A stretch of DNA of 44,712 nucleotides from Candidatus Micrarchaeota archaeon (lineage in GTDB: Archaea; Micrarchaeota; Micrarchaeia; CAILAH01). A program made the position numbers and the translations under genes. Shown here one piece after another: positions 1 through 44,712 of the stretch. Below the pieces are notes generated by a model. The model had not been told where the DNA came from and ran no database searches. It was given only the letters and a program-made list of their open reading frames with translations. Location of the stretch: the NCBI GenBank assembly GCA_964401875.1, contig CAYOAB010000001.1:1-44712 (forward strand), given 5' to 3'. Positions within the stretch are counted from its first letter, which is position 1, and every line of letters begins with the position of its first letter.

Positions 1-344
1 AAAATATCTGGCGAAGCTAATTTTGTAGAACCATTTGAAACTCTATCAAATTCTTTAGCATCACAACCGCCTTTTTGTAAGGCCATACCAGCAGCGACAA
101 ATTCTTTTCCTTTCAAATCTAATACAGCTTTATGTAATGCTTCTCCGAATTTTTCATTTATAGGTTGTCCATCATTTGTTTTGATGTAAAGAAACATTTT
201 GCCATTTTCTTGTGCAATAGTTACTTGATGATCTTTTAAATTAGGTTGTTTTTGAATTATAGTGTTTAATTGTTCTGATGCTTTTTGCATGATTTGTATT
301 TGTTCTTTAGAAAATTCTTCATTTTTAACTTGTACTTCTACCAT
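1..344 (-). CDS. hypothetical protein, N-terminal ~114 aa only (ORF runs off window start)
   Basis: Not in the supplied ORF track. Hand translation of the minus strand gives ATG at 344-342 (MVEVQVKNEEFSKEQIQIMQKASEQLNTII...GGCDAKEFDRVSNGSTKLASPDI). There is no stop in this frame down to position 3 and the composition is ordinary. No family recognised. Confidence 0.5.
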   Translation of the reverse strand, partial: MVEVQVKNEEFSKEQIQIMQKASEQLNTIIQKQPNLKDHQVTIAQENGKMFLYIKTNDGQPINEKFGEALHKAVLDLKGKEFVAAGMALQKGGCDAKEFDRVSNGSTKLASPDI

Positions 345-404
345 GAACTGAAATCTCACTTTAATTTAATAAAGTTTTCGAACTTAAAAAATCTGTAATA
401 TCAT

Positions 405-556
405 GCGGATATAGTATAGCCTGGTAGTACATGGCCTTGCCAACACTGCGGAAGGGGGAGTACCCCCTTCCCCGAGTGATCTGCCCCAACCCCCCATGCG
501 GTGGCTTGAGGTATTGTGAAAAGGCTAAAGCTCGGGTTCAAATCCCGATATCCGCA
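405..556 (+). tRNA. tRNA-Gly(GCC) with ~79-nt intron at canonical 37/38 position
   Basis: Cloverleaf folded by hand. Acceptor is GCGGATA/TATCCGC and the D-arm is GTAT-AGCCTGGTA-GTAC. The anticodon stem is TGGCC (432-436)/GGCTA (523-527) and the loop is TTGCCAA, giving anticodon GCC. The variable loop is AAGC, the T-arm is TCGGG-TTCAAAT-CCCGA and the discriminator is A556. No CCA is encoded. Mature length is 73 nt after removing 443-521. Confidence 0.8.
443..521 (+). other. tRNA-Gly intron (GC-rich, hairpin-containing)
   Basis: This segment separates anticodon-loop A37 from A38/GGCTA; the boundary is ambiguous by 1 nt. It contains the hairpin GGAAGGGGG-AGTA-CCCCCTTCC (450-471). It is homologous to the start of the T-loop insertions at 1120 and 1455 (ACTGCGG...CCGAGT). 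Confidence 0.7.
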
Positions 557-559
557 TAT

Positions 560-618
560 AAGGGGCGCATCCGCCCCCTTTAAGACCCCCGGTATTTTCG
601 CCTCCGTGAGGCGAAAAT
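560..618 (+). other. two strong GC-rich stem-loops 3' of tRNA-Gly, followed by a T-run
   Basis: The first is GGGGCG-CATC-CGCCCC (562-577). The second is ATTTTCGCCTC-CGT-GAGGCGAAAAT (594-618). TATTTATTTT follows. Function is unknown; it may be a processing or termination signal, or another member of the hairpin-module family. Confidence 0.45.
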
Positions 619-710
619 GTGAAATATTTATTTTGAGAGAACACGGAAAAGAAACTAATTATTTTTGAAAATAAATATAGACTAATTATAAGTTCAAAGA
701 ATTAGAAATA

Positions 711-775
711 ACTTCGACCTCTGGTCTAATTTTGGGATTGAACCCTTTTACGCCAAGACCTATGCAGTTGTAATT
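711..775 (+). repeat. 65-nt leader repeat, copy A (upstream of 3'-half unit 2)
   Basis: ACTTCGACCTCTGGTCTAATTTTGGGATTGAACCCTTTTACGCCAAGACCTATGCAGTTGTAATT is near-identical to 1294-1358, with one T/G difference. An AT-rich TATA-like sequence (AAATAAATATAG / TAATTATAAG, 671-692) lies upstream. Confidence 0.8.
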
Positions 776-799
776 TGGACTTGTCGGAAAAGGGTCAAA

Positions 800-984
800 G
801 GCTAAAGCTCGGGTTCAAATATTGATTTTCGAAGAAAAGCAATATGTCTGTTTTCCAAAGGAAAACGAACATGCCATTCGCTTATAGCGAATAAGCATGC
901 CATTTGAAAATCAAATGAACATCCCGATATCCGCATTTGCGAAGCAAATGAGGAGGCCGTAAACAAAGTTTACGAGCATCCGCA
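800..984 (+). ncRNA. tRNA-Gly 3'-half unit 2, with a T-loop insertion and a candidate acceptor-strand insertion; no 5' half in cis
   Basis: Exon-like pieces are GGCTAAAGCTCGGGTTCAAAT (800-820) and TCCCGATA(TCCGCA) (922-935), with a second TCCGCA at 979-984 followed by CTT plus a T-run. The ~100-nt insertion (821-921) has ends that can pair: TGATTTTC 823-830 with GAAAATCA 906-913, and exon TTCA 814-817 with TGAA 916-919. Confidence 0.5.
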
Positions 985-1098
985 CTTACTAATTTTATTT
1001 TGTAAAAATATTATTAATTATAAAAATGGTCAGAGGGTCATTAGGGGGTTAAGGGGGAGCATCCCCCTTCCCGTCCTGCAGGGGCGGAACCCTGCAAA

Positions 1099-1271
1099 GG
1101 CTAAAGCTCGGGTTCAAATATACTGCGGGAGGGGGAAACCCCCTCCCCCGAGTATCTGTCTATTCGGCAAATCCGAATGACATGCTACAAACGTTCGCGT
1201 TTGTGAGCATCTGCCCCTACCCCCTTTGGAGGTATGCAGTTGTGCTTATATTGAAATTCCCGATATCCGCA
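1099..1271 (+). ncRNA. tRNA-Gly 3'-half unit 3, with a ~138-nt T-loop insertion; no 5' half in cis
   Basis: GGCTAAAGCTCGGGTTCAAAT (1099-1119) and TCCCGATATCCGCA (1258-1271) match the tRNA-Gly exon 2 sequence exactly. TTCAAATAT (1113-1121) can pair with ATATTGAA (1248-1255). A TATA-like TTATAAAAA (1019-1027) lies upstream, and CTTGTTTTT follows the unit. Confidence 0.5.
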
Positions 1272-1293
1272 CTTGTTTTTCGTTTTATAATAT

Positions 1294-1358
1294 ACTTCGA
1301 CCTCTGGTCGAATTTTGGGATTGAACCCTTTTACGCCAAGACCTATGCAGTTGTAATT
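1294..1358 (+). repeat. 65-nt leader repeat, copy B (upstream of 3'-half unit 4)
   Basis: Near-identical to 711-775. Here it is separated from the shared GGACTTGTCGGAAAAGGGTCAAAGGCTA segment by an extra 52-nt insertion (1359-1410) that is absent from unit 2. Confidence 0.8.
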
Positions 1359-1433
1359 CCACTTTTTGCAAGGCAATAAGGGGTGCCATTTGGCGAAGCC
1401 GAATAAGCATGGACTTGTCGGAAAAGGGTCAAA

Positions 1434-1710
1434 GGCTAAAGCTCGGGTTCAAATATACTGCGGGAGGGGGAAACCCCCTCCCCCGAGTATCTGTCTATTC
1501 GGCAAATCCGAATGACATGCCACAAACGTTCGCGTTTGTGAGCATCTGCCCCTACCCCCTTTGGAGGTAGGCAGTTGTGCTTATATTGAAATTCCCGATA
1601 TGTTTTATGCGAAGCATAAAATATGTCTATTTTCCTTTGGAAAATGATCATGCCATTCGGCTTCGCCGAATTAACATGCCGTAAATACAAAGTATTTACG
1701 AGCATCCGCA
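1434..1710 (+). ncRNA. tRNA-Gly 3'-half unit 4, with a T-loop insertion and an acceptor-3'-strand insertion; no 5' half in cis
   Basis: Exon pieces are GGCTAAAGCTCGGGTTCAAAT (1434-1454), TCCCGATA (1593-1600) and TCCGCA (1705-1710). Joined, they reproduce the tRNA-Gly 3' half exactly. The acceptor strand is unambiguously interrupted after CCCGATA by 104 nt (1601-1704). Confidence 0.55.
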
Positions 1711-1743
1711 CTTATTTTTATATTTTACGAATGAAATAAACAT

Positions 1744-2166
1744 ATGAAAAACTTGGCCTTTTTTGGATTATATGAAAATCTCTTCATAGTATTAAAAGAA
1801 GAACAAGGGGAAGAAATGGCCCTTAACATCTTTAGAAAAGTTATGGAGAAAGGATTGAAAACAACATATGATAAAATGGGATTTGAAAAAGGTAATGTTA
1901 ATGATTTTGTTAGGGTTTTAACAGAAAGAGATAATAGTGTTGGGCTAAGAGTAGAATTTCCGGAAATTACAGAAAATAAAATAGTGTACCAATTTTATGA
2001 TGATCCATTTCCAGGGTTAAAAGGGAGAGTTGAACATGAGAAATTGGATGATACTTTTATCTCGTTTAAAATTAAACATATTTTGGGAAATGAATGGAAA
2101 TATAAAACAACTAAACATGCCTGGGATGGAAATGAATACACAGAATATGTAATCACACGCATTTAG
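1744..2166 (+). CDS. hypothetical protein (140 aa)
   Basis: Clean ORF with ordinary composition and an ATG start after an AT-rich promoter-like region. No family recognised. Its 3' end overlaps the convergent topA by 14 nt. Confidence 0.6.
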   Translation: MKNLAFFGLYENLFIVLKEEQGEEMALNIFRKVMEKGLKTTYDKMGFEKGNVNDFVRVLTERDNSVGLRVEFPEITENKIVYQFYDDPFPGLKGRVEHEKLDDTFISFKIKHILGNEWKYKTTKHAWDGNEYTEYVITRI

Positions 2167-4156
2167 GATTGGCACATTTGACAACTTTTCTTTTGCTTAA
2201 AATGTAAGTCATTATGGGCCCGCCGCACTTTGGACATTTCTCAACAAACGTGGCCTTCTTGATTGTGGAAGGAAGAGGGTATGCGTTTTTACAATTAGGG
2301 TAATTGGAACAACCTATGAATATTCTTTTATCCCTTGTTGGCCTTACAATTAAGTTACCAGTTTTACATAAATTACAAGGCATAACATAATTTTCCATTC
2401 TTTCACTTTGGTAATATGCAGTTCTTAACTCTTTACCAATGTTATCACTATTCTTTTTGAAATCGTCAATTATTTTCAATATTATTTTCTTGGCATCGTT
2501 AACTACATTTTCCTCTTTCTCTTTATTTTCTTGTATCTTCTCAACTTTCTCTTCAAATTCACGTGTTAAGTTTTCATCTAAAATATCTTTACAATACTTT
2601 GAAAGAGTTTCATGAACGGCCATACCTAATAAACTAACTTCAATACTTTTAGATTTAACATATTCACGTTGGAATAAAATATCAATAATTGTTGCACGTG
2701 TTGCCTTAGTACCTAAGTTATACTTTTCAAGTTCCTTAATTAGGGAAGTTGCAGTGTAACGTTTAGGTGGTTGAGTTTTCTTTTCCTCTTTACTTAACTT
2801 GTCAACAGTTATTTCTTCTTTTTCTTTTAACTTTGGAAGTGTTTGTTCATCAGCTGAATAATATTTACCATAAAGTTCAATCCATCCTGGAGTTAAAACA
2901 ACAATACCTTTTCCAATGTACTTTTCATTACCCAATTTCAAAACAGCTTTAGTAGATTGTTTAACTGCTGGGTCACCGAAACAAGCAAGGAACCTGCGCA
3001 CGATTAAATCATATAACTTCTTTTCTCTTTCACCTACATTTACTTGTATACCTGTTGGGTGAATTGCTGGGTGTGCCGGGTCTGATTTCTTACCATTGTT
3101 AGGTTTATACTTATTATTTTGAATTAAGAAATTGGCTTCCTTTGAGTATAAATGATTGTTTGATAACTTTTGAATTATAGATTTCAAATCAATTGAGGGG
3201 GGATACTGTTGTGAACTTGTACGCGGGTAACTTATCATTGAACTTTCATAAAGAGTTTGCGTTAATGCTAAAACATCTTTAGGTGCAAACCTGTGCACCC
3301 TGTACGCTTCAATCTGTAATGATGTTAAATCAAATGGAACTGGTGGTGCCACTTTAAATTCATTAACTTGTAATGATTCAACTTTACCTTTCTTATCAGA
3401 ATTTTTTAATGCAGTTTCTGCTTCTTTTTCATCCCAAAACTTTTCCTTCTCATGTACAAATTGTACTTTTTTATATTCTGCAAAAAGTTGCCAATAAGGT
3501 TTTGAAACGAACTTTTGAATTTCCTTTTCCCTTTTAACTAAAATGTCAAGAGAAGGTCCTTGCACACGTCCAATACTTAAATTTTTTCTTAAACCTGCAT
3601 TACGTGCACATTGACTTAACGCTCTGCTTATGTTTATACCCCAAAACCAATCTAACATGTGCCTCGTTTCACCTGCTATGGCATTACTATAATCAAGTTC
3701 AGTCATGTTTTCATATGCTGAAACAATATCTGATTTAGTTAATGCAGAGAATTTCATTCTCATACCCGTATCAGAACCTGCGGCAAAACGTATAGCATTG
3801 TAACCTATAAGAGAACCTTCAACATCATAATCGCACGCTGAAACGAACATGTCACAATCATCTGAAAGTTTAGAAATTAAATCAATGTAATCTTTAGTGT
3901 ACGCTGCTTGTTTGTTTGATTGGTATGCGGGAACCCATTCAATGTCAAAAACAGGAATTGCATAACCTTTACTTTTTTGTTCAAGTGAATATATGTGCCC
4001 TACTGCACTTACCACAATTAATTTATCATTTCCGTAAGTTGTTTCATAATAAGAAATTCCTTTTATATTTTTTCTTTTAACGTTATCCCCTAAAAAAGTT
4101 GCTATTTTTTCAGCCACTTTTGGTTTCTCTGCAATAATCATTATGGATTTGTTCAC
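2153..4156 (-). CDS. topA: type IA DNA topoisomerase (Topo I/III-like) with C-terminal zinc ribbons
   Basis: N-terminal Toprim domain (MIIAEKPKVA..., acidic cluster ACDYDVEGSLIG). Active-site Tyr motif ISYPRTSSQ. C-terminal Cys4 ribbons: CNLCKTG...CSNYPNC and CPKCGG...CANPKC. Confidence 0.9.
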   Translation of the reverse strand: MNKSIMIIAEKPKVAEKIATFLGDNVKRKNIKGISYYETTYGNDKLIVVSAVGHIYSLEQKSKGYAIPVFDIEWVPAYQSNKQAAYTKDYIDLISKLSDDCDMFVSACDYDVEGSLIGYNAIRFAAGSDTGMRMKFSALTKSDIVSAYENMTELDYSNAIAGETRHMLDWFWGINISRALSQCARNAGLRKNLSIGRVQGPSLDILVKREKEIQKFVSKPYWQLFAEYKKVQFVHEKEKFWDEKEAETALKNSDKKGKVESLQVNEFKVAPPVPFDLTSLQIEAYRVHRFAPKDVLALTQTLYESSMISYPRTSSQQYPPSIDLKSIIQKLSNNHLYSKEANFLIQNNKYKPNNGKKSDPAHPAIHPTGIQVNVGEREKKLYDLIVRRFLACFGDPAVKQSTKAVLKLGNEKYIGKGIVVLTPGWIELYGKYYSADEQTLPKLKEKEEITVDKLSKEEKKTQPPKRYTATSLIKELEKYNLGTKATRATIIDILFQREYVKSKSIEVSLLGMAVHETLSKYCKDILDENLTREFEEKVEKIQENKEKEENVVNDAKKIILKIIDDFKKNSDNIGKELRTAYYQSERMENYVMPCNLCKTGNLIVRPTRDKRIFIGCSNYPNCKNAYPLPSTIKKATFVEKCPKCGGPIMTYILSKRKVVKCANPKCV

Positions 4157-4208
4157 AAAGTTATTGAAAAGGGGAATTATTTAAATTTTCATGTTTTAAG
4201 AGAAAAAT

Positions 4209-4529
4209 ATGTTTCCAGGAAATCCAAGACAAATGCAACAAATGCTTAAACAGATGGGAATCAAATCCCGTGAGATTGATGCTAATAAAGTTATTATAGA
4301 AGGTAAAGATGGTACTAATATTATAATAGAACAACCTTCAATAACTGAAATGGACATGAAAGGCGAAAAGAATTTTACAATTGCGGGTAAAGTTAGAGAA
4401 GAAACAGCAATAAATGAAGAAGATGTTAGTTTAATTATGGAAGCAACAAATGTTAAAAGAGAAGAGGCAATTAAAGCACTTAAAGAAGAAGGAGATGTCG
4501 CAAGTGCCATAGTAAAATTAAAAGAATAA
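4209..4529 (+). CDS. nac: nascent polypeptide-associated complex protein (archaeal NAC, NAC + UBA domains)
   Basis: N-terminus NPRQMQQMLKQMGIK with the typical NAC beta-barrel region, and a C-terminal UBA-like EDVSLIMEATNVKREEAIKALKEEGDVASAIVKL. Confidence 0.9.
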   Translation: MFPGNPRQMQQMLKQMGIKSREIDANKVIIEGKDGTNIIIEQPSITEMDMKGEKNFTIAGKVREETAINEEDVSLIMEATNVKREEAIKALKEEGDVASAIVKLKE

Positions 4530-4532
4530 AAA

Positions 4533-6191
4533 TTAGAAATATTTTTTATAAACAAACCATGAAATGAAAAAAATAATTACAATTCCAACAACTGGAAGAA
4601 GTAATGAATTTTCATTTTCCTTTTCTTGTTCTGGGGAAATACAAGTACACTCTTCAAAAATAACATTTGCATTATTACATGAATCTATACAAACCCCTTT
4701 TTTCACACCTGTTGTTGAATTAGAAGGACATAAACATTCTTCCCAAACATAGTCTACACATCCCGTAGAAATACATTCCTCTTCAGTTTCATTCACAGTT
4801 ATATCTTCAATGAGTTCATCTCCTACTGGAATTTCTTCTTCTGGCGGTTCCTCTTCAAATGGAGGTTCTTCCTCAGGAGGAACTTCCTCTTCGGGAGGAA
4901 CATCATTCACTGGTGGTTCCTCTTCAGGAGGTATTTCTTCAGGTGGCACTTCTTCTGGTGGTGGTTGTTCAATTACACAAACATTATTAATACAAATTCC
5001 TTCAACACAATCTGAATCTTTACAACATTCATAATTTATCCACATATGATTTGAAACATAACCACAATCACTTTTTTGTTCAACTAATGTACACCACCCT
5101 TCTTTACAATATTCATTGTTTTCACAATCATTATCAACACCACATTCATGAGCAGATAAAAGTATTGAATTCAAAGGTAATCCATTAACTACAAGATTCT
5201 TATCTGTAAAAATACCTTTTGCTGAAAGTGAAACTAAACTGAAATTAAAATACACTGCAGGTGCAGGTGAATCTATTTGTAAATCATCTGAAATAACATA
5301 TTCAACTAAGAAATAATATGGACTAGATTCAATATAATCCCCAGTAATTGTTTCATCAATATCAAATGAAATTAAACCATCATCACCATCATAAACTTGA
5401 GTTGAAATTAATTGTTTATTTTCATTTATTATTGAATAAAGATTTACTTGTTTTATATCTATTTGTTCATTTGCATTAGTTCCTGTTGCTTGAATCTTCA
5501 AATTAGTGATTTTATAATTTTCTTCATTATTTGTTATTACTTTTATTTTCATCATTTGAACATTTGAGTAAGGGGGATACATCTCAACATTTTCTAAAAT
5601 TTCCTTTGAAATTGAAATAGATTTTGGGTTGGACCAATAATTAATTGAATGTGTTCTTGCCCATGATGGCCCCACTGGAGAATCTGCTGGGAAATCGCCT
5701 ATTAATCCTAAAGTACTATCATATGCAGATACAGTAATGTTTGGACCATAAACTGTTTTATCCTCTAAATCTCTTACCAAACCTAACATGTTAAAAGGAA
5801 TTGTTAATTCACCTGCCCAGGGAAGAGATTTACCTATACCTGAATCTACATAATATTCCATGGCTCCATAGGAATACCCAGAAACAGTTTCATCACGTTT
5901 AATGAAAATTAACGGTTCATGTGCATCATTTTGATTGTTTGCATTAAGATCAACAAATATCCTGAACATATCACTAGCAGAATAAGTATAATCCTTAATG
6001 TAAAAACGGAAATACATTTTATCATTGTAATACCCAGTACAAAAAGTTAATTTTTCCACTTCGTATTCAAAACAAGTTTCACGAACATCTTCTTGTGCAT
6101 TAAGAATAGGAGTTCCGCTTAACCTTTGAAATTCCATATCAGTAGCATAAAATAAACCTACAAATAAAAGAAATAATAGTAGCTTTTTCAT
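4533..6191 (-). CDS. membrane-anchored surface protein with Cys-rich module and Pro/Glu repeat linker
   Basis: Signal peptide MKKLLLFLLFVGLFYA. Cys-rich segment (CGVDNDCENNEYCKEGWC...CCKDSDCVEGICINNVC). PPEE-type repeats. C-terminal TM anchor LLLPVVGIVIIFFISWFVY followed by KKYF. Confidence 0.7.
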   Translation of the reverse strand: MKKLLLFLLFVGLFYATDMEFQRLSGTPILNAQEDVRETCFEYEVEKLTFCTGYYNDKMYFRFYIKDYTYSASDMFRIFVDLNANNQNDAHEPLIFIKRDETVSGYSYGAMEYYVDSGIGKSLPWAGELTIPFNMLGLVRDLEDKTVYGPNITVSAYDSTLGLIGDFPADSPVGPSWARTHSINYWSNPKSISISKEILENVEMYPPYSNVQMMKIKVITNNEENYKITNLKIQATGTNANEQIDIKQVNLYSIINENKQLISTQVYDGDDGLISFDIDETITGDYIESSPYYFLVEYVISDDLQIDSPAPAVYFNFSLVSLSAKGIFTDKNLVVNGLPLNSILLSAHECGVDNDCENNEYCKEGWCTLVEQKSDCGYVSNHMWINYECCKDSDCVEGICINNVCVIEQPPPEEVPPEEIPPEEEPPVNDVPPEEEVPPEEEPPFEEEPPEEEIPVGDELIEDITVNETEEECISTGCVDYVWEECLCPSNSTTGVKKGVCIDSCNNANVIFEECTCISPEQEKENENSLLLPVVGIVIIFFISWFVYKKYF

Positions 6192-6221
6192 AAATAAAAA
6201 TCATTAGAAATATTATTAAAC

Positions 6222-6791
6222 TTAATAAAAAGATTTCACTTTATCTTTAATGAGAATAAATATTATATATCCTAATATAAAAAATATTGTTGAAAATATA
6301 ATTGCAAATTCAAAATTTTCACTTAAAAGAGTTAATGCATCTTGCCCGAAATGTAATATAAGAATAGCTTCTGCGAAAAAACGCATGCCTCTTGAAATGA
6401 GTGCAATTAAAAATAATTTTTTAATATCAAAATTCATAGCTCCTGAAAGAATAGTAAATACCTTGTAAGGTATGGGACTGAATCCTGCAATGAAAACACC
6501 AAATGAACCATGTTTAGTAAATATATTTTTTGCCTTAATTATTTGTTCCTTTCTAAAAAGTTTTGAAAGAATTTTATCACCTAAAAATTTACCTAAATAA
6601 AATCCTAAAATTGAACCTAAAGCAGAACCTAAAGTTGTAATGAAAGCAAAATATAATGAATTTTCAGGAGAAGAAAGAGCAAGAGGAATTAAAATTATAT
6701 CTGGAGGTAAAGGGAAAAAAACTGATTCAATGAACGCAACAATGAATAAACCTAAAGCACCCAAATTCAACCAGAAATCAATATCAAACAC
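6222..6791 (-). CDS. DedA/VTT (SNARE-associated, YqaA-like) family membrane protein
   Basis: Multi-TM protein with the family-typical N-terminal FIESVFFPLPPDIILIPL motif. About 190 aa. Confidence 0.7.
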   Translation of the reverse strand: MFDIDFWLNLGALGLFIVAFIESVFFPLPPDIILIPLALSSPENSLYFAFITTLGSALGSILGFYLGKFLGDKILSKLFRKEQIIKAKNIFTKHGSFGVFIAGFSPIPYKVFTILSGAMNFDIKKLFLIALISRGMRFFAEAILILHFGQDALTLLSENFEFAIIFSTIFFILGYIIFILIKDKVKSFY

Positions 6792-8116
6792 TATTGTTCA
6801 ACCTCTTCATTTTCATAAATTATACGCTCTGAAAATTCACCACAATAGTTAGTGTGCATCATCTCCTTTACTTTTTTCATTTCTTTAGTTTGTCCTAAAA
6901 CCCAACTCAATTTAACGTAAGCAGTTTCAGGAGTCCAATCACATAAATGACCAATCACACCAATTTCATTTAACATTCTACCAGAAGTGTAAACATTTAA
7001 ATTTAAACGCCCGTATATTGTTTGAGGGGCCATTACAACAGGTATTTCCGAATTTATTAAATCCTTAATTTCATTGAATATTGAAAGGGATTTTTTATCA
7101 TTGTAAGGGTTTGTTGGAACGTGTCCTAAACCAGTACCCATTAAAACCACACCATCATAATCACTTAACTTTGAAATGAAAGAAGGTTTAATCCCAGGAT
7201 GAATATAAACCATTGCAACATTTTCATTGAATTTGTCAATTAATTTCATTTCATTTTCATTTTTTTTCGGAGTTGAAACGTATTCAAGAGATTTTGATTT
7301 GTAATCTATGTAAGCAACAGGTTGTACGTTAATAGATTTAAATGCATCACGTTTTGATGTGTGCATCTTACGTGCATTAACACCATTTATAATAACACCT
7401 TGCCCATCATTTGAATTTCTGTGCATACAAACATAAATCCCAGGTAAACCTGATTGAGCATAAAAAACTGAATTGAGTAAATTTTCCTTATTATCTGATG
7501 AACCTCTATCACTACTTCTCTGTGAACCAGTAAATACAACGGGTTTAATCGGATTTTGAATCATGAAAGAGAGAGCACTTGAAGAATAACTCATAGTATC
7601 CGTACCATGCGTTGCAACTACACTTTTATTATTTTTTAATTCGTTGTAAATCTCTTTACCCATTTCTTTCCAATGTGAAATGTTAATATCTTCAGAAAGA
7701 AGTGAAAAAACATTTTTGAAATTAACTTTACCGAAATTGTTTATCTCAGGAAATTGTTCAACAAATTCCTTATTTGAAATTGAAGGGTACACTGCTCCAG
7801 TTTTGTATTCAACTTTAGAGGAAATTGTTCCACCGAAAGTTAAAATTGAAATGTCATTATCCTCATTAAAAGAATTATCGGAAGATTCATTATTTTTAAA
7901 AGAATAACCTTCACCTATAAATTTAATTGAATCATTAATTTCTAAACCTACATTATAACCATTATTTAACTTTACAATTAAAATGTCTGATTCTTTCTCG
8001 GAATTATCAAGAAGAATACCATTGTATTCTTTACTTCCAATCACCATTGAAATTTCATTTCCTATTTTTACTTTTTGTTTTTCCAACTTTTCTTTTACTT
8101 TTTTTGAGTATGACAT
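6791..8116 (-). CDS. gatD: Glu-tRNA(Gln) amidotransferase subunit D
   Basis: N-terminal GatD-specific domain (KLNNGYNVGLE) plus an asparaginase-type domain with TGGTI-like FGGTISS and HGTDTMSYSS motifs. About 440 aa, typical for archaeal GatD. Confidence 0.85.
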   Translation of the reverse strand: MSYSKKVKEKLEKQKVKIGNEISMVIGSKEYNGILLDNSEKESDILIVKLNNGYNVGLEINDSIKFIGEGYSFKNNESSDNSFNEDNDISILTFGGTISSKVEYKTGAVYPSISNKEFVEQFPEINNFGKVNFKNVFSLLSEDINISHWKEMGKEIYNELKNNKSVVATHGTDTMSYSSSALSFMIQNPIKPVVFTGSQRSSDRGSSDNKENLLNSVFYAQSGLPGIYVCMHRNSNDGQGVIINGVNARKMHTSKRDAFKSINVQPVAYIDYKSKSLEYVSTPKKNENEMKLIDKFNENVAMVYIHPGIKPSFISKLSDYDGVVLMGTGLGHVPTNPYNDKKSLSIFNEIKDLINSEIPVVMAPQTIYGRLNLNVYTSGRMLNEIGVIGHLCDWTPETAYVKLSWVLGQTKEMKKVKEMMHTNYCGEFSERIIYENEEVEQ

Positions 8117-9128
8117 TTTTTACACCTTTTTTATTTACTTTTACTTTTTTCTTAATTTGTTTTTTTGTTTTTGATGGAGACATTTCTTCAGATAAAACTT
8201 CAGGTAATTCTTTTTTAGAATCATCAAACCCTTTCAAAAAATTGTAAACTAGTTCACCTAAATCTTCAGTCCAATAACCTCCTTCAAGAACAGCAAAAAT
8301 TGGTGAATTAATTTCCCTTGCCTTTGTGTTTAATATTTTACCTAATGTTTTGAAAGTTTTGGGTGAACGTATACTTGAAGTTGTTCCGTAAAATATGTCC
8401 TTAAAATAAATGTTAAATCCTGCTGAAACACAAATCATATCAGGTTTAATATCATCAATGTAAGGTAATACTTTTGAACGTACATTTTCCAAAAATTCAT
8501 TATCATCAATCCATAACCTGTTTTCAATTAATTTTAAATGCTCAGTACTTTCATTTTCTTTACCTACGTAAGGAAAAACAGTTTCAGCAAATTGATGAAT
8601 AGAAACTATGTAAACGTTAGGATTATCTTTGAAAATATCATTTGTACCTTTACAAAAATGTGCATCAAAATCAAAAATTAAAATTTTAAGTTTAGGATTT
8701 TTCTCAAGTAAATTCAATACAGCAACAGCTATATTATTTACATATGAATTATTTTCAAAAAAGTCACGGCCAGCAAAATTACCTTTTGGCCTTGTAAGAG
8801 CAAATGAGAATTTTTTATTTTTAAATGAATATTCACAAGCATCAATTGCACTTCCTGCTGAAAGTTTTAAAACAGTGAAAGTTCCTTTAGTAATTGGATC
8901 TTCAGGAAAATATTTCTTTATCCTTTCAGGGTTTTTTAATTCATTTAGATATTGCTCATTATGTGCAAGTAATAATTGATTTTCAGATGCAGAATTTGGT
9001 TGAATTAATTTAAACTTTAAATCAGAATTATTTAGATATTTTAAAATTACATCTAACCTCACACCTAAATCAGGTTCAGCTCCTTTAAATCCAATAATTT
9101 GTTTTTTTGAAAAATATATATTAATCAT
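8055..9128 (-). CDS. histone deacetylase/AcuC-fold protein with degenerate catalytic motifs and a Lys-rich C-terminal tail
   Basis: HDAC-family blocks are recognisable: LTRPKGNFA (for RPPGHHA), FDFDAHFCKGT (for DxDxHHGDG), VSAGFNIY (for SAGFDA) and LEGGYW (GGGY). The last ~40 aa are highly basic (KKQIKKKVKVNKKGVK...KSKNRK). Confidence 0.6.
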   Translation of the reverse strand: MINIYFSKKQIIGFKGAEPDLGVRLDVILKYLNNSDLKFKLIQPNSASENQLLLAHNEQYLNELKNPERIKKYFPEDPITKGTFTVLKLSAGSAIDACEYSFKNKKFSFALTRPKGNFAGRDFFENNSYVNNIAVAVLNLLEKNPKLKILIFDFDAHFCKGTNDIFKDNPNVYIVSIHQFAETVFPYVGKENESTEHLKLIENRLWIDDNEFLENVRSKVLPYIDDIKPDMICVSAGFNIYFKDIFYGTTSSIRSPKTFKTLGKILNTKAREINSPIFAVLEGGYWTEDLGELVYNFLKGFDDSKKELPEVLSEEMSPSKTKKQIKKKVKVNKKGVKNVILKKSKRKVGKTKSKNRK

Positions 9129-9145
9129 ATTTTATCATCTCATAT

Positions 9146-10612
9146 TCAATTACCAAACAACTTTGAAATCCTTCCGATTATGTTATTTATTATGGAAGTT
9201 ACTGTATTCATGAAAGAATCAATTGGAGATAAAACAACTTCTTTTTCCTCTTCAATTATCTCTTCTTCTTCAACTATTTCATCTTCAGTTTCATTTAAAT
9301 CTTCATTTTCAGTTTCATTTAATTTATCCTCTTCTTCAACTTCAACGATTTTTTCACAACCGTTCAAGGCACAATCAGAAACCATATCTTTAATATTCTC
9401 ATCAAATTCTATCATTCTTCCTTTATAATAAGTTAATTCATTTGAAACTATACGAATTCCTTTTACCCTTTCAATTTCATTTTTAATTGAAGTTAAATTA
9501 GAATCATATTTCGTATCTTTAAGAACAGGTAATCCCTTCTCATACGTTTCCAATGCTTTATTAGCTTCATAATCAACTTCTTTTCTCTTAACAACTAAAG
9601 TGTTGATGTCTATTTTAAGTTTTGATAATGTAGAATAATACGAATTACCCTTTTCAATTGCGATTTTATAATTACCTTGATTTTTTGATGCAAGCATATC
9701 ATCAACATAAACGGAAGCAGTAGCTATTTTAATTTCAATAGGTTCATCATAAACCTTTGAATTTTTATAAATTGTTTCACATTCATTAAACAAATCTAAA
9801 ACCTTAACATGGATCTCAGTATATAAAGCAGGTCTATTTTTTATGAAATTAACTCTTTCAGTTGTTGCATCATAAATTGAATTTGCCTTTTGTCTAATGG
9901 AACTCTCACTTGATAAAGAACTTTCAATATCTAAAATAATACTCTTTGCAGAATCCAATGAAACATAAGAAATATCCATATCTTTACAAAAACCATAAAC
10001 GGAATATAAACCATTTTCTTCTACTTCTTCCATATCATCTTCAAGAGAATTAATTGATTTTCTTAAATTAGAATAATCAGTTATAGTTTTAGCATTTTCT
10101 AAATCAATTAAAACTTCGTTAAGGGATTCATCAACTTCATCCTTAGCAGTGTTCCAATCTAATATTGTGTAAATGAAAGGTTCACTTTTAATCATAGAAC
10201 ATATAGGTACAGCATAACATGCTTTCAAACAACTATCCCTATCATAACAAGGCATTTTATCTACACCAGTATATTGTTCACATGTTTTCCTATTAGGATA
10301 TTGTGATTCATTAAATTGTAATAAGAAATCGTTTACCTGTTCTCTTCTATATTGAATCATAGATTCCTCTTCAAACCTTGTTACAAAAACATTAGTAATC
10401 TCAGTTTTATCTTGAATTAGTTTTGGAGTAGAATCAATTAACAATTCATCTTGACCTGCAATATTAACAATCCAATATTTATTTCCACCTGCACTTATTT
10501 CAGTTAAAATATAAGTTTCGGCAGGTTCAATATATTGAACTGCAACCTGTGCAACGGTCTGCGAGAATAAAACAAAACAGAACAAAGAAAGTATAAAGAG
10601 AACTTTTTTCAT
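9146..10612 (-). CDS. secreted hypothetical protein with acidic C-terminal region
   Basis: Signal peptide MKKVLFILSLFCFVLFSQTVAQ, several Cys in the N-terminal third, and an EEEDKLNETENEDLNETEDEIVEEEE acidic stretch. No family recognised. Confidence 0.6.
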   Translation of the reverse strand: MKKVLFILSLFCFVLFSQTVAQVAVQYIEPAETYILTEISAGGNKYWIVNIAGQDELLIDSTPKLIQDKTEITNVFVTRFEEESMIQYRREQVNDFLLQFNESQYPNRKTCEQYTGVDKMPCYDRDSCLKACYAVPICSMIKSEPFIYTILDWNTAKDEVDESLNEVLIDLENAKTITDYSNLRKSINSLEDDMEEVEENGLYSVYGFCKDMDISYVSLDSAKSIILDIESSLSSESSIRQKANSIYDATTERVNFIKNRPALYTEIHVKVLDLFNECETIYKNSKVYDEPIEIKIATASVYVDDMLASKNQGNYKIAIEKGNSYYSTLSKLKIDINTLVVKRKEVDYEANKALETYEKGLPVLKDTKYDSNLTSIKNEIERVKGIRIVSNELTYYKGRMIEFDENIKDMVSDCALNGCEKIVEVEEEDKLNETENEDLNETEDEIVEEEEIIEEEKEVVLSPIDSFMNTVTSIINNIIGRISKLFGN

Positions 10613-10643
10613 AATATAATATGAACGTATAATAATTTAAATT

Positions 10644-11318
10644 CTAAATCCTCAGTTCAACCTCATCCACATAATTTGAAAGTACTTCTTTGAACAAATT
10701 AATTTGCTCTTGTGTGTAAGGTTCGGGGTTAAAGTTTTTATCTAAATTATTACCTTGCCTGAATTGTTGTAAATAAAACCTTTTTGCACCTTTTACCAAT
10801 TTCCCTACTTCATTTAAATCTTCCAAATTAATTATACCTGGAGCTAAAGTGGCACGAAATTCATAATCTTTTGCTTTTTCCATAATTAATTGAATGCTTT
10901 CCTTTATGTTTTCAATTTCAGTATACCCTACCAATTTATATTTATCAAGAGAAGTTTTAACATCCATCGCAATGTAATCTAAATCATTTATACATTCCCT
11001 CAACATTGAAGGGGAGGAACCATTTGAATCTAATTTAACTTTAAATCCCATCTCTTTTACATTTCTTATAAATTCAGGCAAATCTTTATGTAAAGTAGGT
11101 TCACCACCAGTAATAGTAACTGAGTTTATCAACCCTTTTTTTGCTCTGATTAATTCAAATGCTTTTTCATTTCCAAAAATGTTTTGAGCATTAAAAATTA
11201 AATCGGGGTTATGACAAAACGGACACCTAAAGTTACACCCAACAGTGAAAAAAATCATAGTAACATTGTCAGGGTAATCTATAAGTGAAACGTTTTGCAC
11301 ACCTCCAAAAACCACCAT
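10644..11318 (-). CDS. nrdG: anaerobic ribonucleoside-triphosphate reductase activating protein (radical SAM)
   Basis: CNFRCPFCHN radical-SAM cluster motif. Size is about 224 aa. It lies immediately downstream of nrdD. Confidence 0.85.
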   Translation of the reverse strand: MVVFGGVQNVSLIDYPDNVTMIFFTVGCNFRCPFCHNPDLIFNAQNIFGNEKAFELIRAKKGLINSVTITGGEPTLHKDLPEFIRNVKEMGFKVKLDSNGSSPSMLRECINDLDYIAMDVKTSLDKYKLVGYTEIENIKESIQLIMEKAKDYEFRATLAPGIINLEDLNEVGKLVKGAKRFYLQQFRQGNNLDKNFNPEPYTQEQINLFKEVLSNYVDEVELRI

Positions 11319-11329
11319 AATATCACACC

Positions 11330-13489
11330 TTAATTATTTGTTGGTTCTGTTATGGTAATGGTTTGATGTTCAATACCTAAATCTTTTTTGAAAACGGGAT
11401 CAAAAGTTTTACGTATTTCAAATTCACTCTTCTTACCATCATTCCACTGCTCAATTGGTCTTAAATAACCTACAATTCTGGAGTACACTTCACACTTTTC
11501 ACCACAAGAAGGACATTTTGAATGTTCTCCTCTTAAGTAACCATGCGATTTACAAACACTGAAAGTTGGACTTAAAGTGAAATAAGGTAACTTGTAATTA
11601 TTGGCTATAGTTCTCACAAGCATAGCCGTTGATTTCACAGAAGGTGCCTTTTCACCGAGGAAAATATGGAAAACAGTTCCACCAGTGTAAAGCGTTTGTA
11701 ATGAATCCTGGTTGTCCAATGCTGCAAATATATCATCAGTATAATTAACAGGTAACTGTGATGAATTTGTATAAAATGGTTTTGCTCCATTACGTAATTC
11801 ATTTTCATTTGCAACAATTATATTAGGGTACATCTTCTTATCTAAACGTGCTAATCTGTAAGTTGTACCTTCAGCAGGTGTAGCTTCTAAATTGTAAATG
11901 TTATTTGTTTGGTCTTGATATAACATTAACCTTTCACGCATGAATTTCATTACATTAATTGCAAATTCTTTACCTTTAGGTGTTGTTATATTTTCACCTG
12001 GACCTAACAAATTAATTATGGCTTCATTCATACCTATTATACCAATTGTTGCGAAATGATTTCTCCAATAACTACCTACCGATTCCTTAACAGATTTCAA
12101 ATAAAATTTAGAGTAAGGATACAAATTGAAATCAGTAAACCTTTCAATTATTTTTCTTTTACTCTCCAAACTATCTCTTGCTAAATCCATAAGATAAGTT
12201 AACCTATCAAAAAATTGTTCTTCGTTAGAAGAAAGGTAACCTATACGTGGTAAATTAATTGTAACAACACCGATTGAACCTGTTAATGGATTGGCACCAA
12301 ATAATCCACCACCTCTCTTGTTAAGTTCCCTGTTATCAATCCTTAAACGACAACACATACTTCTAACATCTTCAGGATTCATGTCACTATTAATGAAATT
12401 AGAGAAATAAGGAATACCATACTTGGCTGCCATCTCAAATACCTTCTCAGAAACAGGTGATTCCCAATCAAAATCTTGAGTAATATTATATGTTGGAATT
12501 GGGAAAGTAAACACCCTACCACTTGCATCACCTTCAGTTAAAAGTTCTGCGAAAATTTTGTTGAACATATCCATTTCCTTTTGGAATTCACCATAAGTTT
12601 CATTCATTAATTTTCCACCGCGAATTACAGGTTCATCTTTCATAAATTTAGGGATTTTCAAATCTAAAGTTACATTAGTGAAAGGCGTTTGGAAACCTAC
12701 ACGTGTTGGAACATTCATGTTAAACAAAAATTCTTGTAATGCTTGCCTAACTTCACTTTCACTTAAATTATCATACCTTATTAAAGGAGCTAAATACGTG
12801 TCAAAGCTACTGAACGCTTGCGCACCGGCGGCTTCACCTTGTAATGTATAAAAGAAATTTACAATTTGCCCTAACGCTGCACGTAAATGTTTTGGTGGTT
12901 TACTTTCAATTTTACCACTTACTCCACGGAAACCCACCATAAGTAAATCTCTTAAATCCCAACCTACACAATATGCGCTAAGAGAATTTAAATCATGTAA
13001 ATGAAAATCTCCTTTTTCATGTAAATCTGCAATTTCTTTTGGATAAATCCTGTTCAACCAATATTTCTTAATAACAGTTGAAGCAATGTGATTGTTAAGA
13101 CCTTGTAAGGAATAGGCCATGTTAGAATTTTCTTTTACTCTCCAATCTTCTAAATTCAGATATTTATCAATAAGTTCACTTGAACCCATGAGAGTTGCAA
13201 TCTCACGCATTTCATTATGTTGTTTTCTGTATAAAATGAAGGCCTTAGCTGTTCTTGCATGACCTTCTTCAATTAAAATTCTTTCAACTGCATCTTGAAT
13301 TTCTTCAACTGTTGGAACTCCTTCTTCACCGAACCTTTGCACTAAATCTTCAATAACTAAAGCAGCCAAAGTTTCTGCTCTTTCCCGATTAGTACCACCA
13401 ACAGCTTGTGCAGCTTTCCAAATTACCCCAACTATATGCTCCTTGTTGAAATCAACAAGCCTACCGTCTCTTTTCCTTACTAATTTCAT
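11330..13489 (-). CDS. nrdD: anaerobic (class III) ribonucleoside-triphosphate reductase
   Basis: N-terminal ATP-cone (VRKRDGRLVDFNKEHI). C-terminal Zn site (CKSHGY...CPSCG). Glycyl-radical motif SRIVGYLRP. Confidence 0.9.
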   Translation of the reverse strand: MKLVRKRDGRLVDFNKEHIVGVIWKAAQAVGGTNRERAETLAALVIEDLVQRFGEEGVPTVEEIQDAVERILIEEGHARTAKAFILYRKQHNEMREIATLMGSSELIDKYLNLEDWRVKENSNMAYSLQGLNNHIASTVIKKYWLNRIYPKEIADLHEKGDFHLHDLNSLSAYCVGWDLRDLLMVGFRGVSGKIESKPPKHLRAALGQIVNFFYTLQGEAAGAQAFSSFDTYLAPLIRYDNLSESEVRQALQEFLFNMNVPTRVGFQTPFTNVTLDLKIPKFMKDEPVIRGGKLMNETYGEFQKEMDMFNKIFAELLTEGDASGRVFTFPIPTYNITQDFDWESPVSEKVFEMAAKYGIPYFSNFINSDMNPEDVRSMCCRLRIDNRELNKRGGGLFGANPLTGSIGVVTINLPRIGYLSSNEEQFFDRLTYLMDLARDSLESKRKIIERFTDFNLYPYSKFYLKSVKESVGSYWRNHFATIGIIGMNEAIINLLGPGENITTPKGKEFAINVMKFMRERLMLYQDQTNNIYNLEATPAEGTTYRLARLDKKMYPNIIVANENELRNGAKPFYTNSSQLPVNYTDDIFAALDNQDSLQTLYTGGTVFHIFLGEKAPSVKSTAMLVRTIANNYKLPYFTLSPTFSVCKSHGYLRGEHSKCPSCGEKCEVYSRIVGYLRPIEQWNDGKKSEFEIRKTFDPVFKKDLGIEHQTITITEPTNN

Positions 13490-13493
13490 AAAC

Positions 13494-13931
13494 TCATCTC
13501 CTTATCATGTCTAAAAAATCTTTTGGATCCTCAAAAGAAAAATATACAGACGCAAAACGTATATATGCCACCTTATCTATCTTCTTAAGTTTCTCCATGA
13601 CCATTAAACCTATACGCGAACTATCCACTACTTCATTACCTTCTTGCATTAAAGAAAGCCTAATATCTTCTGCCATTTCTTTTATTTTTTCAAAACAGAT
13701 TGGTCTTTTTTCACATGCAGTTTGTAATCCTTTTACTATTTTTTCAGAATCAAATCGTTGTAAACTCCCATTCTTCTTCTTAACCATCATTTCAAGAGTT
13801 TCAATGTATTCATAAGTAGTAAATCTCTTGCCACAACCAGCACATTCCTTTCTTCTTCTTGTGCGATTGTCTTGAGATTCACGAGTTTCAAGAACACTTA
13901 ATTCCTCTGAATTACAAAATGGACATTTCAT
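13494..13931 (-). CDS. nrdR: transcriptional repressor NrdR (zinc ribbon + ATP-cone)
   Basis: MKCPFCNS...CAGCGKRFTTYE zinc ribbon followed by an ATP-cone. I prefer ATG at 13931 over the ORF-track start at 13940, which is a GTG and lies inside NrdR box 1. Confidence 0.85.
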   Translation of the reverse strand: MKCPFCNSEELSVLETRESQDNRTRRRKECAGCGKRFTTYEYIETLEMMVKKKNGSLQRFDSEKIVKGLQTACEKRPICFEKIKEMAEDIRLSLMQEGNEVVDSSRIGLMVMEKLKKIDKVAYIRFASVYFSFEDPKDFLDMIRR

Positions 13932-13936
13932 TAAAA

Positions 13937-13952
13937 ACACTCCTAGTAGTGT
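13937..13952 (-). promoter_or_regulatory. candidate NrdR box 1 (ACACTCCTAGTAGTGT)
   Basis: 16-bp ACAC-N8-GTGT element, 6 nt upstream of the nrdR ATG. It resembles the bacterial NrdR-box consensus (approx. acaCwAtATaTwGtgt). Confidence 0.55.
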
Positions 13953-13967
13953 ATATTACACACCCTT

Positions 13968-13983
13968 ACACTAAGTTTAGTGT
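13968..13983 (-). promoter_or_regulatory. candidate NrdR box 2 (ACACTAAGTTTAGTGT)
   Basis: Near-perfect 16-bp palindrome, 31 bp from box 1 (start to start). It lies just downstream of a minus-strand TATA-like TTTAAATA (~13990-13997). Confidence 0.6.
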
Positions 13984-14031
13984 AAAAGTATTTAAACCTA
14001 TCTTTTAAACAAGATGGTTTTTTAAATATAT

Positions 14032-14625
14032 TCACACGCCGTAATCGTTAAGAATTGCAAGAATAGTACTATGAACAGTTTCAAGATCTTGTTGGCCGTC
14101 TATACTTACAACCACATCTGCAAAGAAACATTCTTCATAAATCTTTATGTAATTTTTCCTTACCTTTTTAAGAAATTCTTCCTTTTCAAAAAGTTCTTTC
14201 TCACCTTCAATTCGAGAAATGCAAACAGAAGGATCAACATCTAAAATGAATAATATATCAGGTTCAATTAACTCAAACTCCTCAATCATTGCTTTACCTT
14301 TCTCGTAAATTATACCTTGAGCAGTTTGATATGCCAAAGTTGAATGTGCATACCTATCAAGAATTATATGATTTGTTTCGCTACCTTTATACTTTTCTAA
14401 CTTACTTTTATCCTTAATCATGTCCATTAAAAACATTGGAAGAAGTTCATAACCACTCATATCAACATTGATTTTCTTCTTTAAAATTTTTTCAAATAAG
14501 TAACCATAAATTCCTGTTCTATCGGGATAATTTTGAACGGAACATTTAAGTTTATCTTTTAACATCTTAATTTGTGTTCCTTTACCACTACCATCTAATC
14601 CTTCAAAAACAATAATCATTATCAA
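14032..14625 (-). CDS. tmk: thymidylate kinase
   Basis: P-loop FEGLDGSGKGTQ, a DRY motif (LDRYAHSTLAYQ) and a size of about 195 aa. Confidence 0.85.
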   Translation of the reverse strand: MIMIIVFEGLDGSGKGTQIKMLKDKLKCSVQNYPDRTGIYGYLFEKILKKKINVDMSGYELLPMFLMDMIKDKSKLEKYKGSETNHIILDRYAHSTLAYQTAQGIIYEKGKAMIEEFELIEPDILFILDVDPSVCISRIEGEKELFEKEEFLKKVRKNYIKIYEECFFADVVVSIDGQQDLETVHSTILAILNDYGV

Positions 14626-14672
14626 ATATTAATTGAAAAACAAATATAAACGTAATTAACTTAATTTATTTC

Positions 14673-15704
14673 ATGGATAGTGAAACTAAATTTCAATTGA
14701 TAACAAGAAATCTTCAGGAAGTTGTCGGTGAAGATGAACTTAAAGAAATATTACAAAAAAGAAATTTGAAAGTGTATTGGGGAACAGCACCCACAGGAAA
14801 ACCACATTTAGGTTACTTCGTTCCCATGAATAAAATAGCAGATTTACTTGAAGCAGATTGTGAGGTTACAATTTTGTTTGCAGATTTACATGCTTACTTG
14901 GATAATATGAAAGCACCATGGGATTTGCTTGATAAGAGAACGATGTATTATGAACATTTAATTAAAGAATTAATTAAGTGTATTGGAGTAAATGTTAACA
15001 AATTGAAATTTATTAAAGGAACGGAAATGCAATTGAGTAAGGAATATACATTAGATATGTATAAGATGAGTTCCTTAATTAGCGAACATGACGCTAAAAA
15101 GGCGGGCGCAGAAGTTGTTAAACAGGTTGAATCACCTAAAATGGGTGGATTACTTTACCCTATTTTACAAGCATTAGATGAAGAATATTTGAAAGTAGAT
15201 GCGCAGTTTGGTGGAGTAGATCAAAGGAAAATATTTATGCTCGCAAGAGAATATTTGCCTAAGATAGATTATAAGAAAAGAATACATTTGATGAACGTCA
15301 TGATGCCCGGTTTAAGTGGAGGTAAAATGAGTTCCTCGGATGTAAATTCTAAAATTGATTTGTTAGATGATGAAAAAGAAATTAAAAATAAATTTAACAA
15401 AGCATATTGTCCTGAGGGAGTAGTTGAAGAGAATGGGGTTTTAACATTAATTAAATATTCAATTTTTCCAATTTTAGAAAGAAGAAATGAGAAATTTAAA
15501 ATTGAAAGGCCAGAAAAATTTGGAGGAAATGTTGAATTTAATAATTATGAAGAATTAGAAAAAATGTTTGTGGAAAAGAAAATACATCCTATGGATTTGA
15601 AAAGTAATACTGCAAGATATTTCATAGAAATACTTGAACCTTTAAGAAAACATTTTGAATCTGATGAAATGAAAAAACTTATAAAAGAAGCATATCCACA
15701 ATAA
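14673..15704 (+). CDS. tyrS: tyrosyl-tRNA synthetase (archaeal/eukaryal type)
   Basis: HIGH-type motif PHLGY and KMSKS-type motif KMSSS. About 340 aa with no bacterial C-terminal S4 domain. Confidence 0.9.
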
Positions 15705-15720
15705 TTTATGACGTGAAAAA

Positions 15721-16542
15721 ATGGATTATTTAATTGCAATATTGTTTGGAATTGTTCAGGGCATTTTTGAATGGTTACCAGTAAGTTCGGAGGCATTTAT
15801 TGTAATTCTTTCTAAATATTTGCTTGGGATGAACATTGAACAGGGAATTGAATTTGCTATTTGGTTACATTTAGGTACACTTGTTTCTGCAATAATTTAT
15901 TTTAGAAATGAACTTGTAGAAATTGTAAAAGAAATAATAGAGAATTTGAAAATAATAATTAACACGAGAGGAAATTGTTCAATAATTAAAATAAGTGAAT
16001 TAACTTATTTTCTTTTTATTTCTACATTTTTCTCTGGAATTGTTGCATTACCATTACTTTTATTTGCAATTAACTTTGAAATAAACGAGAATATATTTAT
16101 GTTGTTTATAGGATTTTTCTTATTAGTGATTTCAGGAATTCAAAGAGTAAAGGAAATTAAAAAGAAAGAAACAGTGAATTTCAGAGATTCAATTGTTGTG
16201 GGAATAATGCAGGGGTTGGCCGTATTACCTGGAATAAGTAGAAGTAGAATTACTACAGGAACATTGCTTTTACAAGGGTATTCAATTGAGAAAGCATTCA
16301 AATTAAGTTTTATTATGAGTATACCTATTGTGTTTTTAGCACAATTTGCATTTCCATTAATTAAAGGAACTTTTACAATTACCGGGCCTATGATTGTTAG
16401 TATGATTACTTCCGCAATTGTGGGTTACATTTCAATAAATTATTTGATTGAATTAAGTAAAAAGTATAGTTTCCAAAACGTTACATTAATTTTAGGTTTA
16501 CTTGTTATATTACTTGGAATAATTAGTTTATTTCTTCTTTGA
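15721..16542 (+). CDS. uppP: undecaprenyl-diphosphatase (BacA/UppP family)
   Basis: Polytopic membrane protein with N-terminal EWLPVSSEAF and central PGISRSRIT motifs, both typical of UppP. Confidence 0.8.
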   Translation: MDYLIAILFGIVQGIFEWLPVSSEAFIVILSKYLLGMNIEQGIEFAIWLHLGTLVSAIIYFRNELVEIVKEIIENLKIIINTRGNCSIIKISELTYFLFISTFFSGIVALPLLLFAINFEINENIFMLFIGFFLLVISGIQRVKEIKKKETVNFRDSIVVGIMQGLAVLPGISRSRITTGTLLLQGYSIEKAFKLSFIMSIPIVFLAQFAFPLIKGTFTITGPMIVSMITSAIVGYISINYLIELSKKYSFQNVTLILGLLVILLGIISLFLL

Positions 16543-17122
16543 AAACTTGCGAATAAACATAACATATTTTTTTGTACATTAAACTTTCCTTTATTTCACT
16601 TAATTCTTTAATACATGAAAAATAATACCATTTAACTTCCCCTTTCGGAACAGAAAATTTGCCCCATATTTTTTCCTCTTCCTTTAAACAAGAAAGATCA
16701 TTTAAAATAGAAGTTAAGTTAGATAATTTATCCGCACAAAGTAAATATTTACCATTCTTATTTAGATCTTTTACATGATTAATTGTATGTAATTTCCTTT
16801 CCTTCCAAGTATCAATTCTACAAATACATTTCTTTCTTAAATCTTCAGGTTCAGAAGCATTAAATACATAATCGCGAACTTTTTTACCAAATTTAAGTTC
16901 AATTTCATCAAATGAAACATTAACATCTTCATTGACATCATGTAAAAGCCCTCCTATTATAACATCATCATCAATAGAGGAATCTCTTTCACGTTCATAA
17001 TAGAGGATAAACATAACATCAAATAAATGAACAATATAAGGGATTTTTGAAGTTTTTCTATAGTGGCCTGAATGTTTTTCATATACAAAATTAATGGCTT
17101 CTTGGACCCTATCGGAATACAT
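16523..17122 (-). CDS. HD-domain metal-dependent phosphohydrolase (RelA/SpoT-hydrolase-like HD_4)
   Basis: H...HD signature (YIVHLFDV ... GGLLHDVNED). About 199 aa. Its 3' end overlaps the convergent uppP by 20 nt. Confidence 0.65.
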   Translation of the reverse strand: MYSDRVQEAINFVYEKHSGHYRKTSKIPYIVHLFDVMFILYYERERDSSIDDDVIIGGLLHDVNEDVNVSFDEIELKFGKKVRDYVFNASEPEDLRKKCICRIDTWKERKLHTINHVKDLNKNGKYLLCADKLSNLTSILNDLSCLKEEEKIWGKFSVPKGEVKWYYFSCIKELSEIKESLMYKKICYVYSQVFKEEIN

Positions 17123-17177
17123 ATAAATAAAATAAGGGAAACATTTTTTAAATATTTATAGTTTAAATGAATTTATC

Positions 17178-17264
17178 TTTTAGGATATGCGAAGCAACCG
17201 AAAAAGGCCAATGTGTCTTTTTCCCTGGGATTTTTAGGATATGCGAAGCAACCGAAAAAGGCCA
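17178..17264 (+). repeat. 33-bp direct repeat x2 (TTTTAGGATATGCGAAGCAACCGAAAAAGGCCA) abutting tRNA-Thr
   Basis: Identical copies at 17178-17210 and 17232-17264, separated by the 21-nt ATGTGTCTTTTTCCCTGGGAT. The second copy ends exactly at tRNA-Thr position +1. Confidence 0.85.
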
Positions 17265-17338
17265 GCCTCAGTAACTCAGCACGGTAGAGTGCGTCCTTGG
17301 TAAGGACGAAGCCGTGGGTTCAAATCCCATCTGAGGCT
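17265..17338 (+). tRNA. tRNA-Thr(GGU), no intron
   Basis: Acceptor GCCTCAG/CTGAGGC. D-arm ACTC-AGCACGGTA-GAGT. Anticodon arm CGTCC-TTGGTAA-GGACG. Variable loop AAGCC. T-arm GTGGG-TTCAAAT-CCCAT. Discriminator T. 74 nt. Confidence 0.9.
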
Positions 17339-17355
17339 CTTTTTCTACATATATT

Positions 17356-17796
17356 TTATAATAAGTTTTGTAATTTTTCATATATTTCCTTTGGTTTAGC
17401 TGGTCTAAATAAGAAATTATCGAAATAATTTAATGTTTTATAATTCAAACCCGATTCTGCATTTGTAATTAATAACGATTGAATTTCAGAATTTAAAGAT
17501 TCTTTTTTAATTTCATTTATTAATTCAATTCCATTTTTCTCTTTAAAAAAGTAATCTAAAATTACAACATCAAATTTTTCATTTCTTAATTGCCTTAATC
17601 CTTCCGCTGGTGTTTTACATAAAACACAATTAGGGAGTAATGATTTGTAATATTTTAAATGTAAATCATTATTTTCAATTGCTAAAATTTTCGTATCACT
17701 AAATAAATTTTTGAATTCTTTAGATTGATTTGAAATATATTTTTTTGTTATAACTTTAACATTTGGATTTCTATCTTTCCTTGGTTTAATCTCCAT
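17356..17796 (-). CDS. stand-alone response-regulator receiver (CheY-like) domain protein
   Basis: REC pattern: KILAIENND, the phospho-acceptor context FDVVILDYFF, LLITNA and FLFRPAKP. There is a ~35-aa basic N-terminal extension and no output domain. Confidence 0.6.
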   Translation of the reverse strand: MEIKPRKDRNPNVKVITKKYISNQSKEFKNLFSDTKILAIENNDLHLKYYKSLLPNCVLCKTPAEGLRQLRNEKFDVVILDYFFKEKNGIELINEIKKESLNSEIQSLLITNAESGLNYKTLNYFDNFLFRPAKPKEIYEKLQNLL

Positions 17797-17848
17797 GGCT
17801 TATGATTAAATATTAATGTTTAAAAAGCTTACTATTTCATTATAAAAT

Positions 17849-18163
17849 ATGAATATTATATACAAAATACCCAACCAACATAAAGTAGCAGCAATTAACA
17901 TAATGGATGCAGATAAGTATGGAGAATATTCTTTCGCAAAAGCAGGATATATAATTAAAGATGGGGAACAGTACGGAATTGAAAAACATACACTTATTGT
18001 AATTAGAAATGTAAGTGAAGAATTTGTTAAACATTCTAAAGAAAAACTTAAAGATATTGAAAATCTTGAAACTCTTGAACAAGGAAAAGTTAATGAAATC
18101 GTAAAAAGTATTGTAGAAGAAGAGGAAAAAGCTCAAAGTGGTTTTGGTGCAATCTTTGGATAA
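17849..18163 (+). CDS. hypothetical protein (104 aa) with acidic linker and ribosomal-stalk-like C-terminal peptide
   Basis: Ordinary composition, whereas the overlapping minus-strand ORF is Phe/Ile-rich junk. It ends in EEEEKAQSGFGAIFG. Confidence 0.65.
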   Translation: MNIIYKIPNQHKVAAINIMDADKYGEYSFAKAGYIIKDGEQYGIEKHTLIVIRNVSEEFVKHSKEKLKDIENLETLEQGKVNEIVKSIVEEEEKAQSGFGAIFG

Positions 18164-18824
18164 AATTGATTTTATATACAATAAATTGTATAAAGAATAT
18201 GGGCCACAAGGTTGGTGGCCGCTTATTAATTATAAGGGAATAAATCCCACTAAAACAGGAAGTGTTAATGGGTATCATCCAGGTAAATATGGATTTCCAA
18301 AAAATGAAAAAGAGATATTTGAGATTTGTTTAGGTGCAATATTAACACAAAATACAAGTTGGCCTAACGTTGAGAAAGCGTTAATTAATTTGAATAAAGA
18401 AAAATTGTTGGGTCCAAAGAAAATATTGGAAAGTGAAGAAAAAATAGTAAAAGAATGTATAAGGCCAGCAGGGTATTATAATCAGAAATATAAAAAAATA
18501 ATTATTTTTTGTGATTTTTTTATTTCGCTTAGAGGGAGAACACCTAAAAGAAAGGAATTGTTAAATTTGTGGGGAATTGGTGATGAAACTGCAGATTCAA
18601 TTTTACTTTACGCTTATAGAAAACCTGTATGGGTTATGGATACATATACAAAAAGAGTTTTTGAAAGAGTAGGAATTAATATTGAACAAAAGAAAAAAAT
18701 GAAATATGAGAAAATGAATGAAATTCATGCATTACTTGTGGAACATTGTAAAAGAATTTGTTTAAAGAAAAAACCTAAATGCGAAGATTGTAAAATTAAA
18801 GAAATTTGTTTATTTTATTTTTAA
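18138..18824 (+). CDS. endonuclease III-related HhH-GPD DNA glycosylase-family protein with 4Fe-4S cluster loop
   Basis: YGPQGWWP N-terminal motif and an HhH region (LLNLWGIGDETADSILLYA). C-terminal C-x6-C-x2-C-x5-C (CLKKKPKCEDCKIKEIC). The start is uncertain: GTG 18138, GTG 18147 and TTG 18156 are all possible. Confidence 0.75.
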   Translation: MVLVQSLDKIDFIYNKLYKEYGPQGWWPLINYKGINPTKTGSVNGYHPGKYGFPKNEKEIFEICLGAILTQNTSWPNVEKALINLNKEKLLGPKKILESEEKIVKECIRPAGYYNQKYKKIIIFCDFFISLRGRTPKRKELLNLWGIGDETADSILLYAYRKPVWVMDTYTKRVFERVGINIEQKKKMKYEKMNEIHALLVEHCKRICLKKKPKCEDCKIKEICLFYF

Positions 18825-19203
18825 TTTCAATAATTTCCTCTTTTGTTAATTCCTCACGTTCGGGAACCTTATCAGTTAAGGAAATATAACTTCTAGTATT
18901 AATTTTTGTTGGAACTAAATGAATGTGTAGATGAGGAAGAGAACGACCATTGATTGGGTTTATTGTGATTATGGGGTAATCTCCATATGTTTTCTTTATT
19001 ATTTCAGAAAAAATTTCAACTAAATCAAACATGTCTTTTGCTTCTTCTTGTGTTAAATCATTATATTTTTCAACATGTCTAAGAGGCATTACCATCAAGT
19101 GGCCTTTCTTTAGGGAATGTAAATTAATTGCAACCTGTGAATATTTAGTTTTATGAACTAATGTTTCTTGTTTTTCTAAATCATCGCAAAATGGACAATT
19201 CAC
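18796..19203 (-). CDS. HIT-family (histidine triad) nucleotide hydrolase/transferase
   Basis: Histidine triad HLHIHLVP and N-terminal CPFC. It overlaps the upstream HAD gene by 4 nt, suggesting an operon. Confidence 0.8.
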   Translation of the reverse strand: MNCPFCDDLEKQETLVHKTKYSQVAINLHSLKKGHLMVMPLRHVEKYNDLTQEEAKDMFDLVEIFSEIIKKTYGDYPIITINPINGRSLPHLHIHLVPTKINTRSYISLTDKVPEREELTKEEIIEIKNKINKFL

Positions 19204-20294
19204 ATAATAACCTCCTGTACCTTATAATAATCAATTAAATTATTATTTCTAATTGAAGCTACAATTAAATCCTTTCTAACTTTACGAGAATATTCTTTTA
19301 TTTTTTCTAAGTATTCCCAATTTAAATTTTCTGAAATAATCACAACATATTCACTTTGAGAATTTTTTGGCATCATGCCTTTTTCATGAACAAGAAATAA
19401 ATCTTCAGAAGGAACATAGTTTGAAACATGTATTTTATCTCTTAAATCCTTGAAAACCAAATATCTTTCTTTAAGAAATTTATCTTTGTTTACCTTTTTT
19501 AGTGCATCGGATTTGATTTTTTTAAGTTCAGTTAAATAAGCTGCTTGTAAAATGTCAACATAATATGAATTGTTTTTTGGATAACCTATACCTCTTCCCT
19601 TTAATTCATCAACTAAAGAACCTTCAATTTTATGTTCATATTTTCCTGAAATCCAATTAACAGTGTTAAGTATAAATAAAGGGTTTAAACAAACATAATC
19701 GGCATTAACCTCCCTTAACAAATCAGCACTAAAAGTGTTAACCACACCTATAGTAATCATGCCTGCTCTTTTACCTGAAATTACACCATTAGGAGAATCT
19801 TCAACCACTATACATTCTTCTTTAGGGACATTTAATTTTTTTCTTGCAGTTTCATAAGGAATAGGTGAAGGTTTACCTTCATTCACATCATTACTTGTTA
19901 TAACAAAATCAAAATAATTCTTAATATTACATCTTTCTAAAGTTAAATTAACAAGTGAGGAATGTCCTGAAGTTACAATAACTAAAGTATGTTCTTTTTT
20001 TAACTCTTTTAGTACTTTTTTGATGTTATCTAAAAGTTTAATTTTAGATTTTTTAAAATAATTAATTTTTTCTTGTAAAAAATCTTGAGAAGTAATATTC
20101 AAATTAAAAATCTTGATATATAAATCAAAAACATCCATTTGTCTTAAACCCGTTGTTTCAGTTAACTTGAAAGATCCTTTTTTTAATTCTTCTTTAAAGT
20201 CAATATTATATTTTTTAAGTATGAATTCATCTGCCTTATTATGTAAAAGTTCAGTGTCTGTCAAAGTTCCATCTAAATCAAATAAAATATACAT
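19200..20294 (-). CDS. HAD-superfamily hydrolase (subfamily IA, beta-PGM-like) fused to an uncharacterised ~160-aa C-terminal domain
   Basis: HAD motifs are FDLDGTLTDT (I), IVTSG (II), EGKPSP (III) and VVEDSPNGVISGKRAGM (IV). The C-terminal half was not recognised. Confidence 0.7.
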   Translation of the reverse strand: MYILFDLDGTLTDTELLHNKADEFILKKYNIDFKEELKKGSFKLTETTGLRQMDVFDLYIKIFNLNITSQDFLQEKINYFKKSKIKLLDNIKKVLKELKKEHTLVIVTSGHSSLVNLTLERCNIKNYFDFVITSNDVNEGKPSPIPYETARKKLNVPKEECIVVEDSPNGVISGKRAGMITIGVVNTFSADLLREVNADYVCLNPLFILNTVNWISGKYEHKIEGSLVDELKGRGIGYPKNNSYYVDILQAAYLTELKKIKSDALKKVNKDKFLKERYLVFKDLRDKIHVSNYVPSEDLFLVHEKGMMPKNSQSEYVVIISENLNWEYLEKIKEYSRKVRKDLIVASIRNNNLIDYYKVQEVIM

Positions 20295-20315
20295 AAATAA
20301 AATAAGAAGAAAAAA

Positions 20316-21059
20316 TTAATTAACTGTAACCGTTCCTGTTGCTTTCAATAGATTACCAGCCAACCAAAACATTCTATAAGTAAATGAATTAGTTGCAGTA
20401 AATTCAACGGTAAATGATTGATTGGGTTTTAATGATGGAGAATCTTTCCATCCAGGACTTAATATTCTTACACCATTTGGATGTGAATTTTCACCTGCTT
20501 TAAAGTTAATAACCACAATATCTCCTTTAGTTACATCAATATTACTTGGAATTAAATCTGTGTCTGAAATTTCAACATTAAATGTTCTTACATTTTTACC
20601 ATCTTCAGTTAAAACATTCAAAACAGCTTCTTCACTCCAATAATATTCTCCTTCAAATACAATTAAACCACGAGCATAATACTTACCTGGAGCATCAATA
20701 ACAACATAAGATTCATAATTGTTATTTTTAGAAGTGGATTGAACAAAAGAATCACTTGAGTAAATATAATCCATAGGGTATTTGGAAGGACTTGTAGATT
20801 TATCCCACACATAAACGAAAAGTTTATCTGCTACATTATTAACCTCTTTAACTTCAATTACAAACTTTGCTCCTTCTTTAGCGTTTAACTCTAACGGATA
20901 ATCTATAAACCTAATTTCAGGAATTATTTTTTCTTCTTCAATAATAGGTATAACAATTTCCTCTTCAGTTTCATTGGCTAATGGAGGTTGTTCTTCAGGT
21001 AGTGCAAGACAACCAAACATAAATATACTTATGAACAATAATGCTAATACATTCTTCAA
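20316..21059 (-). CDS. secreted/lipoprotein-like protein with C-terminal cupredoxin-like beta domain (tentative)
   Basis: Signal peptide with a lipobox-like FGC. The C-terminal ~90 aa resemble a cupredoxin-like sandwich (IDVTKGDIVVINFKAGENSHPNGVRI...), but clear Cu ligands are not evident. Confidence 0.45.
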   Translation of the reverse strand: MKNVLALLFISIFMFGCLALPEEQPPLANETEEEIVIPIIEEEKIIPEIRFIDYPLELNAKEGAKFVIEVKEVNNVADKLFVYVWDKSTSPSKYPMDYIYSSDSFVQSTSKNNNYESYVVIDAPGKYYARGLIVFEGEYYWSEEAVLNVLTEDGKNVRTFNVEISDTDLIPSNIDVTKGDIVVINFKAGENSHPNGVRILSPGWKDSPSLKPNQSFTVEFTATNSFTYRMFWLAGNLLKATGTVTVN

Positions 21060-21152
21060 TAAATCACCTTTCAGTATATTATTTAAGTATTTATATTTTA
21101 ACCTTTCGTTCGAAAAACTTAATTTAAATAATTATCAGCAGAATACTATTTT

Positions 21153-24100
21153 ATGAGTGGAGATGGAGTTAATAGAACTAATGAAATACTTAATAAAAAG
21201 TTAGAATACTGGAAAGGAAAATTACTTGATATATCTCTAAAAAATAAACTTATAAATTTCAAAGAAAAATCTTCAGTCATACCTTTAATTATAAAAGAAG
21301 AAAATGAATTCCATAATATTTATGATTTGATTGTCAATAAAAATAAAAAATTATCATTAGCAATTAACTCTGAAAAAACTAATGTTTATAATGTAAACTT
21401 GTCGGAAAAGGAAGCTAAAAATAGGTTATATAACGTATATTTGAGTAGTAAAGAAAGTTTATCGGAACAAACAATCAACACTTTGTATATGACATTTGGT
21501 TTTTTAGAATATGAAGATTCTGAAACAAATACAAAAATTAAAGCTCCTTTAATTCTGGTGCCTATTAAAATTGAAAAAAGAAAGGAAATTGAAAAAGAAA
21601 AATTACCTTATGTAATATATTTCTTAGAAGATGATATACAAATTAACCCTGCTTTGAGACAAAAATTAATATACCAAAACAATTTAGACATAGGAGAAGA
21701 TTTTGAAACACTTGATTTATTTTTTGAAAAAATTCAAAAGGAAGTTGAAAAATATAATTGGAAAGTTACAAAAAATGAAATTTATTTTGGTATATTTTCA
21801 TTTCAAAAATTATCAATGTATCAAGATTTGAGTAGGAATAAAGAACTTATAATTAATCATCCAATCATTAAAGCAATAGCAGGAGAAAAATATGAATATG
21901 ATTATACTAAAATAATTCACGGTAAAGAAATTGATAAAATTAATATGAAAGAGAATCTGTATGTTTTAGATGCAGATTCAAGCCAAAAGGAAGCAATAAT
22001 TGCCGCTAAGAATGGTTTAAGTTTTGTTTTACAAGGTCCACCAGGAACTGGAAAAAGTCAAACTATAGCCAACATCATAGCTCAACAATTAGCAGAAGGT
22101 AAAAAGGTTTTGTTCGTTAGTGAAAAATCTGCTGCACTTGAGGTAGTTAAAAAAAGATTAAATGAAACGGGGATAGGTCATTATTTACTTGAATTACATA
22201 ACGCAAATATTAAAGGTAAAAAATGGGTTCTCGAACAATTTGATAGAGCATTAAGTGATAATAAAATATATGAAATTGAAAAGAATATTATAGAAACACT
22301 TGAAGAAAATAGAAAAATACTTAGAGAATATGGAGAAGAATTAATTGAAAGTAAAATTGAGTTAAATGCTTATGAAGTCTTAGGAATACTTTCAAAACAT
22401 AGTAATATTAAATTTGCAGATATGGAAATTAACTTGAAAACTGATTATGAATATTATAGAAAAAATATTGTGGTTTTTGAAGAACTTGATTTTTATGAAA
22501 AACAAATAGAACAGTATAATACTAATTTGTTAAGGTATATTAATAACAAATTGTACAATGAATTTACAGATATTAAAAGAGAAAGATTAAAGGAAAATTG
22601 TGAATCTGCTCTCGAAAATATTGAATATATGAAAATAGACCTCGATAATATTGAAAAGAATTTGGGACTATATTTTACATGTGTTGAAGATTTTAGAACT
22701 TTAAACAAAAAAAGAGATTTATTATTGGCTAAACCTTCTAATAACTTAACACGTGAATTTTTTACATATGAGGGAGGAACAGAAATATTTGATAACTTTG
22801 ATAAAAAAACTGAGGAAATAAAAGCCTTGAAAATATATTTTGAAAAAAAATATAATATAGAATTATTTAAAAGTGAAATGTTTAAAGAAATATATTCAAA
22901 CATTTCTAATGCAAGTTCATTTTTCCTTTTTAGAATAGTGGATAGTAATTATATAAGATCTGAAAAAATAATTAAAAAGAATTACAAGGGAGATAAAAAA
23001 CATTTCAATTATGAGAACATTTTACAAGATTTAAAACAATATAAAACTTGTGAAAAATTAGAGGTAGAAATTAAAGAAGAAGAAAAGAGAATTAAAGAAA
23101 TGTTAAATATTAAGGAAGTTAATGTAAAGGAAATAAAAGAAATAATAAGTTGGATAAAAGAACTTAAAAAAGAAAATATAATTAATTCAAGATTGATTGA
23201 AACACTTGTAAAAAATACTGATGATTATAAAAAAGAATTTGATAAAACAGTAAAAAGTGTGGACAACTTCATGAATTATTATCTTAAAATAACAGATTTC
23301 CTTGAAGTTCAAGCTGTTGAAAAATATTTCTTGAGAGCATCATGGAATAAATTAGATGAACGTTTTAAAAACATAGAAGAAAATTCAAATGAAATATCAA
23401 AATGGGTTGAATTTAAGAACACTTTAGATAAGTTAGATAGTGATTTAAAATTAATTTTTGAAAAGGCAACGAAAGATGAAAAGAGAAATTATAAAGTAAG
23501 TGAATTGTTTGAAAAATTGTTTATGCAAGAATATTTGTTCAGAATGAGATTAGATTTAGTTAAAAAGAGTAGAGAATATTTAGATATGGTTCATAAAAAA
23601 TTCGTGAACGCGGATAAAGAACATATGTATTATTCAAGAAATTCTATAATCAAACAAATTGAAACTAAAAAACCTAAAATAAGTTTAAGCTCTGGAAGTT
23701 CTGAAATTGGAATTTTAAAAAGAGAAATTGCTAAAAATAGAAGTCATATGCCAATGAGAAAATTATTTAATGAAATTAAAAATTTGGCTTTCTTAATTAA
23801 ACCTTGTTTTATGATGAGTCCATTATCAGTAGCTAAATATGTAGATCCAGAGGTTATGGATTTTGATACTGTGATATTTGATGAAGCATCACAAATTATG
23901 GTGGAAGATTCTATTAGTTCAATATATAGAGGAAAACAAGTTATTGTAGTGGGAGACTCAAAACAATTACCGCCAACAATGTTCTTTAAAGTAAATGAAG
24001 ACCTTGATTTAGAAGAAGATTTAGAACAAGCAACAAGTATATTAGATGAAATTGGACCTTACTTACCTAATCACTTATTAAAGTGGCATTATAGAAGTAA

Positions 24101-25661
24101 AAATGAATCTTTAATCAACTTTTCAAATTATAATTTTTATAATAACTCACTTGTAACTTTCCCAAATAATAAAGTTAATGATTTCGCAATTGATTATGAA
24201 TATGTGGATAATGGTGTTTATGATAGAGGAAAAAGTAGGTATAATAAAAATGAAGCAAGAAGAGTAATTGAATTAATTAAAAAACATTATGACACTAATC
24301 CAAAAAAGAGTTTAGGAATTATTGCATTTAGTATGGCACAACAAAAATGTATACATGAAGAATTAGAAATGTTTTTATTTGAAAATCCAATTTATTTAAG
24401 ATACATTAATTTAGATGATACCATTGATGGTTTCTTCGTTAAAAATCTTGAAACAGTACAAGGAGATGAAAGAGATTCAATTATAATTAGTGTTGGTTAT
24501 GGCAGGGATATGGAAGGAAACTTTTCACTTAATTTTGGTCCCTTAAATAAAGAAGGGGGAGAAAAAAGATTAAATGTTGCAATTACAAGGGCAAAAGAAA
24601 AAGTTACTATTGTTTCTTCAATTAATCCAAGTGAAATTAATGAGGGTAGAACTAAATCAGAAGGATTAATTTTACTTAGAAAATATATGGAATATGCAAA
24701 TAAAAAAGAATCTGAAATAATTAAAAGACATAATTTTGAATCTGAATTACAAAAAATAATGTATGAAAAATTAACTTCTTATGGTTTTAAGATTGATAAA
24801 AATGTAGGTAATTCTGATTATAATATAGATATTGCAATTAAAGATTTTGTAAATCCAAACGTTTACAAATTGGCATTACAACTTGATGGTAAAATGTATA
24901 TTAATTCAAAGGTCACTAGAGACAGGGATAGAATTCATTCAGAAATATTAGAAAATATGGGATGGAAAGTTCATAGAATTTGGTCATATGATTGGATGTT
25001 AAACCCTGAAAAGGAAATTGAAAAAATACTTGAACTTATGGATAATAAAATTAAACTTGAAGATATGAAAAAGGAAAATAAAAAACAATCCATTGAAATT
25101 AAAGATGAGGATTTATCAATTGCAATAAAAGAATATCCTAATATAGATTACAAAAAGTTAGATAAAGAAACATATTATGAATTTGATTTCTTTTCAAAAA
25201 TAAAAGAAGTTATCAAGAATGAATCTCCTATAACTAAAACACTTTTAATGAAAAGAATATTTGATATATATGGAGTTAAAGAAGGAGTAAAAAGTAAAAA
25301 AAGATTTGATGAAATAATTACAACTCATGTACCCTCAACAGAAATATTTATGGAAAAAGAAACATTATGGTTTGAAAAGCCTAAATTCTTTTATAATTTA
25401 AGAAAAAATGTTAAAGGTGAAAGAGACATAAATGAAATGACAGAACCTGAAATTAGAATTGGTATTTTATTAATAGTAGATACTGCAATAAGTATATCAA
25501 AAGAAGACATTCCAAAAGATGTCGCTAATTTATTTAATGTACCTAAAATGTCCGCTAAATTTAAAGCTAAATGTAAAATATTAATAGATGAATTAATAGA
25601 GAAAAAATATTTAATAAATGGAGAAAAAATTACTCTTAATAAAGAAAAAGAAATAGCATAA
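21153..25661 (+). CDS. large SF1 (Upf1/Dna2-like) helicase: DUF4011-type N-terminus, AAA_11/AAA_12 core, Vsr/DUF559-like nuclease-fold module, DUF3320-like C-terminus
   Basis: N-terminal LLDISLKNKLINFK (DUF4011-like). Walker A is GPPGTGKSQ, motif II is VIFDEASQI and motif III is VVGDSKQLPPT. Further motifs are YRSKNESLINFSN, TVQGDERDSIIIS and RLNVAITRAKEKV. These are followed by a PD-(D/E)xK-like IDIAIKD...LALQLDGKMY...HRIWSYDW segment. Confidence 0.8.
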   Translation: MSGDGVNRTNEILNKKLEYWKGKLLDISLKNKLINFKEKSSVIPLIIKEENEFHNIYDLIVNKNKKLSLAINSEKTNVYNVNLSEKEAKNRLYNVYLSSKESLSEQTINTLYMTFGFLEYEDSETNTKIKAPLILVPIKIEKRKEIEKEKLPYVIYFLEDDIQINPALRQKLIYQNNLDIGEDFETLDLFFEKIQKEVEKYNWKVTKNEIYFGIFSFQKLSMYQDLSRNKELIINHPIIKAIAGEKYEYDYTKIIHGKEIDKINMKENLYVLDADSSQKEAIIAAKNGLSFVLQGPPGTGKSQTIANIIAQQLAEGKKVLFVSEKSAALEVVKKRLNETGIGHYLLELHNANIKGKKWVLEQFDRALSDNKIYEIEKNIIETLEENRKILREYGEELIESKIELNAYEVLGILSKHSNIKFADMEINLKTDYEYYRKNIVVFEELDFYEKQIEQYNTNLLRYINNKLYNEFTDIKRERLKENCESALENIEYMKIDLDNIEKNLGLYFTCVEDFRTLNKKRDLLLAKPSNNLTREFFTYEGGTEIFDNFDKKTEEIKALKIYFEKKYNIELFKSEMFKEIYSNISNASSFFLFRIVDSNYIRSEKIIKKNYKGDKKHFNYENILQDLKQYKTCEKLEVEIKEEEKRIKEMLNIKEVNVKEIKEIISWIKELKKENIINSRLIETLVKNTDDYKKEFDKTVKSVDNFMNYYLKITDFLEVQAVEKYFLRASWNKLDERFKNIEENSNEISKWVEFKNTLDKLDSDLKLIFEKATKDEKRNYKVSELFEKLFMQEYLFRMRLDLVKKSREYLDMVHKKFVNADKEHMYYSRNSIIKQIETKKPKISLSSGSSEIGILKREIAKNRSHMPMRKLFNEIKNLAFLIKPCFMMSPLSVAKYVDPEVMDFDTVIFDEASQIMVEDSISSIYRGKQVIVVGDSKQLPPTMFFKVNEDLDLEEDLEQATSILDEIGPYLPNHLLKWHYRSKNESLINFSNYNFYNNSLVTFPNNKVNDFAIDYEYVDNGVYDRGKSRYNKNEARRVIELIKKHYDTNPKKSLGIIAFSMAQQKCIHEELEMFLFENPIYLRYINLDDTIDGFFVKNLETVQGDERDSIIISVGYGRDMEGNFSLNFGPLNKEGGEKRLNVAITRAKEKVTIVSSINPSEINEGRTKSEGLILLRKYMEYANKKESEIIKRHNFESELQKIMYEKLTSYGFKIDKNVGNSDYNIDIAIKDFVNPNVYKLALQLDGKMYINSKVTRDRDRIHSEILENMGWKVHRIWSYDWMLNPEKEIEKILELMDNKIKLEDMKKENKKQSIEIKDEDLSIAIKEYPNIDYKKLDKETYYEFDFFSKIKEVIKNESPITKTLLMKRIFDIYGVKEGVKSKKRFDEIITTHVPSTEIFMEKETLWFEKPKFFYNLRKNVKGERDINEMTEPEIRIGILLIVDTAISISKEDIPKDVANLFNVPKMSAKFKAKCKILIDELIEKKYLINGEKITLNKEKEIA

Positions 25662-25672
25662 GGAGATGTAAA

Positions 25673-26743
25673 ATGTATTCAAAAGAAAAACATAATCAGT
25701 TAGGAAAACTAATTGTTCTTTTGATAATTGTAATTTTATTATTTTATTTTTCTCCACTTATAAAAATAATTGTTGAAGGCAAATATAGTTTAATCTCAAT
25801 AAGTTATATGATAAGTCCGTCTATTTTCTTAATTATAACATATTTTATGTATGGTAAAGAAATGAATATGAATGAAACTGGGTACGAATTTATTTATGAA
25901 AGACATCCTCCAAGTAAAAGTACTATATCAGAAATTTACTTTTTTGCTAATGGAAGAAAATGTGAAAAAGAGAAACACGGAGAATTAATCATATCAGTAA
26001 TTTTAGATTTTGTTAACAAAAAATATTTAGAAATGAGAGAAGAAGAAAATGAAGTTTATTTGAAATTGAATCCCAATTATGAAAAATTAAAAAAAGATAT
26101 TAATGATAAAATAGTATTAGATTTTTTGAAGAAAAAATATGAGTTTCAAAATTTTTCTATGAAACAATTTAATGAGGATTATAATAATGATATAGATTAT
26201 TATTATGTTTTTAATAGTTATTTTTCAGAACAAGAATATCATATTGATATAGAAAAATATATAGATGATAAAGGACAGAATAAAATATTAGCTTTTATAG
26301 CCGTTTATTTTCTTGGTTTTTTTGGATTTGTAATGCTGTTTAACTCTTCGTTGGAAAAATATGACATTTTATTAATGTTCATAAGTGTATTTATTTGGGG
26401 ATTTGTATTTTCTATAACAGAAATACAAGAACATAATATTTTATTTAATAAATGGACAAAAGAAGGAAGAATTATAAATGCTAAATGGAAAAACTTCAAA
26501 AAATATATAACTGATTATAGTATGTTGAAAGAACATCCTCCACAAAGCGTTAAATTATGGGAAGAGTACTTAATATATGCTGTTGTATTGGGAGTTGCAA
26601 AAAACACCATTAATGTTATGAAACAAACAAAAACAAATAAAAAACTGTATAGTTATTTTGAAGATATGGCAAGATATTCGTTTTCAACGTATAATAAAGA
26701 AAAAACATTTATTTCAAGTGATTATATTAAAAATAAAAATTAG
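25673..26743 (+). CDS. DUF2207-family membrane protein, short paralog (lacks N-terminal ectodomain and Gly-rich tail)
   Basis: Shares KWTKEGRIINAKWKNFKKYITDYSMLKEHPPQSVKLWEEYLIYAVVLGVAKNTINVMK with the protein at 27332-29158, plus the YGKE...YERHPPS block after the TM segment. Confidence 0.7.
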   Translation: MYSKEKHNQLGKLIVLLIIVILLFYFSPLIKIIVEGKYSLISISYMISPSIFLIITYFMYGKEMNMNETGYEFIYERHPPSKSTISEIYFFANGRKCEKEKHGELIISVILDFVNKKYLEMREEENEVYLKLNPNYEKLKKDINDKIVLDFLKKKYEFQNFSMKQFNEDYNNDIDYYYVFNSYFSEQEYHIDIEKYIDDKGQNKILAFIAVYFLGFFGFVMLFNSSLEKYDILLMFISVFIWGFVFSITEIQEHNILFNKWTKEGRIINAKWKNFKKYITDYSMLKEHPPQSVKLWEEYLIYAVVLGVAKNTINVMKQTKTNKKLYSYFEDMARYSFSTYNKEKTFISSDYIKNKN

Positions 26744-27279
26744 TTTTTAATAATTTTTTCTTCATCAACAAAATTAATGTTTGCTTTAGAAAAACCATTA
26801 TACATTTGACTTTTTGAAAAAAGTTCTTGTGGTACATCTAATATTTTTTCAACACCAGTCCAAATACCAAACCATCCAAGAATCATAATTATATTTGCCA
26901 CATAAAGAGGAAATAAATCAGTAAAAAACATTTCAAAAATAAAAGTTAAGGTAATAAAAAAAATGCCCATTATAATATATTTTATTCCTCTTTTTCTTCT
27001 TGAAAATATTCTTCTTTCATATTGAAGGTTTTTAGTATTAAAAAAAGAGTTTAGTCGTTTTACTATTATTTTTTCTTGTATTACATTCCTTTCTATTTTA
27101 GGAATAGAGAATATAATTTGAATTTTTTTAGAGAAATCTAAATTTTTTGATTCAAGTTCTTCTTTTAGATCTAATGAAATAGAACGATTTTTATAAGGTA
27201 AAATATCAAAATCAGAGAAGAGTTCTTCATATTTGTCTATAGCTATTTGTACCTCTTCAACATCATTTTTTAAGGACAT
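26740..27279 (-). CDS. hypothetical membrane protein (2 predicted TM helices)
   Basis: A hydrophilic N-terminal ~95 aa is followed by IIMGIFFITLTFIFEMFF and VANIIMILGWFGIWTG. It is convergent with, and overlaps by 4 nt, the short DUF2207 gene. No family recognised. Confidence 0.5.
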   Translation of the reverse strand: MSLKNDVEEVQIAIDKYEELFSDFDILPYKNRSISLDLKEELESKNLDFSKKIQIIFSIPKIERNVIQEKIIVKRLNSFFNTKNLQYERRIFSRRKRGIKYIIMGIFFITLTFIFEMFFTDLFPLYVANIIMILGWFGIWTGVEKILDVPQELFSKSQMYNGFSKANINFVDEEKIIKN

Positions 27280-27331
27280 AATAGAAAATAGTATGAAAAA
27301 TTTATATACTTAGCAATTGAAATAGAAGTGT

Positions 27332-29158
27332 ATGAAAAAAATATTTCTGTTATTACTTATAATACTCAGCTTTAGTTACGCAAAATACTATGAACTTGGG
27401 GAAGTAAATATAATTTATGAAATAAGTAGAAATGGAAATGTTTATGTTACAGAAGAGTTTACTTATCTATTGAAAGATTGTGAGAGTGATCCTTTCAGAG
27501 AAGTCTATTTAGACAAACCTTATAGTTTAATTTTAAAAAACCCTTTTGGATATTGTGTAAATACTAAGTGTAATTTTAGATATGATACATATAATCAATC
27601 GGAAAGTGGAAATAATGAATTAGTTTTAGAACTCCTTCAAGATAAATGTGGGGAAATAAAAACAAAATATACTTATGAAGTTTATCCTATAGTGGTTGCT
27701 AAGGATACAACTCAATTTTATTACATAATATGGGGAGAAGGACATCAAGATGCTAACATTTATGTTAAAATAGTTATGCCTGAATATATATACACTAATG
27801 AAAAGGTTGTTGAAACAATAGAAAAAGAAGTGTTTAATGAAGAAACTAATGAAACGCGTATTATATATGAAGAAATGATTTCTAATGAAACAAATAAAAA
27901 TATAATTTATTACATACATAAAGAAGATAATAATTACATAGTTAATGAATTTGATAAAACATTAGAAATATATTCTACTCAAAAAAATAATGAAATATTT
28001 GAAATTAATTTGTTAATGCCAAAGGAATGGTTTGTTGAAAGTAATAACTTTATATATAGAAAAGATTTATCAAAAAAAGATATAGTAGAGATAGAAGAAA
28101 AAGAATTATTATATAGAGAATATAAAGGGATTCTAGAAATGATATTGTCTCTTTTATTTTTACTTTATTTGATTATTCCTTTTATTATACTTGCTATTAT
28201 GTACTATTTATATGGTAAAGAATACACAGCGAAGGAAATAAATTATAATGCATTATATGAAAGAGAAATACCTAGCGAGCATTCTCCTGCTGAAGTTATA
28301 TTTTTTGTTAAAGGAGATGAAGAGTATAATATGAAGGATCAAGAAAATGCAATAATTTCCACTATTATGTCTTTTGTTAATAAAGGTATAGCAAGCATAG
28401 AAGAAAAAAATAATGATGTGTTTTTAACATTCGATCATATAAAAGTGGAAAAAATGAAATTGCAAAAGTTTGAAGAGAGTTTACTTGAATTTATAAAAAA
28501 GGAATTTGGAAATAAGACTTTTAGTATTAAAGAATTTGAAAAAAGAAGTGCAAATAAATTAGAATATTATCAACTCATTAATAGATTTTTTATGCATGTT
28601 AGTAAAATTAATAAGAAAAGTGAATTTGTAGAAAATCAAGGTAATAAAATTGGGATAATTTCTATAGGGGTTTATATCTTATTAACATTTATAATTATGT
28701 TTTTCCAACCTTTAGCTCTATTTGGATTACTATTTGCATTTGTTACATTAATCATAATCAAAAGTAAAAAAATAATGTTGGCTAAATGGACTGAAAAAGG
28801 AAGGTTACTTAATTTAAAATGGGAAAATTTTAGAAAGTATATAACAGATTATAGTTTAATGAAAGAACATCCTCCTGAAAGTGTTAAATTATGGGATGAA
28901 TATTTAACATATGCAATAGCATTGGGAGTAGCAGACAAAACAATTAATATTATGAAAAAAATGTCTCCAAAAGAGAAAATAAATAAAAATTCAATTTCTC
29001 ATGTATACTTCACAGTTCCATTGGCATTAAATATGACAAATTCATTTAGACCTAGTTATGTATCAAAAAGCTCTGAGGGATATTCTGGAGGAGGATATTC
29101 TGGAGGAATAGGTGGATTTGGTGGAGGAATGGGAGGAGGAGGAAGTGGAGCCAGATAA
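27332..29158 (+). CDS. DUF2207-family membrane protein, full-length (signal peptide, ectodomain, TM segments, Gly-rich C-terminal tail)
   Basis: Signal peptide MKKIFLLLLIILSFSYA. Conserved KWTEKGRLLNLKWENFRKYITDYSLMKEHPPESVKLWDEYLTYAIALGVADKT block. Terminal GYSGGGYSGGIGGFGGGMGGGGSGAR tail, typical of DUF2207. Confidence 0.75.
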   Translation: MKKIFLLLLIILSFSYAKYYELGEVNIIYEISRNGNVYVTEEFTYLLKDCESDPFREVYLDKPYSLILKNPFGYCVNTKCNFRYDTYNQSESGNNELVLELLQDKCGEIKTKYTYEVYPIVVAKDTTQFYYIIWGEGHQDANIYVKIVMPEYIYTNEKVVETIEKEVFNEETNETRIIYEEMISNETNKNIIYYIHKEDNNYIVNEFDKTLEIYSTQKNNEIFEINLLMPKEWFVESNNFIYRKDLSKKDIVEIEEKELLYREYKGILEMILSLLFLLYLIIPFIILAIMYYLYGKEYTAKEINYNALYEREIPSEHSPAEVIFFVKGDEEYNMKDQENAIISTIMSFVNKGIASIEEKNNDVFLTFDHIKVEKMKLQKFEESLLEFIKKEFGNKTFSIKEFEKRSANKLEYYQLINRFFMHVSKINKKSEFVENQGNKIGIISIGVYILLTFIIMFFQPLALFGLLFAFVTLIIIKSKKIMLAKWTEKGRLLNLKWENFRKYITDYSLMKEHPPESVKLWDEYLTYAIALGVADKTINIMKKMSPKEKINKNSISHVYFTVPLALNMTNSFRPSYVSKSSEGYSGGGYSGGIGGFGGGMGGGGSGAR

Positions 29159-29160
29159 AA

Positions 29161-29400
29161 TTAAGGTTTTGGAAATTTTCCATTTATTATATAATCAACT
29201 GAATCTAATATACCATATGCATAATCAGAGCAACCAAAAGAAGTGAAATAATCTTCTTTCTCAAAATAATGAATAGAATCATTGTAATATTGATTTGCTA
29301 GTTCAAACAAATAAATATATTCTTTAGATATTTGAATTTCATTTAGACGTAATTTAAGTTTTTCAATACTTATTTTTGCTCTTTTTTTATGTTCTTGCAT
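29161..29400 (-). CDS. DUF357-family small archaeal protein
   Basis: The pattern YYNDSIHYFEKEDYFTSFGCSDYAYGILDS resembles DUF357. I prefer the ATG at 29400 (MQEHKK...). The ORF-track start at 29484 would overlap the divergent idsA start. Confidence 0.55.
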   Translation of the reverse strand: MQEHKKRAKISIEKLKLRLNEIQISKEYIYLFELANQYYNDSIHYFEKEDYFTSFGCSDYAYGILDSVDYIINGKFPKP

Positions 29401-29442
29401 AAATAGGGTTTTGTTTATAAAAGTTATAAATGTAAAATAAAT

Positions 29443-30447
29443 ATGAATTCTGATAATGATGTTTTTAAAAACAATCTTAAACAAAAAATTTCAGAAGTAG
29501 AACATAATATGAAAGAAATTATGCCAAATGTTGCTCCTGAAAGTGTTTATGCTTTGTGTTGGGATTTTTTAGAAAGGGGAGGTAAAAGAGTTAGACCTTA
29601 TTTAATGCTTACAATGATGGAAGCGTTTAATTCGGAATATAAAAGAGGATTAGAAATAGCTTCGGGCATAGAGATATTTCACAATTTTACGTTGATACAT
29701 GATGATATAGAAGACAGTTCTGAATTGAGAAGAGGTAAACCTTGTATACATATACTTCATGGAATTCCACTCGCTATTAATGCAGGAGATGGTATGTTTG
29801 TTCATGTTTTAAAGGCAATTTCCAATTCAAAATTATCTTGTGATGAAAAAGATAAAGTTGTAAAATATTTAACCCATGGATTTATACAAGTATTAAATGG
29901 ACAGGGTTATGAATTAGGATGGATATATAACAATGAATGGAATTTAACAGAAGAAGATTACTTTAAAATGGCTATAGGAAAAACAGGAGAATTAATTGCC
30001 ACTTCTGCCAAAGTTGGTGCTTTTTTGGGAGGTGCTAATGAGGAAGAAGTTTTAGAAATGGAAAGTTTTGGTTTAGAAATTGGATTAGCTTTTCAAATAC
30101 AAGATGATGTACTTAACCTAATAGGAGAAGAAGAAAAATATAAGAAAGAAATTGGTGGGGATATAAGAGAAGGTAAAAGAACATTAATTGTTATTGATGC
30201 ACTTAAAAAATTAGACGAAAAAAATAAAAATGAACTTGTTAGAATTTTGTCTGCAAAAGAAAATAGTAAAGAAGAAATTGAGTGGGCAATTGAAAAAATG
30301 AAAGAAACAGGTTCTATAAACTATGCTAAAACTTATGCAGAAGAGTTAGTAGATAAAGGGAAAAAAAGATTAAGTTTTGTTAAAAATAACGATAAAAGAA
30401 GGGAACTAGAAATATTAGCAGATATGTTTGTAAAGAGAGATGTTTAG
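29443..30447 (+). CDS. idsA: polyprenyl (geranylgeranyl) diphosphate synthase
   Basis: First Asp-rich motif LIHDDIEDSS and second Asp-rich motif QIQDDVLNL. About 334 aa. Confidence 0.85.
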   Translation: MNSDNDVFKNNLKQKISEVEHNMKEIMPNVAPESVYALCWDFLERGGKRVRPYLMLTMMEAFNSEYKRGLEIASGIEIFHNFTLIHDDIEDSSELRRGKPCIHILHGIPLAINAGDGMFVHVLKAISNSKLSCDEKDKVVKYLTHGFIQVLNGQGYELGWIYNNEWNLTEEDYFKMAIGKTGELIATSAKVGAFLGGANEEEVLEMESFGLEIGLAFQIQDDVLNLIGEEEKYKKEIGGDIREGKRTLIVIDALKKLDEKNKNELVRILSAKENSKEEIEWAIEKMKETGSINYAKTYAEELVDKGKKRLSFVKNNDKRRELEILADMFVKRDV

Positions 30448-31138
30448 TATGTTAATTGAAACAGAGGGAGTTATTGAAAAAATAGTTGAAAGAAGTGAAG
30501 ATGTAAAAACTTTTTACATAAAAACAGATAAGAAAATTGAGTATAAAGCGGGACAGTTTGTTATGCTTAAGGCACAAGTAGGAGATAAAAAAATAGGTCG
30601 GGCCTACTCAGTGGCATCAATAAATAAGGATGAATTTATTGAAATTACATTTAAGGTGTGTGGAGAATTTACAAATTACCTTAACACATTAAATGAAGGA
30701 GATAAAATTATTTGCCAAGGTCCTTTTGGACATTTTACATTAGATAAAAATCAAAATAAAAAATTAATTTTAATTGCTACAGGTACGGGGATAACTCCCA
30801 TTAGAAGTATTTTGAGAGAACTTTACATGAATAAGAGAATGAATGAATTTGAAAAAATCACGTTGATTTATGGTTCAAGATATTTGAAAACTTTAAATTA
30901 TCATGAAGAATTTACAACCATGAAAATAGAATTTGATAATTTTGAATATGTTCCTATTTTAAGCAGGGAAGATAATTGGACTGGAAAGAAAGGGCACGTT
31001 CAATCTGTGGTTAAAGAAAATGTTGATAAAGAAAGTACATATTATATATGTGGATTATCAGTAATGGCCAAAGAAGTAAAGGAGATTTTACTTGAAAATA
31101 ATGTAAATAAAGAAAATATAAATATAGAGGGATTTTAG
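30440..31138 (+). CDS. ferredoxin-NADP reductase-family FAD/NAD(P)-binding oxidoreductase (PyrK-like, without a C-terminal Fe-S motif)
   Basis: FAD motif RAYSVAS and NAD(P) motif LIATGTGITPI. 232 aa. It overlaps idsA by 8 nt. Confidence 0.7.
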   Translation: MFSMLIETEGVIEKIVERSEDVKTFYIKTDKKIEYKAGQFVMLKAQVGDKKIGRAYSVASINKDEFIEITFKVCGEFTNYLNTLNEGDKIICQGPFGHFTLDKNQNKKLILIATGTGITPIRSILRELYMNKRMNEFEKITLIYGSRYLKTLNYHEEFTTMKIEFDNFEYVPILSREDNWTGKKGHVQSVVKENVDKESTYYICGLSVMAKEVKEILLENNVNKENINIEGF

Positions 31139-32082
31139 TGAATTTTATTTTAGAATGTTTGGATGAGAATTATTATTATCTTGTGAAAAAAGATAAAAAA
31201 TTATTTGAAAAAGATAGCAAATATCAAAAAATTGAAATTTTTGAAAATGAAAAATTTGGTCGTGTTTTAAGATTAGATAAAAGTTTTCAAACAAGTGAAA
31301 ATGATGAATATATGTATCACGAACCTATAGTCCATGTGCCTTTAATTACTCATCCTAAACCTGAAAAAATTTTAATAATTGGTGGTGGAGATGGAGGAAG
31401 TTTAAAACAAACACTTAAACATAAGATAGTAAAAAGAGCTGATATGGTTGAAATAGATGAAGAAGTTGTTGAAGTTTCAAAAAAATATTTAAGTAAAATA
31501 AATGAAAAATGCTTTAAAGATAAAAGAGCCAATTTGATAATAGGAGATGGCATAAAATATTTGAAAAATACAAAGGAAAAATATGATGTAATTATATTAG
31601 ATTTAACTGACCCTGGAAGTATTTCTTTGTTTTTGTATACAAATAAATTTTATGATTTAGTTAAATCAAAATTAAATAAAGGAGGAGTTGTTAGTTTACA
31701 TATTGAAACACCTTATATGGTAGATGAAGTACATATAAGAATAATTAAAACTCTTATGAAATCATTTAAAATAGTAAGGCCTTTTTATAATTATGTTACT
31801 ACATATGGGACAGTTATGGGTTTCGCGTGTTGTTCGGATAAATATGATGCTAAAAAAACATGTGAGAAGGAAGTTGAAAGGACAATAAAAGAAAGGAAAA
31901 TTACTAATTTGAAAATGTTAAATGGAGAAACTTTTGTTTCTATGTTGGTGGTTCCAAAATATGTTCAAGAAAATATTAAAAACAAAAAAATAAAAATAAT
32001 AACGGAAAAAACCAAAATTAAAGATTATGATGAATTAGATAAATTAACATCAAAAATTGAAAACCTATTTTCAAAATCATAG
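31138..32082 (+). CDS. speE: spermidine synthase / polyamine aminopropyltransferase
   Basis: IIGGGDGG, VEIDEEVV and ILDLTDP motifs. The GTG start overlaps the upstream TAG stop by 1 nt. Confidence 0.8.
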   Translation: MNFILECLDENYYYLVKKDKKLFEKDSKYQKIEIFENEKFGRVLRLDKSFQTSENDEYMYHEPIVHVPLITHPKPEKILIIGGGDGGSLKQTLKHKIVKRADMVEIDEEVVEVSKKYLSKINEKCFKDKRANLIIGDGIKYLKNTKEKYDVIILDLTDPGSISLFLYTNKFYDLVKSKLNKGGVVSLHIETPYMVDEVHIRIIKTLMKSFKIVRPFYNYVTTYGTVMGFACCSDKYDAKKTCEKEVERTIKERKITNLKMLNGETFVSMLVVPKYVQENIKNKKIKIITEKTKIKDYDELDKLTSKIENLFSKS

Positions 32083-32957
32083 CCAGTTTCAATTAATTTT
32101 GAAGAACTTATCATAAAATATGGTTCACAGTCTGCTTGTTTCCATCTTATTTCATCACTTATTTTATTACCAATGTATGTATTTGTTGAATTTAAAACAT
32201 TGTGACATGCTAAATTTAAGAAATTTTTATCATCAACATATATATTTAACCAATAAGTACCAGGTTCAAATAATTGATTTTTTCCTTGTAATAATAAAAA
32301 TTCCCAATTGTTTCCTATTTTGTATATTGGAACTGTTAACTCAAATAAAGATTCATTACCTGGAACTCCATCATTGTCATTAACAATTTCATAAATAAAT
32401 TTAGAATTTATATTAAGTTGAGCAGTAGTGCGAATAATACTTGCTACTGAACTAATGTAAACAGGAGTATCAAATTTTAATTTTACAGAATGAATTTTTT
32501 CATTAGAAATTATACTATAATTTGTTGTACTACTTAAAAAGTCATATCTCCCATAGGAATATGCATAAAAAGGAATTGTGATTTCATTATTCTCAAGATT
32601 TTTTTCAATGAAATTAGAAAGATCTTTTGAGTAAACATGTAACGTTAAATTGTTTTTACCATTAAAAGGGACATAAAATGTATCATTTAATGTAAGATTT
32701 CCTTTAAATTCTTTGGAATATACCAGTTCCTCACCTATCTTTATACTCACAATATATGAAGCATTTGTAGAAGTGGAAGAGATCTCTGAAATAAATTGAG
32801 AAGAATCTCCTAAAAATAATGAGGACTCATTTAAAAGCTCAAAAGAAATTACTTCTAAATCTCCCTGCTCTGTATTAGGGGTTACCTCTGGAGGTTCGGT
32901 TATACAACCCATTACAACTATTACAGATAATAGTATAAATATTAAAATGTTACGCAT
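32025..32957 (-). CDS. secreted/lipoprotein-like hypothetical protein
   Basis: Signal peptide with a lipobox-like VVMGC; Asn/Ser-rich and predicted beta-rich. Its 3' end overlaps the convergent speE by 58 nt. No family recognised. Confidence 0.55.
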   Translation of the reverse strand: MRNILIFILLSVIVVMGCITEPPEVTPNTEQGDLEVISFELLNESSLFLGDSSQFISEISSTSTNASYIVSIKIGEELVYSKEFKGNLTLNDTFYVPFNGKNNLTLHVYSKDLSNFIEKNLENNEITIPFYAYSYGRYDFLSSTTNYSIISNEKIHSVKLKFDTPVYISSVASIIRTTAQLNINSKFIYEIVNDNDGVPGNESLFELTVPIYKIGNNWEFLLLQGKNQLFEPGTYWLNIYVDDKNFLNLACHNVLNSTNTYIGNKISDEIRWKQADCEPYFMISSSKLIETGYDFENRFSIFDVNLSNSS

Positions 32958-33008
32958 AGGAAGATTTAAACTACAAAAATAAATAAACGTTTTGAACTTA
33001 ATATAAGT

Positions 33009-35624
33009 ATGAATAAAAAGCAGTTAAGGGAAATGTTCAGTAAAGATTACGAAAAACATTACAAATTAGATATATTTACAAAAGAAGGATTTACGAGGCA
33101 GAAATGTGAAAAGTGTGGTGCTTATTTCTGGAGTATAAATAAAGTAAAAACATGTGGTGATGCTAGTTGTGAACCTTATTCTTTCTTTAAAAAGGATTGG
33201 AAAAAGGGTGATTATGTAGGAACGTGGAATAAATTTGCTAATTTTTTCAAAAAGAATGGACATGAAGAGATTGAAAGGTATCCTGTCCTCGCAAGGTGGA
33301 GAGGTGATTTACATTTTACAATTGCATCAATAGTAGATTTTATGAGGTTAGAACAAGGGAAAGTGGTATGGGAATATCCTACAAATCCGTTAATCGTTCC
33401 TCAAATGTGTTTAAGGTTTCCTGATTTGTCTAATGTGGGAGTTACTGGAAGACATCACACTTCATTTATTATGGCGGGGCAACATGCTTTCTTGGACGGA
33501 AATGAACATGCGTACTGGAAAGAGAAATGTATTGAATTAAATTATAAATGTTTAACCGAAGTTATTGGAGTTAAAAAAGAAGAATTGAGATATAAGGAAG
33601 ACGTTTGGGCAATGCCTGATTTGAGTTCTTTCGGTGCTTGCATTGAAACCTTTGCTAATGGTGTTGAACTTGTTAATTCAGTATTTACTGAATATACAAA
33701 ACAAGGAGATGAAATTAAAGAATTGTCAATGAAAGTTATTGATGTTGGATGGGGATTTGAAAGGTTAGTGTGGTATATGTCAGGTGCACCTACAAGTTAT
33801 GATGCAAGTTTAGGTTATGCTGTAGAATATATGATAAAGAAAAGTAAAATTAAGTATGATAAAGAACTTCAATTAAAATATGCCACACTCGCAGGTAAGT
33901 TGGATATTGATGATGTTGATGATATAAGAAAAGCTAAAGAAAAAGTAGGTAAAGAATTAAGTATTTCTTATAATGAAATTGAAGAAAAGTTAGCTCCAAT
34001 TGAAGCAATTTATGCTATAGCAGATCATACTAAAACATTAGTTTTTGCACTTGCAGATGGTGGATTACCAAGTAATGTGGGTGGCGGATATAATTTAAGA
34101 ATAGTTTTGAGAAGAGCACAGATGTTTATAGATAAATATAACTACCCATTTACATTAGAAGAAATAGCTAACATTCATATTGATTATTTGAAAGAGATGT
34201 TCCCTGAACTTGAAATTGCTAAAGAAAGTATGAAAGATTTATTTGCAAATGAAATTGAAAAGTATAATACTACTGTTGAAAAGGCAAGGAGAAGAGTTGA
34301 AGAATTAAGTAAAAAAGGTGAAATAAGTGAGGAAATATTGTTTAAAGAATATGAATCCAATGGAGTTACACCTGAAATCATTATGCAAGTTGCTAAAGAA
34401 AAGAAATTGAAAATAGAAATACCTGAGAATTTTTATACTAAGTTAACTGAGAGACATATTTTCAATGAGAAGAAAGAAGAGAAAGTTAAATATAATGCGG
34501 AAGGATATCCAAAGACGGAAATGTTATATTATGAAGGATACATTGAATGTGAATCAAAAGTATTAAATATTGAAAATAATGTAGTTGTGCTTGATAAAAC
34601 TTGTTTTTACCCTGAAGGAGGAGGACAAGCGTACGATGAAGGTACAATTAATGGAAATAAGGTTAAGGAAGTATACAAATATGAAGGAGTTATTTTTCAT
34701 GTTTTAGAAACAGTTAAGGGAATAAAAAAGGGAGAAAAAGTTATTTGTGAAGTTGATGGAAAGAGAAGAATGAGTTTAATGAGGCATCATACTGCTACAC
34801 ATTTAGTTGCTGGAGTATGTAGAAAAATATTGGGTAAACATATTTGGCAAGCTGGAGCAAGTAAAAATGTTGATAAGGCAAGTTTGGATATTACACATTA
34901 TAAGAACATTACACAAAAAGAAATTAATTTAATTGAAATGGAAGCAAACAAAATTGTTTTAGGGGCAATTGATGTTGAAATTAAGGAATATGATCGCGGT
35001 GAAGCGGAAGAGAAATATGGATTTATATTATATCAAGGTGGAGGATCACCAGGAAAGAAAGTTAGGGTGATTAAAGTGGGAAACATTGACGTTGAAGCGT
35101 GCGGTGGATTACATGTTGAAAATACATCTTACATAGGTTCAATAAAAATAATTAAAACAGAAAGAATACAAGATGGTGTTGTTAGGTTAACTTATTGTGC
35201 AGGGGAAGCTGCTGTTAATTATGTACAAGAAATGGAAAAAAAATTGAAAGAATCGTGTGATGTTTTCTCAGTTAATTATAGTGAATTAGGTAAAACATGT
35301 GAAAGGTTCTTTAATGAATGGAAAGAAAGGGGAAAAACAATTGATAAAATGCAAGAGAAATTAGTTGAAATTGAATCTGATAAATATAAAAATGGAATAT
35401 TTGAAGATTTAGAAATGGACAATAAAACTATGGTTAAAATAGCAAACAAAAATATAAGTGAGGGTAATTGGGTTGCACTTATAAATAATGAGGGATTTGT
35501 TGTAATTGGATGTTCTAAAAATAGTGGGAAAAATGCTAGGGAAGAAATGAATAATATTTTCAAAAAGAAAGGTAAAGGAAACGGTGGAGGTAATGAAACT
35601 TTAGCGCAAGGGAAAATTAATTGA
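33009..35624 (+). CDS. alaS: alanyl-tRNA synthetase (archaeal type)
   Basis: Archaeal AlaRS N-terminal Zn-like CEKCG...C motif and WGFERL. Editing domain HTATHL...CGGLHV. C-terminal DHHA1-like region. 871 aa. Confidence 0.9.
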   Translation: MNKKQLREMFSKDYEKHYKLDIFTKEGFTRQKCEKCGAYFWSINKVKTCGDASCEPYSFFKKDWKKGDYVGTWNKFANFFKKNGHEEIERYPVLARWRGDLHFTIASIVDFMRLEQGKVVWEYPTNPLIVPQMCLRFPDLSNVGVTGRHHTSFIMAGQHAFLDGNEHAYWKEKCIELNYKCLTEVIGVKKEELRYKEDVWAMPDLSSFGACIETFANGVELVNSVFTEYTKQGDEIKELSMKVIDVGWGFERLVWYMSGAPTSYDASLGYAVEYMIKKSKIKYDKELQLKYATLAGKLDIDDVDDIRKAKEKVGKELSISYNEIEEKLAPIEAIYAIADHTKTLVFALADGGLPSNVGGGYNLRIVLRRAQMFIDKYNYPFTLEEIANIHIDYLKEMFPELEIAKESMKDLFANEIEKYNTTVEKARRRVEELSKKGEISEEILFKEYESNGVTPEIIMQVAKEKKLKIEIPENFYTKLTERHIFNEKKEEKVKYNAEGYPKTEMLYYEGYIECESKVLNIENNVVVLDKTCFYPEGGGQAYDEGTINGNKVKEVYKYEGVIFHVLETVKGIKKGEKVICEVDGKRRMSLMRHHTATHLVAGVCRKILGKHIWQAGASKNVDKASLDITHYKNITQKEINLIEMEANKIVLGAIDVEIKEYDRGEAEEKYGFILYQGGGSPGKKVRVIKVGNIDVEACGGLHVENTSYIGSIKIIKTERIQDGVVRLTYCAGEAAVNYVQEMEKKLKESCDVFSVNYSELGKTCERFFNEWKERGKTIDKMQEKLVEIESDKYKNGIFEDLEMDNKTMVKIANKNISEGNWVALINNEGFVVIGCSKNSGKNAREEMNNIFKKKGKGNGGGNETLAQGKIN

Positions 35625-36513
35625 ATAATTCTTTGATTTTTTCTTTATCTTCTACGTTATAGTAGAATTTATCATTAATTTTTTCTAATTTAACAAATAT
35701 TTTTTTCTCCTTGGAACATAAACGGTAAGGAGAATCAAAAAAGTATTTTTTCATTTGTTTTTTTGTTTTGTTTAATGGAATTAAATTATCTAATTTTTCT
35801 TTAACTTTATTAACAAAAAAATATGTTTTTTCAATCTCCTTTATTGAAAAGAAATGTTGGCCATTAAAATTTTTAGAATAGATAGTAATAGTTAAATCAT
35901 TAAAAGTTAAATTTAATGTTATGGGAGCGTATTTGTTTTTTGAGATTTCCTTATTTAAGTATTTAGCATAATCAATTTTTTCAAGTAATGAAAGTATTGA
36001 TTTTTTATTATAATATTTGAAAGAACTATTTGTTTTGTTTGCTTCAATTATGTCTTCCTTTTTTAAATAAAGAGAATTGTTTGAAGTTAAAACGGGAATT
36101 ATAAATAAGGAATTGTTTTTTATGAATTTGATTTTTCCTTCTTTTATGTTTTTATAGAAGTTATTGTTCATATTTGCTATTTGATTTATTCCTTCTTTAA
36201 AAGAAATATGTGTAGATAAAAAATCTTCATTTTCAGTTATAAATTGTTTTAATTTTTCAATGTTTTCTTGAGTTGTGTAATACCCAAAATCGTTTTTGAA
36301 CATTTCAAATTTTAATGTTGAATATGCTTCGTTTAAAGTTAAATAAAAATTGTTTTCTTCTTTAGTTATTTTTTTCCATAAAAGTTTACGTGAAGTGTTT
36401 AGAAGTAAACTTAGGTCAGTTAAAGTATATTCGTTCTTATTGATTTTATTAGTTTCCAACAGTTCATTTTTTTCTTTTTGAATGTTACTTTGAACTTTTG
36501 CTGTAATAAGCAT
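35617..36513 (-). CDS. hypothetical protein (298 aa, Asn/Lys-rich)
   Basis: Long ORF in an otherwise unoccupied interval. Low-complexity composition and no recognised motif. Confidence 0.45.
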   Translation of the reverse strand: MLITAKVQSNIQKEKNELLETNKINKNEYTLTDLSLLLNTSRKLLWKKITKEENNFYLTLNEAYSTLKFEMFKNDFGYYTTQENIEKLKQFITENEDFLSTHISFKEGINQIANMNNNFYKNIKEGKIKFIKNNSLFIIPVLTSNNSLYLKKEDIIEANKTNSSFKYYNKKSILSLLEKIDYAKYLNKEISKNKYAPITLNLTFNDLTITIYSKNFNGQHFFSIKEIEKTYFFVNKVKEKLDNLIPLNKTKKQMKKYFFDSPYRLCSKEKKIFVKLEKINDKFYYNVEDKEKIKELFN

Positions 36514-36567
36514 GAATAAAGAAAATCAGGCAAATAATAAAAACGTTTTGATATTTATAAATATTAA

Positions 36568-36915
36568 TTAACGATGAAATTTAATCTTCATAGTATCTTC
36601 TTTATATTGTGGGATTAAATGTATATGAACGTGAAATATGTCTTGTTGTGCCTCACGGCCATTTGAACATATTAAATTATAACCATCCATCTTATATTTT
36701 TCCTCATACAAAGGAATTAATTTTTTAATTGAAGAAAATATATGGATTGAAGTTTCGTTATCAATTTTATCAAATGTTTCGTAATGTTTTTTTGGGATTA
36801 TTAAAGTGTGGCCTTTAGTAATTGGATTTATATCTAAGAGAGCCATTACAAAATCATCTTCATAAACAATAGTAGAAGGTTTTGTTTTATTTACAATGTC
36901 ACAAAAAATACACAT
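36568..36915 (-). CDS. HIT-family protein (second paralog in window)
   Basis: MCIFCDI N-terminus and histidine triad HVHIHLIP. Confidence 0.8.
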   Translation of the reverse strand: MCIFCDIVNKTKPSTIVYEDDFVMALLDINPITKGHTLIIPKKHYETFDKIDNETSIHIFSSIKKLIPLYEEKYKMDGYNLICSNGREAQQDIFHVHIHLIPQYKEDTMKIKFHR

Positions 36916-36936
36916 GAGTTAATATAAAATAAAAAA

Positions 36937-38826
36937 TTATTTAAACAGAGGACAATCAATCACGAAAGATTCAAACTCACCACCTTCGCCGGCCACATTT
37001 ACTCCATACTTTTTGTTTAATTTTATTAGTTCTTCAATGTCTTTTTCTGTTATTTCCCTATTGAGCCATGAGTTGTCAAGACCTTCCGCGGCAACTTTAG
37101 TGAATATGAATTTGAATTTGTCTTTTAACAATCTTCTCATGTGTAGTTCTTGATCAACGTGCCATAAAGGGAAAAATACGCGGAGGCCGATTTTATCAGA
37201 AATTGTTTCAATACGTTGTCTTTGATATTCTGAAAATAAAGCTCCGGTGATTACACCTTCTATTTTATATTTCTCTTTGGCCTTTTCAAGCGCTTCTTTT
37301 AATTGTTTTAATTCTTCTTCTTTTTCACCACTTGTTTCAATTAGAATTAAGGGAATATTCATTTTATGAGCGTGTTCTTTTACCCTATCAATTTCTGGTG
37401 TGTGATACATGTATGAATCTTGGTTTTTACTTTTAATAGAAATAAGACAGGAAATTTCGTAATTTCTTTGTTTCATTAAATAGAGAGCGTAAGCACTATC
37501 TTTACCTCCTGTGTATAATGCTCCTAACTTTATGTTTTTCTTTCTGTGCAAATTAAAAAGATGTGAAGTAATGTTTTTAGTTGAAAGGGAACGTAACAAG
37601 TTCATTGATTTTGTTCCATACTGTGCTGCCTTCTTTGGGCGCATGTAATATTTATCATTTATTTTGAATTCATTTTTCAAAATGTCGCGTAATATTTTTT
37701 TTTCATATAGTTCTTTTCTATCTAATGATAGAGAAGAAAGAACAAGTGATTTGTCTAAATAGGGAACACGCATTTCTTTACTGAAAGTCATTGCTAATGA
37801 ATTGTTTCTGTACAAATCTCTTTCATAAATGTCTCTAAGTGAAGAAATTAATTCATTTTTAATTTCATTTTCAGCTTTAAACCTGTGGTACCCGCCAAAT
37901 ATTTCATCGGCACCGGAACCACTAAATATAACTTTACTTTTGAATTTTTGTGATAGGGAACAAGCGTAATATATTGGAATAGCAATACCCACTTTAACAG
38001 AATCGCAGGAACTTATTCTTTCCATTATTTTCTTAATATCTTTTTCTATATTTTCCTTTTTAAATTCAATTTCATTTAACTTGAATGAATATTCATTACT
38101 GAAATCACGTGCGTATTTAATGTCTTCACTATCCTTTGAATATGAAGTTATTAAAGTAGGTTCGTAACCTAATTCACGAGATTTTAATGCTAAATATTGT
38201 GAATCAATTCCACCTGAAAAGAGAATTATGGGATTGTCAACTATTCTTTTTTCTACACTTTTAGAAAGTAAATTGTTAATTTCTTTGTAAGAGGAAGAAG
38301 AAGGAATTAAAGAAAAAAAATCATTATATTTTATTTTAGTTTTTTTTGTTTTTACATTGTGAATTAAAATTGTGCGCGGGTGAAGTTCAATCAATTCCTC
38401 TATTCTTTCTGAACTGAATATAAGTGGATTAAGTGAATAGAAAAGGGGAAACACACCTAAGGGATCACGGAATGCATAAATTGTGTTATCTCTGTAATAA
38501 ATACATGCATAGTCACCATCTAATTCATTCATTAATTTTGTAATTTCAATTTTATCTTGTGATTCTAAATATTTAAAAATAAATTCTGCATCGTTTCTTG
38601 CTTTTATATCATATTTAATACATAATTCTTTCCAGTTGTATATTTCACAGTTGGCCAAAAAAACTCCTTGGTCTTCAAATGGTTGTTTAACGTTTTCTCC
38701 TACTATTGAGAGGAGGTTGTGTGTGAATTGTAAATTATCTTTGATTAGGGAGGACTCTGAATCTGGGCCTCGGTGAGAAAGGGAGGGTAAATTGTATCCA
38801 TAGATACATAAGCTGATTCCACACAT
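36937..38826 (-). CDS. fusion protein: glutamine-dependent asparagine-synthetase-like (Ntn GATase + PP-loop) fused to a Dph6/MJ0570-like ATP-binding (diphthine-ammonia ligase family) domain
   Basis: The start is set at MCGI (38826), because Ntn amidotransferases need Cys right after the initiator Met. AsnB blocks are HRGPD, NCEIYN, RDPLGVFPLFY and the PP-loop FSGGIDSQ. The C-terminal ~195 aa (LGALYTGGKDS...EGGEFESFV) match the DUF71/ATP_bind_4 pattern. Confidence 0.7.
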   Translation of the reverse strand: MCGISLCIYGYNLPSLSHRGPDSESSLIKDNLQFTHNLLSIVGENVKQPFEDQGVFLANCEIYNWKELCIKYDIKARNDAEFIFKYLESQDKIEITKLMNELDGDYACIYYRDNTIYAFRDPLGVFPLFYSLNPLIFSSERIEELIELHPRTILIHNVKTKKTKIKYNDFFSLIPSSSSYKEINNLLSKSVEKRIVDNPIILFSGGIDSQYLALKSRELGYEPTLITSYSKDSEDIKYARDFSNEYSFKLNEIEFKKENIEKDIKKIMERISSCDSVKVGIAIPIYYACSLSQKFKSKVIFSGSGADEIFGGYHRFKAENEIKNELISSLRDIYERDLYRNNSLAMTFSKEMRVPYLDKSLVLSSLSLDRKELYEKKILRDILKNEFKINDKYYMRPKKAAQYGTKSMNLLRSLSTKNITSHLFNLHRKKNIKLGALYTGGKDSAYALYLMKQRNYEISCLISIKSKNQDSYMYHTPEIDRVKEHAHKMNIPLILIETSGEKEEELKQLKEALEKAKEKYKIEGVITGALFSEYQRQRIETISDKIGLRVFFPLWHVDQELHMRRLLKDKFKFIFTKVAAEGLDNSWLNREITEKDIEELIKLNKKYGVNVAGEGGEFESFVIDCPLFK

Positions 38827-38879
38827 ACTTCTATAATAAATTATGAATAATTTAAATTGTTTCTCATTTTTATTCATAT

Positions 38880-40214
38880 ATGTATAAAGTTGCAATTTCA
38901 CTTGGTGAAATGACATTGAAAGGTTTTCAAACTAGAAGTAAATTTGAAAAGATATTGAAAGATAATTTAAAGAAATCATTAAACATTACAAAAATAAGAA
39001 AAGATGGTGGTAAATTTTTACTTCAAATTGATGAAGAAGATAAAGAAAAAATTAAATATAAATTAAAAAGAACTTTTGGGATTGCAACGTTTGCTTTTGT
39101 TGATGAATTTAATTTTACTACATTAGATGAACTTAAGGAAAAAATTAAAGAAAAATATAATGATATTAAAGGTAAAAAATTTAGAATTACAGGTAAAGTA
39201 TTGAATCATAAAGGAATGAATTCCATTCAATTACAAAAAATATTAGGTGAAGTTTTATTCAATGAAGGTGGAATAGTTAAACTAAAAGAATATGATTTGG
39301 AAATTTTTGTTTATTTAAGGGAAAATAAAGTTCAAATATATGAAGATATTCATAAAGGTCCTTACGGATTACCTTTGGGAAGTGAAGGTAAAGTTTTAGT
39401 TTTATTTTCAGGAGGATTAGATTCACCTGTTGCAAGTTATGAAATTATGAAAAGAGGTTGTAAACCTATTTTCTTGTTTATTAATTTGGGTGGAAAAGAC
39501 CATTTAAACCAAGTTTATGAAATATATAGAAAATTGTGTGACGAATGGGCGAATGGAATAGAAATTGAGTTTTATGTAATTGACGGTAAAAAAATAGTAA
39601 ATATAATTAAAGAAAAAATAACTCCTTCTTATAGACAAGTTGTTTTGAAAAAATGTTTTTACACTACTGCAGAAAAAACATGTATAAAAAATAAATGTGA
39701 TGCTATAATTACAGGTGAAAATTTAGGACAGGTTTCAACTCAAACATTAAAGAATTTGAATGCGATTCAATCTGGAATTAATAAATTAATTGTAAGACCT
39801 CTCATAACTTATGAAAAAGATGATATAATTAAATTGGCGAAAAACATTGGTACATATGAATTATCTTCAGGAATTGGGGAATTATGTAATATATCTGATA
39901 AAGGTGGTGTTAAGACTGCTGCGAGTGTTGGGGGGGTTGAGTTTGAGTATTCTAAAATAAGAGAAGAAATTGAAGAATATTTGGAAAATGTATCTATAGA
40001 TACATCAACATTTCAAACTCCAACACAAATAGATTGGAATAATTCAATAATAATAGACTTATCTAAAGAAAAAATAAACATAAACAAATTAAAAAAAGAC
40101 TTTTTTTATATTATATGTTGTAAAGATGGTATTCAAGCATCTATTGAATGTGATATACTCAAAAATTTAGGTTTTAATTGTACTTCCATGAAAAAATCTC
40201 AAATTAAAAAATGA
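38880..40214 (+). CDS. thiI: tRNA 4-thiouridine synthase ThiI (THUMP + PP-loop) with a possible C-terminal rhodanese-like module
   Basis: GEMTLKG...R N-terminus and PP-loop LFSGGLDSPVA. The C-terminal ~60 aa contain IICCKDGIQAS, which resembles a rhodanese active-site loop (tentative). Confidence 0.8.
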   Translation: MYKVAISLGEMTLKGFQTRSKFEKILKDNLKKSLNITKIRKDGGKFLLQIDEEDKEKIKYKLKRTFGIATFAFVDEFNFTTLDELKEKIKEKYNDIKGKKFRITGKVLNHKGMNSIQLQKILGEVLFNEGGIVKLKEYDLEIFVYLRENKVQIYEDIHKGPYGLPLGSEGKVLVLFSGGLDSPVASYEIMKRGCKPIFLFINLGGKDHLNQVYEIYRKLCDEWANGIEIEFYVIDGKKIVNIIKEKITPSYRQVVLKKCFYTTAEKTCIKNKCDAIITGENLGQVSTQTLKNLNAIQSGINKLIVRPLITYEKDDIIKLAKNIGTYELSSGIGELCNISDKGGVKTAASVGGVEFEYSKIREEIEEYLENVSIDTSTFQTPTQIDWNNSIIIDLSKEKININKLKKDFFYIICCKDGIQASIECDILKNLGFNCTSMKKSQIKK

Positions 40215-40225
40215 ATAGTGGAAGT
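40211..40225 (+). repeat. 15-nt direct repeat ATGAATAGTGGAAGT, copy 1 (overlaps thiI stop codon)
   Basis: An identical 15-mer recurs at 40600-40614. The two copies bracket the 81-aa ORF and its promoter region. Confidence 0.8.
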
Positions 40226-40328
40226 AAGCTATTTTTTAAAATAATATATTCAGTCTTTTTTATTTTTAGTAGGGGGAGGGAGAGAGGTATTGTTCTATTA
40301 TTATATATTATATTAATTTATTAATATT

Positions 40329-40346
40329 TTGTATCTATAGATACAA
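40329..40346. promoter_or_regulatory. perfect 18-bp palindrome TTGTATCTATAGATACAA, 1 nt upstream of the ATG at 40348
   Basis: It is self-complementary over all 18 nt. It lies between an AT-rich TATA-like region (~40300-40325) and the start codon, which makes it a candidate operator. Confidence 0.6.
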
Positions 40347-40347
40347 T

Positions 40348-40593
40348 ATGAAAATAATATATAATTTAATGTATGTTTATGATTTAACTCCTTCATCTCG
40401 TGAAGCAAACAAAATAAAAAGAAAATTCTATTATCATATGAATAAATTAGAACCTTTTATATCAAAGGCAACAAAATCAGTTTTCTTAGCTAATAAAACC
40501 CATGAAAAATATATAGATAATTTCTTTTTCAAGTTTAAAGGTAATGTTACAGTATATAAATCAGAAATAACCTCTTTTACTATATTAAAATAA
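40348..40593 (+). CDS. hypothetical small protein (81 aa); weak Cas2-like/ferredoxin-fold pattern
   Basis: ORF with its own promoter-like region and palindrome. The pattern MYVYDL...IKRKFYYHMNKL...KSVFLAN...VTVYKSEI loosely resembles the Cas2 beta-alpha-beta-beta-alpha-beta layout. This is not a confident family call. Confidence 0.45.
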   Translation: MKIIYNLMYVYDLTPSSREANKIKRKFYYHMNKLEPFISKATKSVFLANKTHEKYIDNFFFKFKGNVTVYKSEITSFTILK

Positions 40594-40599
40594 AATTAG

Positions 40600-40614
40600 A
40601 TGAATAGTGGAAGT
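40600..40614 (+). repeat. 15-nt direct repeat ATGAATAGTGGAAGT, copy 2
   Basis: Identical to 40211-40225. It is followed by the hairpin AGTGG-N11-CCACT and a T-run. Confidence 0.8.
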
Positions 40615-40640
40615 GTACCCCCCACTCTTTATTTTTTCAA

Positions 40641-40889
40641 TTATTCTTTATAATCATTATCAACAATTATAACATCGCCGACTGATTTAACATACTTATA
40701 AAGAATACTTTTTTCTTTAAGTATATGTCTTGCTTGTTCTTTAGAACCTACAGAAGATAAAGATTCGAGTGCTACTCTAATTATTTCTCCTTTCTCCAAA
40801 TCAACAATAACATCTTGAACTTTTCCTACTAATCTACCATTAACAGTAAAGATGTTCATTCCATATAAGTTTGCAATATTTACCACCAT
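40641..40889 (-). CDS. PRC-barrel domain protein
   Basis: VNGRLVGKVQDVIVDLEKGEI is typical of small archaeal PRC-barrel proteins. 82 aa. Confidence 0.7.
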   Translation of the reverse strand: MVVNIANLYGMNIFTVNGRLVGKVQDVIVDLEKGEIIRVALESLSSVGSKEQARHILKEKSILYKYVKSVGDVIIVDNDYKE

Positions 40890-40942
40890 TGTATCACCAT
40901 GAATATATCCATAGTAAAGTATTTATTACTAACTATTTTTTA

Positions 40943-41203
40943 TTACTCATTTAACATGTCAATAATATCATTTAATGAAGAAGTTATTTTTTTACCCTTT
41001 TCAGTTAATTTAACTATTTTTTTCCTACCTAATGTATTAAATTCAACTAATCCAAGCATAGAATAATGCTTAAGCACTTTAACTGTGTGAGGGTAAGTTA
41101 ATCCAGATTTACTATTTAATGAGGAAATGCACCATTCTTTATTTGTATCTCTTAACAAAATTAAAATAGAAGTAGGCCTTTCCCTTAAAAATGGAATAAT
41201 CAT
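40943..41203 (-). CDS. winged helix-turn-helix DNA-binding protein
   Basis: ISSLNSKSGLTYPHTVKVLKHYSMLGLVEF...GRKKIVKLTEKG fits a wHTH (recognition helix plus wing). 86 aa. Confidence 0.55.
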   Translation of the reverse strand: MIIPFLRERPTSILILLRDTNKEWCISSLNSKSGLTYPHTVKVLKHYSMLGLVEFNTLGRKKIVKLTEKGKKITSSLNDIIDMLNE

Positions 41204-41227
41204 AATAAAAATAAGTAAATAAATAAT

Positions 41228-41593
41228 TTAAACTATTCTCAAAGAAATATTTTTCTCAGTGGTTTCTATTATATGAGAATATCCTCTATAATGTTTATTT
41301 GCTTTAATCCTTACATCATATGTTCCAGGTTCTGCTCTATGATTGGAATATAATTCTATTTTAAATTCTTTATTTTCATCAGGTTTGAGAGTACCTATTC
41401 TGATTTCTTTTCTACTAACTGCCCCAGTTTTATCAAAACCCATTTCTCTTGGAATTTCAATTACTACACTTGTTAAATTTTCTTCTTTTTGTAAATTTTT
41501 AACATAAATTAACATCTGTGTAGGTCTATCATCTCCCTTTTTCATTCTTAAAGGGGAAAATTCTATTTTTACATCATAAGGCATAAGTGTCAT
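41228..41593 (-). CDS. hypothetical beta-rich protein (121 aa)
   Basis: An alternating pattern suggests a beta-sandwich (CARDB/NEW3-like guess only). No signal peptide. Confidence 0.45.
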   Translation of the reverse strand: MTLMPYDVKIEFSPLRMKKGDDRPTQMLIYVKNLQKEENLTSVVIEIPREMGFDKTGAVSRKEIRIGTLKPDENKEFKIELYSNHRAEPGTYDVRIKANKHYRGYSHIIETTEKNISLRIV

Positions 41594-41653
41594 TTAATCA
41601 CTATATTAATTTATGAATGTTAATTTATATATTTTTATACATAAGTTTTATTT

Positions 41654-43972
41654 ATGGACTTAATAATTAGAGGAAATACGCTTACGTTTGATTGTACAAA
41701 TTCCCCTTATGAATTTATGAGCTCTGATTTTATTAGTGCTCACATAAAATCAATGATTACTTTAACGAGGACAGACTTTGAAAAAATTAGATATGAAGAA
41801 CAACTTGTTTTTGAATTGGAAGGAGTAAAAACTAAAGTTATTTTATCTTATATAAGTTTCCTTAAACAGGTAGAAAAATTAATGTTAAGAGATTCAATTT
41901 ATGGTAGAGAAGATGATGATTCATATGAATTAAGAAAAAGAACATTACAAAAGATATTTGAAGAATTAATAATGAACCCATTGGTTGCAGAACAAACTAT
42001 AATTGATTATAAAGAACCACAACCTACAAAAGCAGTTTATTATGATGCTTACAAAAAATATAATGGATTACTTCAAGGGATTTTAAAAGGATTAAAAGTC
42101 AATAAAATTTACCTTCTCATTAAGAAAAAAGGAGACATGAGACAAGCGTTCATTTACATGTTGAATATGAAAATGATGAAACTTGTAGATGGTTTAGAAT
42201 TACTTTTACCTGAAGGTTCTGAATTAAAAGATCATGAGATGGCAACATATGATTTAGAATATGGGTATAAAATTTCAATTTATGACGTTCCAAATTATGA
42301 ATCTTACTGGTACATAATTGAAAATCCAATAATTGATTCAATAAATGAGGAGTTTATTAAACAATCAAGAAAAATGATTGCAAGAGAAATGAGTTTAATT
42401 TCAAGTGTACAAGTTAAAGATTTCAATTTACTATTTGATATAAAAACAAGAGAGTATAGAAAATATTTTCTTGAATATTCTTCCAAAAATAATATTTCTT
42501 TAACGATGGAACAAGCACTTGCTTTAGGTAGAGCTTGTGCTTCTTGGGTATGTGGTTTAGGAGAACCTATGGAAGCCATTTCTTTAGATAAAAGGTTTAT
42601 AACGGATATTTATTTGGATTCTGAAAATTCTCCTATTTATTTAGAACATTCAGTTTTTGGAGTATGTCATACTGTATACCGTTACAATTCAAGGTTAGTA
42701 GATCAAATGTTTAGTAATCTTTTAGCTTCAGAACCAAGTGTTACATTCAGTCATAATAATCCTATTGTTGATTTAGTTCTTAAGAGGTTAAACATGAGGT
42801 GCCATTTACAGGGGCCTCCAGCTACTTTTGGTGAAAGACAAGCAGCGTTACGTTTAATGAAACAAACTCCATTTACGTATGCAGAATACCTAAATTATCA
42901 TGCATTTTCTGCTTTCTTTGCAGGGTATGATGATATGATGGTTTTTTTAGGTTCTTCTGAAGCTATTTTAGGATTGAAAGGAGTAGGTAAAACTTCATTT
43001 ACTGCTGCTAAAGTGGTTTCAATAGGTGCGAAAACAAGAATTATTCCTATTCAAGATATTGAAGAAATACCTGTAATGTCTTACCGTAAAAGAGGATTTC
43101 ATATTGGAGTTATGCGTTCAATGGCTTCAGATAGAGAATCTGATGAAACTTCTTCAACATTATCATTAGTTGCATTAACAAGTGCTACCTTACGTATGGG
43201 TGATGCAGCATTAATAATTAACGAAGTACGTTCACGTGCCTCTATTCAAGGTATAATTAACCTTTTGAACACACAACCAGGAGTTTTCGTTCTTTACAAT
43301 TTACATGCTCAAAGTTTGAAAGACATAAGAGATAGGTTTGAACTTGTGTTTGGTATTCCTGCCGCAAGTATGTTTGCTACGGATAGATATTCCTTCTTAA
43401 AGAAGATTAAATTTGGACGTAAAAGTCAAACTTATAGATTATTGGGAACATGTTATGAAAGTAATATTGAAGATAAAAAGTTTGAAGAAATATTTAGGTT
43501 TGATCGTGGAGAAATGATTGAAGATTCTGTATGTAAAGCATTGTTTATGGATAATCCTGAGCTTGATAAGTGGACACTTGAAAATTTAGATTTGGGAGCA
43601 CTTTCAAAGAATTTAAAGATAAAATTTGTTCCACCTGCCTTGAAGAGACGTTCAGAGGAAAGAGGAACATCTGTGGAACAAATGATAATGCAAGCTGCAT
43701 TTAAGGGTAAAATTTATTCACAGATTCTTAAGTCCTTTAAAGATACAGGATATTATGATTTGCTTGAGATGGATTTTGTTATTAAGGTTTCTTCTGAGGC
43801 CAATAAACTTCTTAAAGATCTTGAAGATGATAGGGGTAATATAGATTTCTCTAAAGTTGATGAAAAATGGCCAAAAACCTATAATAAATTGTTAGAGGAA
43901 GAAGTAGTTTTCTTAAAAAGGAAAAAAATGGAAGATACTGAAAAGGAAATTGAAGTTGAGGAAGAAACATAA
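41654..43972 (+). CDS. type II/IV secretion-family ATPase (FlaI/ArlI/PilB-like) with a long N-terminal extension
   Basis: Walker A is GLKGVGKTSF. A Walker B/Asp-box-like region is GDAALIINEVRSRAS and a His-box-like region is GVFVLYNLHAQS. At 772 aa it is much longer than typical FlaI. Confidence 0.6.
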   Translation: MDLIIRGNTLTFDCTNSPYEFMSSDFISAHIKSMITLTRTDFEKIRYEEQLVFELEGVKTKVILSYISFLKQVEKLMLRDSIYGREDDDSYELRKRTLQKIFEELIMNPLVAEQTIIDYKEPQPTKAVYYDAYKKYNGLLQGILKGLKVNKIYLLIKKKGDMRQAFIYMLNMKMMKLVDGLELLLPEGSELKDHEMATYDLEYGYKISIYDVPNYESYWYIIENPIIDSINEEFIKQSRKMIAREMSLISSVQVKDFNLLFDIKTREYRKYFLEYSSKNNISLTMEQALALGRACASWVCGLGEPMEAISLDKRFITDIYLDSENSPIYLEHSVFGVCHTVYRYNSRLVDQMFSNLLASEPSVTFSHNNPIVDLVLKRLNMRCHLQGPPATFGERQAALRLMKQTPFTYAEYLNYHAFSAFFAGYDDMMVFLGSSEAILGLKGVGKTSFTAAKVVSIGAKTRIIPIQDIEEIPVMSYRKRGFHIGVMRSMASDRESDETSSTLSLVALTSATLRMGDAALIINEVRSRASIQGIINLLNTQPGVFVLYNLHAQSLKDIRDRFELVFGIPAASMFATDRYSFLKKIKFGRKSQTYRLLGTCYESNIEDKKFEEIFRFDRGEMIEDSVCKALFMDNPELDKWTLENLDLGALSKNLKIKFVPPALKRRSEERGTSVEQMIMQAAFKGKIYSQILKSFKDTGYYDLLEMDFVIKVSSEANKLLKDLEDDRGNIDFSKVDEKWPKTYNKLLEEEVVFLKRKKMEDTEKEIEVEEET

Positions 43973-44005
43973 TCCTTTATTATATTTTTCTTTTTAATAA
44001 GTGAC

Positions 44006-44710
44006 GTGAAGTTAATATCTCATTTTTCAAAACCTTCTATTAAATATATCGATAGTAAATTGAAAAAGAAAATATTAATTGAAGACATAATACAAGTACA
44101 AGAAGATTCAATAGAATTCACAGAAAAGTTTAATTTACCTTCAAAAATAAATGTATTTTATAAAATTTCAGAAGAATTAAAAAGAGATTCTGAAAAAATT
44201 GCATATTACTATGGAACACATGAAATTAAAAAAAGAAAAATAATTATTTTTATAGATGCTTTGTATAAATATACGAAACAGATACATAAAGAAGATAATC
44301 TAAAAGAGTATGTTGGAAGTGTTCTTATACATGAATTATGTCATGCCCGTGAATGGACAAACAAATTACCTATAACTTATGATGAATATAATTATCCCTT
44401 AAAAGGAAAAGAAAATTTAATTTATAGTTGTTATGATTTTATAAGAGAATTTTATGCGGACGAGCAAAGTTTTTTTTATTTAAAGCAAAATGGAATTTCT
44501 TATAAAAAGGAAAATTTATTTTTGTTTTATGGCCACCTTTTAGAAAAATTTAATTCACCTAAAAACATGTATAAAAAAATAATTAGATTAATTAATGTAT
44601 CACGAGTGTATTTTAATGAAAATTGGTTTGATTATATTTCATTAAATCCTCCTTCTTTTGATGATTTTAACCATCCGGAAGATTATGTAGAATCTATTCT
44701 TTACCCCTGA
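44006..44710 (+). CDS. hypothetical protein with HExxH zinc-metallopeptidase motif
   Basis: GTG start and the motif VLIHELCHAREW. No other family signature recognised. Confidence 0.45.
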   Translation: MKLISHFSKPSIKYIDSKLKKKILIEDIIQVQEDSIEFTEKFNLPSKINVFYKISEELKRDSEKIAYYYGTHEIKKRKIIIFIDALYKYTKQIHKEDNLKEYVGSVLIHELCHAREWTNKLPITYDEYNYPLKGKENLIYSCYDFIREFYADEQSFFYLKQNGISYKKENLFLFYGHLLEKFNSPKNMYKKIIRLINVSRVYFNENWFDYISLNPPSFDDFNHPEDYVESILYP

Positions 44711-44712
44711 AC

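What the first reader, a model, noticed from the sequence alone, without database searches (positions are those of the whole stretch)
405..1717. One intact tRNA-Gly(GCC) followed by three extra copies of only its 3' half: candidate split/trans-spliced or fragmented tRNA locus
The 24-nt string AAAGGCTAAAGCTCGGGTTCAAAT covers the anticodon-stem 3' strand, the variable loop and the T-stem/loop. It occurs four times on the + strand, at 520-543, 797-820, 1096-1119 and 1431-1454. Each time the rest of the 3' half (TCCCGATA + TCCGCA) is present downstream, so all four copies would give the same mature 3' half. The matching 5' half (GCGGATATAGTATAGCCTGGTAGTACATGGCCTTGCCA, 405-442) occurs only once. 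I found no other G[CT]GG[AG]T[AG] acceptor strand followed by a D-arm between 557 and 1743. Units 2-4 each sit behind an AT-rich TATA-like stretch and each ends in TCCGCACTT plus a T-run, which looks like independent transcription units. Exon-like parts are 100% conserved while the intervening parts differ, which argues against simple decay. Split tRNA genes (Nanoarchaeum equitans), tri-split tRNA-Gly (Caldivirga) and multi-intron tRNAs (Thermoproteales) are known precedents. A tandem array of 3' halves of one tRNA beside an intact copy is not something I recognise.
Basis: partly seen in the sequence, partly recalled or inferred. Interest (0 to 1): 0.85.

Follow-up and report, generated by a model that had tools for sequence, protein, structure and literature searches.

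The report
Variable array of tRNA-Gly 3' halves
In a Micrarchaeota (DPANN archaeon) genome, an intact intron-containing glycine tRNA gene is followed by three partial copies of its 3' half, some carrying their own introns; related strains gain, lose and reshuffle these copies, so this looks like a recombination hot spot rather than a tRNA assembled from separate pieces.

Summary
tRNA-Gly(GCC) lies at 405-556 with a 79-nt intron at 37/38. Three further 3' halves follow, and no other 5' half occurs in the window. Two independent assemblies reproduce the array.

The split-tRNA reading is not supported.
- The four nucleotides that must pair with the anticodon loop (TTGC) to form the splice motif do so in every intact allele seen (GTGA, GTAA, GCAA). 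They do not in any orphan leader (GGTC, CTGC, TTGC).
- Unit number and composition vary within one species. One strain has no complete orphan.
- Several orphans carry an acceptor-strand insert with no bulge-helix-bulge (BHB) motif.

Some features are nonetheless real and unusual.
- The T-loop inserts are bona fide BHB introns at 59/60, a position known in Micrarchaeum.
- They are homologous to the 37/38 intron.
- The 37/38 intron is swapped wholesale between strains.
- Orphan exons stay 37/37 identical where leaders have diverged to 64%.
- Leaders keep hairpins through compensatory changes.

Best reading: about 300-bp "leader + 3' half + trailer" cassettes are stacked and removed by recombination within the repeated 3' half. 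No mobile-element genes lie between them. This is a new variant of the tRNA-fragment repeats known at integration sites.

The parts
405..442 (+). 5' exon of tRNA-Gly(GCC), positions 1-37; the only 5' half in the window
   Evidence: Rfam tRNA 49.9 bits; pattern scan; identical in L006, L017-L021
443..521 (+). 79-nt intron at the canonical 37/38 position. It ends GTGA-AA, and GTGA pairs with anticodon-loop TTGC. The allele differs between strains.
   Evidence: L006/L020/L021 carry an unrelated 85-86-nt intron, L019 a third (102 nt), and L018 this one plus two nested hairpin modules.
522..556 (+). 3' exon of the intact gene (A38-A73), uninterrupted
557..711 (.). Spacer after unit 1. It holds two GC-rich hairpins (561-579, 594-618), a T-run and an AT-rich TATA-like stretch. 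It is absent in L018 and present in L006 and L020.
712..798 (+). Leader type 2/4 of unit 2: hairpin 713-729, then a long imperfect hairpin (742-749 pairs with 788-795), then C-AA before the exon
   Evidence: The outer stem is kept in L019 through two double changes.
799..819 (+). Unit 2 exon part 1 (A38-A59)
820..921 (+). 102-nt insert at 59/60 in unit 2. The central helix TTCA:TGAA and 3-nt bulges are present; the inner helix is 12 bp after one mismatch. The insert is built of small hairpin modules.
   Evidence: read; inverted repeat I4; 100% identical insert in L014
922..935 (+). Unit 2 exon part 2 (T60-A73), a complete 3' end
936..984 (+). 49-nt extra segment ending in a second ATCCGCA; two hairpins, no BHB motif; absent from the equivalent junction in L018
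985..1097 (+). Spacer plus leader type 3: T-run trailer, TTAATTATAAAAA, hairpin A (1051-1069), hairpin B (1077-1096), then AA before the exon
   Evidence: Hairpin B covaries (GGG/CCC vs ACG/CGT), and hairpin A has three stem versions.
1098..1118 (+). Unit 3 exon part 1 (A38-A59)
1119..1257 (+). 139-nt intron at 59/60 with a strict BHB motif: T-stem 5 bp, TTCA:TGAA, two 3-nt bulges, 3-bp inner helix. It is homologous to the 37/38 intron of unit 1. It contains a nested 53-nt module (1158-1210) that L008 lacks.
1258..1271 (+). Unit 3 exon part 2 (T60-A73)
1272..1432 (+). Spacer plus leader type 2/4 of unit 4, with a 51-nt hairpin-module insert (1359-1409) relative to unit 2
1433..1453 (+). Unit 4 exon part 1 (A38-A59)
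1454..1592 (+). 139-nt strict-BHB intron at 59/60, 99% identical to that of unit 3
1593..1601 (+). Unit 4 exon part 2a (T60-T68)
1602..1703 (+). ~104-nt insert in the acceptor 3' strand (the exact register is ambiguous by 2 nt). No canonical BHB in any of the three possible registers. Homologous inserts occur in L008, L014, L019 and L020.
   Evidence: manual register test
1704..1710 (+). ATCCGCA, the last 7 nt of the tRNA, followed by a host trailer with a T-run (1711-1743) and the ORF starting at 1744

Best explanation
**What it is.** The locus is a recombination hot spot at the 3' half of tRNA-Gly(GCC) in a Micrarchaeota lineage. Only unit 1 is the working gene: 5' exon, relaxed-BHB intron at 37/38, 3' exon.

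**What units 2-4 are.** They are about 280-335-bp cassettes of the form "trailer + AT-rich stretch + structured leader + 3' half". Recombination between the repeated 3'-half sequences stacked them downstream of the gene. This resembles Campbell-type insertion and pop-out, or unequal crossing-over.

**Consequences of an exchange.** Each exchange can displace the previously used 3' half, together with whatever introns it carried, one step downstream. It can also swap intron alleles.

**Why the exons stay identical.** Because the repeats keep recombining with the selected gene, orphan exons stay identical to it while leaders and spacers diverge, shuffle or invert.

**What is shown.**
- The anatomy of the units.
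- Genuine BHB introns at 59/60.
- Strain-to-strain gain and loss of a cassette at boundaries that fall inside the repeat.
- Mosaicism between units.
- Intron replacement between strains.

**What is inferred.**
- The recombination mechanism, whether homologous or integrase-mediated.
- That the orphan units are not needed to make a tRNA.
For: **1. Presence/absence inside one species.**
- L017 and L018 are 97% identical over 9.3 kb. L017 and L018 carry the window's unit 1.
- In L018 unit 1 runs ...ATCCGCA|CTTACTAATTTT + leader 3.
- The window and L020 have an extra spacer + leader 2/4 + 3' half between those two points.

**2. Variable architecture.**
- L008 has one 3' half with a T-loop intron, then only a fragment starting in the T-loop.
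- L020 has one orphan, and its leader 3 is fused directly to the topoisomerase gene end.
- L019 has one orphan plus an inverted leader-3 copy.

**3. Mosaic units.** Unit 4 combines the leader of unit 2 with the T-loop intron of unit 3. The L014 terminal unit combines a type-3 leader with the T-loop insert of unit 2, which is 100% identical there.

**4. Units are more conserved than neighbouring coding DNA.**
- L016: the ORF is 93.9% identical to the window, its upstream 241 nt 100%.
- L014: the ORF is 84.6% identical, the T-loop insert 100%.
- This implies recent exchange.

**5. Orphan exons versus leader.** Exons are 37/37 identical to the gene in L019, while the leader is 64% identical.

**6. 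Splice-motif test.** The 4 nt before AA|A pair with anticodon-loop TTGC in all intact alleles (GTGA, GTAA, GCAA). They do not in the orphan leaders (GGTC, CTGC, TTGC).

**7. Dead-looking copies.** Acceptor-strand inserts without a BHB motif interrupt the orphan in L019, L020, unit 4 and L014.

**8. Precedent.** Population heterogeneity, intron gain and tRNA fragments arising from recombination at a tRNA locus were described in Caldiarchaeum (PMC3293823). Partial tRNA fragments were reported in Aeropyrum (PMC3218864).
Against: - No integrase or other mobile-element gene lies between or near the units. Spacers are only 110-240 bp.
- No match to the units was found in IMG/VR, GenBank phages or PLSDB plasmids.
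- Leaders are structured and keep hairpins through compensatory changes. Each unit has a TATA-like stretch and a T-run. Each leader ends in a helix followed by an A-rich 3-nt stretch, which could serve as a relaxed half-BHB site. These features would fit expressed, processed RNAs.
- Homogenisation of 37-nt repeats by recombination alone is assumed, not shown.
Confidence: 0.58

Rival explanations
1. Units 2-4 are true split tRNA genes. Each is an independently transcribed 3'-half gene. Its RNA is cut by the splicing endonuclease at the leader/exon junction and ligated in trans to 5' halves encoded elsewhere, for example for tRNA-Gly(UCC) or (CCC). Those tRNAs would share this 3' half, as in Nanoarchaeum, Caldivirga and Staphylothermus.
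For: - Orphan exons are perfectly conserved against diverged leaders.
- AT-rich TATA-like stretches and T-runs flank each unit.
- Leaders are structured and covarying, and end in a helix followed by AA|A.
- Leader hairpin A is homologous to the intron hairpin, as reported for split-tRNA leaders.
- There is precedent for a 3' half almost identical to the 3' part of an intact isoacceptor (PMC3218864).
- The Micrarchaeum endonuclease cleaves relaxed motifs (PMC3239211).
- The search for 5' halves was insensitive. The metagenome scan missed L017 and L019, which contain the 20-mer.
Against: - No 5' half was found in the window or in the collection scans.
- The 4 nt before the junction cannot pair with a Gly anticodon loop with U33 in the canonical register.
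- L008 has no complete orphan, and L020's only orphan has a non-BHB insert in the acceptor strand.
- Copy number varies within a species.
- Two unrelated leader types carry the same exon.
Confidence: 0.15
2. The cassettes are themselves small non-autonomous mobile units, or ncRNA genes. They would use the tRNA 3' half as an attachment site or structural module. A recombinase encoded elsewhere would mobilise them, giving an integron-like array. The hairpins would be protein-recognition elements at the DNA level.
For: - A whole cassette is present or absent at boundaries that fall within the repeat.
- Cassette pieces are identical in genomes whose flanking genes differ by 6-15%.
- An inverted copy occurs in L019.
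- L020's deletion boundary falls exactly at the leader/exon junction.
- Hairpins are conserved through covariation.
- Many small hairpin modules are inserted or absent between strains.
Against: - No recombinase was seen in 44.7 kb.
- No free or viral copies were found.
- No copy of the modules occurs elsewhere in the window.
- Homologous recombination alone could explain the pattern.
Confidence: 0.2
3. Units 2-4 are inert decaying scars of old virus or plasmid integrations (attR copies) whose element bodies were deleted.
For: - They are direct repeats of the tRNA 3' part downstream of the gene, the classic signature (PMC3293823).
- The L008 fragment starts in the T-loop like a classical short att repeat.
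- The neighbouring gene content is unstable: ORF140 is lost in L019 and L020.
Against: - There are zero substitutions in 37 exon nt where the leader is 36% diverged. At that rate the chance of no change in 37 nt is about 1e-7.
- Recent exchange between strains is evident.
- Leaders are structured and covarying.
- All three spacers are <=240 bp with no gene remnants.
Confidence: 0.05

Closest known systems
Heterogeneous tRNA-Thr(GGU) locus of Caldiarchaeum subterraneum (Sugahara et al. 2012, PMC3293823)
   Same: - One tRNA locus differs between members of a natural population.
- Introns are gained or lost.
- A partial copy of the tRNA sits as a direct repeat.
- The pattern is explained by recombination at the tRNA gene.
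   Different: - There the fragment is a 5' piece.
- A 1.8-kb recombinase-encoding element lies between fragment and gene.
- Here there are three tandem 3' halves with their own introns, separated by only 110-240 bp with no genes.
attL/attR tRNA repeats of archaeal integrative elements (SSV1, pNOB8 type; as summarised in PMC3293823)
   Same: The direct repeat equals the 3' part of the target tRNA gene, and the intact gene is reconstituted at one end.
   Different: - No element body or integrase is present.
- The repeats start at the intron/exon boundary (position 38) rather than at an arbitrary point.
- They are themselves interrupted by BHB introns.
Split / trans-spliced tRNA genes (Nanoarchaeum equitans; Caldivirga tri-split tRNA-Gly; Staphylothermus tRNA-Lys(CUU), PMC3218864)
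   Same: - A stand-alone 3' half starts at an intron position.
- It has an AT-rich upstream region, a structured leader related to an intron, and a T-run.
- The 3' half is identical to that of an intact isoacceptor.
   Different: - No partner 5' half was found.
- The leader lacks the anticodon-loop complement.
- An intact gene for the same tRNA is adjacent.
- Copy number is unstable.
Non-canonical 59/60 introns of Micrarchaeum (ARMAN-2) tRNAs and the epsilon2 splicing endonuclease (Fujishima et al. 2011, PMC3239211)
   Same: Same phylum, same intron position, and a strict or relaxed BHB built on the T-stem.
   Different: Introns here are 102-139 nt against 13 nt for the ARMAN-2 59/60 intron that was tested. 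They contain nested hairpin modules and sit in copies that lack a 5' half.
Intron transposition between tRNA positions in Thermoproteales (cited in PMC3239211)
   Same: One intron family is found at two positions. The 37/38 intron of unit 1 and the 59/60 intron of units 3 and 4 share their first ~55 nt. Each has a position-specific 3' end.
   Different: Here both positions lie in copies of one tRNA at one locus, and the organism is a DPANN archaeon.

Membership tests
Split (trans-spliced) tRNA gene | A separately encoded 5' half that matches the 3' half (acceptor and anticodon stems) | tested here: inconclusive
   - None in the window.
- The 20-mer of the 5' half gave 0 hits in genome contigs. 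In metagenome contigs it gave only the intact gene, L006.
- That scan missed L017 and L019, which hold the 20-mer, so sensitivity is low.
Split (trans-spliced) tRNA gene | A leader that forms the BHB junction with the 5' half: 4 nt complementary to anticodon-loop positions 32-35, then a 3-nt bulge | tested here: not met
   Intact alleles have GTGA, GTAA or GCAA, all of which pair with TTGC. Orphans have GGTC (units 2 and 4, L020), CTGC (unit 3), TTGC (L014) and GTTA (L019, 3 of 4 pairs).. Relaxed motifs cannot be excluded.
Split (trans-spliced) tRNA gene | No intact gene for the same tRNA; the halves are required | tested here: not met
   - An intact tRNA-Gly(GCC) lies immediately upstream.
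- L008 has no complete orphan.
- The status of the other Gly isoacceptors is unknown.
Split (trans-spliced) tRNA gene | Independent transcription of the half and a mature trans-spliced product | not testable with these tools
   Only AT-rich TATA-like stretches and T-runs can be seen. No RNA data are available.
tRNA-fragment direct repeats of integrated mobile elements (attL/attR) | A direct repeat identical to the 3' part of the tRNA, downstream of the intact gene | tested here: met
tRNA-fragment direct repeats of integrated mobile elements (attL/attR) | An element body with an integrase or other mobile-element genes between the repeats | tested here: not met
   - Spacers are 110-240 bp without ORFs.
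- No integrase was found among the 29 window ORFs scanned, covering roughly the first 39 kb.
- No phage, plasmid or viral-contig match.
tRNA-fragment direct repeats of integrated mobile elements (attL/attR) | Empty and occupied sites in related genomes, with boundaries inside the repeat | tested here: met
   L018 (empty) versus the window and L020 (occupied) for the spacer + leader 2/4 + 3'-half cassette
Archaeal BHB intron at non-canonical position 59/60 | Two 3-nt bulges separated by a 4-bp helix, flanked by helices, such that excision restores the T-loop | tested here: met
   - Units 3 and 4: cuts after 1118/1257 and 1453/1592, outer helix 5 bp, inner helix 3 bp.
- Unit 2: same central helix, one mismatch at the start of the inner helix.
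Archaeal BHB intron (acceptor-strand inserts of units 2 and 4) | A BHB motif at the insert boundaries | tested here: not met
   None of the three registers that restore CCCGATATCCGCA gives a paired 4-nt helix (manual test; not reported by the scan).

The most novel reading that the evidence does not exclude
The units are living "3'-half cassettes". Each would be a small expressed, endonuclease-processed module that is continually exchanged between genomes and swapped into the working tRNA-Gly gene. They could alternatively be trans-ligated to 5' halves. The population would then keep rewriting the sequence and intron content of a tRNA integration target. This would be an integron-like or spare-part system built on a tRNA half, and a live intermediate between intron-containing and split tRNA genes.
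Probability: 0.15. Interest if true: 0.8.

Novelty: new variant of a known kind. Interest (0 to 1): 0.5.

Why it matters
How archaeal tRNA genes acquire non-canonical introns and become split is an old open question. It has mostly been argued from comparisons between distant species.

This locus shows several of the proposed steps side by side within one species complex:
- wholesale replacement of the 37/38 intron;
- the same intron family at 37/38 and 59/60;
- small hairpin modules nested in introns;
- stand-alone 3' halves with promoter-like and terminator-like flanks;
- cassette gain and loss.

The organism is abundant in anaerobic digesters and is covered by many public metagenomes. The recombination model can therefore be tested directly with long reads and tRNA-seq.

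If the cassettes turn out to be expressed or mobile, that would be a new kind of element.

Tried and rejected
- **ARAGORN** finds only tRNA-Thr and misses the intron-containing Gly gene.
- **Rfam** at E<=10 on 300-1800 and E<=1 on the whole window gives no family for leaders, spacers or inserts. It finds no second tRNA-like piece.
- **Exact-pattern scans.**
  - The 5' half gave nothing in genome contigs. In metagenome contigs it gave only L006 plus a chance hit, L007.
  - The 3'-half 24-mer gave nothing in viral contigs or genome contigs.
  - The T-loop intron, leader 2/4 and spacer hairpin gave nothing in viral contigs.
- **blastn** of the array against phages and plasmids: no match.
- **Module copies elsewhere in the window:** none beyond chance.
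- **L001/L002 as a split unit 1: rejected.** Their first 44 nt differ from the window, which suggested a split. L018 shows those bases belong to two extra hairpin modules nested in the same intron.
- **Synteny in more distant relatives** (66-67% identity of the ORF140 protein) is lost, so they are uninformative. L022 and L023 do not reach a tRNA.
- **The BHB scan is noisy:** 77 hits against 44 in shuffles. I used only the hits that restore the exon.
- **C/D-box or K-turn reading of the hairpin + GAGCAT modules:** considered by eye, no convincing boxes found.
- **A hidden 5' half inside the leaders:** considered and rejected. They contain no acceptor strand, and the hairpin that looks like a D-arm is not followed by an anticodon arm.
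- **Coding potential:** the 91-aa ORF at 1436-1711 (-) lies inside unit 4 and I treated it as spurious.
Full report
**1.

The 24-mer AAAGGCTAAAGCTCGGGTTCAAAT occurs four times on the + strand, at 520, 797, 1096 and 1431, with none expected by chance. Rfam places a tRNA at 405-556 at 49.9 bits. It has anticodon GCC and an insert in the anticodon loop. ARAGORN misses it.

Reading the sequence gives this anatomy for unit 1:
- 5' exon at 405-442;
- intron at 443-521, position 37/38;
- 3' exon at 522-556.

In units 2-4 the 24-mer supplies A38-A59(T60) and the rest of the 3' half follows after inserts:
- Unit 2: T60-A73 at 922-935, with an extra ATCCGCA at 978-984.
- Unit 3: T60-A73 at 1258-1271.
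- Unit 4: T60-T68 at 1593-1601, then ATCCGCA at 1704-1710.

No other acceptor strand followed by a D-arm exists in the window. No other tRNA-like match appears at E<=1.

Independent assemblies L001 (JGI 3300009780) and L002 (ENA ERZ795059) reproduce window 482-4529 at 99.2-99.9%. The array is therefore not an assembly artefact.

**2. The organism**

- The window is about 27% G+C.
- It encodes archaeal markers: GatD, an archaeal-type topoisomerase neighbourhood with NAC, NrdD, TyrRS and AlaRS.
- Named homologues of the flanking proteins are labelled Candidatus Micrarchaeota.
- The contigs that could be traced to a habitat come from anaerobic-digester metagenomes.

**3. The inserts in the T-loop are real introns**

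A scan for the archaeal bulge-helix-bulge (BHB) motif finds a strict motif in units 3 and 4.
- The outer helix is the 5-bp T-stem and the central helix is TTCA:TGAA.
- There are two 3-nt bulges and a 3-bp inner helix.
- The cuts fall after 1118/1257 and 1453/1592, which is position 59/60.

Unit 2 has the same central helix and bulges (cuts after 819/921). Its inner helix is 12 bp after one mismatch.

Position 59/60 is a documented intron site in Micrarchaeum (ARMAN-2). Its epsilon2 endonuclease cleaves strict and relaxed motifs in vitro (PMC3239211).

The 59/60 intron of units 3 and 4 is homologous to the 37/38 intron of unit 1 over its first ~55 nt. Each has a position-specific 3' end: TGAA-AT versus GTGA-AA. 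One intron family therefore occupies two positions.

By contrast, the inserts in the acceptor 3' strand have no BHB motif in any register that restores the exon. This applies to the ~104-nt insert in unit 4 and the 49-nt segment after unit 2.

**4. Relatives show a hypervariable locus**

I reached related contigs through the flanking proteins.

| Locus | Relation to the window | What it shows |
|---|---|---|
| L017 | Same species as L018 (97% DNA identity over 9.3 kb) | Carries the window's unit 1 |
| L018 | Same species | Unit 1 intron has two extra nested hairpin modules. The 3' exon is followed directly by CTTACTAATTTT + a type-3 leader. It lacks the spacer, leader 2/4 and unit 2. |
| L006 | Upstream protein 100% identical to that of L017 (P0080) | An unrelated 86-nt intron at 37/38 |
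| L020, L021 | Fe-hydrogenase-like flank 83% aa | The L006-type intron |
| L019 | Fe-hydrogenase-like flank 88% aa | A third intron allele, 102 nt |
| L008 | Flank ORF 92% nt | One 3' half carrying the 59/60 intron but lacking the nested 53-nt module. Then only a fragment, TTCAAATCCCGATAC + insert + ATCCGCA. |
| L020 | As above | One orphan: leader 2/4, no T-loop intron, 49-nt acceptor insert. A type-3 leader is fused directly to the end of the topoisomerase gene, and ORF140 is deleted. |
| L019 | As above | One orphan with two acceptor inserts, an inverted type-3 leader copy, a CTP-transferase-like gene and only a remnant of ORF140. |
| L014 | Flank ORF 84.6% nt | A terminal unit with a type-3 leader and a T-loop insert 100% identical to that of unit 2. 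|

The extra modules in L018 explain why L001 and L002 start with 44 nt that differ from the window.

Within the window, unit 4 is a mosaic. Its leader matches unit 2 and its T-loop intron matches unit 3.

**5. Neither decay nor a split tRNA**

The orphan exons do not decay.
- In L019 the leader is only 64% identical to the window's, yet the 37 exon nucleotides are identical.
- At the leader's rate the chance of no change in 37 nt is about 1e-7.
- Pieces of the units are more similar between genomes than the adjacent coding sequence, which indicates recent exchange.

The leaders are structured.
- Hairpin B of leader 3 keeps its stem through two double changes (GGG/CCC versus ACG/CGT). Hairpin A exists in three stem versions.
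- The outer stem of leader 2/4 is kept in L019 through G-C to A-U and C-G to G-U changes.

The features expected of a trans-splicing partner are missing.
- In every intact allele the 4 nt preceding AA|A pair with the anticodon loop TTGC: GTGA, GTAA or GCAA. A random 4-mer does so with probability 1/32.
- The orphan leaders have GGTC, CTGC or TTGC, which do not pair with TTGC. They also do not pair with a UCC or CCC loop that has U33.
- An intact gene is adjacent, one strain has no complete orphan, and the only orphan of L020 and L019 is interrupted by a non-BHB insert.
- No 5' half was found. I give this little weight, because the metagenome scan missed contigs known to hold the pattern.

**6. 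Most likely mechanism**

Repeated recombination within the 3'-half repeat adds, removes, swaps and occasionally inverts about 300-bp cassettes of trailer + leader + 3' half. It displaces formerly used 3' halves together with their introns. It also keeps the repeats identical to the selected gene.

This extends the model proposed for Caldiarchaeum tRNA-Thr (PMC3293823). It also extends the general view that tRNA genes are recombination and integration hot spots (PMC3218864).

The unusual points here are:
- there is no element body or recombinase gene;
- nothing matches known viruses or plasmids;
- the repeats begin at the intron/exon boundary;
- the repeats themselves carry BHB introns.

I put 0.58 on this reading. 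I put 0.20 on the cassettes being small mobile or expressed units in their own right. I put 0.15 on genuine split 3'-half genes and 0.05 on inert scars.

**7. Verdict**

The split-tRNA interpretation is not supported, although "not simple decay" is.

The locus is a new variant of known tRNA-fragment repeats. It has moderate interest as a natural snapshot of tRNA intron turnover and gene fragmentation in DPANN archaea.

Noticed in passing
window 19200-20294 (-): A 364-aa protein has a clear HAD-hydrolase domain (residues 3-184). It also has a weak match to the catalytic C-terminal domain of tRNA-intron endonuclease (PF01974, residues 276-356, 22.7 bits, below the cut-off of 27). PDB sequence search hits only the HAD part. 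It may be an unusual endonuclease fusion in an organism with many odd tRNA introns.
   Followed up: partly
window 17178-17264: A 33-nt segment, TTTTAGGATATGCGAAGCAACCGAAAAAGGCCA, occurs twice in tandem directly upstream of tRNA-Thr(GGU) at 17265-17338. The second copy abuts the tRNA 5' end. It contains the same TGC-GAA-GCA mini-hairpin as modules in the Gly array.
   Followed up: no
window 3-344 (-); full gene in L006 931-2061 (-), L017 143-1258, L018 375-1553: The divergently transcribed upstream gene encodes a lysine/glutamate-rich protein with no Pfam match. L017 and L018 are 97% identical in DNA over 9.3 kb, yet the two versions of this protein are only 56% identical, because the 3' two-thirds of the gene diverges. 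L018 also has an extra 213-aa ORF. This is a hypervariable protein next to the hypervariable tRNA locus.
   Followed up: partly
window 820-921, 1158-1210, 1359-1409, 1602-1703; L018 and L001 intron: A family of small hairpin modules occurs here (6-8-bp stem; loop AAA, GAA or TTCG). Each is followed by GA(N)C-AT(G/C)C. They are present or absent between strains and nested inside introns and leaders. Some are flanked by a BHB-like motif with a palindromic CATG helix and CC|A bulges (849/874, 875/901, 1388/1412). They may be nested mini-introns or tiny mobile palindromes.
   Followed up: partly
window 1744-2166 (+) and L019/L020: The conserved 140-aa hypothetical gene next to the array is widespread in Micrarchaeota. 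It is deleted in L020 and reduced to a remnant in L019, where a CTP-transferase-like gene has appeared. Gene content beside the array is unstable.
   Followed up: partly
window 21153-25661 (+): A 1502-aa protein combines DUF4011, SF1 helicase domains and a REase_MTES_1575 nuclease domain. It lies in the lowest-G+C part of the window. It may be a defence or repair nuclease-helicase.
   Followed up: no
L022 8200-11943: A more distant Micrarchaeota MAG (GCA_038740245.1) carries cas4-cas2-cas1 next to an OrfB/Cas12f-like TnpB gene, near the Fe-hydrogenase-like gene.
   Followed up: no

Follow-up and report, generated by a model that had tools for sequence, protein, structure and literature searches.

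The locus described here raises the question of whether the stretches of DNA that interrupt copies of a tRNA-Gly gene, in the T loop and in the 3′ strand of the acceptor stem, are introns for the archaeal splicing endonuclease or insertions of another kind. The locus lies near the start of a 44,712-nt stretch of DNA from a Candidatus Micrarchaeota archaeon (the window), and an initial annotation of this stretch had proposed that the insertions at both positions are endonuclease substrates. Below, we describe the tRNA copies, consider the two kinds of insertion separately, and then consider how the array may have arisen.

One complete tRNA-Gly gene and three truncated copies

The window contains four exact copies of a 21-nt core of the tRNA 3′ half (GGCTAAAGCTCGGGTTCAAAT) at 523, 800, 1099 and 1434, where none is expected by chance; the 5′ half is present as a single copy at 405, and its 16-mer GCGGATATAGTATAGC is unique within the window. 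The motif CCCGATA is present at 544, 923, 1259 and 1594 and the motif TCCGCA at 551, 930, 979, 1266 and 1705. All elements of the array are on the forward strand.

Unit 1 (405-556) is a complete tRNA-Gly(GCC) gene with a 79-nt intron at 37/38. Its 5′ exon (405-442) comprises the 5′ strand of the acceptor stem, the D arm, the 5′ strand of the anticodon stem and the loop up to A37, while its 3′ exon (522-556) runs without interruption from A38 to A73. The intron (443-521, alpha family) forms a relaxed hBH motif, in which the anticodon stem contributes 5 bp, TTGC and GTGA form the central helix, and the bulges are [CA|A] and [AA|A], without an inner helix; a strict BHB motif is present inside the intron at 444|507. 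Rfam detected unit 1 as a tRNA (405-556, 49.9 bits) and, at permissive E-values, neither another tRNA nor a ribozyme, sRNA or other family in the insertions. ARAGORN detected no tRNA-Gly unit in the window and the related loci, the complete gene included, and Tandem Repeats Finder reported nothing within the array.

Units 2-4 are 5′-truncated tRNA-Gly copies that start at the 3′ half and lack any 5′ half. Each copy consists of an intron-like leader ending in AA|A, the 3′ half and a T-rich tail. The non-tRNA leader of unit 2 (700-798, beta; repeat families D3 and I3) comprises a hairpin and then a long imperfect hairpin, and its AA|A end precedes GGCTA; it is followed by the exon pieces A38 to A59 (799-819) and T60 to A73 (922-935), the latter with a complete 3′ end. 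The intron-like leader of unit 3 (1028-1097, delta; repeat family D4) contains a hairpin (AAGGGGGAGCATCCCCCTT) that is kin to the alpha intron, and the exon pieces A38 to A59 and T60 to A73 are at 1098-1118 and 1258-1271, respectively. By repeat family comparison, the leader of unit 4 (1294-1432) is of the beta type and 93% identical to that of unit 2, but has an additional 51-nt hairpin insertion at 1359-1409 that is absent from unit 2; the exon of unit 4 is in three pieces, i.e. A38 to A59 (1433-1453), T60 to A67 (1593-1600) and T68 to A73 (1705-1710), the last of which is followed by a T-rich tract. A possible reading of the leaders of units 2 and 4 as diverged anticodon arms (TCT/TCG) was rejected, as position 33 is G and the stem only 2 bp. 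The exons of units 2-4 in the window have no changes in 102 nt; function, and not gene conversion or a recent origin, could be the reason that they are flawless. The truncation of the 5′ halves was absent from the initial annotation. Because units 2-4 are 5′-truncated, excision of their insertions cannot give a tRNA in cis.

Insertions in the T loop at 59/60

The T arm of units 2-4 had been described as cut directly after TTCAAA(T) and resuming downstream, with flanks that pair across each cut in the geometry of a splicing-endonuclease substrate. For the T loop, this description holds. The break follows A59 (819, 1118 and 1453), and the loop continues with T60 (922, 1258 and 1593). Joining 819 to 922, 1118 to 1258 and 1453 to 1593 gives TCGGG-TTCAAAT-CCCGA in all cases, the same as in the uninterrupted unit 1 (exon-joined junction GGGTTCAAA followed by TCCCGATA). 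Because removal exactly restores TTCAAAT, these insertions are candidate introns at 59/60.

In the 102-nt intron of unit 2 (820-921, gamma family), the T stem (5 bp) is the outer helix, TTCA/TGAA the central helix and [CA|T] the 3′ bulge; an inner helix of 12 bp starts past one A.A mismatch (822-830 with 906-914 and beyond). The introns of unit 3 (1119-1257, alpha family) and unit 4 (1454-1592) both have a length of 139 nt and lie inside a 172-nt repeat (family D1) that is 99% identical between the two units. A pairing-rule scan placed a strict hBHBh′ motif (h 5 bp, H 4 bp, h′ 3 bp) at the exon-restoring positions of both introns, with the pairing TCGGG.TTCA[AA|T]ATA ... TAT.TGAA[AT|T]CCCGA. 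Shuffled introns matched the T-loop motif in only 0.06% (6e-4) of cases for units 3/4 and 0.17% (1.7e-3) for unit 2, arguing that the pairing is not due to chance. Thus, the motif can be placed at the predicted exon boundaries with restoration of the 7-nt T loop.

When the pre-tRNA was folded with the 5′ half supplied, four of the five T-stem pairs had probabilities of 0.98-0.99 while the U-A pair had 0.17; moreover, the probabilities for the central helix were 0.81-0.94 in unit 3 and 0.67-0.90 in the related contig L010. The central helix of unit 2 had a probability of only ~0.25 in the folding ensemble. The 3-bp inner helix h′ of units 3/4 was not formed in the MFE fold and was unsupported in the ensemble. 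Because MFE folding leaves this helix unformed, the 59/60 motif is robustly hBH rather than strict BHB. A scanner returned 153 BHB-like motifs in the hairpin-rich 1.3 kb; therefore, the presence of a motif is by itself weak evidence and only motifs at exon-restoring positions count. One of the motifs from the scanner (1587|1611) would delete exon.

Over ~50 nt, the unit 1 intron can be aligned to the 59/60 intron of units 3/4, with a score that was reached by 0 of 500 shuffles. This alignment argues that the introns at 37/38 and 59/60 are of one family, in line with the published proposal of BHB intron movement from one position to another. In total, we conclude from the sequences that the T-loop insertions are probably genuine splicing-endonuclease introns at 59/60, and we infer that they are spliced. 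This intron type is already known in the phylum, and the interest of the locus lies in its turnover and mosaicism rather than in a new intron position. A reading of the introns as carriers of C/D-box or H/ACA sRNAs was rejected by inspection, as RUGAUGA/CUGA boxes are absent and the hairpins reach only 20-35 nt.

The suggestion that an enzyme of relaxed specificity would be involved is plausible because the 37/38 intron of unit 1 itself forms a relaxed hBH motif and lacks an inner helix; a host of such introns would need an endonuclease of the (alpha-beta)2 or epsilon2 type to cut relaxed motifs. Likewise, the guess of an ARMAN-type host fits, as a homolog of a neighbouring gene bears the name Candidatus Micrarchaeota. 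Within the window, sequence related to splicing endonucleases was found only in the C-terminal unit of a fusion protein with a HAD phosphatase domain (19200-20294, reverse strand); this tRNA-splicing-endonuclease-like unit (PF01974, E=1e-4; NF006795, E=8e-8) is apparently non-catalytic. The fusion was found only in close relatives, and PDB sequence searches with this ORF returned HAD matches alone.

Acceptor-strand insertions and hairpin modules

In unit 4, as initially described, the acceptor strand is also cut: a 104-nt insertion (1601-1704, repeat family D5) separates CCCGATA (ending at 1600) from TCCGCA (starting at 1705). The insertion site is 67/68 or 66/67, the register being ambiguous by one A. 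The insertion is a chain of hairpin modules, in which hairpin A takes in the exon nucleotides G64-A67, the middle part matches a section of the unit 2 intron at 77% identity, and hairpin B is followed by the tail GAGCA. Unit 2 does allow the same reading, with a second TCCGCA 43 nt after the first; here, a two-hairpin palindromic insertion of 43 nt (936-978) and the second TCCGCA (979-984) form a feature at 936-984, and the insertion has the imperfect direct repeat CGATATCCGCA ... CGAGCATCCGCA.

The claim of pairing across every cut stands for the T loop and is not confirmed for the acceptor strand. At the acceptor junctions, no central helix of 4-5 bp with bulges of 0-4 nt was found in any of five variants in either of two registers, while the positive controls passed. 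Moreover, no BHB, hBH or HBh′ motif was detected for the acceptor-strand insertions, and in the MFE fold both junctions are inside continuous helices. We therefore do not retain these insertions as endonuclease substrates.

Similar palindromic modules are nested in the introns, e.g. at ~1159-1213 in the intron of unit 3. Imperfect direct repeats of 5-11 nt overall are present at the flanks of modules, i.e. GAGTATCTG/GAGCATCTG for this nested insertion as well as CATGCC/CATGCC and CGATAT/CGAGCAT, and filled and empty sites exist both between strains and between units. Their hairpin bodies, the direct repeats at their flanks and their presence/absence polymorphism make the modules similar to MITE, REP and PATE elements. 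Two identical 33-nt modules also abut the 5′ end of tRNA-Thr(GGU) (17178-17264, forward strand), and their family is found, inverted, in the introns and trailers of tRNA-Gly in relatives; an example of a 33-nt hairpin module is TTTTAGGATATGCGAAGCAACCGAAAAAGGCCA. Unlike typical dispersed MITEs, module copies within the window are present in the tRNA-Gly array and the tRNA-Thr leader only, and the 44.7 kb yielded neither a transposase nor an integrase. Altogether, the acceptor and nested insertions are most likely DNA-level insertions or recombination scars. A reading of the nested insertions as mini BHB introns was rejected: strict motifs exist at 1050|1074 and 875|901, but such motifs number 153 regionally.

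Turnover at related loci and the origin of the array

Related contigs differ from the window in introns, insertions and unit content. L007 is from the same species (flanks 99.4-99.8% identical), and its 37/38 site has an unrelated 86-nt intron, again with a good helix (TTGC/GTAA). L001 and L002 depart from the window precisely where the nested insertion of the 59/60 intron is located, and this insertion is absent in L008, L010 and L016. The 102-nt intron of unit 2 is identical in L011 and L016 (102/102); in L011, the DNA of the neighbouring gene ORF140 is 83% identical, and the leader and the acceptor insertion are other alleles. The 104-nt acceptor insertion is identical (104/104) in five related loci, and shows 100% conservation alongside a neighbouring gene of 93-94% identity. 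In L010, the 59/60 intron is apparently in a copy whose 37/38 intron is of the full-gene type and ends in GCAA, the perfect partner of the 5′ exon TTGC; the 5′ exon of this copy is beyond the contig end. The L006 copy that bears an acceptor insertion has a trailer of the unit 1 type and is not followed by other units; if this copy is the organism's only tRNA-Gly(GCC) gene, then the insertion would have to be removable or tolerated.

Downstream copies have decayed in several relatives: ~30 nt of exon are lost from the last unit of L016, TCCACA replaces TCCGCA in L013, and the T loop is damaged in L008. Unit number and order also vary between strains. The exon 21-mer had no match and ORF140 no relative in GTDB representative genomes, and a homolog search with the truncated upstream ORF returned nothing; distant ORF140 homologs (62-68% identity) are in other gene contexts without an adjacent tRNA-Gly (ARAGORN, run on L012 alone, found none). 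From these comparisons, the tRNA-Gly(GCC) locus appears to be a recombination-prone, hypervariable mosaic.

The explanation that we lean towards, by a little, builds on what was directly observed, i.e. how the array is built, which motifs it has, that it is polymorphic and of mosaic identity, and that downstream copies are damaged; it holds that a known intron type is present in relic copies, and that the tRNA-Gly(GCC) locus of this Micrarchaeota-like DPANN archaeon is hypervariable and prone to recombination. The T stem would form the outer helix, and TTCA together with TGAA at the 3′ end of the intron would form a 4-bp central helix; both cuts would be located in the 3-nt bulge and the loop beside this helix, and ligation would thereby restore TTCAAAT. 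The palindromic modules would have been inserted at the DNA level or left as recombination scars. The truncated copies would be relics that recombination or integration has left behind at the tRNA gene, and may tolerate insertions because they are not needed. A more dynamic version, in which BHB introns and hairpin modules form a system that is actively mobile within this Micrarchaeota population and targets its tRNA loci, moving between 37/38, 59/60, the acceptor strand and the leaders as well as between strains, and in which the tandem 3′-half copies are direct integration products, strikes us as rather unlikely; if true, archaeal tRNA intron gain and gene fragmentation would have been caught in progress.

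Relatives' contigs break inside the array and unit order varies by contig, as might be expected if repeats had been collapsed or mis-joined during metagenome assembly. However, two independent assemblies, L001 (JGI) and L002 (ENA), are colinear with 482-4529 of the window without gaps at 99.2-99.9% identity, arguing that the array is real, and three further contigs cover parts of this region at 99.4-100% identity. Moreover, the exon stretches shared between units are only 21-27 nt and, thus, below assembler k-mers, so that the junctions of the array need real spanning reads. We regard an assembly artefact as exceedingly improbable. A real array could still be devoid of RNA introns if it were DNA-level debris, with att duplications left by repeated integration of mobile elements into tRNA-Gly, the elements having later shrunk by deletion to a few hundred bases, together with MITE/REP-like palindromes, the pairing at the T loop being incidental. 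The anticodon loop and the T loop are classic integrase crossover sites, and the tRNA 3′ part is repeated directly from the anticodon-loop side or, in relatives, exactly from T54, after two different upstream contexts. Gene content beside the tRNA-Gly also varies between relatives, imperfect direct repeats flank the insertions, and a Caldiarchaeum population in which a tRNA fragment and an intron gain arose via a recombinase-encoding element offers a precedent (PMC3293823). This account is nevertheless improbable: two unrelated T-loop insertions each leave an exact T loop upon removal and each have TGAA at the distance that is needed, with a joint chance of ~1e-6, and their position and motif are those of experimentally validated introns in the phylum (PMC3239211). 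In addition, the intervals of 160-240 nt between the repeats contain no ORF and no coding capacity, no integrase domain is encoded in the window, and IMG/VR viruses lack these sequences (four signature patterns gave no match). A 20-mer (TTCAAATCCCGATATCCGCA) that is present in four phage contigs was set aside as a coincidence, as it belongs to bacterial-type tRNA-Leu(GAG) genes in phage tRNA clusters.

Two further explanations would assign a function to the truncated copies or to the acceptor insertion. Units 2-4 could be functional 3′-half genes of a split tRNA with their own AT-rich promoters, the products of which would be trans-ligated to a 5′ half from another locus, e.g. that of other tRNA-Gly isoacceptors with the common GCGGATA acceptor strand, and then cleared of insertions. 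In agreement with this, each unit has an AT-rich, TATA-like tract upstream and a T-rich tail, the exons in the window are perfect, every leader ends with the same AA|A GGCTA junction, and the delta leader hairpin directly 5′ of this junction covaries between lineages (TGCAGGG-GCGGAA-CCCTGCA with TGCAACG-GCGGAA-CGTTGCA in L006 and L011); also, 3′ halves are shared in Nanoarchaeum and Caldivirga (PMC4033280), and adjacent split halves in A. pernix were once taken for a long intron (PMC3218864). We consider split genes quite improbable, as a second 5′ half was not found in the 44.7-kb window, the leaders fold on themselves and offer no free complementary strand, and the partner preceding the 3′ splice site (GGTC or CTGC) mismatches TTGC of the sole known 5′ exon, where complete genes have GTGA, GTAA and GCAA. 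Moreover, every unit would supply the identical 3′ half, unit number and order depend on the strain, and downstream units are disabled by the L016 deletion, the L013 substitution and the T-loop damage in L008, a pattern at odds with purifying selection on the 3′ halves across relatives. As for the acceptor insertion, it could be a new functional intervening sequence, removed by a non-BHB route or tolerated as a two-hairpin bulge between 66 and 67. Five variants retain the two-hairpin architecture, with hairpin B showing compensatory changes across them, and because the final A of the insertion can replace A67, an acceptor stem of 6-7 bp still forms around it; the placement in L006 and the conservation of the 104-nt version relative to the neighbouring gene point in the same direction. 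We nonetheless hold this to be very improbable: the insertion was never found in a copy with a visible 5′ half, the complete genes of the window and L007 lack it, it has neither a known processing motif nor an Rfam match, palindrome complementarity can persist without selection, and the same modules are also inside introns and leaders, where their removal is unnecessary.

For the spread of archaeal tRNA introns and the splitting of tRNA genes, evidence so far is comparative (Thermoproteales) together with one population case (Caldiarchaeum). The locus described here is a compact natural system in which an intron family occupies two positions of a single tRNA, members of one species have different introns at the same site, nested insertion sites are either filled or empty, identical introns are found in genomes that have diverged by ~17%, and gene copies form a graded series from intact to partial and decaying. 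Because the host populations are recurrent in public metagenomes, long-read and tRNA-seq data could turn intron mobility from inference into observation. There is also a lesson for annotation: tRNA finders can miss a complete gene, as ARAGORN did for all units while Rfam recovered unit 1 only, and intron-bearing tRNA fragments are not to be counted as genes.

Among known systems, integrase att duplications in tRNA genes arise by crossover in the anticodon loop or the T loop (discussed in PMC3218864 and PMC4090602). The array resembles them in its direct repeats of the 3′ part from the anticodon-loop side or the T loop and in its variable neighbouring genes; it differs in that no integrated element or integrase is present between the repeats, that the repeats have intron-like leaders, and that no matching virus or plasmid sequence was found. 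With the split and tri-split tRNA genes of Nanoarchaeum equitans, Caldivirga maquilingensis and Desulfurococcales (PMC3218864, PMC4033280), the array shares stand-alone 3′ halves from 37/38, a structured leader, and AT-rich and T-rich flanking tracts. By contrast, no partner 5′ half or complementary trailer was found in the 44.7-kb window, the leaders self-pair, and the copies are redundant and damaged in some strains.

In a Caldiarchaeum population, alternative intron states and a partial tRNA copy beside an intact gene were ascribed to integration and recombination (2012, PMC3293823). The locus described here has the same two features; however, the Caldiarchaeum copy is one 5′ fragment separated from the gene by a 1.8-kb recombinase-encoding element, whereas here three tandem 3′ fragments are 280-340 nt apart without a coding element. 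Archaeal tRNA intron gain is thought to occur at the DNA level, the BHB requirement setting the permissible sites (2010; summarised in PMC4033280 and PMC4090602). The similar introns described there are in different tRNA species per genome, whereas the present ones occupy 37/38 and 59/60 in copies of a single tRNA. Beyond those cases, the locus has strain-level presence/absence, allele replacement and identical introns at ~17% genome divergence.

In Candidatus Micrarchaeum acidiphilum ARMAN-2, introns at 59/60 of tRNA-Cys and tRNA-Pro are cleaved in vitro by a three-unit epsilon2 EndA (Fujishima et al. 2011, PMC3239211). The introns described here differ from these in length (102-139 nt compared to 13 nt for the assayed tRNA-Cys intron; PMC3239211), in consisting of chained hairpin modules with nested insertions, and in being located, within the window, in 5′-truncated copies rather than in a complete gene; also, the one endonuclease-like unit seen in the window is fused to a HAD domain. 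The two systems nevertheless agree in their phylum-level lineage, in the 59/60 T-loop position, in the use of the T stem as outer helix, and in motifs that range from strict hBHBh′ to relaxed hBH, with the intron at the canonical position being relaxed as well.

Organization and surroundings of the tRNA-Gly array

The 21-nt 3'-half core GGCTAAAGCTCGGGTTCAAAT is present in four exact copies (at 523, 800, 1099 and 1434; none expected by chance), CCCGATA starts at 544, 923, 1259 and 1594, and TCCGCA at 551, 930, 979, 1266 and 1705. In the array, only 405-556 matched the Rfam tRNA model (score 49.9 bits; ~80 nt are inserted behind the anticodon); this gene, which ARAGORN missed, is tRNA-Gly(GCC). 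The tRNA-Gly 5' half occurs once across the whole window and, therefore, unit 1 is the complete gene; each of units 2-4 consists of a 3' half behind a non-tRNA leader. That the 5' half is present once, a point absent from the initial annotation, changes the possible readings of the insertions. The array was recovered without gaps in two independent assemblies (99.2-99.9% identity) and also in three partial contigs. We conclude that the array is not an assembly artefact and that the repeated 3'-half pieces with their insertions, as initially described, are real.

The unit 1 trailer (557-640) contains two G/C-rich hairpins, AGGGGCG-CATC-CGCCCCT and TATTTTCGCCTC-CGTG-AGGCGAAAATG, followed by a T-rich tract; it is conserved in the related locus L006, where the second hairpin carries compensatory changes (CGGTCC-CGCG-GACCG). 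Antisense to unit 4 lies a 91-aa ORF with a GTG start (1436-1711, minus strand), which is almost certainly spurious because it traverses tRNA exon pieces and hairpin modules.

The window is an archaeal chromosome fragment of 28% G+C that encodes GatD, NrdD and its activase, topoisomerase IA, TyrRS, AlaRS and ThiI; 391-1599, at ~50% G+C, is among its few G+C-rich islands. A homolog of the gene adjoining the array carries the source name Candidatus Micrarchaeota, and the GTDB representative genomes contained no relative of the tRNA exon and none of the adjoining gene. Elsewhere, 21153-25661 (plus strand) encodes a large helicase-nuclease of 1502 aa, which combines DUF4011, superfamily-1 helicase (AAA_11/AAA_12) and C-terminal MTES_1575/DUF559 nuclease domains, and 13494-13940 (minus strand) encodes an NrdR-type repressor (zinc ribbon and ATP-cone) beside the anaerobic ribonucleotide reductase NrdD in this archaeal genome.

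Predicted T-loop introns and relaxed splicing motifs

We scanned for archaeal BHB motifs composed of an outer helix, a central helix of 4 bp, an inner helix and two bulges of 3 nt, in each of which the cut follows the second nucleotide; this register places the canonical intron at 37/38, as expected. With bulges in brackets and cuts as slashes, the motif in units 3 and 4 is TCGGG.TTCA[AA/T]ATA ... TAT.TGAA[AT/T]CCCGA, at 1118/1257 and 1453/1592, in which the 5-bp T stem serves as outer helix, with a central helix of 4 bp and, by the pairing rule, an inner helix of 3 bp. Unit 2 (819/921) has the same outer and central helices, the bulge [CA/T], and an inner helix of 12 bp that begins past one A.A mismatch. 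In all three units, excision would regain TTCAAAT, identical to unit 1; therefore, the T-loop insertions are predicted introns at 59/60. When the intron was shuffled and the exons kept, the motif arose in 0.06% of trials for unit 3 and 0.17% for unit 2; since these two introns are unrelated in sequence, the joint chance is ~1e-6.

When precursors were folded with the 5' half supplied to each molecule, four of the five T-stem pairs had a probability of 0.98-0.99, and the central helix pairs 0.81-0.94 in unit 3, 0.67-0.90 in the shorter version from locus L010 and only ~0.25 in unit 2; the 3-bp inner helix was not predicted. Because the inner helix is unpredicted and the unit 2 central helix weak, hBH is, on these models, the safest label for the 59/60 motif, which may also be strict hBHBh'. 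The same scanner returned 153 BHB-like motifs in the hairpin-rich 1.3 kb, among which weight rests on the exon-restoring positions only. For the T loop, the initial interpretation is borne out, the intron type being already known. At 1127-1147, the loop of a G/C-rich hairpin in the 59/60 intron reads AAA in the window and L010 and TTT in L008 (around GGGAGGGGGTTTCCCCCTCCC), as if the centre of the palindrome had been inverted and not hit by three separate point mutations.

In the 79-nt intron of unit 1, the anticodon stem is the outer helix, the central helix is TTGC/GTGA, and the bulges [CA/A] and [AA/A] are correctly placed; without an inner helix, this is a relaxed hBH motif. The flanks of L007 are 99.4-99.8% identical to the window, yet the same 37/38 site holds an unrelated 86-nt intron, in which TTGC/GTAA forms a central helix of 4 bp and an inner helix is all but absent. 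Because both introns have little or no inner helix, the lineage appears to depend on relaxed motifs.

The window encodes no catalytic EndA. At 19200-20294 (minus strand), a 364-aa fusion protein joins a HAD-IA phosphatase to a C-terminal unit of ~140 residues with weak matches to tRNA-intron endonuclease models (PF01974, E=1e-4; NF006795, E=8e-8). The NF006795 alignment covers the N-terminal (structural) repeat of the model, and the catalytic Tyr and His, judged by eye, are apparently not conserved; the unit may be a structural subunit. Full-length homologs of the fusion come from close relatives only (at least 71% identity), and no PDB sequence matched it.

Acceptor-strand insertions and hairpin modules

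The initial annotation extended the intron reading to the acceptor strand, where it found no support. Unit 4 carries 104 nt at 1601-1704, unit 2 has 43 nt after a complete 3' end followed by a second TCCGCA, and L006, L008, L010, L011, L013 and L016 have versions of 42-51 nt. All share a T-rich hairpin A directly behind CCCGATA (in unit 4, exon G64-A67 paired with intron TGTC), a hairpin B whose shape is kept by compensatory changes (GTAAATAC/GTATTTAC, GTAAAC/GTTTAC, GTAAATGC/GCATTTAC, ATCAAC/GTTGAT), and a short tail (GAGCA, AAACA or GTGGA) preceding TCCGCA. A scan that detected three of three positive controls gave no BHB candidate at the acceptor junctions in five variants and both registers, with bulges from 0 to 4 nt and 4 or 5 bp allowed for the central helix. 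Moreover, predicted folds place both junctions inside continuous helices and allow the final A of the insertion to replace A67; therefore, the acceptor stem is predicted to form around a two-hairpin bulge.

Introns and insertions alike are chained 20-35-nt hairpins from a few families. Over ~50 nt, the 37/38 intron of unit 1 and the 59/60 intron in units 3/4 align (equalled by 0/500 shuffles), and a stretch of the unit 2 intron shares 77% identity with the central portion of the unit 4 acceptor insertion (repeat family D5). Units 3/4 contain a nested 55-nt insertion (~1159-1213) bordered by GAGTATCTG/GAGCATCTG, which is missing from unit 1, L008, L010 and L016, and the unit 4 leader has 51 nt (1359-1409) more than that of unit 2. 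Imperfect direct repeats border modules (CATGCC/CATGCC; CGATAT(CCGCA)/CGAGCAT(CCGCA)). Contigs L001 and L002 belong to assemblies otherwise 99-100% identical, yet their first 44 nt depart from window 438-481: ahead of TGCCCCAACC, the unit 1 intron is different and ends in another hairpin, GTACGTATTACGTAC-GAGTG; the contigs stop there, with the left junction outside them. This divergence point is exactly the nested-insertion site of units 3/4.

Directly upstream of tRNA-Thr(GGU) (17265-17339), the 33-nt module TTTTAGGATATGCGAAGCAACCGAAAAAGGCCA is present twice at 17178-17264 (plus strand); the copies are 100% identical and lie 54 nt apart, and the second abuts position +1. In inverted orientation, this module forms the core of both the L007/L010-type tRNA-Gly intron and an L008/L016 trailer segment (33/34 identity); the module may be a promoter cassette or mobile. 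It contains a TATA-like TTTTTAGG that precedes the tRNA start by ~32 nt. The window beyond the tRNA-Gly and tRNA-Thr loci holds no module copies. GCGAAGC, a 7-mer forming a very stable GAA mini-hairpin, occurs six times in the 28% G+C window (~0.3 expected per strand), at 11, 939, 1393 and 1609 and within 17178-17264; five of the six are in tRNA-associated hairpin modules.

Mosaicism and origin of the truncated units

The 102-nt unit 2 intron is identical (102/102) in L011 and L016, where the DNA of ORF140, the gene adjoining the array, is 83% and 93% identical, respectively; in L011, the leader and acceptor insertion of the unit are other alleles. Likewise, the 104-nt acceptor insertion is identical (104/104) in five loci with ORF140 at 93-94%. 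The number and order of units vary among contigs, and partial units in relatives start exactly at T54 (TTCAAATCCCGATA...), behind two different upstream contexts. Identical segments beside divergent ones cannot result from uniform purifying selection; recent exchange or mobility could account for them.

Units 2-4 might be functional 3' halves of a split gene, as their exons are flawless in the window, AT-rich tracts lie upstream and T-rich tails downstream, and a covarying hairpin precedes the 3' splice site. We consider this very unlikely, however: the window has no second 5' half, the leaders self-pair, the units are redundant, and the splice-site partners GGTC and CTGC mismatch the only 5' exon, whereas those of complete genes match (GTGA, GTAA or GCAA). 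Moreover, relatives carry disabling lesions (L016 has lost ~30 nt of exon, L013 reads TCCACA, and the T loop of L008 is damaged).

Integrase crossovers leave repeats starting at the anticodon-loop side or the T loop. The truncated copies are candidate leftovers of such a crossover at the tRNA, given that these repeats begin at those places and that gene content beside the tRNA differs among relatives; by contrast, the inter-repeat intervals are just 160-240 nt without an ORF, no integrase domain occurs anywhere in the window, and no viral contig carries these sequences, the sole viral matches being unrelated phage tRNA-Leu genes. These four IMG/VR contigs (L019-L022) have phage clusters of 11-25 tRNA genes in which the T loop and acceptor 3' strand of a bacterial-type tRNA-Leu(GAG) match the archaeal tRNA-Gly over 20 nt, a coincidental identity rather than an attachment site.

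Of greater interest is a mosaic, fast-turning-over tRNA-Gly locus with one intron family at two positions, at which palindromic modules are gained and lost and relic 3' halves accumulate. The closest published parallel to the truncated copies is the Caldiarchaeum tRNA-Thr locus (PMC3293823). In ARMAN-2, the epsilon2 endonuclease cleaves strict as well as hBH motifs and 59/60 is experimentally cleaved (PMC3239211); therefore, the T-loop introns described here are of a kind known in the phylum; the tRNA-Cys intron assayed in that study is far shorter, at 13 nt. The relaxed motifs of this lineage fit the ARMAN-2 case.

Follow-up and report, generated by a model that had tools for sequence, protein, structure and literature searches.

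The 44.7-kb stretch of DNA analyzed here (the window) is best explained as carrying a tRNA-Gly(GCC) locus that is hypervariable, recombines, and holds nested hairpin cassettes, and in which one intact gene (unit 1) is followed by three dead copies (units 2–4) and blocks are exchanged among copies; we give this reading a probability of about one half. An intron-rich tRNA locus of this kind is a fresh form of the archaeal tRNA-gene disruption already known, and in it the gain, exchange, and rebuilding of archaeal tRNA introns can be seen within one natural population. The origin of archaeal tRNA introns, and the reason why some lineages have many of them, is a long-standing open question, for which the evidence has come mostly from comparisons between species. 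The original prediction for this region, a family of small structured RNA elements that move between and nest within tRNA introns, was partly supported.

The source of the window is an uncultured low-GC DPANN archaeon that is Micrarchaeota-like. Archaeal marks on the window included GatD and diphthamide-synthase domains, and the closest genome was that of a Ca. Micrarchaeia MAG, with a topoisomerase I identity of 60%; a scan of the genome collection revealed no relative above this value. The genes adjoining the tRNA-Gly locus are housekeeping genes, and the homologues of a 140-aa neighbour protein, found at 66–69% identity in distant relatives, do not adjoin tRNA-Gly there. Two independent assemblies, L001 (JGI) and L002 (ENA), reproduced positions 482–2200 of the window at 99.9–100%, which indicates that the locus is not an assembly artefact.

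Unit 1 is an intact tRNA-Gly(GCC) gene on the plus strand (405–556), which matched the Rfam tRNA model with 49.9 bits (E 7.5e-8). It consists of exon 1 (405–442), a 79-nt bulge-helix-bulge (BHB) intron at position 37/38 (443–521), and exon 2 (522–556); with the insert skipped, the joined exons fit the full model 1–71 and give a normal cloverleaf. Unit 1 is a working gene, and it was the only one of the four units with a tRNA match in Rfam, at gathering as well as permissive thresholds. The motif at 37/38, recognized by eye, is an hBH(B) made of the anticodon stem, a UUGC(437–440):GUGA(516–519) helix, and two 3-nt bulges, in which h has 5 bp, H includes two G-U pairs, and h′ is weak. Another, inner strict BHB would excise 445–507, although chance alone would give about 1.35 motifs of this type in the region. 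Reading of the related loci found in other assemblies showed that in the intact genes the 4 nt just 5′ of exon 2 are complementary to the anticodon-loop UUGC (GUGA in unit 1 of the window, GUAA in L026, and GCAA in L029), and that such a segment is absent from units 2–4, L025, and L030. The trailer of unit 1 (557–710) contains hairpins at 562–577 and 594–618 and an AT-rich, TATA-like segment ahead of unit 2, which can be read by eye as a promoter. The same trailer was found in L025, where hairpin 594–618 has three compensatory pair changes.

Units 2–4 had originally been taken for tRNA genes with extra introns. They are instead 5′-truncated paralogous copies of the 3′ half of unit 1: the whole 44.7-kb window holds one 5′ half, and a second was not found in it. 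Their exon segments are perfectly conserved and, when joined, are exactly the 3′ half of unit 1, in which the T arm is the only cloverleaf feature present; judged from the sequence, these units are predicted to be unable to make tRNA. Unit 2 (711–984, plus strand; repeat families D2, D3, and D8) comprises a leader hairpin (~711–796), an exon segment (799–819), a T-loop BHB intron (820–921), and a second exon segment (922–935), and its 3′ end is a two-hairpin acceptor insertion (929–977) closing with a second ATCCGCA (978–984). Unit 3 (1028–1271, plus strand) has leader hairpins at 1051–1069 and ~1078–1094, an exon segment (1098–1118), a T-loop BHB intron (1119–1257), and a further exon segment (1258–1271); its leader hairpin covaries with that of L025/L030 (GCAGGG/CCCTGC vs. 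GCAACG/CGTTGC). Unit 4 (1294–1710, plus strand) is a mosaic that joins a unit 2-type leader, carrying a block named E6, to a unit 3-type T-loop intron (1454–1592), followed by an acceptor insertion (1600–1703) and ATCCGCA (1704–1710). Repeat D1 (1095–1266 vs. 1430–1601, 172 nt) is 99% identical between units 3 and 4, and repeat D3 (702–775 vs. 1285–1358) is 93% identical between the leaders of units 2 and 4. The 3′ part of tRNA-Gly is repeated directly, always in the same orientation; the intact gene lies at one end of the array, and the spacers of 16–200 nt contain no ORF. A search with TRF for a tandem-repeat origin found nothing. Decay was seen in L043, where a unit has lost the anticodon-stem segment, and in L031, which has ATCCACA in place of ATCCGCA.

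Each of units 2–4 has, by eye, a TATA-like sequence upstream and a T-run downstream. Together with the conserved exons and an acceptor-insertion structure kept across species (described below), these flanks imply that units 2–4 could be expressed and functional rather than dead. The stand-alone look of such 3′ halves with promoter- and terminator-like flanks, an arrangement kept in L030, also invites comparison with Nanoarchaeum and Caldivirga, in which case units 2–4 would be the 3′ halves of a trans-spliced tRNA-Gly. We regard this as very improbable: an intact gene adjoins them, the leaders fold on themselves, and an unspliceable insertion interrupts the acceptor strand in units 2 and 4, two of the three copies. 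On inspection, moreover, the 4 nt before the AA|A bulge (GGUC, CUGC, and UUGC) cannot pair with UUGC or with any U33 loop, and the split-gene explanation was rejected on this missing anticodon-loop complement in the leaders and on the lone 5′ half in 44.7 kb.

To return to the truncated copies, strict BHB motifs were identified at 1113/1252 in unit 3 and at 1448/1587 in unit 4 (h=5, a 4-bp Watson-Crick H, and h′=3), where the predicted splicing would restore the T loop exactly. In unit 2, a BHB was recognized by eye, composed of the T stem, UUCA(814–817):UGAA(916–919), and 3-nt bulges, with one A/A mismatch in h′ followed by 9 bp, while h and H match those of units 3 and 4; splicing at this predicted motif would restore GGGTTCAAATCCCGA exactly. 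The T-loop insertions are BHB introns at position 59/60. In the tRNA-Gly(GCC) gene of the Ca. Micrarchaeia relative (L006, 8641–8796), introns occupy 37/38 as well as 59/60, and the UUCA:UGAA helix is the one seen in the window, so both positions are used in the lineage. The number of strict BHB motifs by itself, 4 against 1.35 ± 1.4 in shuffles, is not significant, and the argument therefore rests on their exact placement. We infer that the BHB introns are probably spliced.

No BHB was detected for the acceptor insertions (929–977 and 1600–1703) or for the cassettes and blocks E4, E5, and E6 in the window scan, by inspection of the window, or by inspection of the variant loci, and for the acceptor insertions none could be built by inspection even with the 5′ acceptor strand included. 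A CAUG/CAUG arrangement around hairpin 876–892, in cassette E2, is only BHB-like. A BHB as the rule for all modules was rejected, the scan having found the motif only at the T-loop introns, plus this CAUG/CAUG arrangement. It follows that neither the acceptor insertions nor the 53-nt cassettes nor the leader block count as introns by themselves. Acceptor insertions were seen in truncated or mini units only.

Three 53-nt two-hairpin cassettes form the core of the modules, along with a related 50-nt block and outer two-hairpin insertions, and the modules nest inside larger insertions of like architecture. Cassettes E2, E4, and E5, all on the plus strand, share the order GTCT, hairpin, linker, hairpin, RCAT, with GTCT...CATGCC...RCAT as the conserved linkers of the family; the consensus of the 53-nt cassette is GTCT, hairpin, RAnCATGCY, hairpin, nRnCAT. 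Module sites comprise a T-loop intron, an acceptor insertion, a unit 3-type intron, and a leader. All the elements of the original prediction were recovered in place or shifted by at most 1–2 nt, and the hairpins it listed are perfect Watson-Crick stems, namely 850–866 (GTTTTCC/GGAAAAC), 1629–1645 (ATTTTCC/GGAAAAT), 876–892, and 1655–1671, together with 934–950, 1603–1621, 958–974, 1680–1700, 450–471, 1127–1147, and 1462–1482. The 102-nt T-loop intron of unit 2 (820–921) contains four hairpins in the order a-b-c-d and reads as an outer two-hairpin element with cassette E2 (846–898) in its linker; E2 runs GTCT, hairpin 850–866, GAACATGCC, hairpin 876–892, AAGCAT. In the acceptor-stem insertion of unit 4 (1600–1703), cassette E4 (1625–1677) is placed between hp1 (1603–1621) and hp2 (1680–1700, followed by AGC), and it runs GTCT, hairpin 1629–1645, GATCATGCC, hairpin 1655–1671, TAACAT. 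E2 and E4 are 82% identical, and their stem differences are compensated. A module of about 60 nt had been proposed to be common to these two sites, and 841–901 does align with 1620–1680 over 61 nt at 77% without gaps (family D5), but the homology runs longer: the whole of 820–921 aligns with the whole of 1600–1703, with a score of 73 against 14.4 ± 5.0 in shuffles. Simpler hp1+hp2 acceptor insertions without E4 occur in L025, L027, L029, L030, L031, and L043, and the hp1+hp2 structure is kept across species.

Cassette E5 (1158–1210) is a clean indel in the T-loop intron of unit 3, with the order GTCT, hairpin 1162–1178, GACATGCT, hairpin 1187–1204, GAGCAT, and it is flanked by an imperfect 8-nt direct repeat, GAGTATCT/GAGCATCT. 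The 55-nt block placed earlier at 1159–1213 corresponds to this indel, which measures 53 nt and has other limits. A second copy of E5 (1493–1545) is present in the T-loop intron of unit 4 within repeat D1, where one substitution lengthens a stem to 8 bp (1521–1540). Block E6 (1359–1408, plus strand), which has two hairpins, interrupts the loop of the leader hairpin of unit 4 and is missing from the otherwise 93%-identical leader of unit 2; a 52-nt leader block at 1359–1410 had been described, and what is present is a 50-nt insertion relative to unit 2. The second hairpin of E6, ATTTGGC-GAA-GCCGAAT, belongs to the ATTCGG family, and its loop is complementary to that of 1655–1671.

The statistical analysis showed that region 405–1710 contains 17 perfect hairpins (stem of at least 7, loop of 3–5), compared with 0.37 ± 0.60 in dinucleotide shuffles, and that the hairpin density there is 13 per kb, as opposed to 0.7 per kb for the remaining 43 kb. 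The folding z-scores of the four units ranged from −3.9 to −8.8. The original prediction of compensatory stem differences was confirmed by covariation well above that of shuffles: among seven homologous acceptor-insertion sequences, 9 pairs were changed on both sides, compared with 2.4 ± 1.2 in shuffles (0/500). In the same alignment, 91.9% of cells pair vs. 82.2%, and slid controls collapse. Hand alignment of nine hairpin families yielded 22 double-compensatory stem changes, 2 wobbles, and 4 broken pairs; both one-sided changes are G-U wobbles on the tRNA (plus) strand, which hints at pairing at the RNA level. The unit 1 intron at 37/38 and the unit 3/4 T-loop insertion at 59/60, whose resemblance had been noticed earlier, are homologous, with 82% identity over 77 aligned nt and a score of 68 against 7.2 ± 3.8 in shuffles.

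Comparison of variant loci revealed that near-identical strains differ in the identity of the 37/38 intron, the presence of the 59/60 intron, the presence of a 53-nt cassette, and the number of headless copies. A presence/absence polymorphism among variants, which the original prediction had suggested looking for, was found at the E5 site. This site is empty in L027, L029, and L043, giving a clean 53-nt difference; the empty junction is GAGTATCT|CTGCCCC in L027 and L029, and L043 has the same junction with substitutions. The flanks of L026 are 99.8% identical to the window, and its 37/38 intron is completely different and holds a pseudo exon start, CTAAAAAAGGCTCAACCC. Mini-units starting at TCAAATCCCGATA were found in L027, L029, L031, and L043. 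The 102-nt intron of unit 2 is 100% identical in L030 and L043, and a gene neighbouring the L030 locus is only 83% identical at the nucleotide level. In both loci, this intron keeps exactly its flanking exon segments, with other leaders before it and other acceptor insertions after it. A chimeric assembly behind the L030 identity was judged unlikely, because the shared flanks are just 24 and 7 nt and thus shorter than the k of 31 that assemblers typically use. A two-hairpin+AGCAT element is inverted in L027/L043, and loops flip between copies (AAA/TTT and GAA/TTC), both of which point to events at the DNA level. The family of RNA elements originally envisaged thus holds as a set of covarying two-hairpin modules that are nested and occupy several kinds of site, but its movement as RNA was not borne out.

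These comparisons also bear on the possibility that the introns themselves are the product. Units 2–4 would then be minimal T-arm scaffolds, each with its own promoter and terminator and with the sole task of presenting a BHB, from which the hairpin-rich intron would be excised, probably as a stable circular RNA, and the excised RNA would be functional or selfish and would spread horizontally. In favor of this, even the L043 unit, which lacks the anticodon-stem segment, retains its BHB, the 102-nt intron is unchanged between lineages that differ by 17% in a neighbouring gene, and promoter-like TTAATTATAGCCAGCGAG with its leader is kept in L027, L030, and L043, the same sequence being found in L025 upstream of a protein gene. 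The TATA-like boxes and T-runs seen by eye around each unit, and the restriction of one-sided stem changes to wobbles on the plus strand, fit it as well. Conversely, the loops flip freely and an inverted copy exists, the acceptor insertions are equally structured yet lie outside any BHB, and no Rfam family was assigned to the introns. Apart from the unit 1 tRNA, Rfam gave sub-threshold noise, and the idea that the introns contain C/D-box or H/ACA guide RNAs was rejected, as inspection showed no boxes. We consider this explanation unlikely. A related and doubtful possibility is that truncated T-arm scaffolds with their own promoters express and propagate hairpin-built intron RNAs, which would hop between the structurally equivalent tRNA loops at 37/38 and 59/60, between copies, and between lineages and grow by nesting of 53-nt cassettes. 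If it were true, the locus would be a natural system in which to watch the origin and spread of tRNA introns at the population level.

In the reading of a recombining locus with dead copies, events in the DNA itself would insert, duplicate, or remove the hairpin cassettes. The modules would then be small palindromic cassettes, the three inner ones of exactly 53 nt and the related two-hairpin units of ~50 nt. In the copies seen, they would sit only where harmless, that is, in BHB introns, which splicing would remove along with their cassettes, or in parts of dead copies such as the acceptor strand, leader, and spacer. The invariant exon segments AAAGGCTAAAGCTCGGGTTCAAAT and CCCGATA(TCCGCA) may act as portable homology arms, through which whole exon-intron-exon blocks would be swapped between units, strains, and even lineages, giving rise to mosaic arrays. 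That exchange occurs through these exon arms is what we infer from the comparisons.

Searches for dispersal covered the other 43 kb of the window and ~300 kb of other archaeal loci (389 kb examined), and no cassette copy was found outside the locus. Local duplication and divergence could therefore explain most copies, and a genome-wide mobile family is unproven. The original prediction had linked two outcomes to a mere local segmental duplication, namely modules that occur nowhere else and covariation that is not significant; the modules were indeed confined to the locus in the DNA searched, but the covariation is clearly present. A purely local history would consist of segmental duplication and unequal crossing-over, with palindromes kept by intrastrand templated (quasi-palindrome) correction and nothing moving to new sites. 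The single locus, the recent duplications marked by D1 and D3, the nearly pure Watson-Crick stems (22 double vs. 2 wobble changes), and the loop flips between copies agree with such a history. Related cassettes were nevertheless found in at least four sequence contexts and in both orientations, the E5 indel is clean, one intron is identical across diverged lineages, and the covariation persists across species, all of which make it improbable.

Pfam annotation of 27 window ORFs and one L026 ORF revealed no transposase, integrase, or other mobility gene, Y1/HUH included. Neither the tRNA 3′ half nor the unit 2 leader matched anything in scans of IMG/VR, and blastn against phage and plasmid collections was likewise negative. 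A viral origin suggested by the 19-nt tRNA 3′ end was rejected, as the four phage contigs concerned carry an ordinary tRNA-Leu(GAG) whose likeness in T arm and acceptor is coincidental. These results weigh on an att-site explanation, in which mobile elements carrying the tRNA-Gly 3′ part together with its introns would integrate repeatedly and site-specifically, each time bringing a new intron and a new 3′ half and displacing the previous ones downstream. The order of the locus suits it, with the intact gene first and then same-orientation 3′ fragments that start at the anticodon loop or T loop (the mini-units), as do the wholly different 37/38 intron in near-identical strains, the pseudo exon start in L026, and the precedent in Caldiarchaeum (PMC3293823). 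Against it, no integrase, mobile-element body, or matching attP was found between the repeats or in the virus and plasmid collections, the spacers are short, and the neighbours are housekeeping genes; we think it quite unlikely.

If the cassettes insert as DNA, as the reading of a recombining locus would have it, they may do so in the style of IS200/IS605 or REP elements, an analogy drawn from their hairpin ends, lack of terminal inverted repeats, and lack of target duplication. E2, E4, and E5 fit this layout of subterminal hairpins. The non-autonomous REP/BIME elements with RAYT transposases (PMC2817692) and the palindrome-associated elements derived from IS200/IS605 (PMC7290912, PMC3597680) are likewise short, with subterminal perfect hairpins, and clustered or nested in either orientation with compensatory stems. 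Unlike in those systems, no Y1/HUH transposase was found among the scanned ORFs, the copies seen here are at a single locus, and the elements are much smaller (50–53 nt), with both hairpins just 4–6 nt from the ends.

Previous studies of archaeal tRNA introns provide further comparisons. In ARMAN-2 (Micrarchaeota), multi-intron tRNA genes harbor BHB introns at several non-canonical sites, 59/60 among them, and an epsilon2 splicing endonuclease of broad specificity cleaves these introns (Fujishima et al., 2011; PMC3239211). The present locus resembles that system in the phylum-level group, in positions 37/38 and 59/60, and in an hBHBh′ geometry with the T stem as outer helix. It differs in that the introns are 79–139 nt and built of hairpin modules here vs. 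13–25 nt in ARMAN-2 (PMC3239211), that most intron-bearing units are truncated copies, and that intron content varies between strains. A model of repeated integration for tRNA introns was proposed by Sugahara et al. (2012; PMC3293823). In Caldiarchaeum, as here, near-identical genomes differ in intron number and identity at one tRNA locus, and a partial tRNA copy adjoins an intact gene, with the intron thought to come with the donated gene part (PMC3293823). There, however, fragment and gene lie on either side of a 1.8-kb insert that carries a recombinase gene, whereas here neither a recombinase nor an element body is present and the fragments are 16–200 nt apart; the Caldiarchaeum fragment is a 5′ part and those here are 3′ parts, and hairpin cassettes were not described in that study (PMC3293823). 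A 2010 study, as far as it is summarized in PMC4033280, likewise reported similar introns at different tRNA positions, here represented by the 82% identity between 37/38 and 59/60; according to that summary, its introns spread between tRNA species across the genome and were compared at the species level, whereas here they have spread among the copies of a single tRNA within a single locus and the comparison is at the strain level.

Given the strain differences and the intron shared across lineages diverged by 17%, existing digester metagenomes and metatranscriptomes would allow direct tests of how introns are gained, transferred, and enlarged. The locus also holds a practical warning: of its four units, standard tRNA finders detect only one, and within the array assemblies are broken. 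Elsewhere in the window, a HAD-EndA-like protein is encoded at 19200–20294, and a weak EndA-like domain was observed at 19200–19700.

The array at 405-1710 is best read as a recombining tRNA-Gly locus made up of one working gene and a variable set of headless copies, a reading to which we assign a probability of about one half. Among the four units on the + strand, the sole Rfam/ARAGORN-type tRNA match was unit 1 (405-556), a tRNA-Gly with anticodon GCC (49.9 bits). Its exons at 405-442 and 522-556 are separated by a 79-nt insert at position 37/38, the borders of which form the anticodon stem, a 4-bp helix (UUGC:GUGA) and two 3-nt bulges. Units 2 (711-984), 3 (1028-1271) and 4 (1294-1710) each repeat the 3′ half exactly (AAAGGCTAAAGCTCGGGTTCAAAT ... 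CCCGATATCCGCA) without the 5′ half, and the 44.7-kb window contains a single tRNA-Gly 5′ half and no second one. Such tRNA fragments could also be footprints left by an integrase, which we consider quite improbable. Unit 4 is a mosaic, with a leader 93% identical to that of unit 2 and an intron 99% identical to that of unit 3. In intact genes, the 4 nt before the AA|A bulge are complementary to the anticodon loop (GUGA, GUAA or GCAA); at the same place the truncated units carry GGUC, CUGC or UUGC, none of which can pair with a U33-bearing loop. This mismatch argues that the truncated units are not split-tRNA halves, a candidate we rejected on this ground, and that they would be unable to mature into tRNA-Gly. 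Promoters and terminators at the locus were assigned by eye.

The G+C content is 37-41% in region 1-2000 versus ~28% in the window overall. Domain searches revealed that the window encodes GatD, a diphthamide-synthase domain, AlaRS, an anaerobic ribonucleotide reductase and topoisomerase I, and is therefore archaeal. Among 185,579 species genomes, the closest relative of the topoisomerase was found in a Candidatus Micrarchaeia MAG (60% identity), followed by other DPANN archaea, and some homologues of a neighbouring 140-aa protein carry the label Micrarchaeota. Five contigs, assembled independently in the JGI, ENA and Logan collections, carry the locus at 99.9-100% identity, which ruled out an assembly artefact as the source of the arrangement.

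In the region 405-1710 there are 17 perfect hairpins whose stems reach 7 bp or more, against 0.37 ± 0.60 in dinucleotide shuffles and 0.7 per kb elsewhere in the window, and the folding of the four units surpassed that of shuffles by 3.9 to 8.8 standard deviations. Each hairpin and repeat listed in the original prediction was present, including a module shared between 841-901 and 1620-1680 (61 nt, 77% identity). The extent of about 60 nt given for this module proved too small, as the homology spans the full length of two insertions, that in the T loop of unit 2 (820-921) and that in the acceptor of unit 4 (1600-1703), each with four hairpins (score 73 versus 14.4 ± 5.0). Three inner cassettes of exactly 53 nt, E2 (846-898), E4 (1625-1677) and E5 (1158-1210, with a second copy at 1493-1545), follow a common plan of GTCT, hairpin, GAnCATGCY, hairpin and nRnCAT. 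A related two-hairpin block of 50 nt, E6 (1359-1408), lies in the leader of unit 4 and is absent from that of unit 2. E2 and E4 are 82% identical with compensated stem differences, and the nesting claimed for them is real, each lying in the linker of an outer two-hairpin unit of cassette-like general plan (the first and fourth hairpins of the insertion in unit 2, the two outer hairpins in unit 4).

The proposal of a mobile-element family held in part. Related cassettes occur at several sites, but a descriptor search for two perfect hairpins at most 12 nt apart followed by CAT, run over 389 kb, returned no cassette-type match beyond the tRNA-Gly locus and its variants; one match was inverted, in a spacer of the variant loci L027 and L043. 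The cassettes resemble IS200/IS605-derived and REP-like elements in their hairpin ends, lack of inverted terminal repeats, clean indel and occurrence in either orientation (PMC3597680, PMC2817692, PMC7290912), but no transposase turned up among the 27 window ORFs and one L026 ORF scanned against Pfam, and the 389 kb held no copy away from this locus.

The covariation claimed for the stems was borne out when seven homologous acceptor insertions, drawn from two or three species, were compared: 91.9% of cells paired versus 82.2 ± 1.5% in shuffles, nine pairs were changed on both sides versus 2.4 ± 1.2, and the covariation score was 0.278 versus 0.121 (0/500 shuffles in each case). The signal was lost when the partners were slid. 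Hand alignment of nine hairpin families, including leader and trailer hairpins compared with L025, a locus from an 85%-identical species, gave 22 double-compensatory changes, four broken pairs (mostly terminal) and two one-sided wobbles, both on the tRNA strand. Between copies with unchanged stems, loops were swapped for their complements, namely AAA/TTT in GGGAGGGGG...CCCCCTCCC (window 1136-1138 versus L027 422-424) and GAA/TTC in the ATT(C/T)GGC hairpin (window 1395-1397 versus 1662-1664), suggesting that the palindromes were flipped as DNA. The few G-U intermediates and the loop flips fit a constraint on DNA palindromes at least as well as one on RNA. Most hairpin loops read GAA or AAA with a closing C-G pair, and such loops form very stable DNA mini-hairpins, e.g., GCGAAGC. 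An account of the whole pattern as local duplication with templated palindrome correction, which the compensated stems and flipped loops would fit, seems to us quite improbable.

The modules had further been taken for parts of tRNA introns, which applied to the T-loop insertions. A script requiring 3-4-3 bulge-helix-bulge (BHB) geometry found in units 3 and 4 an outer helix formed by the 5-bp T stem, UUCA:UGAA pairing in the centre, bulges of 3 nt and an inner helix of 3 bp; unit 2 shares their outer and central helices, and its inner helix consists of one mismatch followed by 9 bp. By the established rule, BHB cleavage takes place after the second bulge nucleotide, and in units 3 and 4 the cut so predicted gives back GGGTTCAAATCCCGA exactly. 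This placement agrees with the 59/60 assignment in PMC3239211. The number of strict motifs is unimpressive in itself (4 observed versus 1.35 expected from shuffles), and what counts is where the motifs lie. The tRNA-Gly(GCC) of a Micrarchaeia relative carries introns at both 37/38 and 59/60 with the same UUCA:UGAA helix, and ARMAN-2 has documented 59/60 introns that an endonuclease of broad specificity cleaves (PMC3239211). The T-loop insertions are thus predicted BHB introns at 59/60, a known kind of feature. By contrast, neither script nor inspection allowed a BHB to be constructed for the 53-nt blocks, the 50-nt leader block or the acceptor-strand insertions (929-977 in unit 2; 1600-1703 in unit 4), for the last even with pairing to the 5′ acceptor strand. 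Across the variants examined, 5′-truncated units and shorter mini-units were the only ones to bear acceptor insertions, and the inserts of intact genes (unit 1, L026, probably L029, and the Micrarchaeia relative) were found only at 37/38 and 59/60. That the truncated units act as scaffolds from which functional or selfish intron RNAs are expressed is, in our view, unlikely.

Variants of the locus were drawn from a single metagenome scan, for which the tRNA 3′ half was the query, and from look-ups of neighbouring-gene variants. L026 has flanks 99.8% identical to the window and an entirely different 37/38 intron, and in L001 and L002 yet another sequence, the third, precedes window position 482. 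The strain comparison suggested earlier revealed presence/absence variation: L029 combines the L026-type 37/38 intron with a unit 3-type 59/60 intron without cassette E5. In L027 and L043, the arrays have another arrangement, mini-units begin at TCAAATCCCGATA, and one unit lacks the anticodon-stem segment; in L043 (400-445), the leader of unit 3 is joined straight to CGGGTTCAAAT, with its second hairpin and the anticodon-stem/variable segment (~29 nt) deleted and the T-arm BHB and 102-nt intron intact. L025 has a single unit, without units 2-4. In L030, the neighbouring gene is 83% identical, with third codon positions 29% diverged, and the 102-nt intron of unit 2 is present with 0 differences between exactly the invariant exon segments, with a different leader in front and a different acceptor insertion behind. 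The probability of 102 unchanged positions at 17% divergence is ~6e-9, and this intron has therefore been either recently transferred or very strongly constrained.

In a recombining locus of this kind, BHB introns would occupy the two structurally equivalent tRNA loops, small palindromic cassettes would be tolerated where they are spliced out or lie inside dead sequence, and the invariant exon segments would act as homology arms through which exon-intron-exon blocks could be swapped. Population heterogeneity and a mobile-element model have been proposed for Caldiarchaeum (PMC3293823), a case that the tRNA-Gly locus resembles but does not duplicate. It likewise resembles, with differences, the transposition of introns deduced for Thermoproteales (Fujishima 2010, cited in PMC4033280).

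A 32-nt element, TTTTAGGATATGCGAAGCAACCGAAAAAGGCC, occurs in two direct copies (17179-17211 and 17233-17264) immediately 5′ of tRNA-Thr(GGU) (17265-17339). It is reversed in the tRNA-Gly arrays of L027 (~505-540) and L043 (~72-105), adjoining the acceptor end of a unit, and a diverged form lies within the 37/38 intron of L026 and L029; this makes it a second small repeat associated with the ends of tRNA genes. In a distant archaeon, whose topoisomerase is 49% identical, a tRNA-Gly(UCC) at L007 5571-5743 (− strand) is interrupted by a ~100-nt intron that includes a perfect 11-bp hairpin and the 12-mer CCCGATATCCGC. The 12-mer matches the 3′ terminus of the window tRNA-Gly(GCC) exactly and differs from that of its own tRNA; it may be a captured tRNA fragment or a coincidence. 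Four IMG/VR phage contigs (L047-L050) carry 11-25 tRNA genes per fetched stretch, and the last 19 nt of their tRNA-Leu(GAG) equal the 3′ end of the window tRNA-Gly, a match rejected as coincidental T-arm and acceptor sequence.

Elsewhere in the window, a 364-aa protein (19200-20294, − strand) has an N-terminal HAD-type hydrolase domain (E 6e-36), and its C-terminal 166 aa resemble nearly the whole profile of the tRNA-intron endonuclease catalytic domain (25.6 bits versus a Pfam cut-off of 27, E 1.3e-5); a PDB sequence search matched the HAD part only. It may be a HAD-EndA fusion, and its gene shares the window with the intron-rich tRNA locus. A 1502-aa protein (21153-25661, + strand) combines DUF4011, a superfamily-1 helicase (AAA_11/AAA_12) and a C-terminal MTES_1575/DUF559 restriction-endonuclease-like domain, an architecture that looks like that of a defence or repair protein. 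A 659-aa fusion (36937-38916, − strand) joins glutamine amidotransferase, asparagine-synthase and C-terminal diphthamide-synthase (PF01902) domains.
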